The notes: generated from the letters alone by a model not told the origin. A stretch of 64,000 nt of DNA from Prorocentrum cordatum (GCA_963575745.1 CAUYUJ010000159.1:434001-498000), one strand, 5' to 3'. Positions 1 through 64,000 are shown, counted from the first letter of the stretch. Numbers and translations: made by a program.

Positions 1-646
1 CGCCTACGGCGCCGCCATCGCCGCCAAGAGCAACAACAGGCCAAAAGAGATCGGAGACATCTACAATGCTTTCACCTCCAGGCGAGAAGCAACAAAGAGC
101 ATCTTCAGCATCATCATCTCACCCGACATTGCCGATTGCAGAGCCGACGACCACTACATCAACGGCAGCGGGAACCTCTACTCCCCAGCATGTTCGAAGC
201 ATTCCTTCTCAGCGAACCTCCCCAGAACATGACGGGGAACATTATCCCGATGCAGTGCGGCAAGCAGAACCTTCACCAGAGAAAAGAGCTGAAGATCTGG
301 ACCAGACTATGGAGCACCCTGAAGCTGAAGGTCCATCACACCAGGCGACCGAGCACCCTGCCAATAAAGATCCTGGCAACACCATCGAGCATCCCGAAGG
401 CACCTTGGATAAGACCCTCGACTACAAGGATCTGCAAGTTTCCAGATATGTCACACCATTTCCAATATGGTGGGCTTCTCCAGCAGAGAGTTCGCTCGAC
501 GAAGCTCATGGCGACTATGCAGCAGATTACATGAACCACGCGTTCCACGATGCAGAGCTTCTCCTACACCAGGCCCTTACCTCGGCATGAAAAGGAGGCT
601 CTCCTGGTAGTTCGAGGCCCCTGTCGTACCTCACGCTGTTTCTAAT

Positions 647-2514
647 ATGATTTCAAGGATGACGAGTGTTTGTGTATCGATCAGTGAGATTCTCACTCCA
701 GAGGAGATCATTGCCCATTGGCCAGCAGTTGGAGCAGCAGACAGGAAGGAGGTCAACAGTTCTGTCTCATGGTATCTTCAAGCTCGCACCAGCCTCAGCT
801 TCCAACAATACCATCGACGGTACGTGGGCTCGGAAGTGGTCAGATCGTTCAAAAGGGCTGGTGACAGATATTGTGGACGAGGCTTTCTTGACCGACAGAA
901 GACGAGTATTGACAGACACAATTCAACAGCGTCACGACTTTCTCACCGCTTGGCAGTATCGTTGGCAGCTCAATACGACCTCGTGATCGAGAGTCTAGAC
1001 ATCCGCACGGCCTTCTTGCAGGGCCTCAAGATTTCTGGAGTTGAACGCCGGGCAGCTGAACTGGGACACGAAGTGAAGCAGCTTCGGAAGGTCTGGTTCA
1101 AGCCACCTCCAAACGTGTGGAGGCATCTTCGAGACATCGATCGCAGTGGCATCTGTGTGCAGGACCAGGACATAACCTACTTCGTGCTCGAGCTGTTGAA
1201 GGCCATATATGGACTCGTTGACGGCCCTCTCTTATGGCAGCTGGCACTGGCGAACTTCATGGTCAAAGAACTGAGTTTCATGAGCGCCTATCATGATGAT
1301 ATGGTTTTACATTACTTATGCATGGGATATCGTGGCGATTTATATCACTCATGTGGATGACATCCTGGCGATCGCTTCTCAGAGCTTCTTGGACAGGACC
1401 TACATACGATTGTCAGAACGTTTCGGCGCAGTCAAGAGATGCGTTCTTCCATTGATAGATGTTGGAATACGTCATTCTATGCCATCACCAGGACACTACT
1501 TCCTGGATCAAGAACATTGACTGATGAAGCTAACTCCAGCAGAGGCAACCGACGCTAAGCGACTCAAAACGACAGCCTGCCCTTGGACAAGACAGAACTC
1601 AAGGAACTCAGACCGTTGTTGTGTAGTCTCTTATGGGTTTGCCTGACACGTGTGGATCTATGTCGTGGAGTTGTACTTCTACAAAGCGAAAGGTCAGCCC
1701 TCTGATGACACACTTGAAGCAGCATAACGCTCTCTTGGCCCGCGCCATCAAGAGCAAGACGATGAATGGACTTCACTTTGTAAGCTACAGTGGCCCCTAC
1801 GACTGGTATCTATCACGGACGCAGGACATGCATCAAAGAGGTCAGGTTATCCCTTTGAAAGCAAAATGGTCGAGCTCATGAGCGAGCCCACTGTGCACTA
1901 TGACAGCAAAGAGTTGTGGCCTATGACAGAAGCATTGAATTTCGGATGCTATGGTCACACTCTCTATTTCACGGCAAGGAAAGCAGCACGAGTGAGTCAC
2001 AACACCTCTCATGCTGAAACGAATGCATGTGTTGGTGGATTGCAGGTGGCACAACTAATCTCCTCACGGATGACGGAGTTGTTCGCTATGCAGATTACGG
2101 GCTCTCCGGCACGACCTCGTCAGCTATTGGAGTTTGGAACGAATAACGTGCTGTTGATTCCGTGCGATGCGGTGACCGACTGTATGGGCCTCTTCGAGCT
2201 GATCACAGGAACCAGAGGACTGACGACAGATAAAACCCAGAGGATATCGGTGATGTCCCTACGACAGGATCGTTTAACTGGAAGGTTTCGCAGGAGTAAC
2301 TCATATTCCCACTACGAGTCTGTTAGCCGATGGCATGACGAAGCTCGGAGTATTTCCTCAGTTACTACTCAAATCTACGACAGGATTATGGAAACTACAG
2401 GTTCAGGATAACAAGTTCATCAGGATCAAGCCCAGCGTGATCAAGCCGGGCTACAGCGAGGACGACCTACTTGACAGCGGACGCCAAGATCTACGAAGAT
2501 ATGATGATGTGTGA
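647..2514 (+). mobile_element. Decayed Ty1/Copia LTR retrotransposon pol (reverse transcriptase + RNase H), frameshifted
   Basis: SLDIRTAFLQG and LLKAIYGLVDGPLLW in 647..1360; ITHVDDIL (YVDD-type) in 1293..1520; RNase H-like RVSHNTSHAETNA...VTDCMGLFE in 1866..2411; HIPTTSLLADGMTK read at about 2302-2343 in another frame. Several frameshifts and stops. The upstream low-complexity ORF 66..590 may be the inter-domain linker. Confidence 0.88.
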
Positions 2515-3522
2515 GGCTGGGATCGCTCCACGCTCCGCTTTCTGATTCTAAGTAGTCAAGAGAACGGGTAGCAGAGCAAAGATATTGTTGTACAGACCTC
2601 GTTAGACTACTGTTCGTTGGGTTTCATATAGCAAGCTTAGAGCAAGCAGAGACATATGAGCAGTGAAACGTATGTCACGTACTGGCTCAAGTCTGAGAAA
2701 CCAACACGGACCCGGGGGGGGTGTCCCGGGGGGGTCCCGGGGGTGACCCGGGGGGTCCCCCCCCAGATCCGACTCCCCCGGCAGCCTTCGAGAAAGCCCA
2801 GAGGGCGTCGCGAGGAGGTTCTCGTCCTCATCATCCTCCTCCTTCTCCTCCTCCTTCTCCTCCTCCTCCTCCACCTCCTCCTCCTCCTCCTTCGCATCGC
2901 ACTCCCCCTCCTAGCCCCTTCGATCAGGGTCGGCGGCACCGGCAGTCAGGCCTCTCCAATATAGAGAGGCAAAGGGGGGGAGGTGGAGATCCGGGGAGGG
3001 CCTCCCCCCCCCGAGGGCTCGGCCAATGGCCGCGGCGAGGGCGCCTCCTAATATTAACCCTCCAGTCGGGTCCGCGCGGGGGCGTCTCGCCCTCAGCTCC
3101 CGCCCCAGGCGGTCGGGTGCTCGTCGTCCCCGTCCTCCTCCTCCTCCTCGGAGGCGTTGAACCTCGAGGGGGATGGCGAGGAGGAGGAGGAGGAGGAAAA
3201 GGAGGAGGACCAGTGTAAACCTCCAACGATGTTGGATTAAACCTCCCTCCAAGCTCCCTCTTCACAGGCCCCTACGACGGTTCATGTCAACCGGGGGAAC
3301 TGCCTAGTTGGAAGACAACCGTTTGAAGACCCTGAAGCATGCCAAAACTTGTCCTCGGGATTCCAACGCTCGGGGTCAACCTAACTGTTGCGTCTTCACG
3401 ATCCTGAATCGTGCCAGAACGCCATTCCTGGGACTGTAACACCGCGAATCATCGTATCTGCTGCGCCCTCATAACCCTGAATCCTTCCAAAACGCTCTTC
3501 CTGACTCTTGCAATGACAAATT

Positions 3523-3725
3523 ACGCGGCACTGAAGCGAAAACCACATCTTGAAAATTAACGCCTTCAATCCATGAAAAATTTGCAGATGTTTGAAACGA
3601 ATCTGCGCGGCGCTAAAGCGAAAGCCACATTTTGAAGACGCCCCGCCCTCCATCTGTGAAGCTGTTGTCAATGTTTAAATTGAATGTACGCGGCGCTAAG
3701 GCGAAAGCCACATTTTGAAAACGAC
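3523..3725. repeat. Tandem repeat, about 83-bp period, 3 copies
   Basis: Variants of cgcggcgctaaagcgaaagccacattttgaa recur near 3524, 3606 and 3689. Confidence 0.8.
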
Positions 3726-4555
3726 CCACCCTCCATATGTGAAGCTGCTGCGAAATGTTAAGCTTCAGGGACATAAATTGTGAAACGTTCTCAGGCGAAA
3801 CGCCCAGCCCGCCCTAAAAACTTGACCCGGGGTGCGACAAGGAGAAGTATTAGGAAAAGGAATAGAGGAGGAGGAGAGGGAGGAGGAGGAGGAGGCGAAA
3901 GAGGAGGAGAAAGAGGAGGAGGAGGAGGATCGTGGAGGCTCGATGAAGAGGATCGAGAATTGAGAAGGATGAGGAGGAGGAGGAGGAGGAGGAGGACGAG
4001 TATCGACGAGAATCGAGGAAGAGGAGGAGGAGGATCAATGAGGGGGATGAGGCGAGGAATCGGAGAGAAGAACGATCGAGGTTCGATGACAGGCTGTGGG
4101 CCGACTCCGGCCCCCTCCCACCCCTGGGCGGCCCCCACGGCCACGCCTGAGCCCAACCCCGTCCTCATCCACGGGAGGGGTCCCCTCCACCTCCCCTTTC
4201 CCGCTGCGCCCGGGCTTCCGGTGCAAGCGCGTCGCGTGGGTCGCCCCCGCGGCTGTCCTCTGACTGCCCCATGGGTTGTCCCGTCGCCGCCCCGCGACTG
4301 TCCCGTGGTTGTCCAGCGGCTTGTCCCGTGGGTTGTCCCGTGGGCTGTCCCGTGGCCTGCCGTCCTGGCGAAGCCGTCTAGTCAACGCACCCCCAGAAAA
4401 CATCGAACAGGGCAGGGCTGTTTCGTAAACGCCCAGGGCTATTTAGCAAGCCCCAGTTCTCGGGTCTGGGATGTGTTTCCTCCACCACCACCATGTCGAT
4501 TCCTCCTCCCTCCTCTACCCTCCTACTCCTTTCCTCTCTCCTGGGAGAGGGAGGG

Positions 4556-5190
4556 GGTGAGGTCTCGACTGGATGTTTAGAACTCCACTCCGCTGGGGCC
4601 CCCAGGAGCCCACGAACATGGCGACGGTTGAACACCTCGCAACCACCCAGGCTGGGTGCGTTCGCAACTCTACTCCGCTGGGCCTCCCAAGAGCCCACGG
4701 CACTGGCGTCACTTGCACAATTCCCGGCCGCCCCAGGAGAACTGCGAGGTCTCGAGTGGGTGCGTTTATAAGTCCACTCCGCTGGACCTCCAAGTAGCCC
4801 ACGAAAATGGCGACTGCGTGCGCAGTTCGCAGCCCCGCCCCCCCCAAAGGAACTGCGATGTCTCGGCTGGGTGCGTGTACGACTACAACCCGCTGACCCT
4901 CCCAGGAGCCCACGGACGTGGCGACTACGTGCGCAGTTCGCAGCCACCCAGGGGAGCCGCGAGGTCTTGGCTGGATGCGTTTACAACTCAACTCTATTCC
5001 GCATGGCCTCCCAGGAGCCCACGAACGTGGCGACACTTGCACAGATCGCAGCCCCCGCAAGGGAGCCGCGAGATCTCGTCTGGGTGCATTGACAATTCCA
5101 CTCCGCTGATCCCCCCAAGAGCCCTCCAACCTGGTGGCAACGTCACACTTCGCAGCCCTCCAGGGAGCCGCGAGGCACCCCCTCCAGGAG
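4556..5190. repeat. Minisatellite, roughly 118-bp degenerate unit
   Basis: Recurring gaggtctcg...ctccactccgctg...ccaggagcccacgaacgtggcgac...cgcagcc, about 5 copies. Confidence 0.8.
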
Positions 5191-5551
5191 CACACAAAAA
5201 ACGTACGGATTCACAACGGGGCTGCAGCGCCAGCAGGACGAAGGAGGGAGGGGAGGAGGAAGAGAAGGAAGAGGAGACAGGAGGCAGGAAGTAGGAGGCA
5301 GGAGACAAGAGGGGGAGGAGGAGGGAGGAGTGCATACAACAATGCTCGATTCTCCTTTCTTAAAACAAAATAGGATCTACCCCCCCCCGGCGTTATCGCT
5401 ACCCCTTCGGGTATGTAAATCATATGCGATTCTGACCCCATGTCCATCCTAAATCCGCCGATCTGGCGTGTGAGTTTCTGAGAGCGTGGGCTTGAGCTCG
5501 CTCAAGCTTCGCTCTGCGGGGGGGGGGGCCTCATTTCCGACCTATCTCCGA

Positions 5552-5845
5552 CCTGCAGAGCGGAACCCCCCCCTCCCTCTGCACCCCTCCCCCCTGCAGA
5601 GCACCCCCCCTGCCCCCCTCCCCCTGCAGAGCGGACCCCCCCCCCACCCAGCCCCCCCCCCCTGCAGAGCGGACACCCCCCTGCCCCCCCCCCCCTGCAG
5701 AGCGGACCCCCCCCCTCCCCTGCACCCCCCCCCCCTGCAGAGCAGACGCACCCCCTCCCCTGCAGAGCGGACCCCCCCTCCCACTGCAGCCCCTCTCTCT
5801 GCGGAGCGGACCCCCCCTGCAGAGCAGACCCCCCCCCCTGCAACC
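5552..5845. repeat. C-rich minisatellite (ctgcagagcggacccccc)n
   Basis: About 10 copies of ctgcagagcggac separated by C runs. Confidence 0.85.
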
Positions 5846-5888
5846 CAGCTCCCCCCCCGCCGTCGTCGTCGTCTTCGTCGTCGTCGTC

Positions 5889-5929
<41 letters not shown>

Positions 5930-5938
<9 letters not shown>

Positions 5939-6428
5939 GGTCGCTGTCGTCGTCAAAGTCGTTGGAGACGTCGTCAGTGTCGTCGTCGTCGATGTCGGCG
6001 GCGCCGTCGTCGTCGTTGTCGCTGTCGTCATCGGCGTCGGTGTCGTGGCCAAAAGCCATGTGGTACCTACCGTCACGGTCTTGTCTTAAGAGGTCTTGCG
6101 ACCAAGTTGCGGGTGGGAGGGTGGGATGTTTGCACGAGCAGTGGAGAGGACAGCTTCAAGACGGTCAAAGTGGACTCAAAACTAGAACCCAACACAGGGG
6201 GGTCGGGAACAAATCAGTGGGGCTACTCCCCGACCAACAATTGATAACATTGGCATCGTTGAGAGATCCAAGCGCTGGCCAATTAAACGCGTGCATATTG
6301 GACGTTATCGGTAAACCCTGCGGTAGCAAAAAAAATAGAGTGATGGCCAGCGGGCGCGCACCACGATCAGTGGCGCGCAACACGGCGGGCAAGTAACCCC
6401 ATCCCAAGCCAAGAGGTACACGTTATCG
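5930..6428 (-). mobile_element. Short non-coding interspersed element with (GAC)n tail, copy 1
   Basis: About 380-bp unique head (6050-6428), nearly identical to 7742-8124, joined to the same patterned GAC-repeat tail on the minus strand. Confidence 0.65.
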
Positions 6429-6639
6429 TCGTCGTCGTCGTCGTGGTCGTTGTCGTCGTCGCTCTCGTCGTCGTCGTCTTCGACGTATTCGTTTTCATCG
6501 TCGTTTTCGTCTTCCTCGTCGTCTTTCATTTCCACAGGCACCCGGAGCGCCCCGGATCGGCGGCACTGGCCGGAAGCCACTACAATATGAATTTGCACTA
6601 TCCCAGGGGGAAAACACTATGCGGTGACATTTTTGTTCT

Positions 6640-7100
6640 AGCACAACACTTTTTCACGAATCCCTTGCAACAGAAATGGGCTGAAATGCGCACGCGCGCG
6701 TCGTCGCGCGCGCATGCCGAAATCCTTGAAAAAACTTTCGGTGCCGGAAAGATTTCGCAATCGAGTTTCCAAAACAAATACAAAACACATGGTTTTGCAA
6801 CACTGATTTGCTAAAAAACGTCCGCGCGAGCTCTTGCGCATGATTTTCACAAAACGCTATTGAACGGGCTTCGCGCGCGCACGTCGAAATCTGTCGAACG
6901 CCCTTGCGCGTGTGCCGTCGCGAGAATCCTCTGCAACAAATGGGACGAAGTGCAGACGCGCGCGTCGTCGCGCGCGTATGCCGAAATACTTCAAAACCCA
7001 TCGGTTTCGGAAGGATTTCAAAATCGTGCGTCAAAAACCTACAACAACCAAAGGTCTCGCAACACGAATGTTCAACAATAGCGTGCGCGCGCGCTCTTGC
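6640..7100. repeat. Interspersed repeat family built on the near-palindromic gcgcgcgtcgtcgcgcgcgcatgccgaaat motif
   Basis: Motif at about 6690 and 6957; related blocks at about 15860-16170 and 17640-18110. Confidence 0.7.
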
Positions 7101-7622
7101 GTCGTCGTCGTCGCCGTCCTCCCTACCGCGTCGTCGTCGTCGTCGCCTACGTTGTCCTCTGTCTTTCCTCGTGTTCGTCGTCGTCGTCCTCGTTGGCGTC
7201 GTGGTCGTTTCCGTCGTCGTTGTTGCCGTGGTCGTCCTTCCTCCTCCTCCCTCGTCTTCGTCGTCGTCCGTAGTCGGCGTTTGGTCGTCGTCCCTCCTAT
7301 TTCGTCGCCGTCGTCGTCGTCGTTGTCGTCGTCGTCGTCGTCCTTCCTCCCTCGTCGTTGTCGTCGTCGGCGTCGCCGCCCTTCCTCCTTCTTCGTCGTT
7401 CGCGTCGTCGCCGTCCTCCCTCCTCCCTCGTCGTTGTCGTCGTTGTCGTCGTTGTCGCCGTCGTCGTCCATCCTCCTCCCTCGTCGTCGTCTTCGTTGGC
7501 GACGTCGTTGTCGTCGTCGTCGTTGTCTTCGTCGTCGTCGTCGTCGGCGTCGTCGTCGGCGTCGTCGTCGTCGTCGTGGTCATCGTCGTCATCGTCGGCG
7601 TCGTCGTCGTCGTCGGTGTCGT
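7100..7622. repeat. Degenerate (GTC)n/(CCT)n microsatellite
   Basis: Seen directly; explains the poly-R/V/S/D/T ORFs. Confidence 0.9.
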
Positions 7623-8124
7623 CGTCGTCGTGGTCGCTGTCGTCGTCAAAGTCGTTGGAGACGTCGTCAGTGTCGTCGTCGTCGGTGTCGGCGGCGCCGT
7701 CGTCGTCGTTGTCGCTGTCGTCATCGGCGTCGGTGTCGTGGCCAAGTGCCATATGGTACCTACCGTCACTGTCTTGTCTTAAGAGGTCTTGCGACCAAGT
7801 TGAGGGTGGGAGGGTGGGATGTTTGCACGAGCAGTGGAGAGGACAGCTTCAAGACGTTCAAAGTGGACTCAAAACTAGAACCCAACACAGGGGGGGGGTC
7901 GGGAACAAATCAGAGGGGCTACTCCCCGACCAACAATTGATAACATTGGCATCGTTGAGAGATCCAAGCGCTGGCCAATTAAACGCGTGCATATTAGACA
8001 TTATCGGTAAACCCCTGCGGTAGCAAAAAAAATAGAGTGATGGCCAGCGGGCGCGCACCACGATCAGTGGCGCGCAACACGGCGGGCAAGTAACCCCATC
8101 CCAAGCCAAGAGGTACACGTTATC
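7623..8124 (-). mobile_element. Short non-coding interspersed element with (GAC)n tail, copy 2
   Basis: Direct repeat of 5930-6428; both stop at ...ccaagccaagaggtacacgttatc. Confidence 0.65.
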
Positions 8125-8289
8125 CCGGACCATGCATGGGGCACACGTCGCAAGCAACTGACAATCTAGAATGACTGCTTGCGATCCGCACCTCAGCCGC
8201 AGGTCATGCACTATTCATGGCGCGTGCGTGGCAACTGGCACTCCAGGGTTACTGCTTCCGAGCCGCACCCCAGCCGCCGCAGGCAGAAG

Positions 8290-9256
8290 ATGGAGAAGCG
8301 AAGGAGAGGGGCAAATGAAGAGTGCCCCAGGAAAGCGTCAAGGACTCAGCCACCATCCTGGGGACCAAGGTGACTTGCGGCGCCAGCCGCCCTCCGAACG
8401 ACAAGGAGAAGCAGCGGTGGAATAAGGCCACGGCCCAGGTACGTGCATCAGCGCGGCTCCCCATCGACTTCGCCTCCAAGGTGCGGGTCGTCCAAAGCGG
8501 GCCCCTCAGCTCCGCAGAGTACGGGTGGCTGGAGCAACCGCCCTGGAAGCAGGACTCCGACCAGCTCCTCGCCTGGGTCTGGGACGCGCTGGAGGTACCC
8601 CGCCAGTCGGCGGTGCCGCTCCGCCTGCTGGTGATAGGACACAGGACGCCCAGCAGCACGCGGTGGCGTTAATCCTCAGAGCAACCAGGAAGGCCGTCCA
8701 GAAGTGCACCGCCAACCTCCTCGACATCCCGTGGGCCGCAGGCAAGAGGGGCTGCGCCAGGCTGCTGTCCAAGCCCCTGGAATGGACGGGCTGGAAGCCC
8801 CAGCAGCACCAGGCCTGGCGGAGGCCAGGCTGGCGCGACGCCGCCAGCCGGGGCATGCCGCCCAGCTCTCCTGGCCCTCGGGGATCAAGTAGAGGGCCGG
8901 CCTGGACCGGGCCATCTGGAACTACGGCATGATGATGGACCACGTCGTCCTTCGCACAATGCACCACGGCGTCACCCCCAAGGAGGCGATCGCCAACTAC
9001 CGCACCGCACGGCACGGGGCCCCCGGACCCTCACAGATCGATCCGGCTCGAAACGGCTTCGGGCACGCGCTGGCCTGACGGCCGGCACATCGTGCCAGGA
9101 TCTGGACGACTCGGCATACCAAGAATACGTGCAGGAATCAACCCGAGGCTCCTTGACCCCCGACTAGCGCGTAGAACGAGCTAATACGAGCGCGAGCAAG
9201 TTGTAACCCCACCAACCCTCTGGCGCCCGCACGGAGCACACTGATGTGCAAAAAAA
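8290..9256 (+). mobile_element. Probable decayed 3' fragment of a non-LTR retrotransposon
   Basis: Protein-like frames with GC-rich third positions (DSATILGTKV...RLPIDFASKVRVVQSGPLSSAEYGW; LILRATRKAVQK...WTGWKP) broken by frameshifts; ends in a short A run near 9249. No catalytic motif seen. Confidence 0.4.
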
Positions 9257-9504
9257 GTTCGAAACAGTGTGTGTGTGTGTGTGTGTGTGTGCGCTGATGT
9301 TGTTGGCATCCACGAGGGGTCTCTAAAGGATGACGCTGCCTGGCCTCGCCATGCTAGCAGAGGAGGGAGCGAGAGAGTGGCCCGCCTCTGCAGGGCGCTG
9401 TCGCTGCACGTGCGGCGCATGTCCCTCCGCTCCTCGCGCGCCGCGGGGCGCGGGGGCCGCTCGGAGGGTGCTCGTCGCCATCCGGAAGCACAGCAGCTCG
9501 GCTT

Positions 9505-9819
9505 GGCGGCGAGCGAGGGGGGAAGGTAAGAAGGATGAGGTCTTCTCAAAAAGGCAGCGGGACTTCGCAGAAGCCCTCGCGCCTTCAGAGAAAGTCTTCT
9601 GTGTCTTCGGGGAGGGCTTCGAAGACTTCTCACGAGGCCGTGTAACTTCCGAGCCTTCTGAAGAGGCCTTCTCCTTCTCACTCCCCCGGAGGAGGAGAAG
9701 GAAGAGGGGGAGGAGGAGAGGAGGAGGAGGAGGGTAAGAAGAAGAAGTCCTCCTCGTCTTCGTTTTCCTCCTCCTAGTACCCCGCCGCGCCTCCTGAACC
9801 TTCCCTCTCGCTCGCCGCC
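9505..9819. mobile_element. MITE-like element with about 21-bp imperfect TIR (ggcggcgagcgaggggg...)
   Basis: ggcggcgagcgaggggggaagg at 9505 pairs with ccttccctctcgctcgccgcc at 9799-9819; relatives at about 29937-30112 and 30797-31205. Confidence 0.7.
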
Positions 9820-9829
9820 GATCAGATGC

Positions 9830-10610
9830 CCCATGCCCATTACCATCACCATCACCATCACTATCACGATCACAATAACCACCATCACCATCATCATCAC
9901 CATCACCATCACCGCCACCACCATCATGTTTATGATCATCATCAACATCATCATCGTCCTAATACTAATCATCATCACCATCACAATCATCATCATCATA
10001 ATCATCATCAGCATCACAATCATAATCATTACCATCGTCAGCATCGTCGTCGTCATCAGCATCATCAACATCATTATCAACAGCATCATCATCAACATCA
10101 TCGGTATCAGCATCAGCATCTTCATCAGCATCAGCATCCGCATTAGCACCATTGTCGCAATCAGCACCTGCATCAGCATCAGGACCAGCATCAGCAGCAG
10201 CAACATCATCATCACCATCATCAGCAGCAGCATCAGCCGCAGCAGCAGCATCATCGTCATCCCCATCCCCATCCCCATGACCATCGCCATCACAATCACG
10301 ATCACAATAACCACCATCACCATCACAATCACCATGACCATCACCATCACCACCACCATCATCATCAGCATCAACATCATCACCATCATCCGCAGCATCC
10401 GCATCATAACCATCAGTTTCAAAAGTATCATCCTCATAATCAGCAGCATCATGAGCAGCAGCATCAGCATCAGCAGCATCAGCATCAGCAGCATCATCAT
10501 CAGTATCATCATGATCATAATCAGCATTATCATCACCATCATCATCATTAGCAGCATCAGCATCGTCATCACGATTATGAGTACCATCGTCACCACCGTC
10601 GTCGTCGTAC
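9830..10610. repeat. Degenerate (CAT/CAG/CAC)n microsatellite
   Basis: Seen directly; source of the poly-H/I/M ORFs. Confidence 0.92.
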
Positions 10611-10969
10611 TCTAACTCCTCCCATTTTTTTCTTGCTCCTCATCTTTAGGCCGACTACGATTGCTAAACATAACGGTTGCCCTCACCCTCGTCCCTTTGT
10701 CAACATTCCTCTCATTTCCCCCTCCCCGTGCACGGGCAGCGAATGGTATCTGTCGGGAGGCGGACGAGGAGGAGGAGGAGGAGGAGGAGGAGGAGTGTTG
10801 GGCTCTCGTTTTGATTCCGCAGCGCCGCGTGGCTCCTCGTCTCCTCTCCTCCTCCCTCTCCTCTCCTGTTCCTCCTCGATGGTGTCATCAACGACATCCT
10901 CATGGTCGTCATCATCATCGTCAACATCGCCATCTTCACACTCATTACCACCATCATCGTTTTGATCAC

Positions 10970-11703
10970 CATGTCGGCGCACCCGTCACAAACTTCGTGG
11001 CCCAATGGGGAGCTCCACCGAACACCCCGGTGACAACGTCCGCATGGCGCTACCACGCCATGCCGGCACACCCCTCACACGCTTCGTAGCCCTACAGGGA
11101 GTTCCACCGATGGCCCCAGTAGCTGCGTCCGCATGGTGGTAGGGGTTTAATCTGGCACCCCACTCAGCCGCTTTGTGGCCCCATGGGGAGCTCCGCAGAG
11201 GGCCCTAGTGGCTGCGTCCGCATGGTGACTCGGGGCCACTCTGGCGCACCACACGTTTCGTGGCCCTATGGAGCGCCACCGACGGCTCCAGTGGCTGCGT
11301 CCGCATGGTGATTCGGGCCCAATTTGCACAGCTCTCACGTGCTTCGTGGCCCAATGGAGAGCTCCACCGAAGGCCCCAATGGCTGCGTACGCATGGCTGC
11401 CCGGGCCCATTTTGCGCACCCCTCACACCATTCGTGGCCCCGTGGGGAGCTCCACCGAAGGCCCCAGTCGCTGCGTGCGCAGGGTGGCTCGGGTTCACAT
11501 GTTTCGTGAACCCACTGGGAGCTCCGCAGAAGGCCTCGATGGCTGCGTCCGCATGGTGGCTTGGGTCGATTTCGGCGTATCCTTCACAACGCCAATGCCG
11601 AAAGATCCAGTGGCAAATTCCGCATGACGACTCAGGCGCATGTCGGCACAGCCCTCTCACGCTTCCTGGCTCCATGGGGAGCCCCACCGAAGGCTCCAGT
11701 GGC
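10970..11703 (+). repeat. Minisatellite array, about 88-bp unit
   Basis: cgtggccccatggggagctccaccgaaggccccagtggctgcgtccgcatggt repeated about 8 times. Confidence 0.88.
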
Positions 11704-13974
11704 AGGGGTCGGCCCTGTGCGAGAGTGGCGGAGGAGTAAGAAGCAGCCCATCGGACATGCCGACCCTGTGCGAGGAGTGGCTGAGGAGGCGGACGAGTAA
11801 GAGGTAGCCCTTCGGACCCTCAAGTCTACGTTTCTTTCGGGCCCTCAGTTTTGGAGCCACCCAGGGCGTCATGGAGCATCTCGTGCCATCTTGGGGCGCC
11901 CCGAACATGTTTTGACGCAGTTGTCCTTCGGACCTGCACATTGCTCCGCCGAATATTCGGTTTCGGGCATGCCGACCCTATGCGAGGCGTGGTTGAGGAG
12001 GCGGACGAGGCGTCAAGGAGCGATCTCGTGCCATCTTGAGACGCTCTGAACATGATTTGACTCAGTAGTCCTTCGGAGCTGCACATTATTCCAGATATCC
12101 GCTTTAGGAAACTTCACAAGCCTGCGCCTCCGGATGCCTGCCGCAATATCTGGCGCAATTATCCCTCGGACCCGCGCGAACTATTCCTCGTATTCGGTCT
12201 GGAGCATGTCAGACATGAGCGAGAAGTGGCGGAGGCGGCGGCGGAAGATGAAACTGTAACGCATCGGACCCTCAAATTTACTCAGCGCTCGGGTCCTCCA
12301 GCGTGGAGCCACCCAAGGCGCACTGGAGCGATCCGGTGCCCTCTTCGCATGCGATGATCATGCGTTGCCCACGCCAAGGTGATTTCGCTATGTTCCGTTC
12401 TTGTTTCAAAGCACTGGTGAAGGCCTCCCGACGCATCGAGCCCACGATTCGTTCATTGGTTCGGCAGAGCCCCTGCATGCTTGACTTTCCAACCCCACCA
12501 AAAGTGGCTTCAAACACACGTCCCGTGCCACGTCCTCCCCTCGGGCGGCCACCTGACTCCCCAGCTGCCCAAGCGCGGTTGCCGACGTGCACGGCAGAGA
12601 AAGTGGATACATTGCCTCCTCCTCGTCCTCCTCCTTTTGTTACTATTTCTTCTCCTACTCCTCTTTCTGCCGTTATCCTTCCTGCTTCCTGCAAACCAGC
12701 ATACTCTATGAGCCCCCGACGCAGGTTTTGGGCAAAGCGGCGAGAAGGTGCTGCGCATTCTCCTCCGAGCGCGGGGGGGGGGGCGGATCTGGCGCCCACG
12801 TGCTCGAGACTTGAGCGTGCACACCTTTCGGGTTCTCTGTCGTCGCCCCCCCCCCTCCTCCTTTCAGGGCACATCTCACTCCACTCACCGTTGCCCCCCT
12901 ACTGGAACAGGGAGTGAGCGGAGTCCACACAAGCTCCTCCCTGCCTGGGTTTCGGTCCTGTACCTCTCCAGCCCCCTCCAGCCCCCAGCAAACCTCATAC
13001 ATCGCCCTGCTCTTCCCCCTGTGATGCGATACAATATTGTCGCGTATCCTGCGGGTAAAACATTTTGTCGTATCCCACTGCCCCCATCGCTTCCTACTGC
13101 CGGGGACGACGCCGCACGCACGCCATCATCGATGTCGTGCCTGTCGCCAGCTTGAGCCCTACGTTCGGGCTCACTCGAAACCCACGCGGTGCTCACGAAA
13201 TCAGATCGGGCCGGCCTGCCCAATATCCTCTCGATACAACTCTTTTACCCTCCATTGCACTAGGGACCAGTTGGGCTTGTGGCATCCGATGTACTGAACT
13301 TGGGTTTGCTTGTTGGCTCCAGAATCTTATAGACATCCCTTGCAGTTCTCGGACATGCACTGGTGGACTGCATTGTCGACTCCGAGTCTGTACAGCATCG
13401 TCGTTTGCTGTTCTCTATGGGAGGCGTTCTGGCACACTCGACTCCAAGATCGCAGTGTGACGATATCACTGTGCGTGCAATATCTAACGAACACCCATCG
13501 CCGACACCATCATCTCCGACATCAACATTTCCGACGCCGCATCTGCATCGACTGCGCAATCGCTGAGATGTGTACGTCGTGGTCCGCACGAACACACGAA
13601 ACCGCGGGACAGAGACCCCGACAGCCAGCTGAGCGATCCCAGAGCTTACCAGGCTGGACGACTGCTGGGCGCCGTTGTCCATACTCCTGTTCTTCCCCCT
13701 CGCTGGCGGTGCTTGTGCTCGAGACCAGCCGCCGCCTGCAGCGCGACTGAGTGGAAGGAGAGAGAGAGAGAGAGAGCGGAAGAGAGGTCCGACGGGTCCA
13801 AACACCCAGGGGCTGCCCATCGAAGGTAAACGTTCGTCACCCCGGCCTGGGCCATCCTCTGCCCGTGGCCAGCGGCACGGCACCACCTAGAATTATCCGG
13901 GCAAAGAACCCAATCCTTTCTAACTAACCACAAAACGGCTACAAGCAGGACCGCTGAACACGCAAGGACATTGT

Positions 13975-14910
13975 AACCCCACGAAACGAGTGAGCGATGT
14001 GCCCAAATGTGGCGAGGCGCCATGCGGACCCTGCCACTGGGGCATTCGGTGGCGATCCCGTTTGGGCCACGACATGTGCGCGGGGTGTGCCAAACAGGGT
14101 GGGCTACCATGCGGACGCAGCTAATGGGGACGTCGGAGGAGCTTCTGATGGGGCCATGAAACGTGCGACGGGTGTGCCAAAATGGACTCGAGTCACCATA
14201 CGGACGCAGCCACTAGGGCCTTCGGTGGAGCTCCTATGGGGCCAAGAAGCGTGTGCGAAGGGGGGGGGGGGGGGGGGGCAAAATGGACCCAAGCCACTAT
14301 GCGGACGCAGCCATTGGGGCCGTCGGTGGAGCTTCCTTTTGGGGCCATCGTGCGAGGAGTGTGCCAACATGGACCCGAGTCACCATGCGGACGCAGCCAT
14401 TGAGGCCTTCGGTTGAGCCCCGTCTGGGGGGCCACGAAGCGTGTAAGGGGTGTCCCAGCAAAAGGGGGGGTAGTCACCATGCGGACGCAGCCACTCAGGC
14501 AGTCACTGGGGCCTTCGGCGGAGCTCCCTATGCGGCCACGAACTATGAAAAAAATTCGCCGAAATCGGGCGGGGTGGCATCACGCGACCGCTGCCACTGG
14601 AGCCGTCGGTGGAGATCTGACGGGGCCACGAAACGCGGGAGGGTGTGCCAGAAGGAACCGAGTCACCATGTGGACACTGCCGCTGGAGCCTTCGGTGGAG
14701 GTCCCCCCTGGGCCACGAAACTTGTGAGGGGTGTGTGCCAGCAGAGGCCCGAGACGCCATGCGGACGTAGCCACTGGTGCCTTCGTTGGAGCTCCCTGTG
14801 CGGCCGCGAATCGTGCGAGGGGTGTGCCAGAAAGGCCGCGAGCCACCTTGCGGACGCAGCCATTGCCACTGGGACCTTCGGTGGAGCTCCCTACGGTACG
14901 GGGCCACGAG
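13975..14910 (-). repeat. Same 88-bp minisatellite family in inverted orientation
   Basis: accatgcggacgcagccactggggccttcggtggagctccc...gggccacgaa repeated about 10 times; reverse complement of 10970-11703. Confidence 0.88.
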
Positions 14911-15474
14911 GAGAAGGGGGAAACGAGGGGCAGGAGGGAAGGGGAGGAAATAGAAGAGGTAGGGGCGAGGGCGGAGCAGAGGGGAGGGGCCCTGCGTGTG
15001 GGTGGGGGGGGGGGCGGCGGCGGCGATCCTCGGAGTCTGGCTCCGCCAGGAACGTCCGCACCTGAGCGCGGGGTGCCACCGCCGCGTCCCCGTGAGGTCC
15101 GCCAATCCCGCGCGCGGTGCCGCGAGAGGCGCGGCGCGCGCGCAATAGCGCGCGAGCGTATCCTCGCACCACCGAGGTCGAGGGATTGGGTCTAGCATGA
15201 GGATGGAGGATGATCTGGGGACGCAACGAGGAGAGACAAGAGAGGAAACAACAAGCTCGGTTGTTCCCGCGCCGCATCTGACATCCTACTCTTCCCACCG
15301 ATCCCTGCCCATTGCGCGTTTGTTTCGCTATCCGCGGGCGCGTGCCGTAACGGACCTGCAACTCCCCAAACGACCCCATCGTGTTCTGCGCAATCGGAAA
15401 AAAGGGGGACTGCGTGCGTAGGAGGAGGAGGAGGAGGAGGTGGCAGATGAGCAGGAGGGCGAGCAGGAGTGAAA

Positions 15475-15577
15475 TGACGACGACAACAACAACAACAACA
15501 ACAGCAACAGCAACAACAACAGCAACAGCAACAACAACAACAACAACAACACCAACGCCAACACCAACAACAACAAT

Positions 15578-15608
<31 letters not shown>

Positions 15609-15637
15609 CCAACACCAACAACAACAACAACAACAAT
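15475..15637. repeat. (AAC)n microsatellite; a second AAC/ACC tract lies at 16407-16546
   Basis: Seen directly. Confidence 0.92.
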
Positions 15638-18600
15638 CATTTAAGACTGGGGACACTCCGTTCTCACCAGTGCCAGGGTTTTCATAGGAGGCGGGCAATA
15701 CCCCCACTTTGTGGGGGGGCCGGTTCAAGCTCTACCAAATTTCCAAACGACTCTTCGCCACCACCCACACCCAGCTTCCCGCCCTATGACGTTCGGACAC
15801 TTCACTTCGTGGCATGCGGACGACCGTGGCTACTATTCAGGGCCCCGCGGCCGACGACGACGGCGTGCGCGCGCGAAGAAAAAACGAATGTGTCCAATAT
15901 GGTATTATTTGACAGGGATGATGGCCCTGGCATGCGCGCAACCGTTGTTGCAGAAGTTCGAAGCACGTGAAAAAGTTGCTCGCAAGAGCCCGTTTGACAG
16001 AAATGTTGAAAAAATATTGGGTTTCCTCAGAAATCCGCAAGAGCGCGCAAGATGAATTTTTGAAACTTTTTTTTGAAAAACCATTGGGTTTTTCATGTTT
16101 TTATGTTAAAATCGCTACGAAAACTAAGGTTTTGGAAGGATTCCATCTTGCGCGCGCGAGTGTGCACTTCGTGTCATTTATTTAAAAAGGATTCTTGAAG
16201 TTTGGTTATGTTAGAACAAGAAATTTCATTTTATAGTGTTTTTTGCAAGGGAAAGCGGGCGTCAACAAAACAACCGGATCCGGACACCCACGTTTTGCCT
16301 GAGACTTCCTCACGAAAATGATGAAAATGTGGCTGCGGCCTAGGCGCGGCGGGGGGGGCGCGCACCAGGGGTCCCAACAATAATTATTCTTTAGAATTAA
16401 TAATGTTCAACAACAACAACAACAACACCAACACCAACACCAACACCAACACCAACACCAACACCAACACCAACAACACCACCAACAACAACAACACCAA
16501 CAACAACAACGACAACAACAACAACACCACCACCACCAACAACAACCTAACTGGAGTGAAGGAGCGGGAAGAGCAGGAGAACCAGGGAAGAAGATGGATG
16601 AGGAGGAGTGAACGGGAGGGGGCGACACCGATGAGGAAACACTCGGATCCCAAAGAGTGGTCCGAGCTGGGGCGAGAGCGGCATTCTGAGCGGCAAGAAC
16701 AACATCGCGATCCTAAAACTAAGGCCAACGCTGAAACGGAATCGCCAATTTTGGAAGGACCTAGACAGCTCGGATTGGGAAACAACAGTATGGAAGCCAA
16801 CTCGGAACAATACTCTGGTGAAGCAACATATGCGGAGGGGGGTGCGACACTCTCAACCCATCTTCGGGGGAGAGAGGGGAGTCGTATTCATATTGTGTAA
16901 CTGTGGGGAGGGGGAGGATCGAATATGGAGGAGGGAAAAACACAAATGACGTGACGACGGCTTTCTCGTGCTCTCTGCGATTCTCATGCGGAGGCGAACC
17001 GTCACGACAGCAAGGCGCGGATCATCTAGCATAAACAAAGCATAAACAAACACGAGCTCAAACAAATCTCAATTTGCCTGAGTTGTGTAGATCCCCCCCA
17101 CAAGAAATAGGGTACCTTACATTTCCTCAGATGAAATGGACCGTGTGGTCGGTCTGGCGGTTGTGTCTTCGCCGTCGCCGCCCTGTCACCGCCGTTGGAT
17201 TGCACCACGTAGGCTATACGAACACCAGGTTTGCGTCTGTGCCCCGTTTTTTTTGATCGCTCACAACATGGACGACTGCAACAGAGATGCTGCACAACAA
17301 AACAAGCACCGCACACAATACGCAACAAGTGACGCACATCCATTTACAGCGCGCAGTACATATTGCACGATACAAGTTGGGCCACATAGATTGCAAAACC
17401 ACATTGCTTACATACCAATATCGCACCAGCAAATATTGCACCACATGTTTCCGTTTTAACAAAAATAATATCTGGATATGACCCCAACCCCGGGGATCAC
17501 TTATTTCTTCCGTACTGCACCTTGCGTATGATTCCGTCCCGTTGCTCATCCCATATGTGAATTTACCTTCCCAAGTAGGCCGGAGTTCGCCGCGCGGTCG
17601 CCCTGTTGCGAATGCTGTGGGGAACCAGGGGCTTTCAACACTTTCATAGAATATTTCCAAACTCGCCTCTCGAGCGCGCGTCGAAATCGTTCGAACGCAT
17701 ACTGCACGCGTGCTATCGGGACCCAACGCACGCGCGCGCGCGTCGTCGCGCGCGCATGCCGGAATCGTCCGAAAACCGAGGTGTCGTAAGGATTTCAAAC
17801 TATAGGGTCCCGAAAACAAATGAAACCAAATGGTTTTGCAACATCCACTTTCAAGAAAACATGCGCTCGCGTTTTTTGCGGGTTCTTTCTTGTTGTAGTA
17901 ACAAGCGATGGAAAAAAAAACAACAACAAAACATTTCCACATTTGCAATGCATTCTGCCAAATGGGCCTCTCGCATCGCATGTCGGACTCATCTGAACGC
18001 CCGCGCGCGCGTGCTGAGGGGGGCCACAACCCGTGGCGAATAATACCACGCGGGCCAATCGTGCGCGTCGGCCGCGCGCGCATGTCGAACTCCTTCCAAA
18101 ATCTTCATCGTCGACGCGAGGACATCGTCATCGTTATCGGCGGGCGCGATCACCATCGGCGCTTTCAGTGGCCTTGCCGTCGTCATCGCCACCTGAATCA
18201 CCATCGCTACTCTCATAATCGTGTCTACCGTTGTCGGCGTCGCCATGATACCGCGCCCGCCCAAGCCACCGACTCGCACCGACGTGCCCATGAGAATGTG
18301 CCCAGCGGTCAGCGCCACCGCGGCTACGTCGGTCGCGCCAAACTCGGTGGCCTGGCCGCTGCGCGGGCGAGCCTGCGCGGGCTAGCGCGGCGCAGAGATG
18401 CACCAGCCAAAGCCAAGCACTCATCGAAATCGCCGCCGCATGGCCTTTGCAAACCAAATTGCGGGTGGGGTCATCGGAGCCCGCCAAATTATCCAACTCT
18501 GGACGGGCAGACATTGAACCTGAAGCGGGCCGGTTGGAGTGCAGGGGTCTGTCGGGGTACTTCCTGGAACGGCCGAGGGCCGTCTCGGGGCTCGACGGGG

Positions 18601-20247
18601 GGCGCCTGGGGAGCGCCAGGGAGGCTCGCGGGATCCAGGGCGAGCGCGGATGGGGCCACGGAGAGGCGCGGAAGACCACGGGCGGCGGTGCCAGGTCTTG
18701 GTCTCCCATGAGCTGTCTTGGGGAAATGCAAGATGGCACGCAGGAGCAGGTAGGAGTCAGTACACACCAACACGAAGGGGAGCACACCTACATGGGCATT
18801 CATGGAAAAATGGAGACGACCAAAAACTGCCAGGGCATCTGCGCAACGGAACATGGGGCTCACAAGAACTCAGTGGACGAGCGTGGGTGTGGCGTATCTG
18901 GACCAATGACAATGCCAAATCATCAAGAAACCCAGCGTTCAAATCTGGAAGACATCTTCAGTGATGCATTTGCTGTCCCGGAATTGGGGGCTCGAGAGAC
19001 AGAAGCACCCGTCACGCGAGCGTGAGGCGGCTCAAACCTTCAATAGACCTATCGAAATCGCTCGAATTGTTTCCAAACATGCGTGCAGAAAAGACACACA
19101 GGATCATCACTTGGACACAGGAATGTCTGGATCGAGGGCAGATAAATGATAGAACTGCTCCAATTCCACCTCCAGCCCTTAGCTTCTGAAACTGTCTGAC
19201 CATAGACAACTTCTTTGTTTGTTGTTTCGCCACCACCCCAGAGCCGGTAATTGAACCCTCACACGCTATGTTGAAAAACATGTATGGCGGTATTGCAGTC
19301 TTGAGGTTTTCTGGTCGCTTTCGAATCTGCATGGCACGCTTTGGGAAGCCCTGCGATGAGGGGGCGGTCATGGAGGGGGGTTCGTCCCTTGCCCTGAATC
19401 TCGCGAGACCCCCTAGTCTGGGGAGGCGAACTACGGTGCAACGATGTCTGGCAGCCCACGGATCCTCCTGCCGCATCCGCCTCTCGGAGCTCGGTGTGGG
19501 AGGTCGCCAAACTGACGCGACCATCGGCGATCTATGCCAATGCCCTATATTCTCTTTATTCGCGATGCGTTGGACTTGCTGGGTCCAAAAAATCAAGGTA
19601 AAAGCACCAACCCCGAGAAGCTCTTCTCTCGCGACGCCGTCATCTTCGGTGTCATCGCCGACGCCGTCGTTATCACCCTGCTCCTACTCCTCCCTCCTGA
19701 GCGCGTGGCAGGACACTTTAAGACTCTTGGGCACTCTTGGGATCCTTCTGAGGATATCTTGGCGCCTTACTGGTCCCCTTTTGGGCTCTCCTGGGGCACT
19801 CTCGCTCCCAGGACTCACATGGCATCGGGCTTAGCGTCATACCTTCTGGGGCCCGAAAGAATTGTAAGCTATAACATGTTGCAGTTGTTCCAACGAGAGG
19901 TCCTTCGCACATCGGGGGTCTTGCATGTTGGGTGGCTGGGGCCCCTCCGAAATTGCTTCCGATCGTAACTTCAAGATATCCTGGTTGTGTTGGCCTCTTG
20001 GTGGCTGATTTGGACTGTCGGGGGCCCAACTTTTAGTCGATTTCTCGTCGGCCTTCAACCCTTCGGAAGCTTCTCCTTGACTTCGGGCTCTGGTGGGGCG
20101 CTTTTGGGTCCTGGGGCCCCAAGATATGGATTAGAGAATGAATACCTTCAGGGGGATCTCCTGCCCGAGACACCCGATCTCATGTTCTGTTCAATGCGGT
20201 GTCCCCCGACGTCGCGACCCTTCCCCTCGGACCGGGTGTTCATCCTT

Positions 20248-21033
20248 ACTCCGCCAACCCCCGCTTGCCAGGGGTGAGAAGGCGTGTGAGATGATTGGCT
20301 ATCCCCCTCTCTCTTTCCCCCCCCCCTAGGGCTCACAATCGCAGTCGAGGGGGGGCGGCTGGGGGAGGGCACCTCCCCGGATGCTCCCCGGAGCCTCCAA
20401 AGAGCCGCGTCGAGACGGCCCAGGGTAACCCCGCAACGATCCCAGATGGTTTCAAGACGGCCTACGGTGCTCTCAAGACGGCCCACGAGTGCTCCCAAAG
20501 GGCCGCCGAGAGAGAACGTTTTCGACATACACGCCTTTTTCACTCCAGCCACCGTCCAAGGTCCAGGTCCACTACGGCCCAAGGAGCCCCTAAGATCGTA
20601 CCAAGACGGCCCATGCGGCCCCCGATAGGGCCCAAGACGGCCCTAGAAAACCCAAGAGAGCTTAAGAGGGTCCCAAGACGACCCAGGAGGGCCTCAAGAG
20701 GGCCCAAAGAGGGGCAATACGAACTGACATCTAGAGTCTTTCCCGACGTCCGCCGTGATGGCCCCAAGAGCACCCCCAGTGATCCCCGAGGCGCTCCCAA
20801 GAGGCCACAAGAGGCTTCCAAGAGGCATCCACGAGGCCCCCAAGAGGGCCCCTAGAGGCCCCCAAAAGCCAATCAGATGATCCCAAGAGCTCTCTAGAAG
20901 GGCCCCTGAGAGGCATCCCAGGGATCATCATATGCATCCCCGAGGCTCCTGACCTACAGGCCAGGCACGGTGGCACGACGCTTGACGAATTCGCTTATTT
21001 GGGGGTCGGCGGAATGGCGTAAGCCTCTTGAAT
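20248..21033 (+). mobile_element. Non-autonomous element with Helitron2/Helentron-like ends
   Basis: 5' actccgccaacccc is the imperfect inverse of 3' gggggtcggcggaat (21001-21015), which is followed directly by hairpin ggc-gtaa-gcc; interior of ccaaga repeats. Confidence 0.55.
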
Positions 21034-22199
21034 AACTGTTTTTGCGAGCCTGGCCAAGAGAAGCCCCCTGAGGCCTACAGCGATCGGAAACACACCGTCC
21101 TCGTGTTCGAAACTGAACGTTGGATCCGTCTTGGGGGCCTGGAAGGTCATCTCGGAGGCCTCTTGGGCCCGCCCAGGATCGTCGGACGCGTTGAAGGGCT
21201 CTCGACGTGAGAGACCCTGAAGGCGAGTTGAACTTTCCGAGCTTGACCACTTGTGGGAGGCCTCTGGGACAATCCCGCCGTCGTCTGGGGGGCTTCTTGG
21301 TGGCCTCGTGAGGCCATTTGGGCCCTCATGGGGCGATCGTGAGAGCCGGTGTTGAAGGTGTCGAAGCTCGGAAGAACGAGACCGCTACGACGATTGGAAC
21401 CGTAAAAAACAATGCCTTTTTTACTTCCACCCCTCATGCGACGAATTTTCGCTTTGAGCACACAGCCGTGACAAACAAATAGGCGACTTGGTGTGAGGTT
21501 GGAATCTGCCATCCCCCAAATATTCCTGACATCGGCAGGCGGCCTGCGCGATCCCACGGGGTTATCCAGGTCACCCTCCGCTTACGTCGGCCGCTCAGCG
21601 GGACGCTCCACGACGGCGGGAGCTGAACCACCGTCAACCACACTTGAGAATCAGCCTCCAATATCTTGTCGTCCGCAAGACTAGCCCCCCCCCACAGAAA
21701 CGGGCACTCGTGGTTGTCACATGGGGCTGCGGCAACGGCGAAGCCGCAGCTCCCCCACCTCCACGTGCGAGAGAGCGCCCAAAGTAACAAACATCCACTG
21801 CTCTAGCGTGGGGATCGTTCGCCACCGCCGGCCGAGCTCTTGCCATCGCTCGGACGTCCATTCCCCGTGCATTTGTTGGTTTCGTGCGTGCTTGTTTGCA
21901 AGATGATCTATGATGCTCCTCGATGGTCCTCGCCGAACACGCACACGTCCGAGAGATGCCAAGACAGAGATCACTCACGGGTGCTCTGGATCTGCCACGA
22001 GAATGTCTGGTTCGTCGTCGCTTTCACTGGCCCCTGAATCACGAGTCACTCGACTGTACTCCGCCTGATTCCTGCGACGTCTCGGACACGGCCACGACCG
22101 CCACGGGTACCGCCATGACCAGGTTCGGGCGCACGCCACTACAGTCAGGTGAAAATTGTTGGTATAGTTTTTCAAGCGAATGTCAACACATCCGAAGCG

Positions 22200-22475
22200 C
22201 GTGTGCACATGCACACGCACGCGCGCGCGCTCAGGATGAGGCTCGGGTTCGGGCTCGGTCTCCAGCTCGCGCTCGGGGTCGGGCTCGCGCTCGGGCTCGC
22301 GCACTGCCTGAGCTTGCCCGCGCGCGCACACGCGCCTTGACACGCACGAGCGCGCACGAACATGCACACGCGCACGAACGCGCACGAACGCGCAAACGCG
22401 CACACGAGCACGCTCGCGCACGCTCGCGCACGCTCAGGCACGCGCGCACGCGTATGTGCGCGCGCGCACGCGGAC
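22200..22475. repeat. CG/CA-rich low-complexity tract; short tandem repeats follow at 22545-22835
   Basis: Runs of gcac/gcgc and gggctc; then repeated ttttaccaggga...tccagcag units. Confidence 0.75.
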
Positions 22476-23988
22476 TGCATCCGGTCGAGGGCGAGGCGTG
22501 AGGCCTTGCACCCTCCCAACCTTCTTTATATTTCTAATGTCCTAAGCGGGGTGTGGCTCCAGCGCCGCGCCCAACTTTTACGAGGGAAATGGCTCCAGCA
22601 GACTATGCCGTCAAGAAGGGTGGGCTCCAGCACACACTTTTTACCAGGGACTACGGTTCCAGCAGCCCACGCAGTGGGCTCCAACGACCAATTTTGACGA
22701 AGGAAGGTGGTTCCAGCAGATCATGCCGTCAAGAAGGGTGGGCTCAGTACCCAATGTTTACCAGAGACTCTGGTACCAGCAGCCCACGGCGTGGGTTCCA
22801 GCACCCAATTTTGACCAGAGAGAGCCGCTCCAGCAAATGATGCCGACAAGACGACAAGGCCGTCGTCCGAAAAAGCAGCTAGAGCGTCTCGCGCTGCAGC
22901 CAGGAACCCTCCTACAGTCTGTCCAAACAAAAACACCTACAACAATTTCACCAAACTGGAGTAACATGGATTACCGATCCGTGGATCTGGCGCGTGGGCG
23001 CCAGATCCCATGGACCAGGGAACACAACCCCCGAAACATGGGGCCAATGTCGCCTCTCTCGGCGACGGCGCGCGCCGATGCTGTACAGGAGCATGGCCCG
23101 TCGCTAATCCGCGCGCCTAGGCCCCCGATAGCGATTCTGTGCGCTCCTGGGCGGGGTGGGGCTGTCGGGCCCCCATCGGCGATGAATGGGCGACTGGTGG
23201 TCGATGCACCTCCTCCTGAGCCTGTCCCCCCACTAACGTTGCCCCCTGGTTTCTGGGTCACAGCCCGGCTCTGCGGCGGCCGTTCGGGCCGATCCGGGCA
23301 CCACGGGAAAGCTCTCGGTGAAGCGCAGCCGCTGCAAGGCATCCCGAGGCTGGAAAGCCCACGGGAACCGACAAGAACACGGCGCCTCCTCCTCGACGAC
23401 GCCGCCTGACGGACGCCTCCTCGCTCCGACGCCGCCACCGCCCCCCGCCTCCTCCTCCTCCTCGACGCCTCCTCCTCTCGGGCATGCGCTGACATGGATT
23501 ACTCTGGCTTTCTTAATAAGCGTGGGGGTGCACCCGCCCGACGGGGGTCAACCTCGCCTCGTCGTCGGGGTCGGAGCGCCTTCGGCGCGCGGTGGCTGCC
23601 CGCGACGGGGTTCGATGCGGGGCTGTTGGCGGGGGTGACGCCCCCACCCCCCGACGCTTATTCAAAAACTCGGAGTAGGGATCCGTGGATCTGGCGCGTG
23701 GGCGCCAGGTCCACGGAGCGGGACAGGTCCTCCCCCCAGAGGTGAGGCAAGTGCCGCCCGACTTGGCGAAGCAGTCGCCAATCCACGCGTTGCTCGTCCA
23801 TGTCTGCGTTCCTCGATCCTCGCCGCCGCCGCCGCCCCCGTCCGCGGCGCGGCTGCGGGCACGCGCGGGGGGGGGGACCCTGACCGACCTTCCAGAGACC
23901 AACAAAATAGCCCTCCAGACCTACAGGCCTATCTGGACTGCCTTGGAACCTCCACAGGAATTCAAATAACGGATCATGGTGCTACTTT

Positions 23989-24147
23989 TAGGGGAACGGA
24001 CAATGGCATAAACAGAAAAACTCGGAAATCCGCGAAGATTTCTCGGATCCGCGCTGGAGCCCCCTGGCGGCACCTCCGGCGCCGCCCCTGGCCCGCTCCG
24101 CGCGCCAGGCCCGCGCGGACCTCCGAATCCATCATGCTTGCTCCCCA
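23989..24147. mobile_element. TAGGGGAACG-family MITE, degenerate copy; another copy at 24579-24764
   Basis: taggggaacgga...ccgcgcggacctccga...tgctcccca; shares the internal inverted ctcggaggtccgcgcggatttct motif with 30945-31140. Confidence 0.6.
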
Positions 24148-25332
24148 ACGTGGAACCTCGACAGGAACTCAGATGGCGAGGACCTGGCGCTACTCAGGGA
24201 ACCGAACTCTATCCACCGACGCATTTTCCGGCCCTGCGCTGAAACTTGCGCAGGAAAGCGGATCCTGGTGTATACGGGGCCTTGGTGTACACATATTCCG
24301 TTGGTCCTTGGGCAAACGGATCGACGTCGGCCCCGACCCTCACAAAGTCCTAGGATTGAAAAACAGCCCGCCCTCGCGAACAAAAGGTCAGGGGGAGGGG
24401 CGGCCTGCACCAGGCCCTGCTCGCGGCGCGCCGAGGCCTGCGGGGAGCCGAGGGGCGCGGCGCCGGGGGGGGGAGGAGAGCCGGGGTGCGGCAGCGCACG
24501 CCGCGGTGGGCAGCCACGCCCGAGCCCTCCTCGTGCAGGTCCGACTTCTGGAGCGACGGCCGGGGCTCAGGGTCCGCACATGGGGAGCGAAGAATGGCAC
24601 GAAGCAGAACAACTCGGAGGTCCGCGCGAATTTCTTGGATCGGCGCTGGACCCCCCTCCCGGGCGGGCGGGGCGGCGTGGGAGGCACCGCCAGGGGCGGC
24701 GCGGATCCGAGAAATCCGCGCGGACCTCCGAGTTTCTATGTTTATGTCATTCTTCGTACCCCTACCGAAATGTCTGCAGACAAGGGAGGTCCAGCGCAGA
24801 TGTCCGACACCCTGGCGCCGATGGGACCCGCAGGGGGTGGGGTTCGTAGTGGGTCGCAGACCAAAGCCCTCCTCCTCCTGCTCCTCCTGCCCCAGACATC
24901 CCCGCGTCGCGGAAATAATTATCACGATTGAGCCCCTTTGGCTATTTAGAAGGACCTCTGGGGGCGCATGCCAGGCCCCAAGACCGTCAGGCACCTACGT
25001 GAAGCCGGTCCCAGGGACACGAGGAACAAAACACGGCAGAAGCAGAACTTTCGGAGTTCTGCGCGGATTTCTCGGATCGACTACTGCGGGTTCATGTCGT
25101 CTTGGCCCCAGCGTCGCGTCGTGACACCGCGGGGATCGTTCGACCTTGAACGATCGGCCGTTTCCTAAACCTCAGATCCTTCAACATCGACCGATTCTGG
25201 AACGCCGGCGGCGGGGTCGCCACCGGTCGACAAGACGAGGACCTACCGTACCCTGGCGACCCGCCAGGGGGTCCCCAGCGCCGACCTCCGAAGTCCGCGC
25301 GAACCTCCGGGAGCTTCTGTCTGTGCCGAGAA

Positions 25333-27702
25333 AACCCCACCAGCCCTCTGGGGTTGCTTCGCCACAACCCATCCTTCCCCTGCTCGGGGGAGGGGTTTAG
25401 CACCGTTCCCTATTAGTATACACCCGCTCCCTCAGGCGACCGGCAGCCAACCAAGAACAATGCCAACCCTATGGTCACCCCCCCAACCACCCCTGTCAAA
25501 AAAAAGCAATACAAAACACACTCTGCCTGCACATTCGGAGCATGCGCAGCCAACCCGATGCGCCCCCCCACCATCCCTGTAACAAAAATACAACGTACAC
25601 TTTGGGGCAAAGTCTTGAGGCATGCTCGTGAGGCCCACGAGCACTTTGTATGCTTTTTGGCAGGAAAGGCGGGGGTGTCAGCATGTTGCCTGCTGTGCGC
25701 AGGGCCACCATCCCTGTCAAAAACACAACCAAAGGCACCTCGCGGCTAAATCTGGATCGTGCACGGCCACCCCGCGATCACTGTTAAGTGGTCTTTGGCA
25801 AGAACGGCGGCGGTGGTGGCGTATGGCCTGCTGTGCACAGGCCCACCAAACACAATGATGGGCATTGATTTTCTACAAGGATGGTGGGGGCCGACATGTT
25901 TCCCGATGTCCGCTGTCACGTGCGCAGCCGCACCTGACACACTCCGCACGTGCCCCGAACGTGGTGCACCTGGCCCGGCTAGAGTATGCGGCACACGTGG
26001 CGCACGTGGCGCATCTGGCGCACCAGGCGTGCCTGGCACTCTCTGGCCCCATGGGTGCCTGGCGCGCGTGGCGCGCCTGGCACGCGTGGCGCACCTCGCC
26101 CCAGTGTCGCACACATGGGGTCGATTTTGGCGCGCAGTAGCTGCCCATCCAAAGACGGCCGCTGAACATGCTGAGGCTCGGGTGTTACGTACGTATGTGT
26201 TGGGAGGACGGGTGGGAGTGAGCTAGACGGCTTGCTATCAAGGAGGGTACCTTGACCCCTCCCTCTCTACCCCCTCCCCTGGGCCTGGGAAGGGGGCGAG
26301 CGGAGCCGTCACAGCGCCCAAGATGGCCCCAGATGGCTCTAGCAGGGCCAAAGACAGCCCAAGCGGGCCTCCCAAAAGGCTCGAAATACCTCAACATCGC
26401 CCACGATAGCCTCCGACAAATCTCCAAAGCACAAGGACACCCGGGCAGGGTTCCAAGTGCCACTTCCACCACCCAAGGTACCTCCCAAGAGGCCAAAATC
26501 TAAAATCACGGTGTTTTGGCTTCTCGCTTTTTCACAGCCAGTTGGCTTCTTGGGCTTCAGGGTGGATGGGCCCAAGATGGCCCCAAGAGCGTCCGAGGGG
26601 CGCCCATGGAGCGGCCCACGAGGCCCCCAGGAGGCCATCTTGGAGCCTCCGAAGGGGCCGAGAGGAATTTCTGACCCCCCCTGCTTTGATCGATCTCCTC
26701 CAAAGGGCCCCGCGAGAGCCCCAAGGGGCGGCCAGCACCACCAGGGAGGCGCCCGGCATCACCAGGAAGGCCTTCAAAATGCCCTTTAAAAGGCCCCCTC
26801 GAGAGACCACAGAGGCTCCAAGAGGCTCTTCCTCCTCCTCCTCCTTCTCCTCCTCCTCCTCCTCCTCCTATTATTATTCTTCTTTTTTTTTTTCTTCTTA
26901 GTATCCGTATTTTTCCTTGTTTTAAATATCTTATTCATAGTCTTCTTCGTATTACTATTTTAGTCTTATTCGTATTATCATTCTGATGATTAATATTATT
27001 GTTACTATTATTGATAGTATTAATATAATTAATATTATTATTATTAACATTCGTGATAGTAATATTACTGTTGTTATTCGTATTAGTCTCAGTGTTATTA
27101 TTCTAATTATAAATATTAATAGTATTCATGTTGTGATTAATATAAACAGTAGTATTATTATCATCACCATTATTATTATTCCTCTTCTTCTTCCTCTTCT
27201 TATTCCTCCTCCTCCTCCTCCTCCTCCTCGTTCTCCTCCTCCTCCCATTCATCCTCTCATCTGGGGCAATATGATCTTATGGTTTCTAAACCCGTTCGGG
27301 AAAGCATTGGCAGCATGGTGGTACAGGAAGCCCTCCCCGATGGCAGAATCGTGGCAGGTCAATCTGTGTCGAAGGAGACCCCACGAAGACCCCCATGAAG
27401 CCAAAACGGCGTCAGGTCGACCTGTTCAACCTACTTTTGAAAACTCATACAACAAATGTTCCCGCCCTCCCCGCACCCCCGAGAAGAAAAACCCAAAAAA
27501 ACATCCAGTGCGACTGTCGCAGTGTACTTTTCTACGCTGCCCTCATCAAAGCAACCCGCCTGGCGATCGTGTCTGGATAGGATGGTGGGATTTTGTTGGC
27601 CGCAGCCCCAAGCGAAGGCGCAGGCGGCGTCTAAAGTCGACCCGGGCTGCGGGCGGAACCTAATTGCCAGCGAGCTGGTGGGATACGCGAAGCGTCAAGA
27701 AC
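25333..27702 (+). mobile_element. Probable composite non-autonomous Helitron2-like element with nested repeats
   Basis: 5' aaccccaccagccctctggggtt; 3' gctggtgggat-acgcgaagcgt-caagaa, the same end signature as the elements at 50548-54708 and 60076-63258. The interior is mosaic, so pairing these two ends is inferred. Confidence 0.45.
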
Positions 27703-27997
27703 TATCCTACCCCCCCTGCCGGCCCCCACCCCATCCCCGCAGCTACGGTTCCTACGGTCGCCACTGCGGCCCCCCCACGGACGGGCGCCCCGCCCTCCCG
27801 TCGAAGCACTCCCGTCGAAGCAAAGCCCGACCTCCCCCCATTAGGGGCCCGCCTAGCACAGCAAGGGTGCAGCGAGGGGTCCGCGAAGCCCCTGAGCGCT
27901 CTCACGCGTCTGTGTAAAACGCTGGTACTGAGGTATAGCACGCGCAGCGAACACATCATGATGATGATGCTGATGATGATGAGGATGATGGTGATGG

Positions 27998-28044
<47 letters not shown>

Positions 28045-28754
28045 CTGATGGCACGCCCTTACAGACGGGTCCCCGAAATCCGCGCGCCGCGCGACCCAGA
28101 AGCGCCACCACCAACCGCCCCTCGACAGAAGGTGGGCAGGAAAAGAAAGAAGCGAGAGGAGAGAAAGCGAGAGAGAGAGAGAGAGAAAAAACAAAACAGA
28201 GAAAGAAAGTGGCAAATATACGAATCCAGACTGATAAGCAGAACACGGTTTGTGACTAGCCCTCCAAGCGGCGTTCACTTTTGAGTCGTCAGAGAACCCA
28301 CGTAGAATGCGAGTAACGAAATCACATTTAACTGAGACAACAACCCATAGAGCGACATGAGGAGTCCTCTGACCAGAAACCATTGTAGGTAAAGGGACAA
28401 ATAAACTATGGAAACAGTGAATAGTGAATCGGAAACTAAATTGAGTCGGGAAGGAACAACGCGGGGGATACAGCACTGTGAATCCCAGTAAGCGCGCGAA
28501 GATAGGAAGAACGCAAACTTGCCCGAGGAATTAGCATAGCTGATCAGACCAAGTTTCATCACGCTTTGTATTGGGCAGGAACTAGTGAAGGATAAGAAGG
28601 AAAGCCTCCCTTAGTCGTGCATCGATGGAGCAGCCCTCCACTTCCAGCACTCGGCCACACCGTCGCCCGTCCAATCGAGATTGTCCAGGTACCATATCAC
28701 GTTCTGTGCCCAGCCGCTCTCTGGGTCAACCCAGATCGCGTGGCATTGTGCGAT

Positions 28755-29337
28755 GATGGTGATGCTGGTGATGGTGATGATCACCAACATCATCATCAAC
28801 AACATCAACATCATCATCATCAACCACATAAGCATCATCAACACTACCGTCATCATCGTCACCATCAGCATCATCATCACCATCATCATTCACCATCATC
28901 ACCATCAGCATCATCATCCTCATCCTCATCATCACAACCCATTATCATGGTAAGCATCATCGTAATCAGCATCAGCTTCCTCAGCGTCAAAATCATCATC
29001 ATCGTCAGCATTCATCATCACCATCATCATCATCAGCATCATCATCAGCATCAGCATCAGCATCAGCATCATCATCAGCATCATCATCATCACCATCATC
29101 ATCATCGCCATCATCATCCATCATCATCGTAACCATCAACAACATCATAAGCATCACAATCAGCATCATGCTCATGAATTTCATCATCACCATCACCATC
29201 AGCGTCGTCATCATCGCCATTACCATCAGCATCACCACCATCGGCATCATCATCATCATCATCATCATCATCATAATAATAATCAGCATAATCATAATCA
29301 GCATCAGCATCAGCATCAGCATCAGCATCAGCATCAA

Positions 29338-29400
<63 letters not shown>

Positions 29401-29462
29401 TTCCCTCCTCCTCCTCCTCCTGCTCCTCCTCCTCCACCTCCTCCTCCTCCCTCTCCTCCTCC
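28755..29462. repeat. (CAT/CAG)n microsatellite followed by (CCT)n; a (GAT)n tract lies at 27957-28050
   Basis: Seen directly. Confidence 0.92.
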
Positions 29463-30944
29463 GTCCCCCCCTCGGCTGGGGGGGTGGACGAGAGGGGAGG
29501 GCAGGGGCCCTAAAAATCAGCCCCCGACCTCTCCCAGAGCGCGCGCTGACAACGGCCTCGAGGCGAGCCCGGCCGTGGCGACGCGGGCGCACGCCCGGGA
29601 GCACCAGAGAGGGGCAGCAGAGGCCGGGGGCCCCTGGCCCTGCTTCCCGCTGCCAGTCTCGGGGAGAGGTGAGTTGGCGGCGAGTCCAGGGGGAGCCTTC
29701 TCAGAAGGCCGTCCGAGATCTCGACGTCGCCCCTCAGAAGGCTCGGACCCCGTCCCCCCTTCTGAAACCCATAAGCACCGACACTGCTGCTCCCGAGACC
29801 TCTCCCGGGGCGCGCTCTGACCAGCGTTTCGAGGTGAATCCAGCGGTGGCGGCGAGGGCCCCCCAGGAGGCCGACAACAAACGAAAACGAGGGAAGGGTA
29901 GCGGTATCGGCACCTGCTCCTCCTCTGATCTTCCCTCGGCGGCGAGCGAGGGGGGCAAATGAAAAAAAGCGGGCCTTCTCAGAAAACTCGGGGCATGTTT
30001 TAAGCCTTCCCCGAAGATACGGAAAACTTCTCCAAGGCGCGAGGGCTTCTGAGCAGCCCCGCCGCCTTCTGAGAAGGCCTCCTCCTTCTCACTTCCCCCC
30101 CCTCGGTCGACCTGGGCTCGGGGACTCCAATTGGCCCGACGGGGCCATGAGGCAAATGACGAGACCCAGCCTGAAATTTGACGCGAGCTCCCGCTGCGAA
30201 CGTCCAACGAAAACGGAACCATCAAAATTCGGGAGGGGCCCGTCAAAAAGCGTCGCGAACCCGAGTTCCAGCGAACTCGGGTCTGGCGCTTCTGCGACTG
30301 TCTCGCCTCCCCCCCCTGAGGGGCAACACTAGGGAGGGACCTGCTCAGAGGAGGACACATCGACCTTGCACCAGCGATACGTCGCCGATAGCTCGGCGAT
30401 AGGCCCCCGGTAGAGAATCCGCACGCTCCTGGGCGGGGTGGGGCTGTCGGGCCCCATCCATGATGAATGGGCGACTGAGGGGCGTTCGGCGAGGCGTAGC
30501 CGCTGAAGGCACCCTGAGGTTGAACCCCACCTACAAGCGACGAAGACCGAAAACCTGTAACCAGTAACCCCGAACCTCGAAACTGCGCCCCCCCTGCAAG
30601 CACCCTTCCCCGTCAACCCTTCTGGGGGAACCCATAAGCACCGACACCGCTGCTCTCTGACCTCTCCCGGGGTGCGCTCTGACCAGCATTTCGAAGTTAA
30701 TCCAGCGGTGGCGACGAGGGCCCCTCAGGAGGCCGAAAAAGGTGAAAACGAGGGAAGGGTAGCAGTATTAACATCTTTTCCTCCTCTGACCATCCCTCGG
30801 CGGCGAACGAGGGGGGCAAGTGAGAAGGGGCGGGCCTTCTCAGAGAGCACGGAAGTCCCCTCGGCCTTATGAGAAATGTCCTAAGCCTCCCCCGAAGACA
30901 CAGAACAACTCTCATAAGGCTAGAATGCTAGAGCGCTTCTGAGA

Positions 30945-31140
30945 TAGGGGAACGAAACATTACATAAAAATGAATACTCGGAGGTCCACGCGGATTTCTT
31001 GGATCCGCGCTGACCCCCCCCCTGGCGCGCGGAGCGCGCCAAGAGCGGCGCCAGAGGCGCCGCCATGGGGCCCCAGCGCCAATCAGAGAAATCCGCGCGG
31101 ACCTCCGAGTTAATATGTTATGTCATTGTTCGTTCCCCTA
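30945..31140. mobile_element. 196-bp MITE, TIR taggggaacga/tcgttccccta, 5-bp TSD tgaga
   Basis: tgaga at 30940-30944 and 31141-31145; long internal inverted repeat; inserted inside the ggcggcga-TIR element 30797-31205. Confidence 0.82.
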
Positions 31141-31324
31141 TGAGAAGCCCCGCCGCCTTCTGGAAAGCCTCCTCCTTGTCACTTCCCCCCCTCGCTCGCC
31201 GCCGACTCCCTCACGCCGCGCGCCTCCTCGAGAAATCTGGCCAACACCGCGGCCTTGTGCGCCTACCAGCCGGCCGTGCCGGAGGGTTGGCCGGCGGGCG
31301 CCGCGCTCCTCCCCCTCCTCCCCC

Positions 31325-31818
31325 ATCGTCCTCCTCCTCCCTCCTTCTCCTCCTCCTCCTCCCTCCTCCTCCCTCCTCCTCCTCCTCCTCCTCCTCCTCC
31401 TCCTCCCTCCTCCTCCTCCTCCTCCTCCTCCTCCTCCTCCTCCTCCTCCTCCTCCTCCTCCTCCTCCTCCTCCTCCTCCTCCTCCTCCCTCCTCCTCCTC
31501 CTCCTCCTCCTCCTCCTCCTCCTCCTCCTCCTCCTCCTCCTCCTCCTCCTCCTCCTCCTCCTCCTCCTCCTCCTCCTCCTCCTCCTCCTCCTCCTCCTCC
31601 TCCCTCCTCCTCCTCCTCCTCCTCCTCCTCCTCCTCCTCCTCCTCCTCTCCTCCTCCTCCTCCTCCTCCTCCTCCTCCTCCTCCTCCCTCCTCCTCCTCC
31701 TCCTCCTCCTCCTCCTCCTCCTCCTCCTCCTCCTCCTCCTCCTCCTCCTCCTCCTCCTCCTCCTCCTCCTCCTCCTCCTCCTCCTCCTCCTCCTCCTCCT
31801 CCTCCTCCTCCTCCCCCT
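31325..31818. repeat. About 490-bp nearly pure (CCT)n polypyrimidine tract
   Basis: Seen directly. Confidence 0.95.
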
Positions 31819-32499
31819 TCCGCGTCCGAGACCTCTCGCGTTTTCTGAACGCCTGCAGAATGGCGCGGGTGGCGGCACCCTGCGAAAACTGACAGACGAG
31901 CACTGCTTGCTCATGGCCGCCGGCCGCATCCTCACCACGACGAAGTGTCGTCTCCCTCTGGGTCGGCCCACGTATGGCTGTTACCTCATAAGGAGCCCGA
32001 TAGCCCGCTCCGCCCAGGAACGTGCGGATCCACTATCAGGGGCCTACCGCCGATAGGTCGGCGAAGTATCGCCGCTTCTGGCCCGATGTCCCCCCCCGAG
32101 CATCTACTGCCAAGCGTGAGTGTTGCGTCGCAGGAAGGCGCGTCCGCACTGCGCCCCGTCTCTCGCTGTCCGCTGGTGCTGCTAGCGTCGCGCGAGCCCC
32201 CTGCGGCCAAGTACGCGCGCCGCGTCGCAGCACCAGGCGACCCTGCTAGCGCCTCGCGAGCCCTTGCGGCCAAGCACGAGCGTTGCGTCGCAGGTGTGCC
32301 TCCTATCCCGGCCACTGGCCGTTCGTTGATCAGGAGCCCCAGTTCCCGTTCCGATGGACTCCAACGCGCCCCTCGGTGCCGATCCTAGCTTGCGAACTGC
32401 CCCTTCCTTGTGAAGCTGTTTTTGTGATGATCGTCTCCAGCTGGCGATGCGTCGTCTTGACCTTCAACCGGAACCGGCACCTCTCCTGAGCGCCTCTTT

Positions 32500-35400
32500 A
32501 TTTTCCGTTGCTCTCGCGGGCCCTGAGAAGCGGCGTGCTGTCCGAGACCTGCTCCGCGCTGCCATTCAAGATTGTATCCTGGTAGTACCTCTCGACGCGG
32601 CCCCTCTCCGCTCCTTGCCCCGCGGCGCGCCCCATGTAGTTCACCACCTCGGCCCGCGCGCGGATGCGCGGGCTGCCGAGCGATGCCGCGTCCGCTTGTT
32701 CCCCCTGGTCTGCGCGTCGCCAATAATATTGTGCTGCCTCGTTGCGCCCTCGCCCAGCGCCCAACGCTGCTTTGGCGACCCCGCTGTTGGCGTCGGCCCC
32801 CCACGTCTGCATGGCCGCCGCCGCTAACTCCGCCTGCTCCGTGGCCAGCGCGACGGCGAGCCGCGCCGCGAGGTCCACCACCTGCGCGTTGGGCGCTGCT
32901 GCCCCTCCTCCTGCGGCTCCTCCTGCTGCGCCTCCAAGGAGGACTTCGTCGCTGTCGCCTGCGGCCTGGTCGCGGAGGCCCTCTCATTGCTGGCGCTGCT
33001 GGCGCCCGCTGCGAGCGCTGATCGAAGAGCGCCATCCTCTCTGGGAAACTGCAGGGTCGGCCTCGGCAAGCGCCTGCAGAGATGCTGGGAGAAGGAGCCC
33101 TAAAGCGAAATGTCTGCACATCGGGCACTTAGTCTGCGGTTTAGTCGGCTGGCTCTGGTTCCTCGTTCTGTCTGGAATGCAGCTTCTCGCTATCATGCTT
33201 CGTGTGATATGTTTCCGAGCTCCCCCCCCTCCCTACCCGTGAACGCCCGGAACCAATCGATGCACTCGTTGTTAGTGGTGAGTCGCGCTGCTAGACTACG
33301 CGCGCGATGGTCTTTGATGACGCGGCTGCGCAACGCTTCCTCGCTCGAGGAGAGCAGCCCGCACTCCGCCTGCCCTTCCCTGAGCACGCATTTCCGAGGT
33401 TGAAGGTCCCGCTGGGCGAGCTCCTCTCGAGAATCGCCGTTTTGTGCGTGTCCAGAAAGGGGGGGGGGTCGCCGCCGTCAGTTTAGCTGCTCTAACTTCT
33501 GGGACATCCAGAAGGTGAAGTTGCCCCCTAGCAGCGAGCGTGGGCACGTTTCCAATCGCGGCTTTTCTCGCCGTCGCCATCGTGCTCGAATCCGACGCGT
33601 CCGAACAGGGCGGCGATAAGCTGCCGATGTTTGCTCGGGAATCTCAATGCGTTCTTTGTCCAACCACGTCTTCGGACCAATGCTCCCTCCGATGGTGGCA
33701 TTTGCCAGTGGCGGAAAACCTCCAGCGCCGTGGGGCCGCGATCTGCACCGCCCGCGCGGCGCGAGCTCGCCCGGCCCGTCATGGCCCTCTTCGGGGGCGC
33801 GCCCATCGCGCCGCGCAGCAGCTGATACTCGTTCGTCGTCGGCAAGAAGAGCTCGATGCAGGAGAGGCCCGCGTTGATCACCCGGCAGATGAGCGCGGCC
33901 CGCTTCCACGTGCATGGGGTGTCCTTCTTCGTCCAGAAGCACCGCGCTCGTTGTGGCTCTTCTTCGTGGCCTGGGTGCGTTTCTGGAGTTCGCGGCGGTT
34001 GCTCTGCGTCGCCGTCGCGCGCGGGCCCAAGCGCCGCGCGGCGTTCGCGACCTTGCCCGGCATCTTGCACTGCGGTTTCTTCTTGACGTCCTTGCGGGCC
34101 TGGCTGGCCCCGCGGCCCTGGGAATGCATGCGGGCCTCCTGTTTGTCCTGATTCTGCTCGAGACCGATCTCGTTGAGGCGCGCGCTCAGCGTTTCGTCCA
34201 CCATCCGCGCCTGCTCGACCAGCTGGCGCACGTCGGCGTAGTTCTGACCAAAGGTCAGCCTCCGCAAGTCGCCCGCGCACTTCGTCAGGCCCATGCGCGC
34301 TGGGTGCCGGGCGAGCTCGCCGGCGCCGCAGAGTCGCCTGTCATCCGTCACCTCTTCACTGCAGTCAGCGATCCAGTGCTGCGCGCAAGGCGCGAAGCCC
34401 GCCGCGAAGATGCGCGCCATGTAGGCGTCGCCTATCAATCCACAACAGCGCGGTTCGATGCAGTCGCCCGCCTCGGCGCCCCTGCAGGGGATCTCGAGCG
34501 TGGCTCGTCGGTATCGTTGCTCGCCCATGTCCCGAATGCCGTCTGGCAGTGGCCGCGCCCATCACAATCCAAGAGTAGCTCGCGAATGCGTTGGGCATAT
34601 CCTTCGTCGTTTAGGCACAGTTGTAGCCCGCGCGTCTAGCTCTGCATTCCACAGCCGCCAAGGTAAATGTCGCTCCTTCGCTGCGTCTGCCCTTACTGTA
34701 GCCATAATCCTAGTCGCTCTGCGCTCTATCCTGCTTGCGGCGCATTCCTGCTGCGTAGTGCGCCATGTCAGTCGGGCCCATGATGTGGTAGATGCGTTTG
34801 CACGCGAGGCCCTTCTTCATGTTATTCCTGACTGCTGTTGCCGCGCATTGATGCCATCGCGCTGGCGCCGCGTCGCCAATTCGCATCGCCGCCAGCGTCG
34901 CCTTGAATAGTGCATGAAAGTGTCATGGTTCTCGTTGGTCTCTGCGTAGTCCAAGTCCGCGGCGCTGTCTTATTTGATGGCCATCGCGTGGACGCGCAAG
35001 TAGTCGCCTTGTCTCTGATGGCGCCGCTGTGGGCGGTGCTGTTCGTCGTAGTCTGGCTGCTGGCTCGTTAAAGGCGCCGCGTGAACTCGCCGCGCTTCTC
35101 CTCGACCTTCCCCAATATCTTCCTCATATCCAGTCCTTCTCCTCCGCGCTGTGAGATATGGTCTCCGTCTTCCATGCCGCCTGAGCCTTCTGGCAACTGC
35201 TAGAAATCGATCCACCTCTGCTCTGTCATGTTCGCGGTGGTGGCCTCCCGGTAGTCGCGTTTCCGCGGTCCGCGACGTCGTCCAGCGATAAGCCGCGATA
35301 GTCGCCCCGCTCTTGCGTGAGCCCGCTGCCCCTGCGCCTCGCGCATCTCCCTAGCATCGGTGCGCTTCTGGTGCTCTGTCTTGCGCATCCTTCTGCAGGT

Positions 35401-37300
35401 CTTCGTTATGGTTCCCAAGTGGCGCTCGATTGTTCACATCCGCATGTCTCTCTGTGAGCTGCTCTGGTATCACGTCGGGGCATGGATTGCTCAGGTTGTT
35501 CCCTCCGCCCCTGGGGTTCGGCCCCTTGGGCCCCCCTCTTCGAGGCGATCCATGCAAAGCGGGAGCTGCGACGAGGTGGGATCGTTAAGGCGAGTGATCT
35601 CAATGGTTGCGTCTGCGTGTAGGTCGCGAAAATATGCCCCGGCCTCTCGTCGGGCTCGAAGTAGCTGCATTGGTCTCTGCAAAGTTGGTCGTGCTAGTCC
35701 GCCGCCTAAGGTTGTTGCCCGTCGTGCTTCTGCGCCTCTGCGATCGAGATCTCGCTGATGTCGCTGAACAGCTGGTCCGCGCCCTTGCTCGCAGGGTCGC
35801 GCTGCGCGACTGCCTCCTCCGCGTCTGCGATGAGACCTGGGCGATGTTGTCCGCGTCGCGCTGCTTGGGCCAGGCCGCCCTCGCCCCGCCCCACCGCGGC
35901 GGCTGGCGTCGATGATGCACCCGTCGCCGCAGTGGGAGTCGGGGCGTGACATGCACTGGTACGTGGTCACGTCGCGCTCGGAATTGCATCTGTTGTAGTC
36001 GTGCGCTCATGCGCAGCAGTGGCCCCGTGCGAGACATGCGCCTCTGCCAAACTCTGCGGGATCAGAACGCAGTCGATGCAGATCGCGTTCGGGTCGCCAA
36101 AGCACGTTGGGCGCTGGGAGGTCACGGTGTTGATGATGATGAGTCCATGCCGATCTGCGTGCTGGCGGGCCGTCTGGCCTGCCCCCCCTGCCAATCGCGC
36201 AGGCGCCCTGCCTGGCCCCGCTGCCGGCGCGCCTGGCCCAGATCCTTTCTGCGCGATCCCCGCGCCGCCGTTCGGGTCGCCCGCCGCGATGATGATGGCA
36301 GTGCGTGGCCTGTTCTCGGTGACTGTCTATCTACGTGGGGACCCTATTCGAAGTGGCGAAGTAATCCTTGCGCGCGTTCTGGGCCTGGGAGGGCTGCGGC
36401 GGGCTGCAGTGTCCTATGATGATCCGCGTCTGGCCGTGGTGCTGCAGCGCGATGGTCAGCCCCCGTCCGCTAGGTTCTGGTGGCGGCCCCGCCGAGGCAA
36501 TGACTGTCGCGTTCCTGAGCCCGGTAGGCAGCGCGATAACAACCACCGCGCTCTCGTTGGTGAGGCCTCCTGCTTGCCAGCCAGCTTCGCAATGGCGCGT
36601 GTCCTCGATGCGGTTCTGGGCGATGATGGGCTCGTCTTCTGCGCTATATTCCCGCCAGTGACATCGCGTCGAAACTGGGCGCTTCTTCGTAGACATCCGC
36701 CAGCCCGTCGGGTTCTGGTCGAGGGCGGGATGAGGAAGAACACTGAGAGAAGCGGCTCGCGCCGCCGTCGCGCGGGCCGCCGCCCCGCCTATCCGCGCGG
36801 ACGGTGGAATTACATCGCGGCGGTCTGGGCTGCCCAGAGAACCCCTCGGGCCCAGATGGCAGCTCGAAGAAGAAGAACGGACGCACGCCGGCGTCGCGCG
36901 CGCTCCTCTGGCGAGCTCGCCCGCGCCAATTATGGCACGGCACAAAGGCCGTGGCCTCAACAGGAAGAGCTTCATTTCAAACTTTTGAAACGCATTCCCG
37001 CCCGCGTGATGACCACCGCTCCGCGCGCGCAGCGGCCCGGATGCATCTCTGGTCGTTCGCGTCGCGGCGCTCGCAGTGTCCAGGTTGGGCGGCTGCCCAG
37101 ATTTGTTCCTCTCCGGCGTCGCTTTGGACGCCCGAAATGGGCGCGGAAAGAATGGGTGCAATGCCCAACAACGAATGTTGCCCCAAACCAACGGCGGCCG
37201 CCGCTGGGCAAGCGGAGGCGGCATCCTGTCTCGAATGGGCACAGGCCGCGGCGGCGTGGACAGCGAGCCCTAGTCAAAAACGAACAAGATCTGCTGTTGG
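32500..37300 (-). mobile_element. Heavily decayed LINE-like retrotransposon
   Basis: RT-like remnants PNAFAS (34365..34598), RCCGLIGDAYMARIFAAGF and GLTKCAGDL...LNEIGLEQNQDKQE (33878..34528); many frameshifts and stops; boundaries approximate. Confidence 0.6.
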
Positions 37301-37799
37301 TCATTGTACCCATTCTTTCAGTACCCATTTCGTGCGCACGGAGTCGCTGTCCGAACTGCGCAGAAAATTATAAACGTCGCCGCCCCGCCGCCCCGGCTCC
37401 CCCCCCCGTCGCCGTCGCCCATGTTGGCGCGCATCAGCGTGAGGGTTTCATTCAAGCGCTCTCAGGGTCTAGCGCGCCGTGGGGCGATGAGCCACGGCAT
37501 TCGCCCATCGCCGCGCCATTCTACGAGGATTACGCAATGCATCTGGCATGTTGTGCATGAGCGCGAGTGACTCCCCCCCCGTGCTTCTGCGGATGAAGTC
37601 ACCGCAACTCCAGATCGTCATTCCGCGTGCCGTGGGGCTGCGTGTCCTCGTAGTCGCTGTCAGCGTCTTGCAGATTAGTCTGGTCGGTGGGCGGGTCGCT
37701 GCGCGCGTTGGAGTCGGTGGAATCGTCGGGGTGGTCTTAGTCGCTTGGACCAGCGGCTTCCTCTTCGCAGTGGAAGTCATTATCCTGGTTTGCTGCTGT

Positions 37800-39738
37800 G
37801 TCGCGGTGCGGTGGTGGTGCGGCAACAGCGTCTCCTGGGCGCCCCGATGTTTTTGCTGACCGTGCGTCGCTGCGTTCGTCGTAACTGCTGTTTGAGAAAT
37901 TCTGTCAGGGTCCAGGCTTCCGCGCCGTGCGTCATGGTAGGGATGACTGCGCCCTTGCATAACTGTGGTCGATGGCGCAACGGGTCGTTTTTTTTGCATG
38001 TGGTCGCCTGGTCGCGGTGCCGGGCTCGGTTGGTCATGATTTTGGTATTAGTCGGGCGCAGCTCCAGCCCATGTGGCTTGGCAGAGGTGATCAAGTCGGA
38101 AAGTATTGTCTTCAAGTTGCGAAGTGCTTCGCTGGTCAGTAAGACGTCGCCTGCGAAGCGGAGGTTCGTGAGTGTCGGCGCGTCTGCGTGGCCCAGTTGA
38201 ACGCCCCGGCGTTTCTCTGCCAGTCTGGGACCAGCGGCGCCAAAATGTCCTGGAGTAGCGCGTTGAATAATAATGAAAACAACGGATGTCCTTGCGTTGT
38301 GCCGCGACGGAGATCGAACGGTTTGCTCGTGGTGTCGGTGCGTGCCACGGCCGTCTGGCCACGACACAGGTCTTGGAGAAGGTCTACGGTCTACGTGCCC
38401 GGTTAAACGCACTGCCCACAAGCTGCCGTGCTCAACTGTGTCGATGAGCATTTTTGAAGTCTACAACTGCTATCCATACAGTAGGTGTTGGTTCCATTCC
38501 GCTGCCCTCTCTCGTAAGACATGTTTTTTTTTGTTTTATAAAAAAGTGGTTTCACGTGCCCCGGCCAGGTCGAGAACCAGCTTGGCCGTCAGGATATTGT
38601 CAATCCGGAACTGGTTGTAATCTGTTGTGCGATAGTCTGCTGAAGAGCCTGCACAATGAATGGCACTGTGCGGATCGGTCGGTCCTTCTGGGGGAACGCG
38701 AGGTCTCGTGACTTCGGAATTACTGAATGACGGTTTTTCTCCAGCTGGCTGGCGTAGTGGCGTCTACCTTGATGACTGTGTTGTACAACTGCAATAGAGC
38801 GAGCTGGAGCTCCGGGCCTGGCTGCTGGAAACTCTCAGCCCGAATGCCGTTGGTGTCGGGTGATCTGCCACCTTTGAAATGGTTTATTGCTGCTCTGGGC
38901 TCGGATTCCGTGAAGGATGGAATCTGCTGTGGTTTGAGTGTCGCGTCCGCTGGTCGTTCGCCCATGAAGGAGCGAATGCGTCCGCGATTCGTTGTCTTGT
39001 TGCCTGGCGCCGTCGCCCCCCAGCATGTCAGGAATGAGCGTTTTCTTTCTTCTGGTTTTGACGGTGCGGATGTGCTTGAGGCCCTTGCACTGTTCGAGAA
39101 CGGACTTGATTCGTTCCCTCCGGCTTGCCCGCTTTTGCCGTCTAAGTAGTGCTCTGCTGGATCTTCTTGCTGATCAATCGTCGGGCAGCGGCGTCTGAGG
39201 CGGGCGTGCCCCGGCGATGTTTGACCCGCAATGCTATAATCGTGAAGTTGGTGCTTGGAGTCGATTGAAATGGTGTTAGCCGTTTGTGGAGTCATCGCCT
39301 GCCTCGGTGCTTGTACCGTGGGCTGCAGTGGCAGAGGTGCACATGCTCGTCTCGATTGTGCTGCTCAGTTCCTGCGGGTCTGTCGGCAACTCCAGTTTGC
39401 AGTTGGAGGCCCAAGCAACGCTGGTATCTGTCAAAATCTACGTTCGCCCAGTGCTGGATGCGGGAAGCACCGTTTGAAGAAGTACTTCTCGAAGAGCGCC
39501 TGGCGTAGGATAACTAGTGATCGCCTGGGGAAGCGAACTCGAAGCACAACGGCTTTGTGATCCGAGTTGAGATCAACGATGTTCGAGGCCTCGGCATCGA
39601 CGCACAGGAGGAGTAGGCTGCTATCCACTAGTATGCAATCGTATTGTCTCGGGTTTCCTGCTGTCGTGGTGTAAGTCATCTGCTTGTCTGGCGGTTTGCG
39701 GAAGAACGTGGCGGTTTGCGGAAGAACGTATTCGCAAC
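37800..39738 (-). mobile_element. Decayed, 5'-truncated APE-endonuclease/RT LINE (RTE/CR1-like)
   Basis: ANTFFRKP, RQYDCILVD...NSDHKAV (APE C-terminus); KGGRSPDTNGIRAE...PASWRKTVI; DTVEH; RRGTTQGHPLFSLLFN; LTNLRFAGDVLL (mutated FADD); GLELRPTNTKIMTN. Confidence 0.88.
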
Positions 39739-40649
39739 GAAGAGGAAGAGGAGGAGGCGGATGAGGAGGAGGAGAGGGAGGAGGAGGAAGAGGAGGTTCT
39801 CAAATTTTCGGAGCCTCGGGGCGCTCGCAAACGACGGTTCCAAAGATCAGATGGCATCGAGAATGCCAAGCTGGCGTTTCTACGGTATTTGGGCCGCGAG
39901 AGGCTTCGTACCGTCGGCCGCAAAATGTTTGAAACCGATGATCTGCATGATCACGGCTAGGCGCCGGAACAAAACGCTAACAATCCCAATGAGTTCCAAT
40001 ACAAGTGCCAGTATACACTGATCTGGCATACGCGCGTAAGCTCCTCCTCCTCCGCATATGGTGTTGCCCACGCCCACCCGACTCTCGAGTTAATACTGTC
40101 TACAGCCACAACTTTAACAATAAACTCAAGTGATCTTCCTACAGGGCTACGGGAATGTGACCCGATTCCGACAGTACAGGAACAACATAAACATAGACCT
40201 TTCGAAAGCCCTCATGAATTTCTTGGGTCGCCTCTTCCCGCACCTCTCCCCTTGAAGGCGGAGCGCGCCTTGGGCGCCACCAGGGGGCAATCAGGGAGGG
40301 AGGCCAAGCGCAGACACAAAAAAAGCTACGCGCAGCTCCGAAAGCGCATGTCAATGCCGCTCCCCGCTCTTCGATCCCGACGCCATCCCCTCCTGGTCCT
40401 GCCTCACCCACTGTGGGCGCACAGCCGGCCAGGGAGGGGCGCTCACGTTTTTTAACGCGCATAACCGCGCACACATGGATACATGTAAGGGCACACATCT
40501 TTAATTACACCAATTACTTATGCCACAAGTAAAATACGCATTGTCTAAGAACACTGACGCAGGAGTGGAGGGCCTACCTTTTGAACACCACCATTCCAGC
40601 AGCGCCCTGTGCGGCGCGGCCCCAGCTCCAGAAGGGCCCCCTCCCCTAA

Positions 40650-40817
40650 GCGACGCCGACGATGTCGACGACGACGACGACGCCGACGCCGACGACTTCG
40701 ACGACGCCGACGCTGAGGGCGCCGACGACGACGACGCCAACGCCGACGCCGACGCCGACGCCGCCGACGACGACGCCGACGATGACGCCGACGCCGACGA
40801 TGATGACGACGACGCCG
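40650..40817. repeat. (GAC/GCC)n microsatellite
   Basis: Seen directly. Confidence 0.85.
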
Positions 40818-43800
40818 CTCGGGCGGCGGCGGCAGCGGCCTCCGCGGTGCCCTCGCAGGCTTCGGCCGCGGCGCCTGCCGGCGACGGGACGGCCGCCGCT
40901 GCGGCCCGAGGCGCAGCGCTGTCCGTCGCGGCGGCCTCCTCGGCCTCCGCCTTCAGCAGAGACGCGGCCGCCTGGCGCGGGAGGACGCCCCGAGGTCCTG
41001 GCGGAACAGCTCTTTCACAACAGTTAGGCGTGAACGCTCGGCTTCGGGCCCCCGGACCTCCGCTGATCGTCCCGGCTCGAAGGATGGCGCAGACAAATGG
41101 GGTGCTGGAGATGGGCGGAGGCAGCGCGGATACAGACACGGGGAGGAGAGGGAAATGGATAGTTGCGGCGGGTTCACGTGCCGATGGCATGGGCTGTGCC
41201 TTCTGACCCCGCCGTGGTCTCTGACACCGCGTGGCGCGTTGGGCTCTGACACCGCTGACCATAGAGCTTCAAATGCCGACGAGCAATATGAAAAAACGCA
41301 TTCGCCGGCCCGATGGGCCAAACGCGTGCCAGGATCTCTGGTAAGCGGTTCAAAGTTCGTGCATTGCTAATTCGCGCGCACGCGGGGCGTCCCCCAGGGA
41401 AACCAGTCTGAAGAGCAGCACAGCACTTGCCGTCTCTGCTCCCTTTCCTGATCCGCAACTTCGGAGCCCCCGGGCCTCAAGAAGACCATGCCGCACGCTG
41501 CGGGTCGAAGTCCGGTAGGGGGCGTCGGAGGGATATTGCCTCCTTCTCTAGAGGAACACAAGACGGCATAGACATAAACATTCAGAGGTCCGCGCGGATG
41601 TCTTGAATCGGAACTGGGCCACCCTGGCGGCTCAAATCCAAGACATCCGCACGGGTTCATGTTCATGCCATATCTCCCATGCGAATTATCTTCTGCTTCT
41701 TCTTCTTCTTCGTCGACGTCGTCGCCTTGTTCGTGCGTCGACGTCGCCACCAATCATTGGGGATCCCGCCAAAACCGTGCGGTGACAGACCGTGCAGTGA
41801 CCTCGAAATCACGAAGGACCTCACAGCACGGTCCTTCACCACACTATCTCGGGACCTCAGAGACAGCGGTCGCCCGAGGCGTGCTCGGAGAAAGACCCAA
41901 GTCCTTAAACTGTGCGGTGTCTCCGATTCTTCTCTTCGTATTCCGATGTGCTTGTGAATTCTTCTACGTGGTCGTCGATTCCCAAACATTCGACGGCGCG
42001 TTGTTTTCAATGCGCGTCTTCAGAGGTCTCCACCCCTCCCTCGGGGTCGGTTTTCGGCTCGGATCCACTCTTATGTTCCTGGGACCGAGGAGGCCCCCGC
42101 AACCGAAATCAAGGAGGAAGCCAGGTGGAAAACATCCTATCAGCAAAGAGTTGGGCTCTTCTCCTTCTGTTTCTTATTCTTATTCATATTCGTCTTCGTC
42201 TTCGTCGTCGTCGTCATCGTGCGTCGACATGGAGGGACGCCGCGGTAGCGCGCCCTGTACAACGGCGAGGGCTGTGTCGCGGCGGCGGCCACCGCCGGTG
42301 GCGCGGCCGCGGCTGCCTGCCGCCGCCTGCCACGGTGGAAGGCGGCCGGCGCGCTCCCCCGCGAGTCCTCCCTCACCTCGCCTGGCCCCTGCCGTCCTCG
42401 ATCTTCGATCATCGATCCTCGATGTATCGTCCTCGATCCTCGACCCTCGACCCTCGTCCTGGAGCCTCGATCCTCGATGTTCGTATCGTGCAACCCTCGA
42501 TGTATCGTGCAACCAACCTCCCAGCTTTGGACCTCGATCCTGGCCCAGCCCTCCCGCGCCTCGAGCCTCGAAGCCTCGAGCCTCGAGGCCTCGAGCCTCG
42601 AGGCCTCGGCCCTCGAGGTGTGTCCCGGGGCCTCCCATCCTCGAGCCTCGATCGTGGCCTGGCCCCACCGCGCCTCGATCCTGGCCCTGCCCTGCCGCGC
42701 CACCTGGGCCGCCCCCCCCCACCTGGGGCGATGCCCGGACCCCCTCGGGTCGGGCAACAAAAAATCGCGACGGGAGGTGTTTGGACGTTTTCGGCCCCTG
42801 GGGGCCGCCGTCTTCGGCCCCTGGTGGCCCTCGCCAAGCTCCGGGGCAATCACGCAACGACTCAGGGGGAAACGCCGGACCCCTGTCACTGTAACCACTC
42901 GCCGCCCTACTGTAACAATGGGCGGCGCGCCATTGTAACAGCGCCTCTGGGGGCACCCAAAGAGGCTTCCTGACTTTGTGGGACCGATTGAGCCCAAGTC
43001 GGGACTGCCGAGGACCCCGTATGGGAAACCCTCACGCGTGTTACGAGTGCTGCGGTTGTGAGCCAAGGCGCGCCACGAGCACGTCGAGTGCCAATTTGTT
43101 CTTTAGGTCAGCAACAGCACGACAGGCGCTGAAGGACAGCCAACGGGCTTCAGCTCCTTGGTGCTCGTGGCTCCAACGAAATCTGGGGGTGCTGGCTCAG
43201 GGGGGGGACGCATCATCGACTCGGCCTCGGCGATGCATCGCCAAGAGAACGGCCACGAGCCCCCGATGGCAAAATCGCACGATCCTGGGCAGGGAGCTGT
43301 GCCCAGGCCCCGATCAGCGACGGATAGGCGGCTGTGGGTTCGTCTGTAACCCCCTTGGGCCACTACCCCCTGTCGCCGCTGCTGGCCTTTACCTGGCACG
43401 GGGGGAGAGGGGTCCCGAGGAAACCGGGCCCCAGACGTCCGTCCGAGGCCTTGATACTGGGCCGCCGTGGACAAGTCCCGACGCTTCCCCAGGGCCGGCT
43501 TTTCGTCTGGGTCGTTTTGCTGACGGCTCTAGGACTCTAGGCTCGGTGATGGCCCCAGGAGGTCGAAAGCGACAAACAAAAACCTTCGTCTTGGCTTTTG
43601 TCAATGCGTCGGATTTCTGGGGCCCTGCACCCTCTCCCTGAGCATCGTAAAACTAACCAGCCCATATGCCCACTGGCGTGGCTTCGGCGTCTGCTCCTTC
43701 GGGTTTCACGGGGCACACCCCCACCTCGGAAGGTGGGCTGATGGGGCTGAGATAACACATGTCCCAGTGGGGATGGGGATGCGGCAAACCCGCGTCGTGC

Positions 43801-43856
43801 CGACTACGGAATTGGTCTCTGATACCGCGGGGGTCTCGTTCAACCTTGAACGATCG

Positions 43857-45792
43857 TTCTCCTCCTCCTCCTCCTCCTCCTCCTTCTCCTCCTCCTCCTA
43901 CAACTACAACAAGAACACAACCTACTACTACTACTACTACCACCACCACCACCACCACCACCACCACCACCACCACCAGTACGACTACTACAACTACAAC
44001 TACAACTACAACTACAACTACAACTACAACTACAACTACAACTACAACTACNNNNNNNNNNNNNNNNNNNNNNNNNNNNNNNNNNNNNNNNNNNNNNNNN
44101 NNNNNNNNNNNNNNNNNNNNNNNNNNNNNNNNNNNNNNNNNNNNNNNNNNNCATTTTTCTTATTTTTTCCTCTCGACATGGACGTCCTGTCGTCCACGGC
44201 GATAAACCATTGCAAAAAATACCACAAAGAGCACACGCGCGCGTTCATGTCAGAATCCTACCGAACACAATGTGTTTGCAAGCATGTCAACATAACAACA
44301 TCAAAAACCCAATGTTTTTTTTTCACAAAAATTGTACAAATTTCCCGCCCGGGCTCTCTTGCTGAAATCATAGGAAAACCATAGGAATCTTAAGAATTCG
44401 GTCAAATCCAGCGATTTCGCGTCATCGCGCGGTGCACTCGCGATGCTCTGTCATGCACCCAGGCCGCGAATCCTCTGCAAAAAATACCACAAAGAGCACA
44501 CTCGCGCGTTCATGTCAGAATCCTACCGAACACCGTGTGTTTGCAAGCATTTCAACATAAAAACATCAAAACCCCAATGCTTTTTCACAAAAATGCTTTG
44601 GGGTGTCCTGTCAGACCGTCGGGCTTCCTCCGGCCACCTCTGGCTTCCTGCGGTGTACCGGGCCATTCTCGACTCGTCTGGCAATGCGTGCGCGGCATTC
44701 AACACGCGCTCGCCAGTTCCCGTCGGCAACCGCCATCGCGGCCGAATCAGCTGTACCAAACCGGCTGGCCGGTGTGACTTCGGCCCCCAATTGTGCCAGC
44801 TTTGCTTCTTTTGTTGTGGGAGGGCGGGTGGGACTGGGCATGCCATGCTTGACTCGCTCGAGCTGGCTAGCTTGACTCCTACTCCTACTCCTACTCCTAC
44901 TACTACTCCTGCTCCTGCTCCTACTCCTATCCTTATCCTTATAAGAATATACTCCTACTCCCCCCTCAGGCCGGCAAATAGCGGGCGCATCCGGGTGGTC
45001 CCATCCTAACCTGTAAAAAACAATACAAAATCAACATTTGTCTTATTTTTTCCTCTCGACATGGACGTCCTGTCGTCCACGGCGATAATCCATTGCAAAA
45101 AATACAACAAAGAACACACGCGCGCGTTCATGTCAGAATCCTACCGAACACCGTGTGTTTGCAAGCATTTCAACATAAAAACATCAAAAACCCAATGCTT
45201 TTTTTTTCACAAAAAATTGTACAAATTTCCAGCCCGGGCTCTCTTGCTGAAATCATAGGAAAACCATAGGAATCTTAAGAATTCGGTCAAATCCAGCGAT
45301 TTCACGTCATCGCGCGGTGCACTCGCGATGCTCTGTCATGCACCCAGGCCGCGAATCCTGTGCAAAAAATAACACAAAGAGCACACTCGCGCGTTCATGT
45401 CAGAATCCTACCGAACACCGTGTGTTTGCAAGCATTTCAACATAAAAACATCAACAACCCAATGCTTTTTCACAAAAATGCTTTGGGGTGTCCTGTCAGA
45501 CCGTCGGGCTTCCTCCGGCCACCTCTGGCTTCCTGCGGTGTACCGGGCCATTCTCGACTCGTCTGGCAATGCGTGCGCGGCATTCACCACGCGCTCGCCA
45601 GTTCCCGTCGGCAACCGCCATCGCGGCCGCATCAGCTGTACCAAACCGGCTGGCCGGTGTGACTTCGGCCCCCAGTTGTGCCAGCTTTGCTTCTTATGTT
45701 GTGGGAGGGCGGGTGGGACTGGGCATGCCATGCTTGACTCGCTCGAGCTGGCTAGCTTGACTCCTACTCCTACTCCTACTCCTACTCCTCCC
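43857..45792 (+). mobile_element. Insertion of two tandem non-coding units (about 880-bp period) with (CTCCTA)n tails, flanked by a 22-bp direct repeat
   Basis: ctcgttcaaccttgaacgatcg at 43835-43856 and 45793-45814; units 44152-44900 and 45035-45792 nearly identical; spans the assembly gap. Confidence 0.65.
44052..44151. other. Assembly gap (100 N)
   Basis: Run of n. Confidence 1.
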
Positions 45793-46899
45793 CTCGTTCA
45801 ACCTTGAACGATCGGCGGTTTTCGAATCGCCAGGCCGTTCAACAGAGCACGATGCTGGATCACCCGCGACCTTTCAACGTTGAACGCCAGCGGCGGGGTC
45901 GCCGCCGGTCGACACGACACGAACCTGCCGTAAGTTAGGCGATGTGGACTCCCAGGACCTCCTCAACTCCGTGGCGGCCCTGGATGGCCGAGCCTCGGCG
46001 GGTGCCCGAGCGAAACGCGGGGAGGGCCTCGGAAGCCCGAGCAGAAAAAGGCTGGACAGCCTCGGTACCCCTTCCCAGGGCCTCCCAAACTCCGCTCAGG
46101 GGAGCAGCGTGGACCAGCGCCACCGAGGACCCGCCGCATGGGGAGCGACCCCTGGGCGGTGGCACGCCTGAGCGTGGTCCTGTGCTGGATGACGCTCGGG
46201 CGTGCCACCGCCCAGGGGTTGGCCCGCCACCGGTGGGTTCTCGGTGGCGGTGGTCCATGTGCACAGTCGGACCGAGGCCAGAAGAACATCCTGCAAGAGC
46301 ACGAGACCCTCTGCCGGCCAGATCACGCAGAACATCCGAGGACACCCTCCCCAGGATGCACAAGAACATCCAACAAACACGAAGAACACTCGCACTCGAT
46401 GTACCCTCCCCGAACCTGCCTCGATCGTATACCTCGGTCCAACTGTACTTATTTGATCCCTGGCGGCCCTGAAGGGTCGAGTCCCGGCCCTCTGTCGGAG
46501 GGCGCTCGGGCAACTCTTGGAGGGGAGCCCCGCCCCGCCTCCTCGCGTCCGTCGTCGTCCATCGTCGTCTGCTTGCTCCTCCCCCCCTTCTCCCCCTACC
46601 TGGAGGAAGAACAAAAGCTGTATGAACATGAACTTTCGACGCTCCGCGCGGATGTCTTGGATCTGCGCTGGGCCCCCCTGGCGACGCCCTTGGCGCCTCC
46701 CCTGGCGCGCTCCGCTGTTTACGTTTACCCATCGGTCGGAAGAAGTAGGTAGAAACATGAAGTAGGAAGGCGTTGAACGTAGATTGGGTTCCGTCCGCCC
46801 CCTAAGGAGGACGGAGAAGGCGAAGCCACTCGATCATTGAAGTAGGAAGGCGCCTAGATTGCAATCTGGGAGAGAGCGTGATCCACCGCCGCTTTACTG

Positions 46900-47360
46900 T
46901 GGAAAATTCCCCCCCCTCTTCCTGCGGAACCTGGGGGTCTCCCCCCCCCTTCGAAAATCCCTCCCCTCCTGCGGGACCCCCCCCCTTCCCCTGGCAACCC
47001 CCCCTGCCCCCCTAACCCTTGCCCTTCCCCCCCCCCCGGAAACCAGCGGGGGTCACTACCGGTTCGAACCCCCCCCCCACCCCCCTCCAGAAAACCGAGG
47101 GGGTCACTACTGGTTCGAACCCATCCCCCCTCGCCGCCGGCAAACGATTCCCGGTCCTCGGGACAGTGGGACAGCGGAAAACCGGGGAAGTTCACTACTG
47201 GTTCGAACCCCCCCCTCCCCCCCCCTCCGGAAAACGGTGGGAGTCACTACCGGTTGGATCCCCCCCCTCCCCCCTTCCCCCCCCTCCAGAAAACCGCGAG
47301 GGGTCACTACCGTTCGAGCCCCCCCCCTCAACGCCGGCGAACGACTTCCGAATCCCAGAG
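46900..47360. repeat. Minisatellite, about 60-bp unit (gaaaacc...ggggtcactaccggttcgaacccccc)
   Basis: About 5 recognisable copies separated by C runs. Confidence 0.82.
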
Positions 47361-48440
47361 GTCTCCATGATCTTATTTTAAGATCCTGGATGTGGATCTT
47401 ATTTTATGTTGTGAAATTATAACATATATACTGGTGTTTCCCGTTTTCAACGACATCACCTTCATCACAGCATCGTCAGCATAATCAATGTCATCACCAT
47501 CACCATCACCATCATTATCACCATCGATTCCAAACCAAACGACTAGAGAGCAGGAACGCAGAGTTGAGCGAGAGGATGGGAGTAGGGTGGCGGTGGATCC
47601 TGCGCGCGGGTGAGAAAAATGTCAACAGATAGGCAGTTGGCGAGCGCGAGATTTCGAGGACATCTCAAGTGAAACGAGCGTGTCGCGTTTTCTCCTTGCC
47701 TCACTCCTCACTATCCTCCTCCCTTCCTTCTCTTCTTCGACATCTTCTCTCGCCCTTCATTTTCCCCTCCCCCACCCCGCCCCGAACCCCGCCCGCCCAC
47801 CCTCCGATCCTGCGGCGCAGAATAGAATCACAACACGGCACGAAACGCTCCGAGGCACGGCACGGTGGATAATTTTTTTATGGCAGATGTGCCTGTCTGG
47901 GATCTTCACCCACGAGTGTGGGCAACCGTTCTCGGCGAAGCGACCTCTTGGGCGATCTCTGTGATCGCTCACTCGATGATGGCAGGGTGCCATCAACAAA
48001 AACAGTGCAGCTTGCGTAGGCGTGCAACGGGGGGGAGGGGGGCCTGCGAAAAGGACGGAGTGTTCGTAAAGAGGGGGTTGGGCACCTTGGAGGCGAATCG
48101 AGGCACCTGGATTGATGCGAGGTGCGAACGGTGTAGAACTGATACGTGACTGACTGAGTGAGAGGAGGGCGAAGGAGCGCAGAGAGGGTGGGTGATGGAA
48201 GAGGGTGGGTGGAACGTAAACGGCGGCAGAGCGAGTGGAGACGGCGCAGAAGTCCCAGAGGATTTAAAAGCAAAGGAAGTGCCAGTGCACGAGGAGATGA
48301 CAGGGGGACGGAGGGGAGAGACGAGCCATAAAATTGTGAGCTCTTACGGGTGAATTCGCATGAGACCACACAATTGAGTTCGTGCTTCCGTGTCGAATGT
48401 GTGTCTTATGCTTGAATGCGTGTGTTCCGTGTGATGGGTC

Positions 48441-51400
48441 TCAAGCTGCAGGAAGTGCGCAAATAATTAAGTTTGCAACAGACTCGCAGAACTTCGGTGG
48501 GTATTCTTTGGAAGCTGCTTGGTCCTGGGTCTTATTGATCCACGCAGCATCCCTCCACCCTGTGCGCGCAGCGGCACCGCCCTCTCCCGTGCGGGCGCGC
48601 TTCGTTGACCTGGCACCAAGCCTATAGAGCGGCGTGCGCACGCCAGCTTCCTGCAACACGCGAATAGCAGCAGACTTAGAACAGCCGAGATGCTCACGCG
48701 CAGCGCACGCATCGTGCGTAGTGTATAAACAGAGAGGCTTGAGGCTCGTCCAGCCCCAAAAAGCAAGGTAAACAGTCATCTTCATGGCGCTGATGATGCC
48801 CAGCACGCCCTGTGGCGCGCGCTGTCACGAGCGCGGCGCGATGGAAGTGGCCAGCGCGCGCGGGGGAGGGGGGCTCTAGGACAGTGGATGGGGTGAACGG
48901 GAGACAACCATTGAGGTTGACGTCGTGTCTCTCCTTCCCTTCGTGGCGGGGCATTCGGGCTTTGGCCAATGAATCTGCGTGCGTAGCACCCCGCAGTTGT
49001 GGATGCGCGTAGAGGTGGGGGGCGGCGGCGTCGTCGGCAGTATGCTCGGCGTTGGCGAAGCATGCCGCGATCGCGGACTTGTGCGAACTATGAACCGAAC
49101 CAGCCGCGGGCGCAGACGTGTTCGTCAACGCTGTGTAGGTGGGTCGCGGGTGGGTCGCGGCGTGGTTCGCAGCGTCGGTCGCGGGGATCGTCGCGGGCGG
49201 GTCGCGGGCGAGGACGGTGACGACGACAGCATCACCAGCGCAAGAACGACGCAGCAACGCATTAACAATCCTCACCGCGGAACACCGCTTCGGCCACGCG
49301 CTCAGGGGCCATGAATAACCGTTCGGCCCCCTCACTCTCACTTGTACACATCCGAACTTGACGAGGGACAGGGAGAGGGGGGTGGGGACAGCGAGAGAGA
49401 GAGATAGAGAGAGAGAGAGCTGCATTATAGACAGACAATAAAGCTGGCACGCTGTACAGCGCGGAACGCCGTCGCTCCCAATCATCTTCCAGTTGTAGCC
49501 TGGATCCCCCAGCCATACCTCTGACGATCGTTGCCCCGCTCGACAACTCTCGGCGCGGCTCCACAGAGGGGCGGGTGGAATGTAGGGGGGTTCAAGCGAC
49601 CACAGGAGGAGCGGAGAGCTACGACAACACGAATCCGATGTTGGTGCGATGGGTAGTTACAACGCCGTTCCCGACCGAATGGGACATAGAGACGACCGTA
49701 ACGCGCCGCAGGATCCGTCGCCAGCTCTCTCGCGCTGCCGACACGGTTGATGTGCGGTTGGGCGCCATTTGGACGCATCCAGGTCGCGTCCAAATTGCGT
49801 TCAAGTCGCGCTCGCAGGGTGTCCGCGAATTTTGGGCGCGACCTGGACGCGTCCAAGTCGCGTCCAACACCGTGGCACAAATTGAACTGCACGCGCGGGC
49901 GGATCCTGCTGCGGCAACAGAGAGTAGGTGCAACGCGTGCGACTTTGAAATGCAATCGGCTGGCGGGCAAGGGCGGCTGGAATGCTGCAATTCATATCGT
50001 GCCCACCTGCCCCTTTCTAACCTCCTGCCACCTCGCCCACCGCCTCATGACCGCCACAGTCATTGTCTAGGTGGGCTCGGAGAGTGCGCAGTCCAGGGAC
50101 ATCACTTGAGAACGCGCCATGCCGAGTGAGAGATCATATCGTTCGAACTCGAATGGGGGCTCGAGTGGTCTCGATCGCGGCACAGACCGTACCTTGCCAA
50201 AGTAAGCCGCAATGCGTTATATGTGGTCGGTTAACGTGCAGGCTCCCGTTTCAGATTCTGCCCTCGTAGTATGAAGAGCGACGTTGACTTCGGCTTAGGC
50301 ACAGCTGGCATAGTCCTGGACCGCACTAGGACATAGATGTCACGGTGAACTAGTTCGGCTCGCCTTTTATCTTCACGTTTGCGCATATCAGTCTTGCCAG
50401 TCGTTTGTTTCATCCGTTTTGTCCGTCGGTTTTTCCATCTCATCAACCAAACTGGATAACGTGTACCTGAATGGGTCGGCCATCCCCGTGGCGGATCCAT
50501 TCAGGTACCTGAACAATGTGCACCGAGTTGTCGGACCCATCGTAATCTAATTCTAGACGCTTCGCGTATCCCCACCAGCCCGTCCAGAAATGAGCCCCAG
50601 GGGAGTGGAGGTGACGAGGGAAGCGGGGGAGCATGCAGAAGAACAAAGAGCGGGTTGAGCCGCCATACGCCCCAAGAGGGGGAGGATGTAGGAGGAGTCG
50701 TCGTCGTCGGAGTAGGAGGAGGAAGACGAGGAGCAGGAGGAGGAGCAGGAGGAGGAGGGGGAGGAGGAGGAGGAGGAGGAGGAGGAAGATGAGGAGGAGG
50801 AGATGGAGGAGGGCGAGGACGAGGAGGACGAGAAGGAGGAGGAGGAGGAGGAGAAGGAGGAGGGGGAGGAGGGAGGAGGGGGAGGAGGGAGGAGGAAGAA
50901 AAAGAGGAGGAGGAGGAGGACAATGGCGAGCTTGGGGGCCTCTTGGGCCGTCTTTGGGGCCTCTTGGCGGTCCCGGGGGCCTCTTGCGTATCGCGGGGAG
51001 CCTCTTGCGGCCTCTTGGGGGTCTCTTGGGGGCCTCTTGGAGGCCTCTTGGGGGCCTCTTGGGGCCTCTTGGGGCCCTCTTGGGGCGCTCTTGGGGCGCT
51101 CTTGGGAGCCTTCGAGGCGCTCTTGGGGCCATCTTGGAGGAGATCTATCAAAGAAGGGGGGTTCCCCAATTAGCGCTGCCCCTCTAGAGTGCCTCGAGTC
51201 GCCTCTTGGGCTCCCCAAGAGGCCAAAATCCTTACAAAACCTATGGAAAATCAATGTTTTTTGCTTTCTCGCATTTTCGCTCTTGGAGCCTTCTTGGGCC
51301 ATCTTGGGAGCCTCTTGGGGCCTCTTGGGGGTCTCTTGGGAGCCTTTTGGAGGCCTCTTGGGCGCCTCTTGGCGTCTCTTGGAGCCTCTTGGGGTTCTCT

Positions 51401-54400
51401 TGGGGCGCTCTTGGGGCGCTCTTGGGTGCCTTCGGGGTGCTCATGGCGCCATCTTGGAGGAGATCTATCAAAGAAGGGTGGAGCTTTAATTAGCCCCGCC
51501 CCTCTAGAGTGCCTCGAGTCGCCTCTTGGGCCCCCCCCCAAGAAGCCAAAACCCGTCCAAAACCTACAGAAAATCATTGTTTTTTGCTTTCTCGCCTTTT
51601 CGCTCTTGGAGCCGTCTTGGGCCATATTGGATTCTCTTGGGGCCTCTTGGGAGTCTCTTGGGAGCCTCTTGGAGGCATCTTGGGCGCCTCTTGGGGCCCT
51701 CTTGGGGCGCTCTTGGGGCGCTCTTGGGGCGCTCTTGGGAGCCTTCGGGGCGCTCTTGGGGCCATGCTGGGAATATATATCAAAGAAGGGGGGGGCCTCA
51801 ATTAGCCTCGCCCCTCTAGAGTGCCTCGGATCGCCTCTTGGGCCCCCCCAAGAGGCCAAAATCCTTGCAAAACCTAAGGAAAATCAATGTTTTGTGCTTT
51901 CTCGCCTTTTCGCTCTTGGAGCAGTCTTGGGCCATCTTGGGCGCCCCAACGCGTCGCGGAACGCCCCGTCCAGGTCAGTGGGGGGGGGCAAGGGGAGGGG
52001 TAAACCCCTCCCCGAAGGGAAAGAAGGGGGGTTGGCAGAGGAAACGCTCTAGACCACCTACGCCCTAAAGGGCTGGTGGGATTCATATGTATTTCGCTCA
52101 GCTCTTGCCTATCCAGTTCACCCTCATCCTCGAATCCCACCAGCCCTTTAGGGCGTAGGTGGTCTAGAGCGTTTCCTCTGCCAACCCCCCTTCTTTCCCT
52201 TCGGGGGGGGGTTTACCCCTCCCCTTACCCCTCCCCACTGACCTGGACGGGGCGTTCCGCGACGCGTTGGGACGCCCAAGATGGCCCAAGACTGCTCCAA
52301 GAGCGAAAAGGCGAGAAAGCACAAAACATTGATTTTCCTTAGGTTTTGGAAGGATTTTGGCCTCTTGGGGGGGCCCAAGAGGCGATCCGAGGCACTCTAG
52401 AGGGGCGAGGCTAATTGAGGCTCCCCCCTTCTTTGATATATATTCCCAACATGGCCCCAAGAGCGCCCCGAAGGCTCCCAAGAGCGCCCCAAGAGCGCCC
52501 CAAGAGCGCCCCAAGAGGGCCCCAAGAGGCGCCCAAGATGCCTCCAAGAGGCTCCCAAGAGACTCCCAAGAGGCCCCAAGAGAATCCAATATGGCCCAAG
52601 ACGGCTCCAAGAGCGAAAAGGCGAGAAAGCAAAAAACAATGATTTTCTGTAGGTTTTGGACGGGTTTTGGCTTCTTGGGGGGGGGCCCAAGAGGCGACTC
52701 GAGGCACTCTAGAGGGGCGGGGCTAATTAAAGCTCCACCCTTCTTTGATAGATCTCCTCCAAGATGGCGCCATGAGCACCCCGAAGGCACCCAAGAGCGC
52801 CCCAAGAGCGCCCCAAGAGAACCCCAAGAGGCTCCATCCAAGAGACGCCAAGAGGCGCCCAAGAGGCCTCCAAAAGGCTCCCAAGAGACCCCCAAGAGGC
52901 CCCAAGAGGCTCCCAAGATGGCTCCAAAGACGGCTCCAAGAGCGAAAAGGCGAGAAAGCAAAAACATTGATTTTCCTTAGGTTTTGGAAAGATTTTGGCC
53001 TCTTGGGGGGCCCAAGAAGCGATTCGAGGCACTTTAGAGGGGCAGCGCTAATTGGGGACCCCCCCTTCTTTGATAGATCTCCTCTAAGATAGCCCCAAGA
53101 GCGCCTCGAAGGCTCCCAAGAGCGCCCCAAGAGCGCCCCAAGAGGGCCCCAAGAGGCCCCAAGAGGCCCCCAAGAGGCCTCCAAGATGCCTCCAAGAAAC
53201 CCCCAAGAGGCCACAAGAGGCTCCCCGAGATACGCAAGAGGCCCCGGGACCGCCAAGAGGCCCCAAAGACGGCCCAAGAGGCCCCCAAGCTCGCCATTGT
53301 CCTCCTCCTCCTCCTCTTTTTCTTCCTCCTCCCTCCTCCCCCTCCTCCCTCCTCTCCTCCTCCTCCTCCTCCTCCTCCTTTTCCTTTTCCTCCTTCTCGT
53401 CCTCCTCGTCCTCGCAGTCCTCCATATCCTCCTCCTTATCCTCCTTCTCCTCCTCCGCTTGCTCCTCCTCGCGCTCCTCCTCCTACTCCTCCTCTTCCTC
53501 CTCCTACTCCGACGACGACGGCTCCTCCTACATCCTCCCCCTCTTGGGGGATATGGCGGCTCACCCCGCCCTTTGTTCTTCTGCATGCTCCCCCGCTCGC
53601 CCCAAGAGGGGCCCCAAGAGGCTCCAAGAAGCGCCCCAGAGGCTTCCAGGATGATCCCAAGAGACTCCCAAGATGCCAAAATCCATCCAACACTCTGCAA
53701 ATCAACGTTTTTGGCTTTCTCGCTTTTTCGCTTCCGATGGCCATCCGAGGCCTGAAGATGGCTCCAAGATGGCCCAAGAAGGCACCAAGAGAAGCCCAAG
53801 AGAGCTCCAAGACGGCCCCAAGAGCGCCCAGGAGCGCTCCAAGATTGCCCCAAGAGCGCCCCAAGAGCAACCCAAGAAGGCCCCAAGAGGCCCCAAGAGG
53901 CCCCCAAGATGCCCCCAAGAGGCTCCCAAGAGATCCCCAAGAGGCCTAAATATGCTCCCAAGATGGCCCAAGACGGCTCCAAGAGCGAAAAGGCGAGAAA
54001 GCAAAAAACATTGATTTTCCTTAGGTTTTGGACGGAATTTGGCCTCTAGGAAGGCCCAAGAGGCGATTCGAGGCACTCTAGAGGGGCAACGCTAATAAGC
54101 AACCCCCCCTTCTTTGATAGATCTCCTCCAAGATGGCCCCAAGAGCGCCCCGAAAGCTCCCAAGAGCGCCCCAAGAGCGCCCCAAGAGGCCCCAAGAGGC
54201 CCCCAAGAGGCCTCCAAGAGGCCTCCAAGAGACTCCCAAAAGGCCACAAGAAGCTCCCCGAGATACGCAAGAGGCCTCCGGGACCGCCAAGAGGCCCCAA
54301 AGACGGCCCAAGAGGCCCCCAAGCTCGCCATTGTCCTCCTCCTCCTCCTCTTTTTCTCCCTCCTCCCTCCTCCCCCTCCCCCTCCTCCGCCTCCTCCTCC

Positions 54401-56515
54401 TCCTCCTCCTCCTCCTCCTTCTCGTCGTCCTCGTCCTCGCCCTCCTCCATCTCCTCCTCCTCATCTTCCTCCTCCTCCTCCTCCTCCTCCTCCTCCCCCT
54501 CCTCCTCCTGCTCCTCCTCCTGCTCCTCGTCTTCCTCCTCCTACTCCGACGACGACGACTCCTCCTACATCCTCCCCCTCTTGGGGCGTATGGCGGCTCA
54601 ACCCGCTCTTTGTTCTTCTGCATGCTCCCCCGCTTCCCTCATCACCTCCACTCCCCTGGGGCTCATTTCTGGACGGGCTGGTGGGGATGCGCGAAGCGTC
54701 TAGAATTATTCCTCAACTGTCATGAAATCAGTGTTCCGCATTGGACACGGATCCGATTCAGGGGCTACTTCCGCGACATATGCTATCAGCAACTCATTGA
54801 CCGAACGTTGGGGGGAACGTTCTTTTCTCAGCAGGGGCCATGCCAAACTCGAACCAACTTGCGATACGGCCCATACACATGATTCCAGTTCGGGAACGAG
54901 CCGCCTCGAGAGCCAGTTTTCGGAAATCCGGCCTCGTCAATATCACCATCCCCCCATCGATTTACTATCTACTACGCTACCATTCCTCAGAGCATCATCC
55001 TTATCTCCTCTCATCCACTCGTACCATTCTGGCTCATCCGCGAGCCTTTTCCACGTCCTCCTCGCCCTCCGCCCCCTGCCCATCGCCTCTCAGTCTGCGA
55101 CTCGACCTGTTCTAGAGTAGGCAAGGGCCGTTCTAATTCTACCAGCGATTCGAGCAGTCTCATGGGCGCCCGTTAGGATTTGGATGTCATGGTCAGCAAC
55201 CCCCCCCCTCATCCCGACAGAATACGCACGGGCGAGCGTTGGTCCTTGACCGAGTCAACGTGCCAAAAGATGGAGCACGATGGGTTCTCCAAAAGCACTT
55301 TCACGTTGCGGGCGTCCGCGAGTACCATCAGCCATGACCTGGGCAATCCGCTGTCTGAGGTGTTTGGGTGCCCACGCTGCCGTTCTCCCTCTCAACCGAT
55401 CTCTGTCCACATCCGCCTCCTGCCCGCTTCCTCTCACTCTCACCCTCACCGTCTTCCGTGCCGCCCCCCCCCCCCTCCGCGCTGCCCTCTTCCCCCCTCT
55501 TACACGCAGCCCGCCTATTCCGATCCGACCCGAACGCTTCCGAGAGACCGAGTCTACACAGTCGGTCTGTGTCGCATCGCTGCGTGAGTAGGTGGGCCGT
55601 GCGTTTTACAATGCATGCCGTCGCCTAGGGTCCGCGCAACTAGTTGCGCCTAAGCATGCGCGAGTCATGCTGCATACCGCTGTTGCGAATCCCCGCCCGC
55701 CCCCCAGACGCTATCACTCCAGGCCCTCTAAGGGTCGCACACAGCTTCGGCCACAAAGTTGGCCTCGAGCACGTCCCGCCGATCTTCATCACCACGGATG
55801 TGGCTGCCCCTGTCCCGTTTCGTGTGGAAGACTGTGATGTTCAACCACGAGGAACATTCGGGCTCGAGAACGAGCGAGCCGCCAGGCTTGACCTGTAATA
55901 CTCCCAGTGCGCAAGTAAGGAGCCCAAGCAAGGTGCACACGCCCTCGGATTCATGCGACGTACGCCTAGGACGAACGAAAGGAAGCGACGACGTCTCCCC
56001 TATAGAGCAGACAACGTTGAACGCGACTTGGACGCAGACTTGGACGCAGTTTGGGCGCACCCAGGTTCGCGTCCAAATCACCGCCAAGCCGCGCCCAGCG
56101 CGATCTGCGTCGAGGGCGCACAAGAGAGGGGTACACGTGGGGTGGGGAGGCTGGGCACAAGCGTTGCACCCCCACGCGGCCTGTCAAATCCTCGTGCTTT
56201 GAAGCCCCCGGCGATCAAGGCTCGCGTAATGCCACCAGTTCCACAGAACACTTCAAAACAGTCTAAGTATTGATCGATTACAACGGGCCCTTCCCCCTTC
56301 AGCCACACAGCAACCTCATTTACAGCCGCATCCATCAAGTATTCAGAACTGTCACTAGTCAGACGTCGCTCCCCTTCGTTCGGCCACCGCTGGGAAACTA
56401 TATCAACGAGCCAACTTGGTGCGCCGTGGCCCAAACCCAGCCTCTCGGCCATGCCTCTGGACAGGCGGTGCGTAAATGTATTTAGAATAGCCAAGGGCGC
56501 CAAGCACGCGGGCAT
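48441..56515 (-). CDS. Spliced C5 cytosine DNA methyltransferase-like gene, 4 exons: 56515-56181, 55965-55741, 55338-55245, 48809-48441 (1023 nt, about 340 aa; start codon uncertain, alternative ATG at 56452)
   Basis: Exons join in frame (phases 2,2,0) with donors GC, GT, GA and AG|G acceptors. Motifs appear in order: I FEVFCGTGGI, II RGFD, IV LEPECSSW (Cys kept), VI VLLENPSCSIFW, VIII-like YLAFWGWTSLKP, X-like SKEYPPKFCESVANL. Confidence 0.8.
50548..52084 (-). mobile_element. Non-autonomous Helitron2/Helentron-like element E1 (left arm of inverted pair)
   Basis: On minus: 5' gaatcccaccagccc-ttta-gggcgtaggtgg hairpin; 3' gggctggtggggat-acgcgaagcgt-ctagaatt; interior ccaagag repeats and a (CCT)n block. 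Confidence 0.7.
52132..54708 (+). mobile_element. Non-autonomous Helitron2/Helentron-like element E2 (right arm, with internal duplication)
   Basis: Near-identical reverse complement of E1 at both ends; about 1 kb longer through duplicated internal modules. Confidence 0.7.
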
Positions 56516-58909
56516 GGTGGTGAAGGGTCCGAGAGAACGTGGCTCGGTGACACCGCTGGGCCAGATTGCGCACGGTGAGGTTCAGAGACTCGTCTGTGAA
56601 GGTCGAATATAGACGAGGAGGGCCAAATTCCCATATCCTGTTCGGAAAATGACTACGTGCATCGAGTGATCAGCTGCTCTTGCATCATCCCCGATGTCTG
56701 ACATCAGCCCATTAAGAGCCCCGACATCCCCCACTTGGAGAACATTTTGGGGAAGTGAGGGACGTGGACTGAGTGCAAGAGCAGCCGATCGTCGATGCCT
56801 CGGTGGGCGGAATTCTCACAACCTGAAACGTTGTCATGGATGAGGGACGAGTGAGTGGGAGGGACGAGACTAACATGTAATGCCGATTCACCAGATAAGA
56901 ATAATAACGATGCGAATCATCGTCACCACCGACGATGGTGACGATGACTCGGAGGATTTACCATATGATGTTGGACGAAGAGTTCGGAGGACGAGTTGGA
57001 GCAAAGAGAAGGGTGAGGAGGAGGAGCTGAAGGAGTGGGGAGGGCTCCTGTGGGTGAGATGGCAGAACAAATGCCACTTTGGGGTAAGCCTCACCTTCGC
57101 ATGTTGGGCGTGCACAACGACCCGCGCTGCAGCATCCAAAGCACACGTGTACTCGGAGTGGTTCGGTCGTGCGTCCATCTCCTTCGTCACCCTGAACCAC
57201 GCCACCAACGCGTCAACACTCATCATCAGAGATCCAGCACACGGCACACGGTCGAAATATGTGTCCAATAGATATTTACAAAACGGGATTAGCATCGACA
57301 TCTCCGCTCCTTTGATTTTCATGGGGCAGCCTGGGTGGGGTTCCCCCCCCCTCCTTTGTATTGTGAGCCCACCCCCGATCATGCCTGATGTGAGTCTGCC
57401 CATTCTTTGTTCATGAGGTATGTTGTTGATGTCGTACCATGCATGTAACTCTGATTCCATATGTTTCACCCGTTGTGGAATAGCCCGCTTGCGGGCCACA
57501 TTCGCCTCTAGAACCCTCCACAATACTGCCGAACCTAGCCGTTGCGCCACACCTAAATGGACAGTATGGAGCACGTCCAGGGCAAGTGTGCTTGCGGGGC
57601 TTGACTTCAACATGTTAGAGAACAATGGGCTTCGATGCGTCACTGGGTCCAATGCCGCTCCTTTAGCGTCTCTTTGAACCCGCCGGAACACAATGTCAAA
57701 AGGCACCGGCTGGCTGTACACCAATCGGATGTCTGGAAGCTCAGGCGAGGGGAGCACCGCATCATTAAGCATTAAAGGAATCCCCGCCACCTCTTTGACT
57801 ACAACGAGCCCACCAACCTTTTTTGACTCTGGGTCTGCAAAGCGCAACATGCCTAGTACCTGTGCCAGCTTTTCCTGAGAATCAATACGAATGGTGTGCT
57901 CGCAGCGGTCACATGCTTCTGAATACGATTCTGGATCTCTGTCTGGGAACGGAAGGCCCTCGGAGCTCAGGAAACCAGGGTATGTCACGTGCAAAGAATC
58001 CAGCGGCGCCGAGCAACACGGACAAGGATTGAAAATGCTGTTCCACCCTGACAGCCCGAACGTTTTCTGGAACTCAGCCCAATCCCCCTTGATGTACAAC
58101 AATACTGCCCTGTACCCGAGGCCCCTGCCTGCCCGCCCATCCTCTGCCCAGCATGTCCCGTCGCACTGTGCATCGGGAGCCCGCCCTCTCACCATGGCAC
58201 TGACCTGCCACTCCACGACACGCATAAACGCGTACAACGTACAGTGCCCTGCACACCCGCAAGCACATTTGTCGAGCGAGCGTAAGTACCCAATATAGTG
58301 ACGCTTGTGTGTAAGCAGATTAATGATACTAACGTTCAGGACGCTGTCCGCGCGCCCCGCATGAAGAGGCGAATGCCGCACTGAGTCTGCGTATAATGCT
58401 ATGGGAACGGGCCACTTTCCAGTTTCGTTCAGACATTGCTGCACGTGGGCGTGATTTTGATAGCTGCGGGTCAGCATGACAGAGTTTACATCATCGGCGC
58501 CATATTCCAAAGTTTGTCGGCACACATCATCGTGCAACACTTCTTCTGATATTGATTCGAACACAAGTTGCACGTCTGTGCTTGCCTTTGTCAAATGAGC
58601 TCTCCCGCGAACTTGCATCGGGATGGTTATTTTCATCATGGCACCGACTGCAGGCATACGTTTATCTACATGATCTTTATATTTGCCAGACTGTTTACCA
58701 GGAGCCATCCCCCACGAATCCCAATGAGCCCCTCCAATCCCAGCCCTGGCGCAAAAATAACATCCAACTGCAAGGTCTTTAGCCGTCATTTGTCTGCCCG
58801 AAACGTAAATCCCAACTAAGTGGTGAAATAAATCGGATCCCGCCAAACGTTGCTGCGCACCATCGGTGCTGGGCTTCCACATGCGACGGGGTAATCTTTT
58901 GGGGGCCAT
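56403..58909 (-). CDS. CMC-type (CACTA/EnSpm-like) DDE transposase, 2 exons: 58909-57048 and 56637-56403 (698 aa from MAPKR)
   Basis: Long uninterrupted ORF with IALYADSV (D), YIKGDWAEF (D), FNPCPCC, LALDVLHTVHLGV and LTPKWHLFCHL. A GA..AG intron joins in frame to IWEFGPPRLYSTFTDESLN (E). CxxC and HxxxH between the second D and the E are CMC signatures. Confidence 0.85.
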
Positions 58910-59824
58910 GATGCGTTCAATATGGGGTTGGGTAAGCTCTGAAACCTGATTGCGCCAAAACTGCGGACTTGATGCCGTGACCACAGCCCTTTCCCTCAGC
59001 ATCACCCCGCAGACAAGAGCACCAGGCACGTGCGCGGCGCCAAATGCACCTGCACATCGCGCGCGTGCTCGGTACCAAATGCACCAGCACGTTCGCTTCA
59101 AACTGACGATCTTGCGATGCCGTGCGATCTTGGAAGGAGCGCAGCGTTGCACCCCACCCGCCCCGCGCACATCACGCGTGTCCTATGTGTCCTCGATGTC
59201 ATGTGATCTCTGTATGTTCATTGCACGCGCGGAAGTGTGTTGTTGCGCTCATTGGCATTCGAGCGTGCACGATTATGACATGATTCATCACTCTCCTGAT
59301 GCGCGCGCACATTATATTCCAGACTGTGTCATGGTCCTCTCGGCCATGCAGCTCGATCCTCGAGCGTTCGTCTGCCAGACGGGCATCGCAGAGAACAAAT
59401 GTAGCTGTCACGCAGCGCGATTGGATTCACCCTCAGCGCTGTCACACAGAAAAGCAACAACTCAGCTCACTATTCTGTCCCACGACTCGGTCGCTGAGGC
59501 CAGGACTGCTGTACCCCGAGCCCTAGACTAAAGTCGCTGCGTGTGCCACGACATGCAGGCTGCTGGGCTGGCTTCTTGTATAGTTCCTCCCGCCTTTGTA
59601 CTACATGTGCTAATAATTGGATGTGCCGTGTTTTTTTGTTTTGTTTTCTCTCTCTATATATATATGTATATACATGAAACGTTCATACATGTGACCATCT
59701 GTCTACATAGACACACGCTGATGTTTATACGACCATCTGGCGACACACGCGGTGTATGCATTGGCATCCTTTTGTAGTGTTACGGGTTCCTCTCTGCTTG
59801 TCTATCTGTCTGTCTGTCAGTATC

Positions 59825-59877
<53 letters not shown>

Positions 59878-60075
59878 ATCTCTCTCTATGTGTATATATA
59901 TCGTTACACTACATACTTGAGCATGTACGTGCGCATGTTGAAGGCATATGCGTGGTGCGCCTGTCTCTCACGTGCCCGCGACAATGCCTACACGTCGTGC
60001 TTAGTTCCTATCATATCCGTCTCTACTTACTGTTAGTGTCACAGCTGTACATGCGCCGCAGCAGGCCATCATCTT

Positions 60076-61080
60076 AATTATTGACGCTTCGCGTACCCCC
60101 ACCAGCCCATCCAGAAACGATCAGCAGGGGACTTGGCGAGTCAGGGGCGGCAGGACGCATGTAGTCGCGCAGCAGTCTTCGAGGAAACAAGGATCACACA
60201 TAGCTTCCCGCATTGAAGTTTACTATGGAAATCAGTACAAGCTACGATTGTGCTTCGATGAGTGGTGATGAGTGTTTCGATGACTCGTAATGGCTGATGC
60301 ACTGATTTATATCTGAAACTCGCGTGCGTTCCGAAACTTGGAGGCATCTTTGGGCTCTCTTGGGACTCTCTTGGGCCCCTCTTGGGGCCTCCTGGGGCTC
60401 TTGCTTGGCGCTCTCTTGAAGTCCTCTTAGGGCCTTCGTGGGGCTTCGTGGTGCTCTATTGGTGCGTCTTGGGGCCCTCTTGGGGCTCTTTGGGGGTCTG
60501 GGAGGCCTCTAGGAGCCGTCTTCGGCCGCATATATCAAAAGAGGGCTGGTCTCAATTCCCATCGCCCCTCGGAGACACAAACATGCCGTCTTGGGCCCCT
60601 GTTGGGCCGCTCTCGGATCGCTTTTGGGCGCTCTTGGGGCAATCTTGGGTGGGGCCCTCTTGGGCGTCTCTGGGAGCTTTCTTGGGCTATCGTGGGTCCA
60701 TATTGACGCCTGAAGAGCCCATCTGAAGCGAAAAGGCGCCAATGCCAAAAACATTGGTTTCCCATAGGTTTTGGAGCCATGTTGGCCTCGGAGGGCATGC
60801 GAAACCGTCTTGGAGCAGTCTTGGAGCCTCTTGGATGCGTGTCTGAGGCTATCTTGAGCCAAGTTGATGAATGTTGGGCCATCTTGGTGGCCATCTTGGG
60901 CTCTCTGAGGCTCTCTTGGGGCCATCTGGAGCCCAAAATGACCCTATGCCACATCGCTGCCCTCGCCGTCCAGAGGCTGGGAGGGCGGGGGGGAGGGGGT
61001 GGGTAAACCTCCCCTCGAGCAGGAAGAGGTTGGCAAAAGAAACACGCTAGACCACCTCCGCCCAGAGGGCTGGTGAGATT
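60076..61080 (-). mobile_element. Non-autonomous Helitron2-like element E3
   Basis: On minus: 5' aatctcaccagccc-tct-gggcggaggtgg; 3' gggctggtgggggt-acgcgaagcgt-caataatt; diverged inverted copy of E4. Confidence 0.68.
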
Positions 61081-61178
61081 TACCGATCCACATCTGCCCA
61101 GTCGCGCGCTCGCCCTCTCCATTCCTGATTCTTCCTGCTGCATCGCCGCCGGAGCTCAAAATCAAGCGCTGCCTGGGC

Positions 61179-61460
61179 TTGGACGGGACTTGGACGGGAC
61201 TTGGACGGGACTTGGACGGTACTTGGACGGTACTTGGACGGTACTTGGACGGTACTTGGATGGTATTTGGATGGTACTTGGATGGTATTTGGACGGTACT
61301 TGGACGGTACTTGGACGGGGAGATGGGGGTTTTATATGTATTTTACAAGGTTTCGTCAACTTGGACGGGACTTGGACGGTACTTGGACGGTAGCCGTTTT
61401 GGATGGGTTTTGGATGGTACTTGGACGGGACTTGGACGGTACTTGGACGGTGTTTGGATG
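61179..61460. repeat. Tandem 11-mer (cttggacggta/cttggacggga)n
   Basis: About 20 copies in two blocks. Confidence 0.9.
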
Positions 61461-62037
61461 CGTGTTTGCTGAGTTTTTTCGATGACGGAGAGGGTTCACG
61501 GGTCAAAACGTATGATTTTTGCATTTCTTCCCCCCCAAATCGTGCCAGCACCAGAAAATCTCGCTACAGCCATGCTCGCGCACGAATCACTGAGCGACCT
61601 TGCGCCGCTTGGGCACTGACTTCTCTGGAACAGGGTTGCGAGCCTGCTTCTGGCGGAAAATCTTCTTGATCTCATTCCCCATGTTGTTCAGCGGCCCAGT
61701 GATGGCCTGCCGATCCCGTTTCTCCGCGCTACGTCTACCCGATTGCTAGGTTCATTGGTCTGACTGCTCGTTCGCATCGAACATGCATGCTGATCCGTGG
61801 CAGGTGCATCATACATCAAACAGAACACTCGAAAGCACCAATATGTGGAGCCAGCCGAGTCGAGGCGAGCTAAAGTTGGGGTAGGCATAGCGGAGGCAAG
61901 GGCTGGCAATGGGCGATGGGTGAGGATGGGGCATACGGGCAGGGTTGCGTCGGGGGGACGGGATGCCAGAGATGAAGTTGGGTGGCAATAGTCGATGAGG
62001 CGCACGGGGAGGAACATGGCACGACCCACCCCCGCAC

Positions 62038-62160
62038 CGTGGTAAGCTGCTTGATCTTCACCTCGAACTCGGCCTCGCCGATCCTCTTCTGCAGGAGGGA
62101 CACGTTGGCGCTGGTCATCGCCTCCCTGTAGAACGTCTCCTTGTCCATCTCCGTCTTTAC
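62038..62160 (-). CDS. Internal exon of an unidentified host gene (VKTEMDKETFYREAMTSANVSLLQKRIGEAEFEVKIKQLTT)
   Basis: 123 nt, phase 0/0, gag|gta acceptor and acg|gtgcgg donor, almost all third positions G/C. Confidence 0.62.
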
Positions 62161-62272
62161 CTCCCCCCGCAGATGCGGCCCGCGCCAGTCCCACCCCCCT
62201 CCTCGCTGCCGTCCCTGCGTCGAAGCTTAGGTTGAGAACGAGTGCCCAAATGTCAGAGCTAGGGTCGAGAAC

Positions 62273-63258
62273 GAATCCCACCAGCCCTCTGGGCGGAGGT
62301 GGTCTAGCGTGTTTCGTTTGCCAACCTCTCCCTGCTCGGGGGGGGGCCCCCTCCCAGCCTCTGGGCGGCGAGGGCAGCGATGTGTCAGAGGGTCCTTGTG
62401 GGCTCCAGATGGCCCCACGAGAGCCTCAGAGAGCCCAAGATGGTCTCCAAGATGGCCCAACATACCTCAAGCTGGCTCAGGGTAGCCTCCGACACGCATC
62501 CAATATGCTCTACGACGGCTCCAAGGCGGTTTCAAGCGCCCTCCGAGCCCTCCAAGGACCACTCCAAGGGGCCAACATGATTCCAACACTTAGGGAACAA
62601 TGTTTTTGGCTTTGGTGCCGTTTCGCGTCCGATGTGCTCTTCAGGCGTCAAGATGGGCCCACGATGGCCGAAAGGGAGTTCCCAGAGACGCCCAAGAGGG
62701 CACCAAGAGCGCCCAGCAGCGCTCCGAGAGCGACCCAACAGAGGCCCAAGACGGCAGGTGTGTGTCTCCGAGGGGGGGCGATGTGAATTGAGACCAGCCT
62801 TGTTTGATCTATGCGGCCTAAGACGGCTTCTAGAGGCCTCCCAGCCCCCCCAAAGAGCCCCAAGAGGGCCCTAAGACGCCCCAAGAAGCCCCACCAATGC
62901 CCTAAGAGGACCTCAAGAGAGCACCAAGAAAGAGCACCAGGAAGCCCCAAGAGGGGCCCAAGAGAGTACCAAGAGAGCCCCACGATGCCTCCAAGTTTCG
63001 GAACGCACACGAGTTTAAGATACAAATCAGTGCAAGAGCCATTACGAGTCATCGAAACACCCATCACCCCTCATCGAATCACCATCGTAGATTGCACCGA
63101 TGTCCATCTTAAACTTCAATGCGGGAAGTCATGTGTGACACTTGTTTTTTTCCGAAGACTGCTGCGCGAATGCATGCGTCATGCCGCTCCTGATTCACCA
63201 ACTCCCCTGCTGATCGTTTCTGGATGGGCCAGTTGGGACACGCGAAGCGTCAATCATT
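62273..63258 (+). mobile_element. Non-autonomous Helitron2-like element E4
   Basis: 5' gaatcccaccagccc-tct-gggcggaggtgg; 3' ac-acgcgaagcgt-caatcatt; interior colinear with E3. Confidence 0.68.
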
Positions 63259-64000
63259 TCCGATTGCCTGATGCCCATCTAACAGATCGCGGGGATATGA
63301 GTGCGAACGATGGAGACGATGAGCAAGAAGAGGGCGAGGAAATAGGGCGTGGGAGAGGAGCGACCAGGATGGGACATCTGACATGTCAAGGTGGTGTTGT
63401 TATGATGAGGACGTGGGCACGATGCAGTGAGGGAAATATAATGATGGCAAGGGCGAGATAATTTGCTGTCTAGGGGGACCATCGCCGCGCGCACCTGAGG
63501 GCACATCGCCCCCCCGCCTTCGTTACTCAAACCACCCTCACGCCGAATGTGTTTCATTTAGTGGCGCTCCGAGATGGATCAGTCCCTGTTTGACGGGCTC
63601 GCGACTAGATCGAGAGGGTTACGCATGAGGTCTCAGATTGATGATGCTGTATATGCACCGATTCGCTGCGATATCTAGAGGTTGACATGATGACGCGCAT
63701 GATTTCGGTTATGGGACATGTGGTGATGGATGCGCTAATGGTGAACGATATGCTTGATCGTGTGGATGGTAATGACGGCTACAAGGCGAGCGGACATCAC
63801 GAGGAGGAGAGGTGATTTAAAGGACGTGGATGCGGAGGATCGATGATGCTGACATCTGCTATGGTCGGTGCCGACGGCGGAAATAGCCGTTCTCCTGCGC
63901 ACAGCTCGCTGTGTCTGTTGAGTGCATACCGCGAAAACACGCGACTGGCTGTCGTGCATTGCGATGTGCAATGCAAGCGTAAAATATCAATGTGTGGCGT

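Follow-up and report, generated by a model that had tools for sequence, protein, structure and literature searches.

A CMC-type transposase gene adjoined by a spliced gene of a divergent cytosine methyltransferase-like family in the dinoflagellate Prorocentrum cordatum

Can a DNA transposon of a dinoflagellate carry its own spliced cytosine methyltransferase? The question is raised by a locus in a 64,000-nucleotide stretch of Prorocentrum cordatum DNA (GCA_963575745.1 CAUYUJ010000159.1:434001-498000; hereafter the window), for which a two-gene mobile unit had been proposed. The locus consists of six exons with about 3.1 kb of coding sequence, which form two intact, intron-bearing genes on the same strand (Table 1). 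All four introns end in acceptor AG/G, and their donors are GA, GC, GT and GA. It is almost certain that the two genes have been modelled correctly. Of the original prediction, the gene structures, the transposase motifs, the kinship with C5 methyltransferases and the adjacency of the two genes held up; no support was obtained for co-mobility, recurrence of the linkage or selection.

Table 1. Features of the locus, in positions of the window (a slash marks a splice boundary)
Feature	Position	Strand	Particulars
Transposase exon 1	57048..58909	-	ATG 58909; ends in ...CHLTH + AG; donor CACAG/GA
Transposase intron	56638..57047	-	410 nt, GA...AG/G
Transposase exon 2 + stop	56403..56637	-	IWEFGPPRLYSTFTDESLN...; coding to 56406, stop 56405-56403; acceptor AACAG/G
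Methyltransferase-like exon 1	56181..56515	-	ATG 56515 or 56452; motif I FEVFCGTGG, GFD; donor GACAG/GC
Methyltransferase-like exon 2	55741..55965	-	LEPECSSW = motif IV with Cys; acceptor CCTAG/G, donor GCTGT/GT
Methyltransferase-like exon 3	55245..55338	-	94 nt; LLENPSCS = motif VI-like; acceptor CCCAG/G, donor CAAG/GA
Methyltransferase-like intron 3	48810..55244	-	6435 nt; holds foldback-like insertion
Methyltransferase-like exon 4 + stop	48441..48809	-	VYLAFWGWTSLKP...TGW...YPPKFCESVANLI; acceptor CCACAG/G; coding to 48444, TGA 48443-48441
Palindromic element with 11-bp tandem repeats	50548..54708	.	4.2 kb, nested in intron 3, outside the gene proper

The transposase gene starts at an ATG of a minus-strand frame that is open from 59182 to a stop at 56891 (764 aa from stop to stop); no other ORF of normal composition in the window is as long. 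Left unspliced, this frame would encode 672 aa from ATG to stop with a non-homologous tail; the read-through form was rejected, its tail (SPPHSFSSSS...) having no counterpart in relatives. The spliced product aligns with the relative P0005 across the splice junction, and the spacing H-L, eight residues, G-x-P-R-x-Y is the same in both proteins, with no gap needed. Exon 2 matched the C-termini of relatives at seven loci with E < 1e-3 (tblastn; 1.3e-11 for L001). The "698-aa intact ORF" proposed earlier is indeed intact and 698 aa long, but it is a two-exon coding sequence reached only with one splice.

Homologs of the transposase were found with E values of 7.6e-212, 8.3e-192 and 2.1e-56, and identity was 51% for P0002, 47% for P0003 and 28% for P0005. 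The metagenomic relatives (n=26) are 24-34% identical, and metagenomes, marine ones among them, or assemblies were the only sources of relatives. Among the relatives' ORFs listed, four (L012, L008, L010 and L025), and likewise the protein P0005, stop 33-42 aa past the D-E motif and are therefore stand-alone transposases. The D/D/E, CxxC and HxxxH motifs predicted earlier are present and are kept in the aligned relatives: D175 (ALYAD), D276 (KGDWAEF), C296-x-x-C299 (C-P-C-C) and H613 are invariant in 9/9 aligned sequences, H617 (H-L-F-C-H) is found in 4/4 sequences of alignment A1, the listed ORF of L008 having D at this position, and the E within F-T-D-E of exon 2 aligns with relatives. Judged by its sequence, the protein has D, D, E, C(2)C and H(3)H as in CMC-type enzymes and belongs to the DDE transposases of CMC/CMCT type (EnSpm/CACTA-Mirage-Chapaev-Transib-Plavaka group), with predicted catalysis.

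Pfam contains models of the CACTA and Plavaka kinds. The proposed check against curated profiles yielded no family. Neither the transposase ORF nor eight relatives reached the cut-off of any Pfam model, the few matches with E <= 10 being unrelated and having E > 0.1, and hence no model of the CACTA or Plavaka kind matches. P0002 and P0005 had no match in NCBIfam, and a PDB profile search with the transposase gave no match.

The methyltransferase-like gene was confirmed as predicted: four minus-strand exons join in frame into 340 or 319 aa with a single terminal stop, the ENP exon is only 94 nt long and the last exon lies beyond the 6435-nt intron. Validation came from P0027, a stand-alone ORF of 313 aa on a contig of 1468 nt. 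Used as an intron-less tblastn query, it produced four collinear minus-strand HSPs at the four exons (E 1e-3, 3e-9, 0.73 and 1e-8), with residues 62-86 on exon 1, 86-163 on exon 2 (41% identity) and 203-309 on exon 4. The spliced product aligned with P0027 in one single HSP (35% identity over 257 aa, E 1e-41), which validates the four-exon model. Moreover, the exon 3 ORF was found by a family HMM built without exon 3 (E 3.1e-5), exons 3 and 4 are contiguous in relatives, including P0009, P0013 and P0024, and relatives are ungapped at the intron 3 junction. ATG 56515 reads ATA in X1, a second DNA data set that contains collinear DNA of the same locus, and ATG 56452 (319 aa) is therefore the likelier start.

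In the palindromic element of intron 3, complementarity is 93% between the outer inverted arms (50548-50882 and 54374-54708) and 99% between the inner ones (51380-52084 and 52132-52836); its termini read TAATTCTAGACGC.... The region is rich in repeats, among them this foldback-like element and a copia-type RT fragment at 611-1357.

Compared with 1.84 billion proteins by HMMER, exon 4 gave 20 matches with E <= 1e-3, 19 of which were kept as family members; the remaining one was spurious and was discarded. The family, which is previously undescribed, has at least six diverged members in a single protein set. Pfam, including PF00145, gave no match for P0027 (E <= 10), nor for the 19 family members or the exon ORFs of the window (E <= 1 for both). 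When P0027 was compared with phage records by tblastn, all 25 weak matches (E 0.1-9) fell on one gene, annotated as DNA methylase, which itself matches PF00145 with an E value of 3.9e-10. Alignment of P0027 with five phage enzymes of the PF00145 type by hhalign gave a probability of 91.6% (E 8.3e-7); with the spliced window protein added this became 94.4% (E 9.3e-8) over motifs I-IV, controls giving 0.2% and 0.1%. Exon 1 of the window aligned with phage C5 methyltransferases at 75% probability (E 2.6e-5), and exon 2 by itself did not match the phage profile. Only three PHROGs families were found at E <= 1, each of them "DNA methyltransferase" and matched weakly: phrog_363 (E 0.0022), phrog_757 (E 0.0034, spanning PDC to ENP) and phrog_2882 (E 0.54). 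In the predicted full-length structure, the N-terminal half is of low confidence (pLDDT 30-50). Leads from the Atlas place a phage-protein cluster, 42% of whose members have PF00145, among the structurally similar clusters, together with a cluster of 896-aa proteins, 82% of which have RVT_2; these clusters give hints that the methyltransferase-like domain travels with mobile elements. On the strength of the profile alignments, the N-terminal half (motifs I-IV) is homologous to PF00145-type enzymes, and the spliced protein family is probably homologous to the C5-methyltransferase superfamily as a very divergent branch. The predicted relationship to C5 methyltransferases is thus borne out over motifs I-IV, while PF00145 itself stays unmatched.

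C5 methyltransferases are characterized by motifs I (F-x-G-x-G), IV (Pro-Cys), VI (Glu-Asn-Val) and VIII (Q-x-R-x-R). In the window protein, motif I and the acidic end of strand 2 (FEVFCGTGG...GFD) align with LDLFCGAGG...GVD of the phage enzymes. The Cys of motif IV aligns with that of SPPCQ, the preceding Pro being replaced by Glu in the window and by Asp in P0027; this Cys is present in 3/3 sequences spanning the region (window, P0027 and P0028), two of which are more than 90% alike. The motif VI-like L-E-N-P lies on a predicted strand, hhalign having placed the phage I-E-N-V on V-L-E-A-N instead, and both outer residues of E-[NQ]-P, Glu and Pro, occur in every aligned member spanning this region. 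No Arg pair of the motif VIII R-x-R type was found in the stretch AFWGWTSLKP (GAFG...KP in the family), whose correspondence was assigned by eye. The sequences predicted as motifs I, II, IV, VI and VIII-/X-like are all present, but the VIII-/X-like ones are recognized by eye only and R-x-R is absent. Because P-C, E-N-V and R-x-R are altered and PF00145 fails to recognize the protein, methyltransferase activity is uncertain, and it is somewhat doubtful that the protein would be an active DNA C5-methyltransferase.

The closest sequences to which the family can be linked are compact phage C5 methyltransferases, for instance the DNA methylase of Streptomyces phage Gilson (PF00145, phrog_363; hhalign 92-94%). 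Their LFCGAGG, GVD and SPPCQ align with VFCGTGG, GFD and EPECS or SPDCN of the dinoflagellate family. In the phage enzymes, which are about 215 aa long, the motifs read P-P-C-Q, I-E-N-V and R-x-R; in the dinoflagellate proteins they read P-[DE]-C, E-[NQ]-P and K-P, and a long C-terminal part specific to the family (TGW...WV.G...S..YP..FC) is present.

As predicted, the two genes adjoin without a gap on one strand. The ATG of the methyltransferase-like gene lies within transposase exon 2, ahead of its stop, and exon 1 consequently overlaps this exon by 113 or 50 nt in a different frame. If Met 56335 were the start, the gene would begin at most 68 nt past the transposase stop. CMC/CMCT elements have terminal inverted repeats (TIRs) of the CAC...GTG type and 2-3-bp target site duplications. 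Between the flanks 46800-48445 and 58905-60600 no inverted pair scoring >= 11 was found, and wider scans for TIRs gave low-complexity matches only. Neither 2-3-bp duplications nor CAC...GTG termini were detected around the gene pair, which was scanned as a single copy; in these respects, and in matching no Pfam model, the locus differs from EnSpm/CACTA-Mirage-Chapaev (CMC) transposases. The window contains no second copy of the pair. Of the annotated proteins, P0004 alone combines sequence of both genes; it was rejected as a second copy, as it is a chimeric model of the same locus. Co-occurrence, proposed as a tBLASTn check, was not seen: 0/26 of the metagenomic transposase relatives has a methyltransferase-like neighbour on its short contig, the best scores near them being E 0.14 (tblastn) and E 1.5 (family HMM, 1001 ORFs). 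These results do not bear out the proposed two-gene mobile unit, and the chance that the pair is one mobile or formerly mobile unit is close to even or slightly below.

The intact frames had also been taken as a sign of recent activity or selection. The window and X1 differ at 11 coding positions, 9 nonsynonymous and 2 synonymous (6 and 2 in the transposase gene, 3 and 0 in the methyltransferase-like gene), and these differences, which have little statistical power, give no sign of purifying selection. The ratio looks neutral and would fit young, neutrally drifting copies. The depth of the X1 contig is 10-12.6 over the genes and 8.3-9.6 over the flanks, depth not being equal to copy number.

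How might the two genes be related? With the balance evenly poised, they could be two cistrons of one transposon-derived unit, which would be young and low-copy and whose ends may have ceased to be recognisable. Motif I (F-C-G-T-G-G) and the acidic motif II of the accessory protein would serve to bind S-adenosylmethionine, and its Cys (P-E-C) and Glu (E-N-P) would act on a flipped pyrimidine; a mark would thus be set on the DNA of the element itself or on its targets. The genes would then be transcribed and mobilized together, DNA cytosine would be the substrate, and the protein may have a role in silencing. It is possible, although rather unlikely, that they are chance neighbours instead, a transposase remnant or insertion next to a separate gene of a multi-copy family (host or mobile) in a co-oriented array or as nested elements, without joint movement or action. 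The lack of the second gene near all 26 relatives, the stand-alone state of the relatives' transposases and of P0027, the lack of framing TIRs, the abundance of the methyltransferase-like family by itself and the repeat-rich region, with its foldback-like element and copia-type fragment, are all consistent with this. So is co-orientation, which is described in a review (PMC11453091) as applying to most dinoflagellate genes, so that same-strand adjacency alone is weak evidence. However, a start inside the last exon of the transposase gene, or at most 68 nt past its stop, is much tighter than ordinary spacing, and the 26 relatives are distant and lie on contigs of 1-5 kb.

An improbable alternative to a two-cistron unit is that the pair is domesticated or decaying, the genes being immobile relics or host genes and the methyltransferase-like protein being dead or acting on another substrate, such as RNA. 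The ratio of 9 nonsynonymous to 2 synonymous differences, the loss of the upstream ATG in X1, the 4.2-kb insertion in intron 3, the altered catalytic motifs together with the unmatched PF00145, and an X1 depth of the genes resembling that of the flanks (with the above limit on depth) would agree with decay. Against it stand six exons with zero internal stops, intact splice sites in 4/4 introns, the motif IV Cys and the E-[NQ]-P residues kept in all sequences covering them, and the low power of a ratio based on 11 differences. Finally, alternative splicing might link the transposase to the methyltransferase-like domain in a fusion protein: the coding regions overlap and exon 1 of both genes ends in phase 2 with AG, so that exon skipping would stay in frame. 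We regard this as very improbable, since the product would lack motif I as well as the transposase's catalytic E, and relatives of either protein stand alone; that no longer forms turned up when they were searched for is weak evidence in the same direction.

Comparable pairings are known from other systems. Fungal DNA transposons (EnSpm, Plavaka, ESTA, KDZ and others) carry a TET/JBP dioxygenase (Kojima 2025, PMC12730594) and likewise combine a CMCT-group transposase with a second gene for a cytosine-modification enzyme. Their passenger removes or oxidises 5mC, and complete elements with TIRs, target site duplications and many copies are documented; the present locus, from a dinoflagellate, has a methyltransferase-like second gene, and the searches for termini and for a further copy were negative. 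Mariner-1_OLpv of an Ostreococcus virus, a DNA transposon in which a C5 DNA methyltransferase is encoded next to the transposase (Bao and Jurka 2013, PMC3627910), shares the pairing with a C5-methyltransferase-related gene, identified here by homology. It is a Tc/mariner element of a giant-virus genome, additionally has a restriction-type endonuclease, and encodes a canonical methyltransferase (CDD E 9e-72), whereas the present locus is CMC-type, nuclear and spliced, no endonuclease was seen in it, and its protein lacks any Pfam match. A further case is that of SymbioLINE-Dnmt and SymbioDIRS-Dnmt3, Symbiodinium retrotransposons with their own cytosine methyltransferase, for which de novo CG methylation was shown in yeast (de Mendoza et al. 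2018, PMC5890265). They share with the present locus a dinoflagellate host and the pairing of mobile-element with methyltransferase-related sequence. However, the elements are mostly intron-less retrotransposons whose Dnmts were found with PF00145 and keep key catalytic positions; here we find a DNA transposase and a four-exon methyltransferase-like gene with altered motifs that PF00145 does not match.

Mobile elements with their own DNA-modifying enzyme reveal the conflict between parasite and host over epigenetic marks. If the present locus is of this kind, with a methyltransferase-like gene as passenger of a nuclear CMC-type DNA transposon in a dinoflagellate, the combination would be new. 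The full reading, a nuclear CMC-type dinoflagellate transposon that has its own spliced enzyme of a P-[DE]-C/E-[NQ]-P cytosine-methyltransferase branch whose domain is a passenger among mobile elements, is conceivable but unlikely; such an enzyme might set a mark on the DNA of the element, or its chemistry might differ from plain C5 methylation in the heavily modified dinoflagellate genome. Regardless of linkage, the family is invisible to Pfam and would thus escape surveys in which DNMTs are counted by PF00145; with its altered catalytic motifs, it is a candidate for changed activity.

The window has a G+C content of 59%, and the longest of its ORFs of ordinary composition is a minus-strand frame of 764 aa from stop to stop (59182-56891). 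Read from the ATG at 58909, the transposase encoded there has relatives that align at full length. A protein search with 7999 scored candidates yielded four proteins: P0002 (51% identity, E 7.6e-212), P0003 (47%, E 8.3e-192), P0005 (28%, E 2.1e-56) and P0004, which is dealt with below. At the point where P0002 and P0003 end, the window frame enters a serine-rich tail without counterpart. P0005 continues past this point (...LPKHHLFIHLLRGAVANGNPRFYATFRDEGAN...), and a similar continuation (...IWEFGPPRLYSTFTDESLN...) is present in the window 410 nt further downstream in another frame. This second exon matched the C-termini of relatives at seven metagenome loci (tblastn, E < 1e-3; E 1.3e-11 for locus L001), and the spliced protein aligned with P0005 without a gap across the exon junction. 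The length in the original prediction was thus reproduced, but not as a single ORF: the 698 aa are the product of two exons (see the table).

Residues D175, D276 (in KGDWAEF), C296, C299 and H613 are invariant in all nine aligned members of the transposase family, as is H617 among the four closest sequences, in agreement with the D/D/E, CxxC and HxxxH motifs noticed originally. Since this motif set is conserved, the predicted transposase fits the CMC/CMCT group at the motif level. No Pfam match above noise was obtained for the transposase and eight relatives, no NCBIfam match for P0002 and P0005 (the two relatives scanned), and no match in a PDB sequence search with the transposase profile.

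Joining the four exons of the adjoining gene in frame gives the 340-aa protein that had been proposed; if the second ATG is used, the length is 319 aa. The donors of its introns are GC, GT and GA, and every acceptor is AG/G; use of GC and GA donors besides GT by dinoflagellates is described in a review (PMC11453091). With exon 4 as HMMER query against 1.84 billion representative proteins, 20 matches were found at E <= 1e-3, seven of them at E <= 1e-10, and most were exon-sized ORFs. One protein, P0026 (2707 aa), was dropped as a family member because it was a spurious repeat-protein match. P0009, P0013 and others run uninterrupted through sequence equal to window exons 3 and 4, and P0024 (225 aa) is continuous through exons 2 to 4. 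Its cluster mate P0027, an intron-less homolog of 313 aa on a 1468-nt contig, spans all four exons, and its four best tblastn matches in the window were collinear minus-strand HSPs.

Coordinates of the exons of both genes and of the window segments matched by P0027 (a slash marks the splice site)
Feature	Window positions	Strand	Details
Transposase exons	58909-57048 + 56637-56406	-	donor CACAG/GA, acceptor AACAG/G; spliced 698 aa, one terminal stop
Second gene exon 1	ATG 56515 or 56452 to 56181	-	carries FEVFCGTGGITRALIAGGFKARGFD
Second gene exon 2	55965-55741	-	carries LVLEPECSSW
Second gene exon 3	55338-55245	-	94 nt; carries VKVLLENPSCS
Second gene exon 4	48809-48444	-	VYLAFWGWTSLKP...TGW...YPPKFCESVANLI, then TGA
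P0027 residues 62-86	56254-56180	-	tblastn E 1e-3
P0027 residues 86-163	55967-55737	-	tblastn E 3e-9
P0027 residues 164-192	55334-55248	-	tblastn E 0.73
P0027 residues 203-309	48782-48465	-	tblastn E 1e-8

The spliced 319-aa product aligned with P0027 in one HSP (257 aa, 35% identity, E 1e-41) in which all junctions were ungapped, and the exon 3 ORF was found at E 3.1e-5 by a family HMM built without exon 3. Together with the collinear HSPs, these comparisons indicate that the four predicted exons, even the one 6.4 kb away, make up a model that is sound at the sequence level; the very short E-N-P exon and the remote last exon of the original prediction both belong to it. Searches for longer proteins containing exon 2, with the exon itself and with the family alignment, found none. 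The N-terminal parts of P0019 and P0031 upstream of the exon 2/3 boundary were unaligned, and both were excluded from judging conservation of the cysteine; the window exon 1 and exon 2 rows were scattered by MAFFT and were excluded from the fold alignment.

Intron 3 is long because it contains a 4.2-kb palindromic element of 11-bp repeats (50548-54708). This foldback-like element consists of long inverted arms of 11-bp tandem repeats, the outer arms 93% and the inner arms 99% complementary, with the termini TAATTCTAGACGC... and possibly TA at either side; at 60075-60430 and about 63217-63251, upstream of the transposase, there are partial copies of its end. Another short sequence (...GCGTCCAAGTCGCG...) is repeated in intron 1 (56016-56094) and intron 3 (49768-49868) of the second gene and in an upstream array (61179-61438). 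Elsewhere in the window, a plus-strand ORF fragment at 611-1357 gave a weak match, under the Pfam cut-off, to the copia-type reverse transcriptase model RVT_2 (E 5.7e-6). It perhaps extends to 2408, the next ORF (1728-2408) being of normal composition and without match, and the region looks like a broken retroelement. An assembly gap of 100 N lies at 44052-44151, 4.3 kb downstream of exon 4.

The methyltransferase-like family is multi-copy and diverged. Six of its members (P0007, P0011, P0012, P0014, P0015 and P0017), 30-98% identical to exon 4, come from one EukProt set, labelled Pyramimonas sp. CCMP1952; P0007 is the 98% identical one and is not counted here as a sign of expression. This set holds a protein nearly identical to a dinoflagellate exon plus five diverged paralogs, and its protein numbers exceed 469,000; its label or purity may merit scrutiny. 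The four sequencing runs compared with the locus consisted of DNA contigs without joints. Some contigs of X1, a second DNA data set, resemble the window solely at the core of motif I (56226-56266) and that of the E-N-P exon (55258-55294), their flanks being unlike those of the window.

Does the second gene encode a C5 cytosine methyltransferase? No Pfam match was found for the window exon ORFs, 19 family members and P0027, and no NCBIfam match for the family. A tblastn search with P0027 of 50,697 phage records gave 25 weak matches (E 0.1-9), all 25 to one Streptomyces phage gene annotated as DNA methylase, which itself matches the Pfam C5 cytosine methyltransferase model PF00145 (E 3.9e-10) and phrog_363 (E 2.8e-41). 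When P0027 was aligned with five phage enzymes by hhalign, the probability was 91.6% (E 8.3e-7, 102 columns); it was 94.4% with the spliced window protein added and 93.4%, over motifs I-IV, with the whole family, as against 0.2% for an unrelated profile and 0.1% for the reversed phage alignment. Window exon 1 alone reached 75%, and exon 2 alone gave no hhalign match. The paired segments were VFCGTGG/VFCGHGG with LFCGAGG, GFD/GID with GVD, and EPECS/SPDCN with SPPCQ. Among PHROGs, P0027 matched three families only at E <= 1, all annotated 'DNA methyltransferase' (E 0.0022, 0.0034 and 0.54), and the match at 0.0034 runs from the Cys motif to E-N-P.

Structure comparisons point in the same direction. 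The model of P0024 (mean pLDDT 72) gave weak Foldseek matches, almost all to C5 methyltransferases; these make up 23 of the 37 listed rows, and no match reached E <= 0.001. Several weak matches in BFVD were to cytosine methylases of phages and algal viruses, and the lead from the Atlas was a phage cluster with PF00145 on 42% of its members (TM 0.64). With exon 2 alone all Atlas scores were below 0.9, and PDB sequence searches with exon 2 and the family profile gave no match. In a full-length model of P0027, the N-terminal half, for which the alignment holds a single sequence, was poorly modelled, and this model was left out of the searches.

Because the sequence, PHROG and structure lines converge, the second gene very probably encodes a protein that belongs, as a highly divergent member, to the C5-methyltransferase superfamily. 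Its motif IV retains the Cys, preceded by Glu or Asp instead of Pro, as judged from three sequences covering the Cys, two of them nearly identical; E-N-V is replaced by E-[NQ]-P, and no R-x-R was seen at the motif VIII position of the family. The homology originally claimed is largely borne out; the missing Pfam match, the altered motifs IV and VI and the lack of R-x-R make methyltransferase activity uncertain.

Whether the two genes form one unit was judged from several lines. As had been noticed, they adjoin on the same strand without a gap: the ATG of the second gene lies inside the last transposase exon, in another frame, with an overlap of 113 nt (56515) or 50 nt (56452), and even its next Met (56335) is just 68 nt beyond the transposase stop. 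This overlap is the sole positive argument for one unit; the other results are negative or silent. No inverted repeats framing the gene pair and no second copy of the pair were found within the window. P0004, a 496-aa NCBI 'unnamed protein product [Prorocentrum cordatum]' that UniRef names '60S ribosomal export protein NMD3', takes in both part of the transposase (58207-57683) and the E-N-P exon (55340-55239). The protein maps along the window in 13 pieces of 84-100% identity over about 59 kb (62163 to 3096, minus strand), so that the DNA belongs to this dinoflagellate or to a near-identical relative. P0004 is evidently a chimeric model of the present locus, running through repeats, and not an independent linked copy.

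The co-occurrence expected from the original prediction was not observed among distant relatives. Among metagenome contigs, 271 pattern matches yielded 26 confirmed transposase relatives (24-34% identity, contigs of 1-5 kb), and on these contigs a methyltransferase-like match lay beside none of the 26 (best tblastn E 0.14; best HMM E 1.5 among 1001 ORFs). The ORFs of loci L012, L008, L010 and L025, as well as P0005, end 33-42 aa past the D-E motif. P0027 is alone on its short contig, and neither family was found in the viral contigs searched.

Contigs of X1 are collinear with the genomic sequence including introns, and differ from it at 18 positions over 54750-59300. Seven differences are non-coding; six residue-changing and two silent ones fall in the transposase, and three residue-changing and no silent ones in the second gene, and one further difference turns ATG 56515 into ATA. 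Divergence is roughly 0.4% in coding and non-coding sequence alike. The small number of changes leaves the test little power, and of the recent activity or selection suggested originally, the pattern would fit a young, as yet unbroken copy, while purifying selection is unsupported (nine nonsynonymous against two silent changes). The window-X1 changes had no CpG bias, and over both genes there was no methylation-decay signal and no CpG depletion (observed/expected 0.85-1.0).

A literature search for DNA transposons of eukaryotic nuclei that carry a C5 methyltransferase found nothing closer than the following systems, which is not proof of absence in print. One of the nearest analogies is the carriage of TET/JBP genes by fungal DNA transposons, EnSpm and Plavaka among them (PMC12730594). 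Another is Mariner-1_OLpv, found in an Ostreococcus virus, which encodes an endonuclease and a canonical C5 methyltransferase beside its transposase (PMC3627910). The third is formed by those LINE and DIRS retrotransposons of Symbiodinium that bear a DNMT (PMC5890265). A putative two-gene transposon that would methylate itself is a reasonable reading of the Prorocentrum cordatum gene pair, and one that we judge about equally apt to prove right or wrong.
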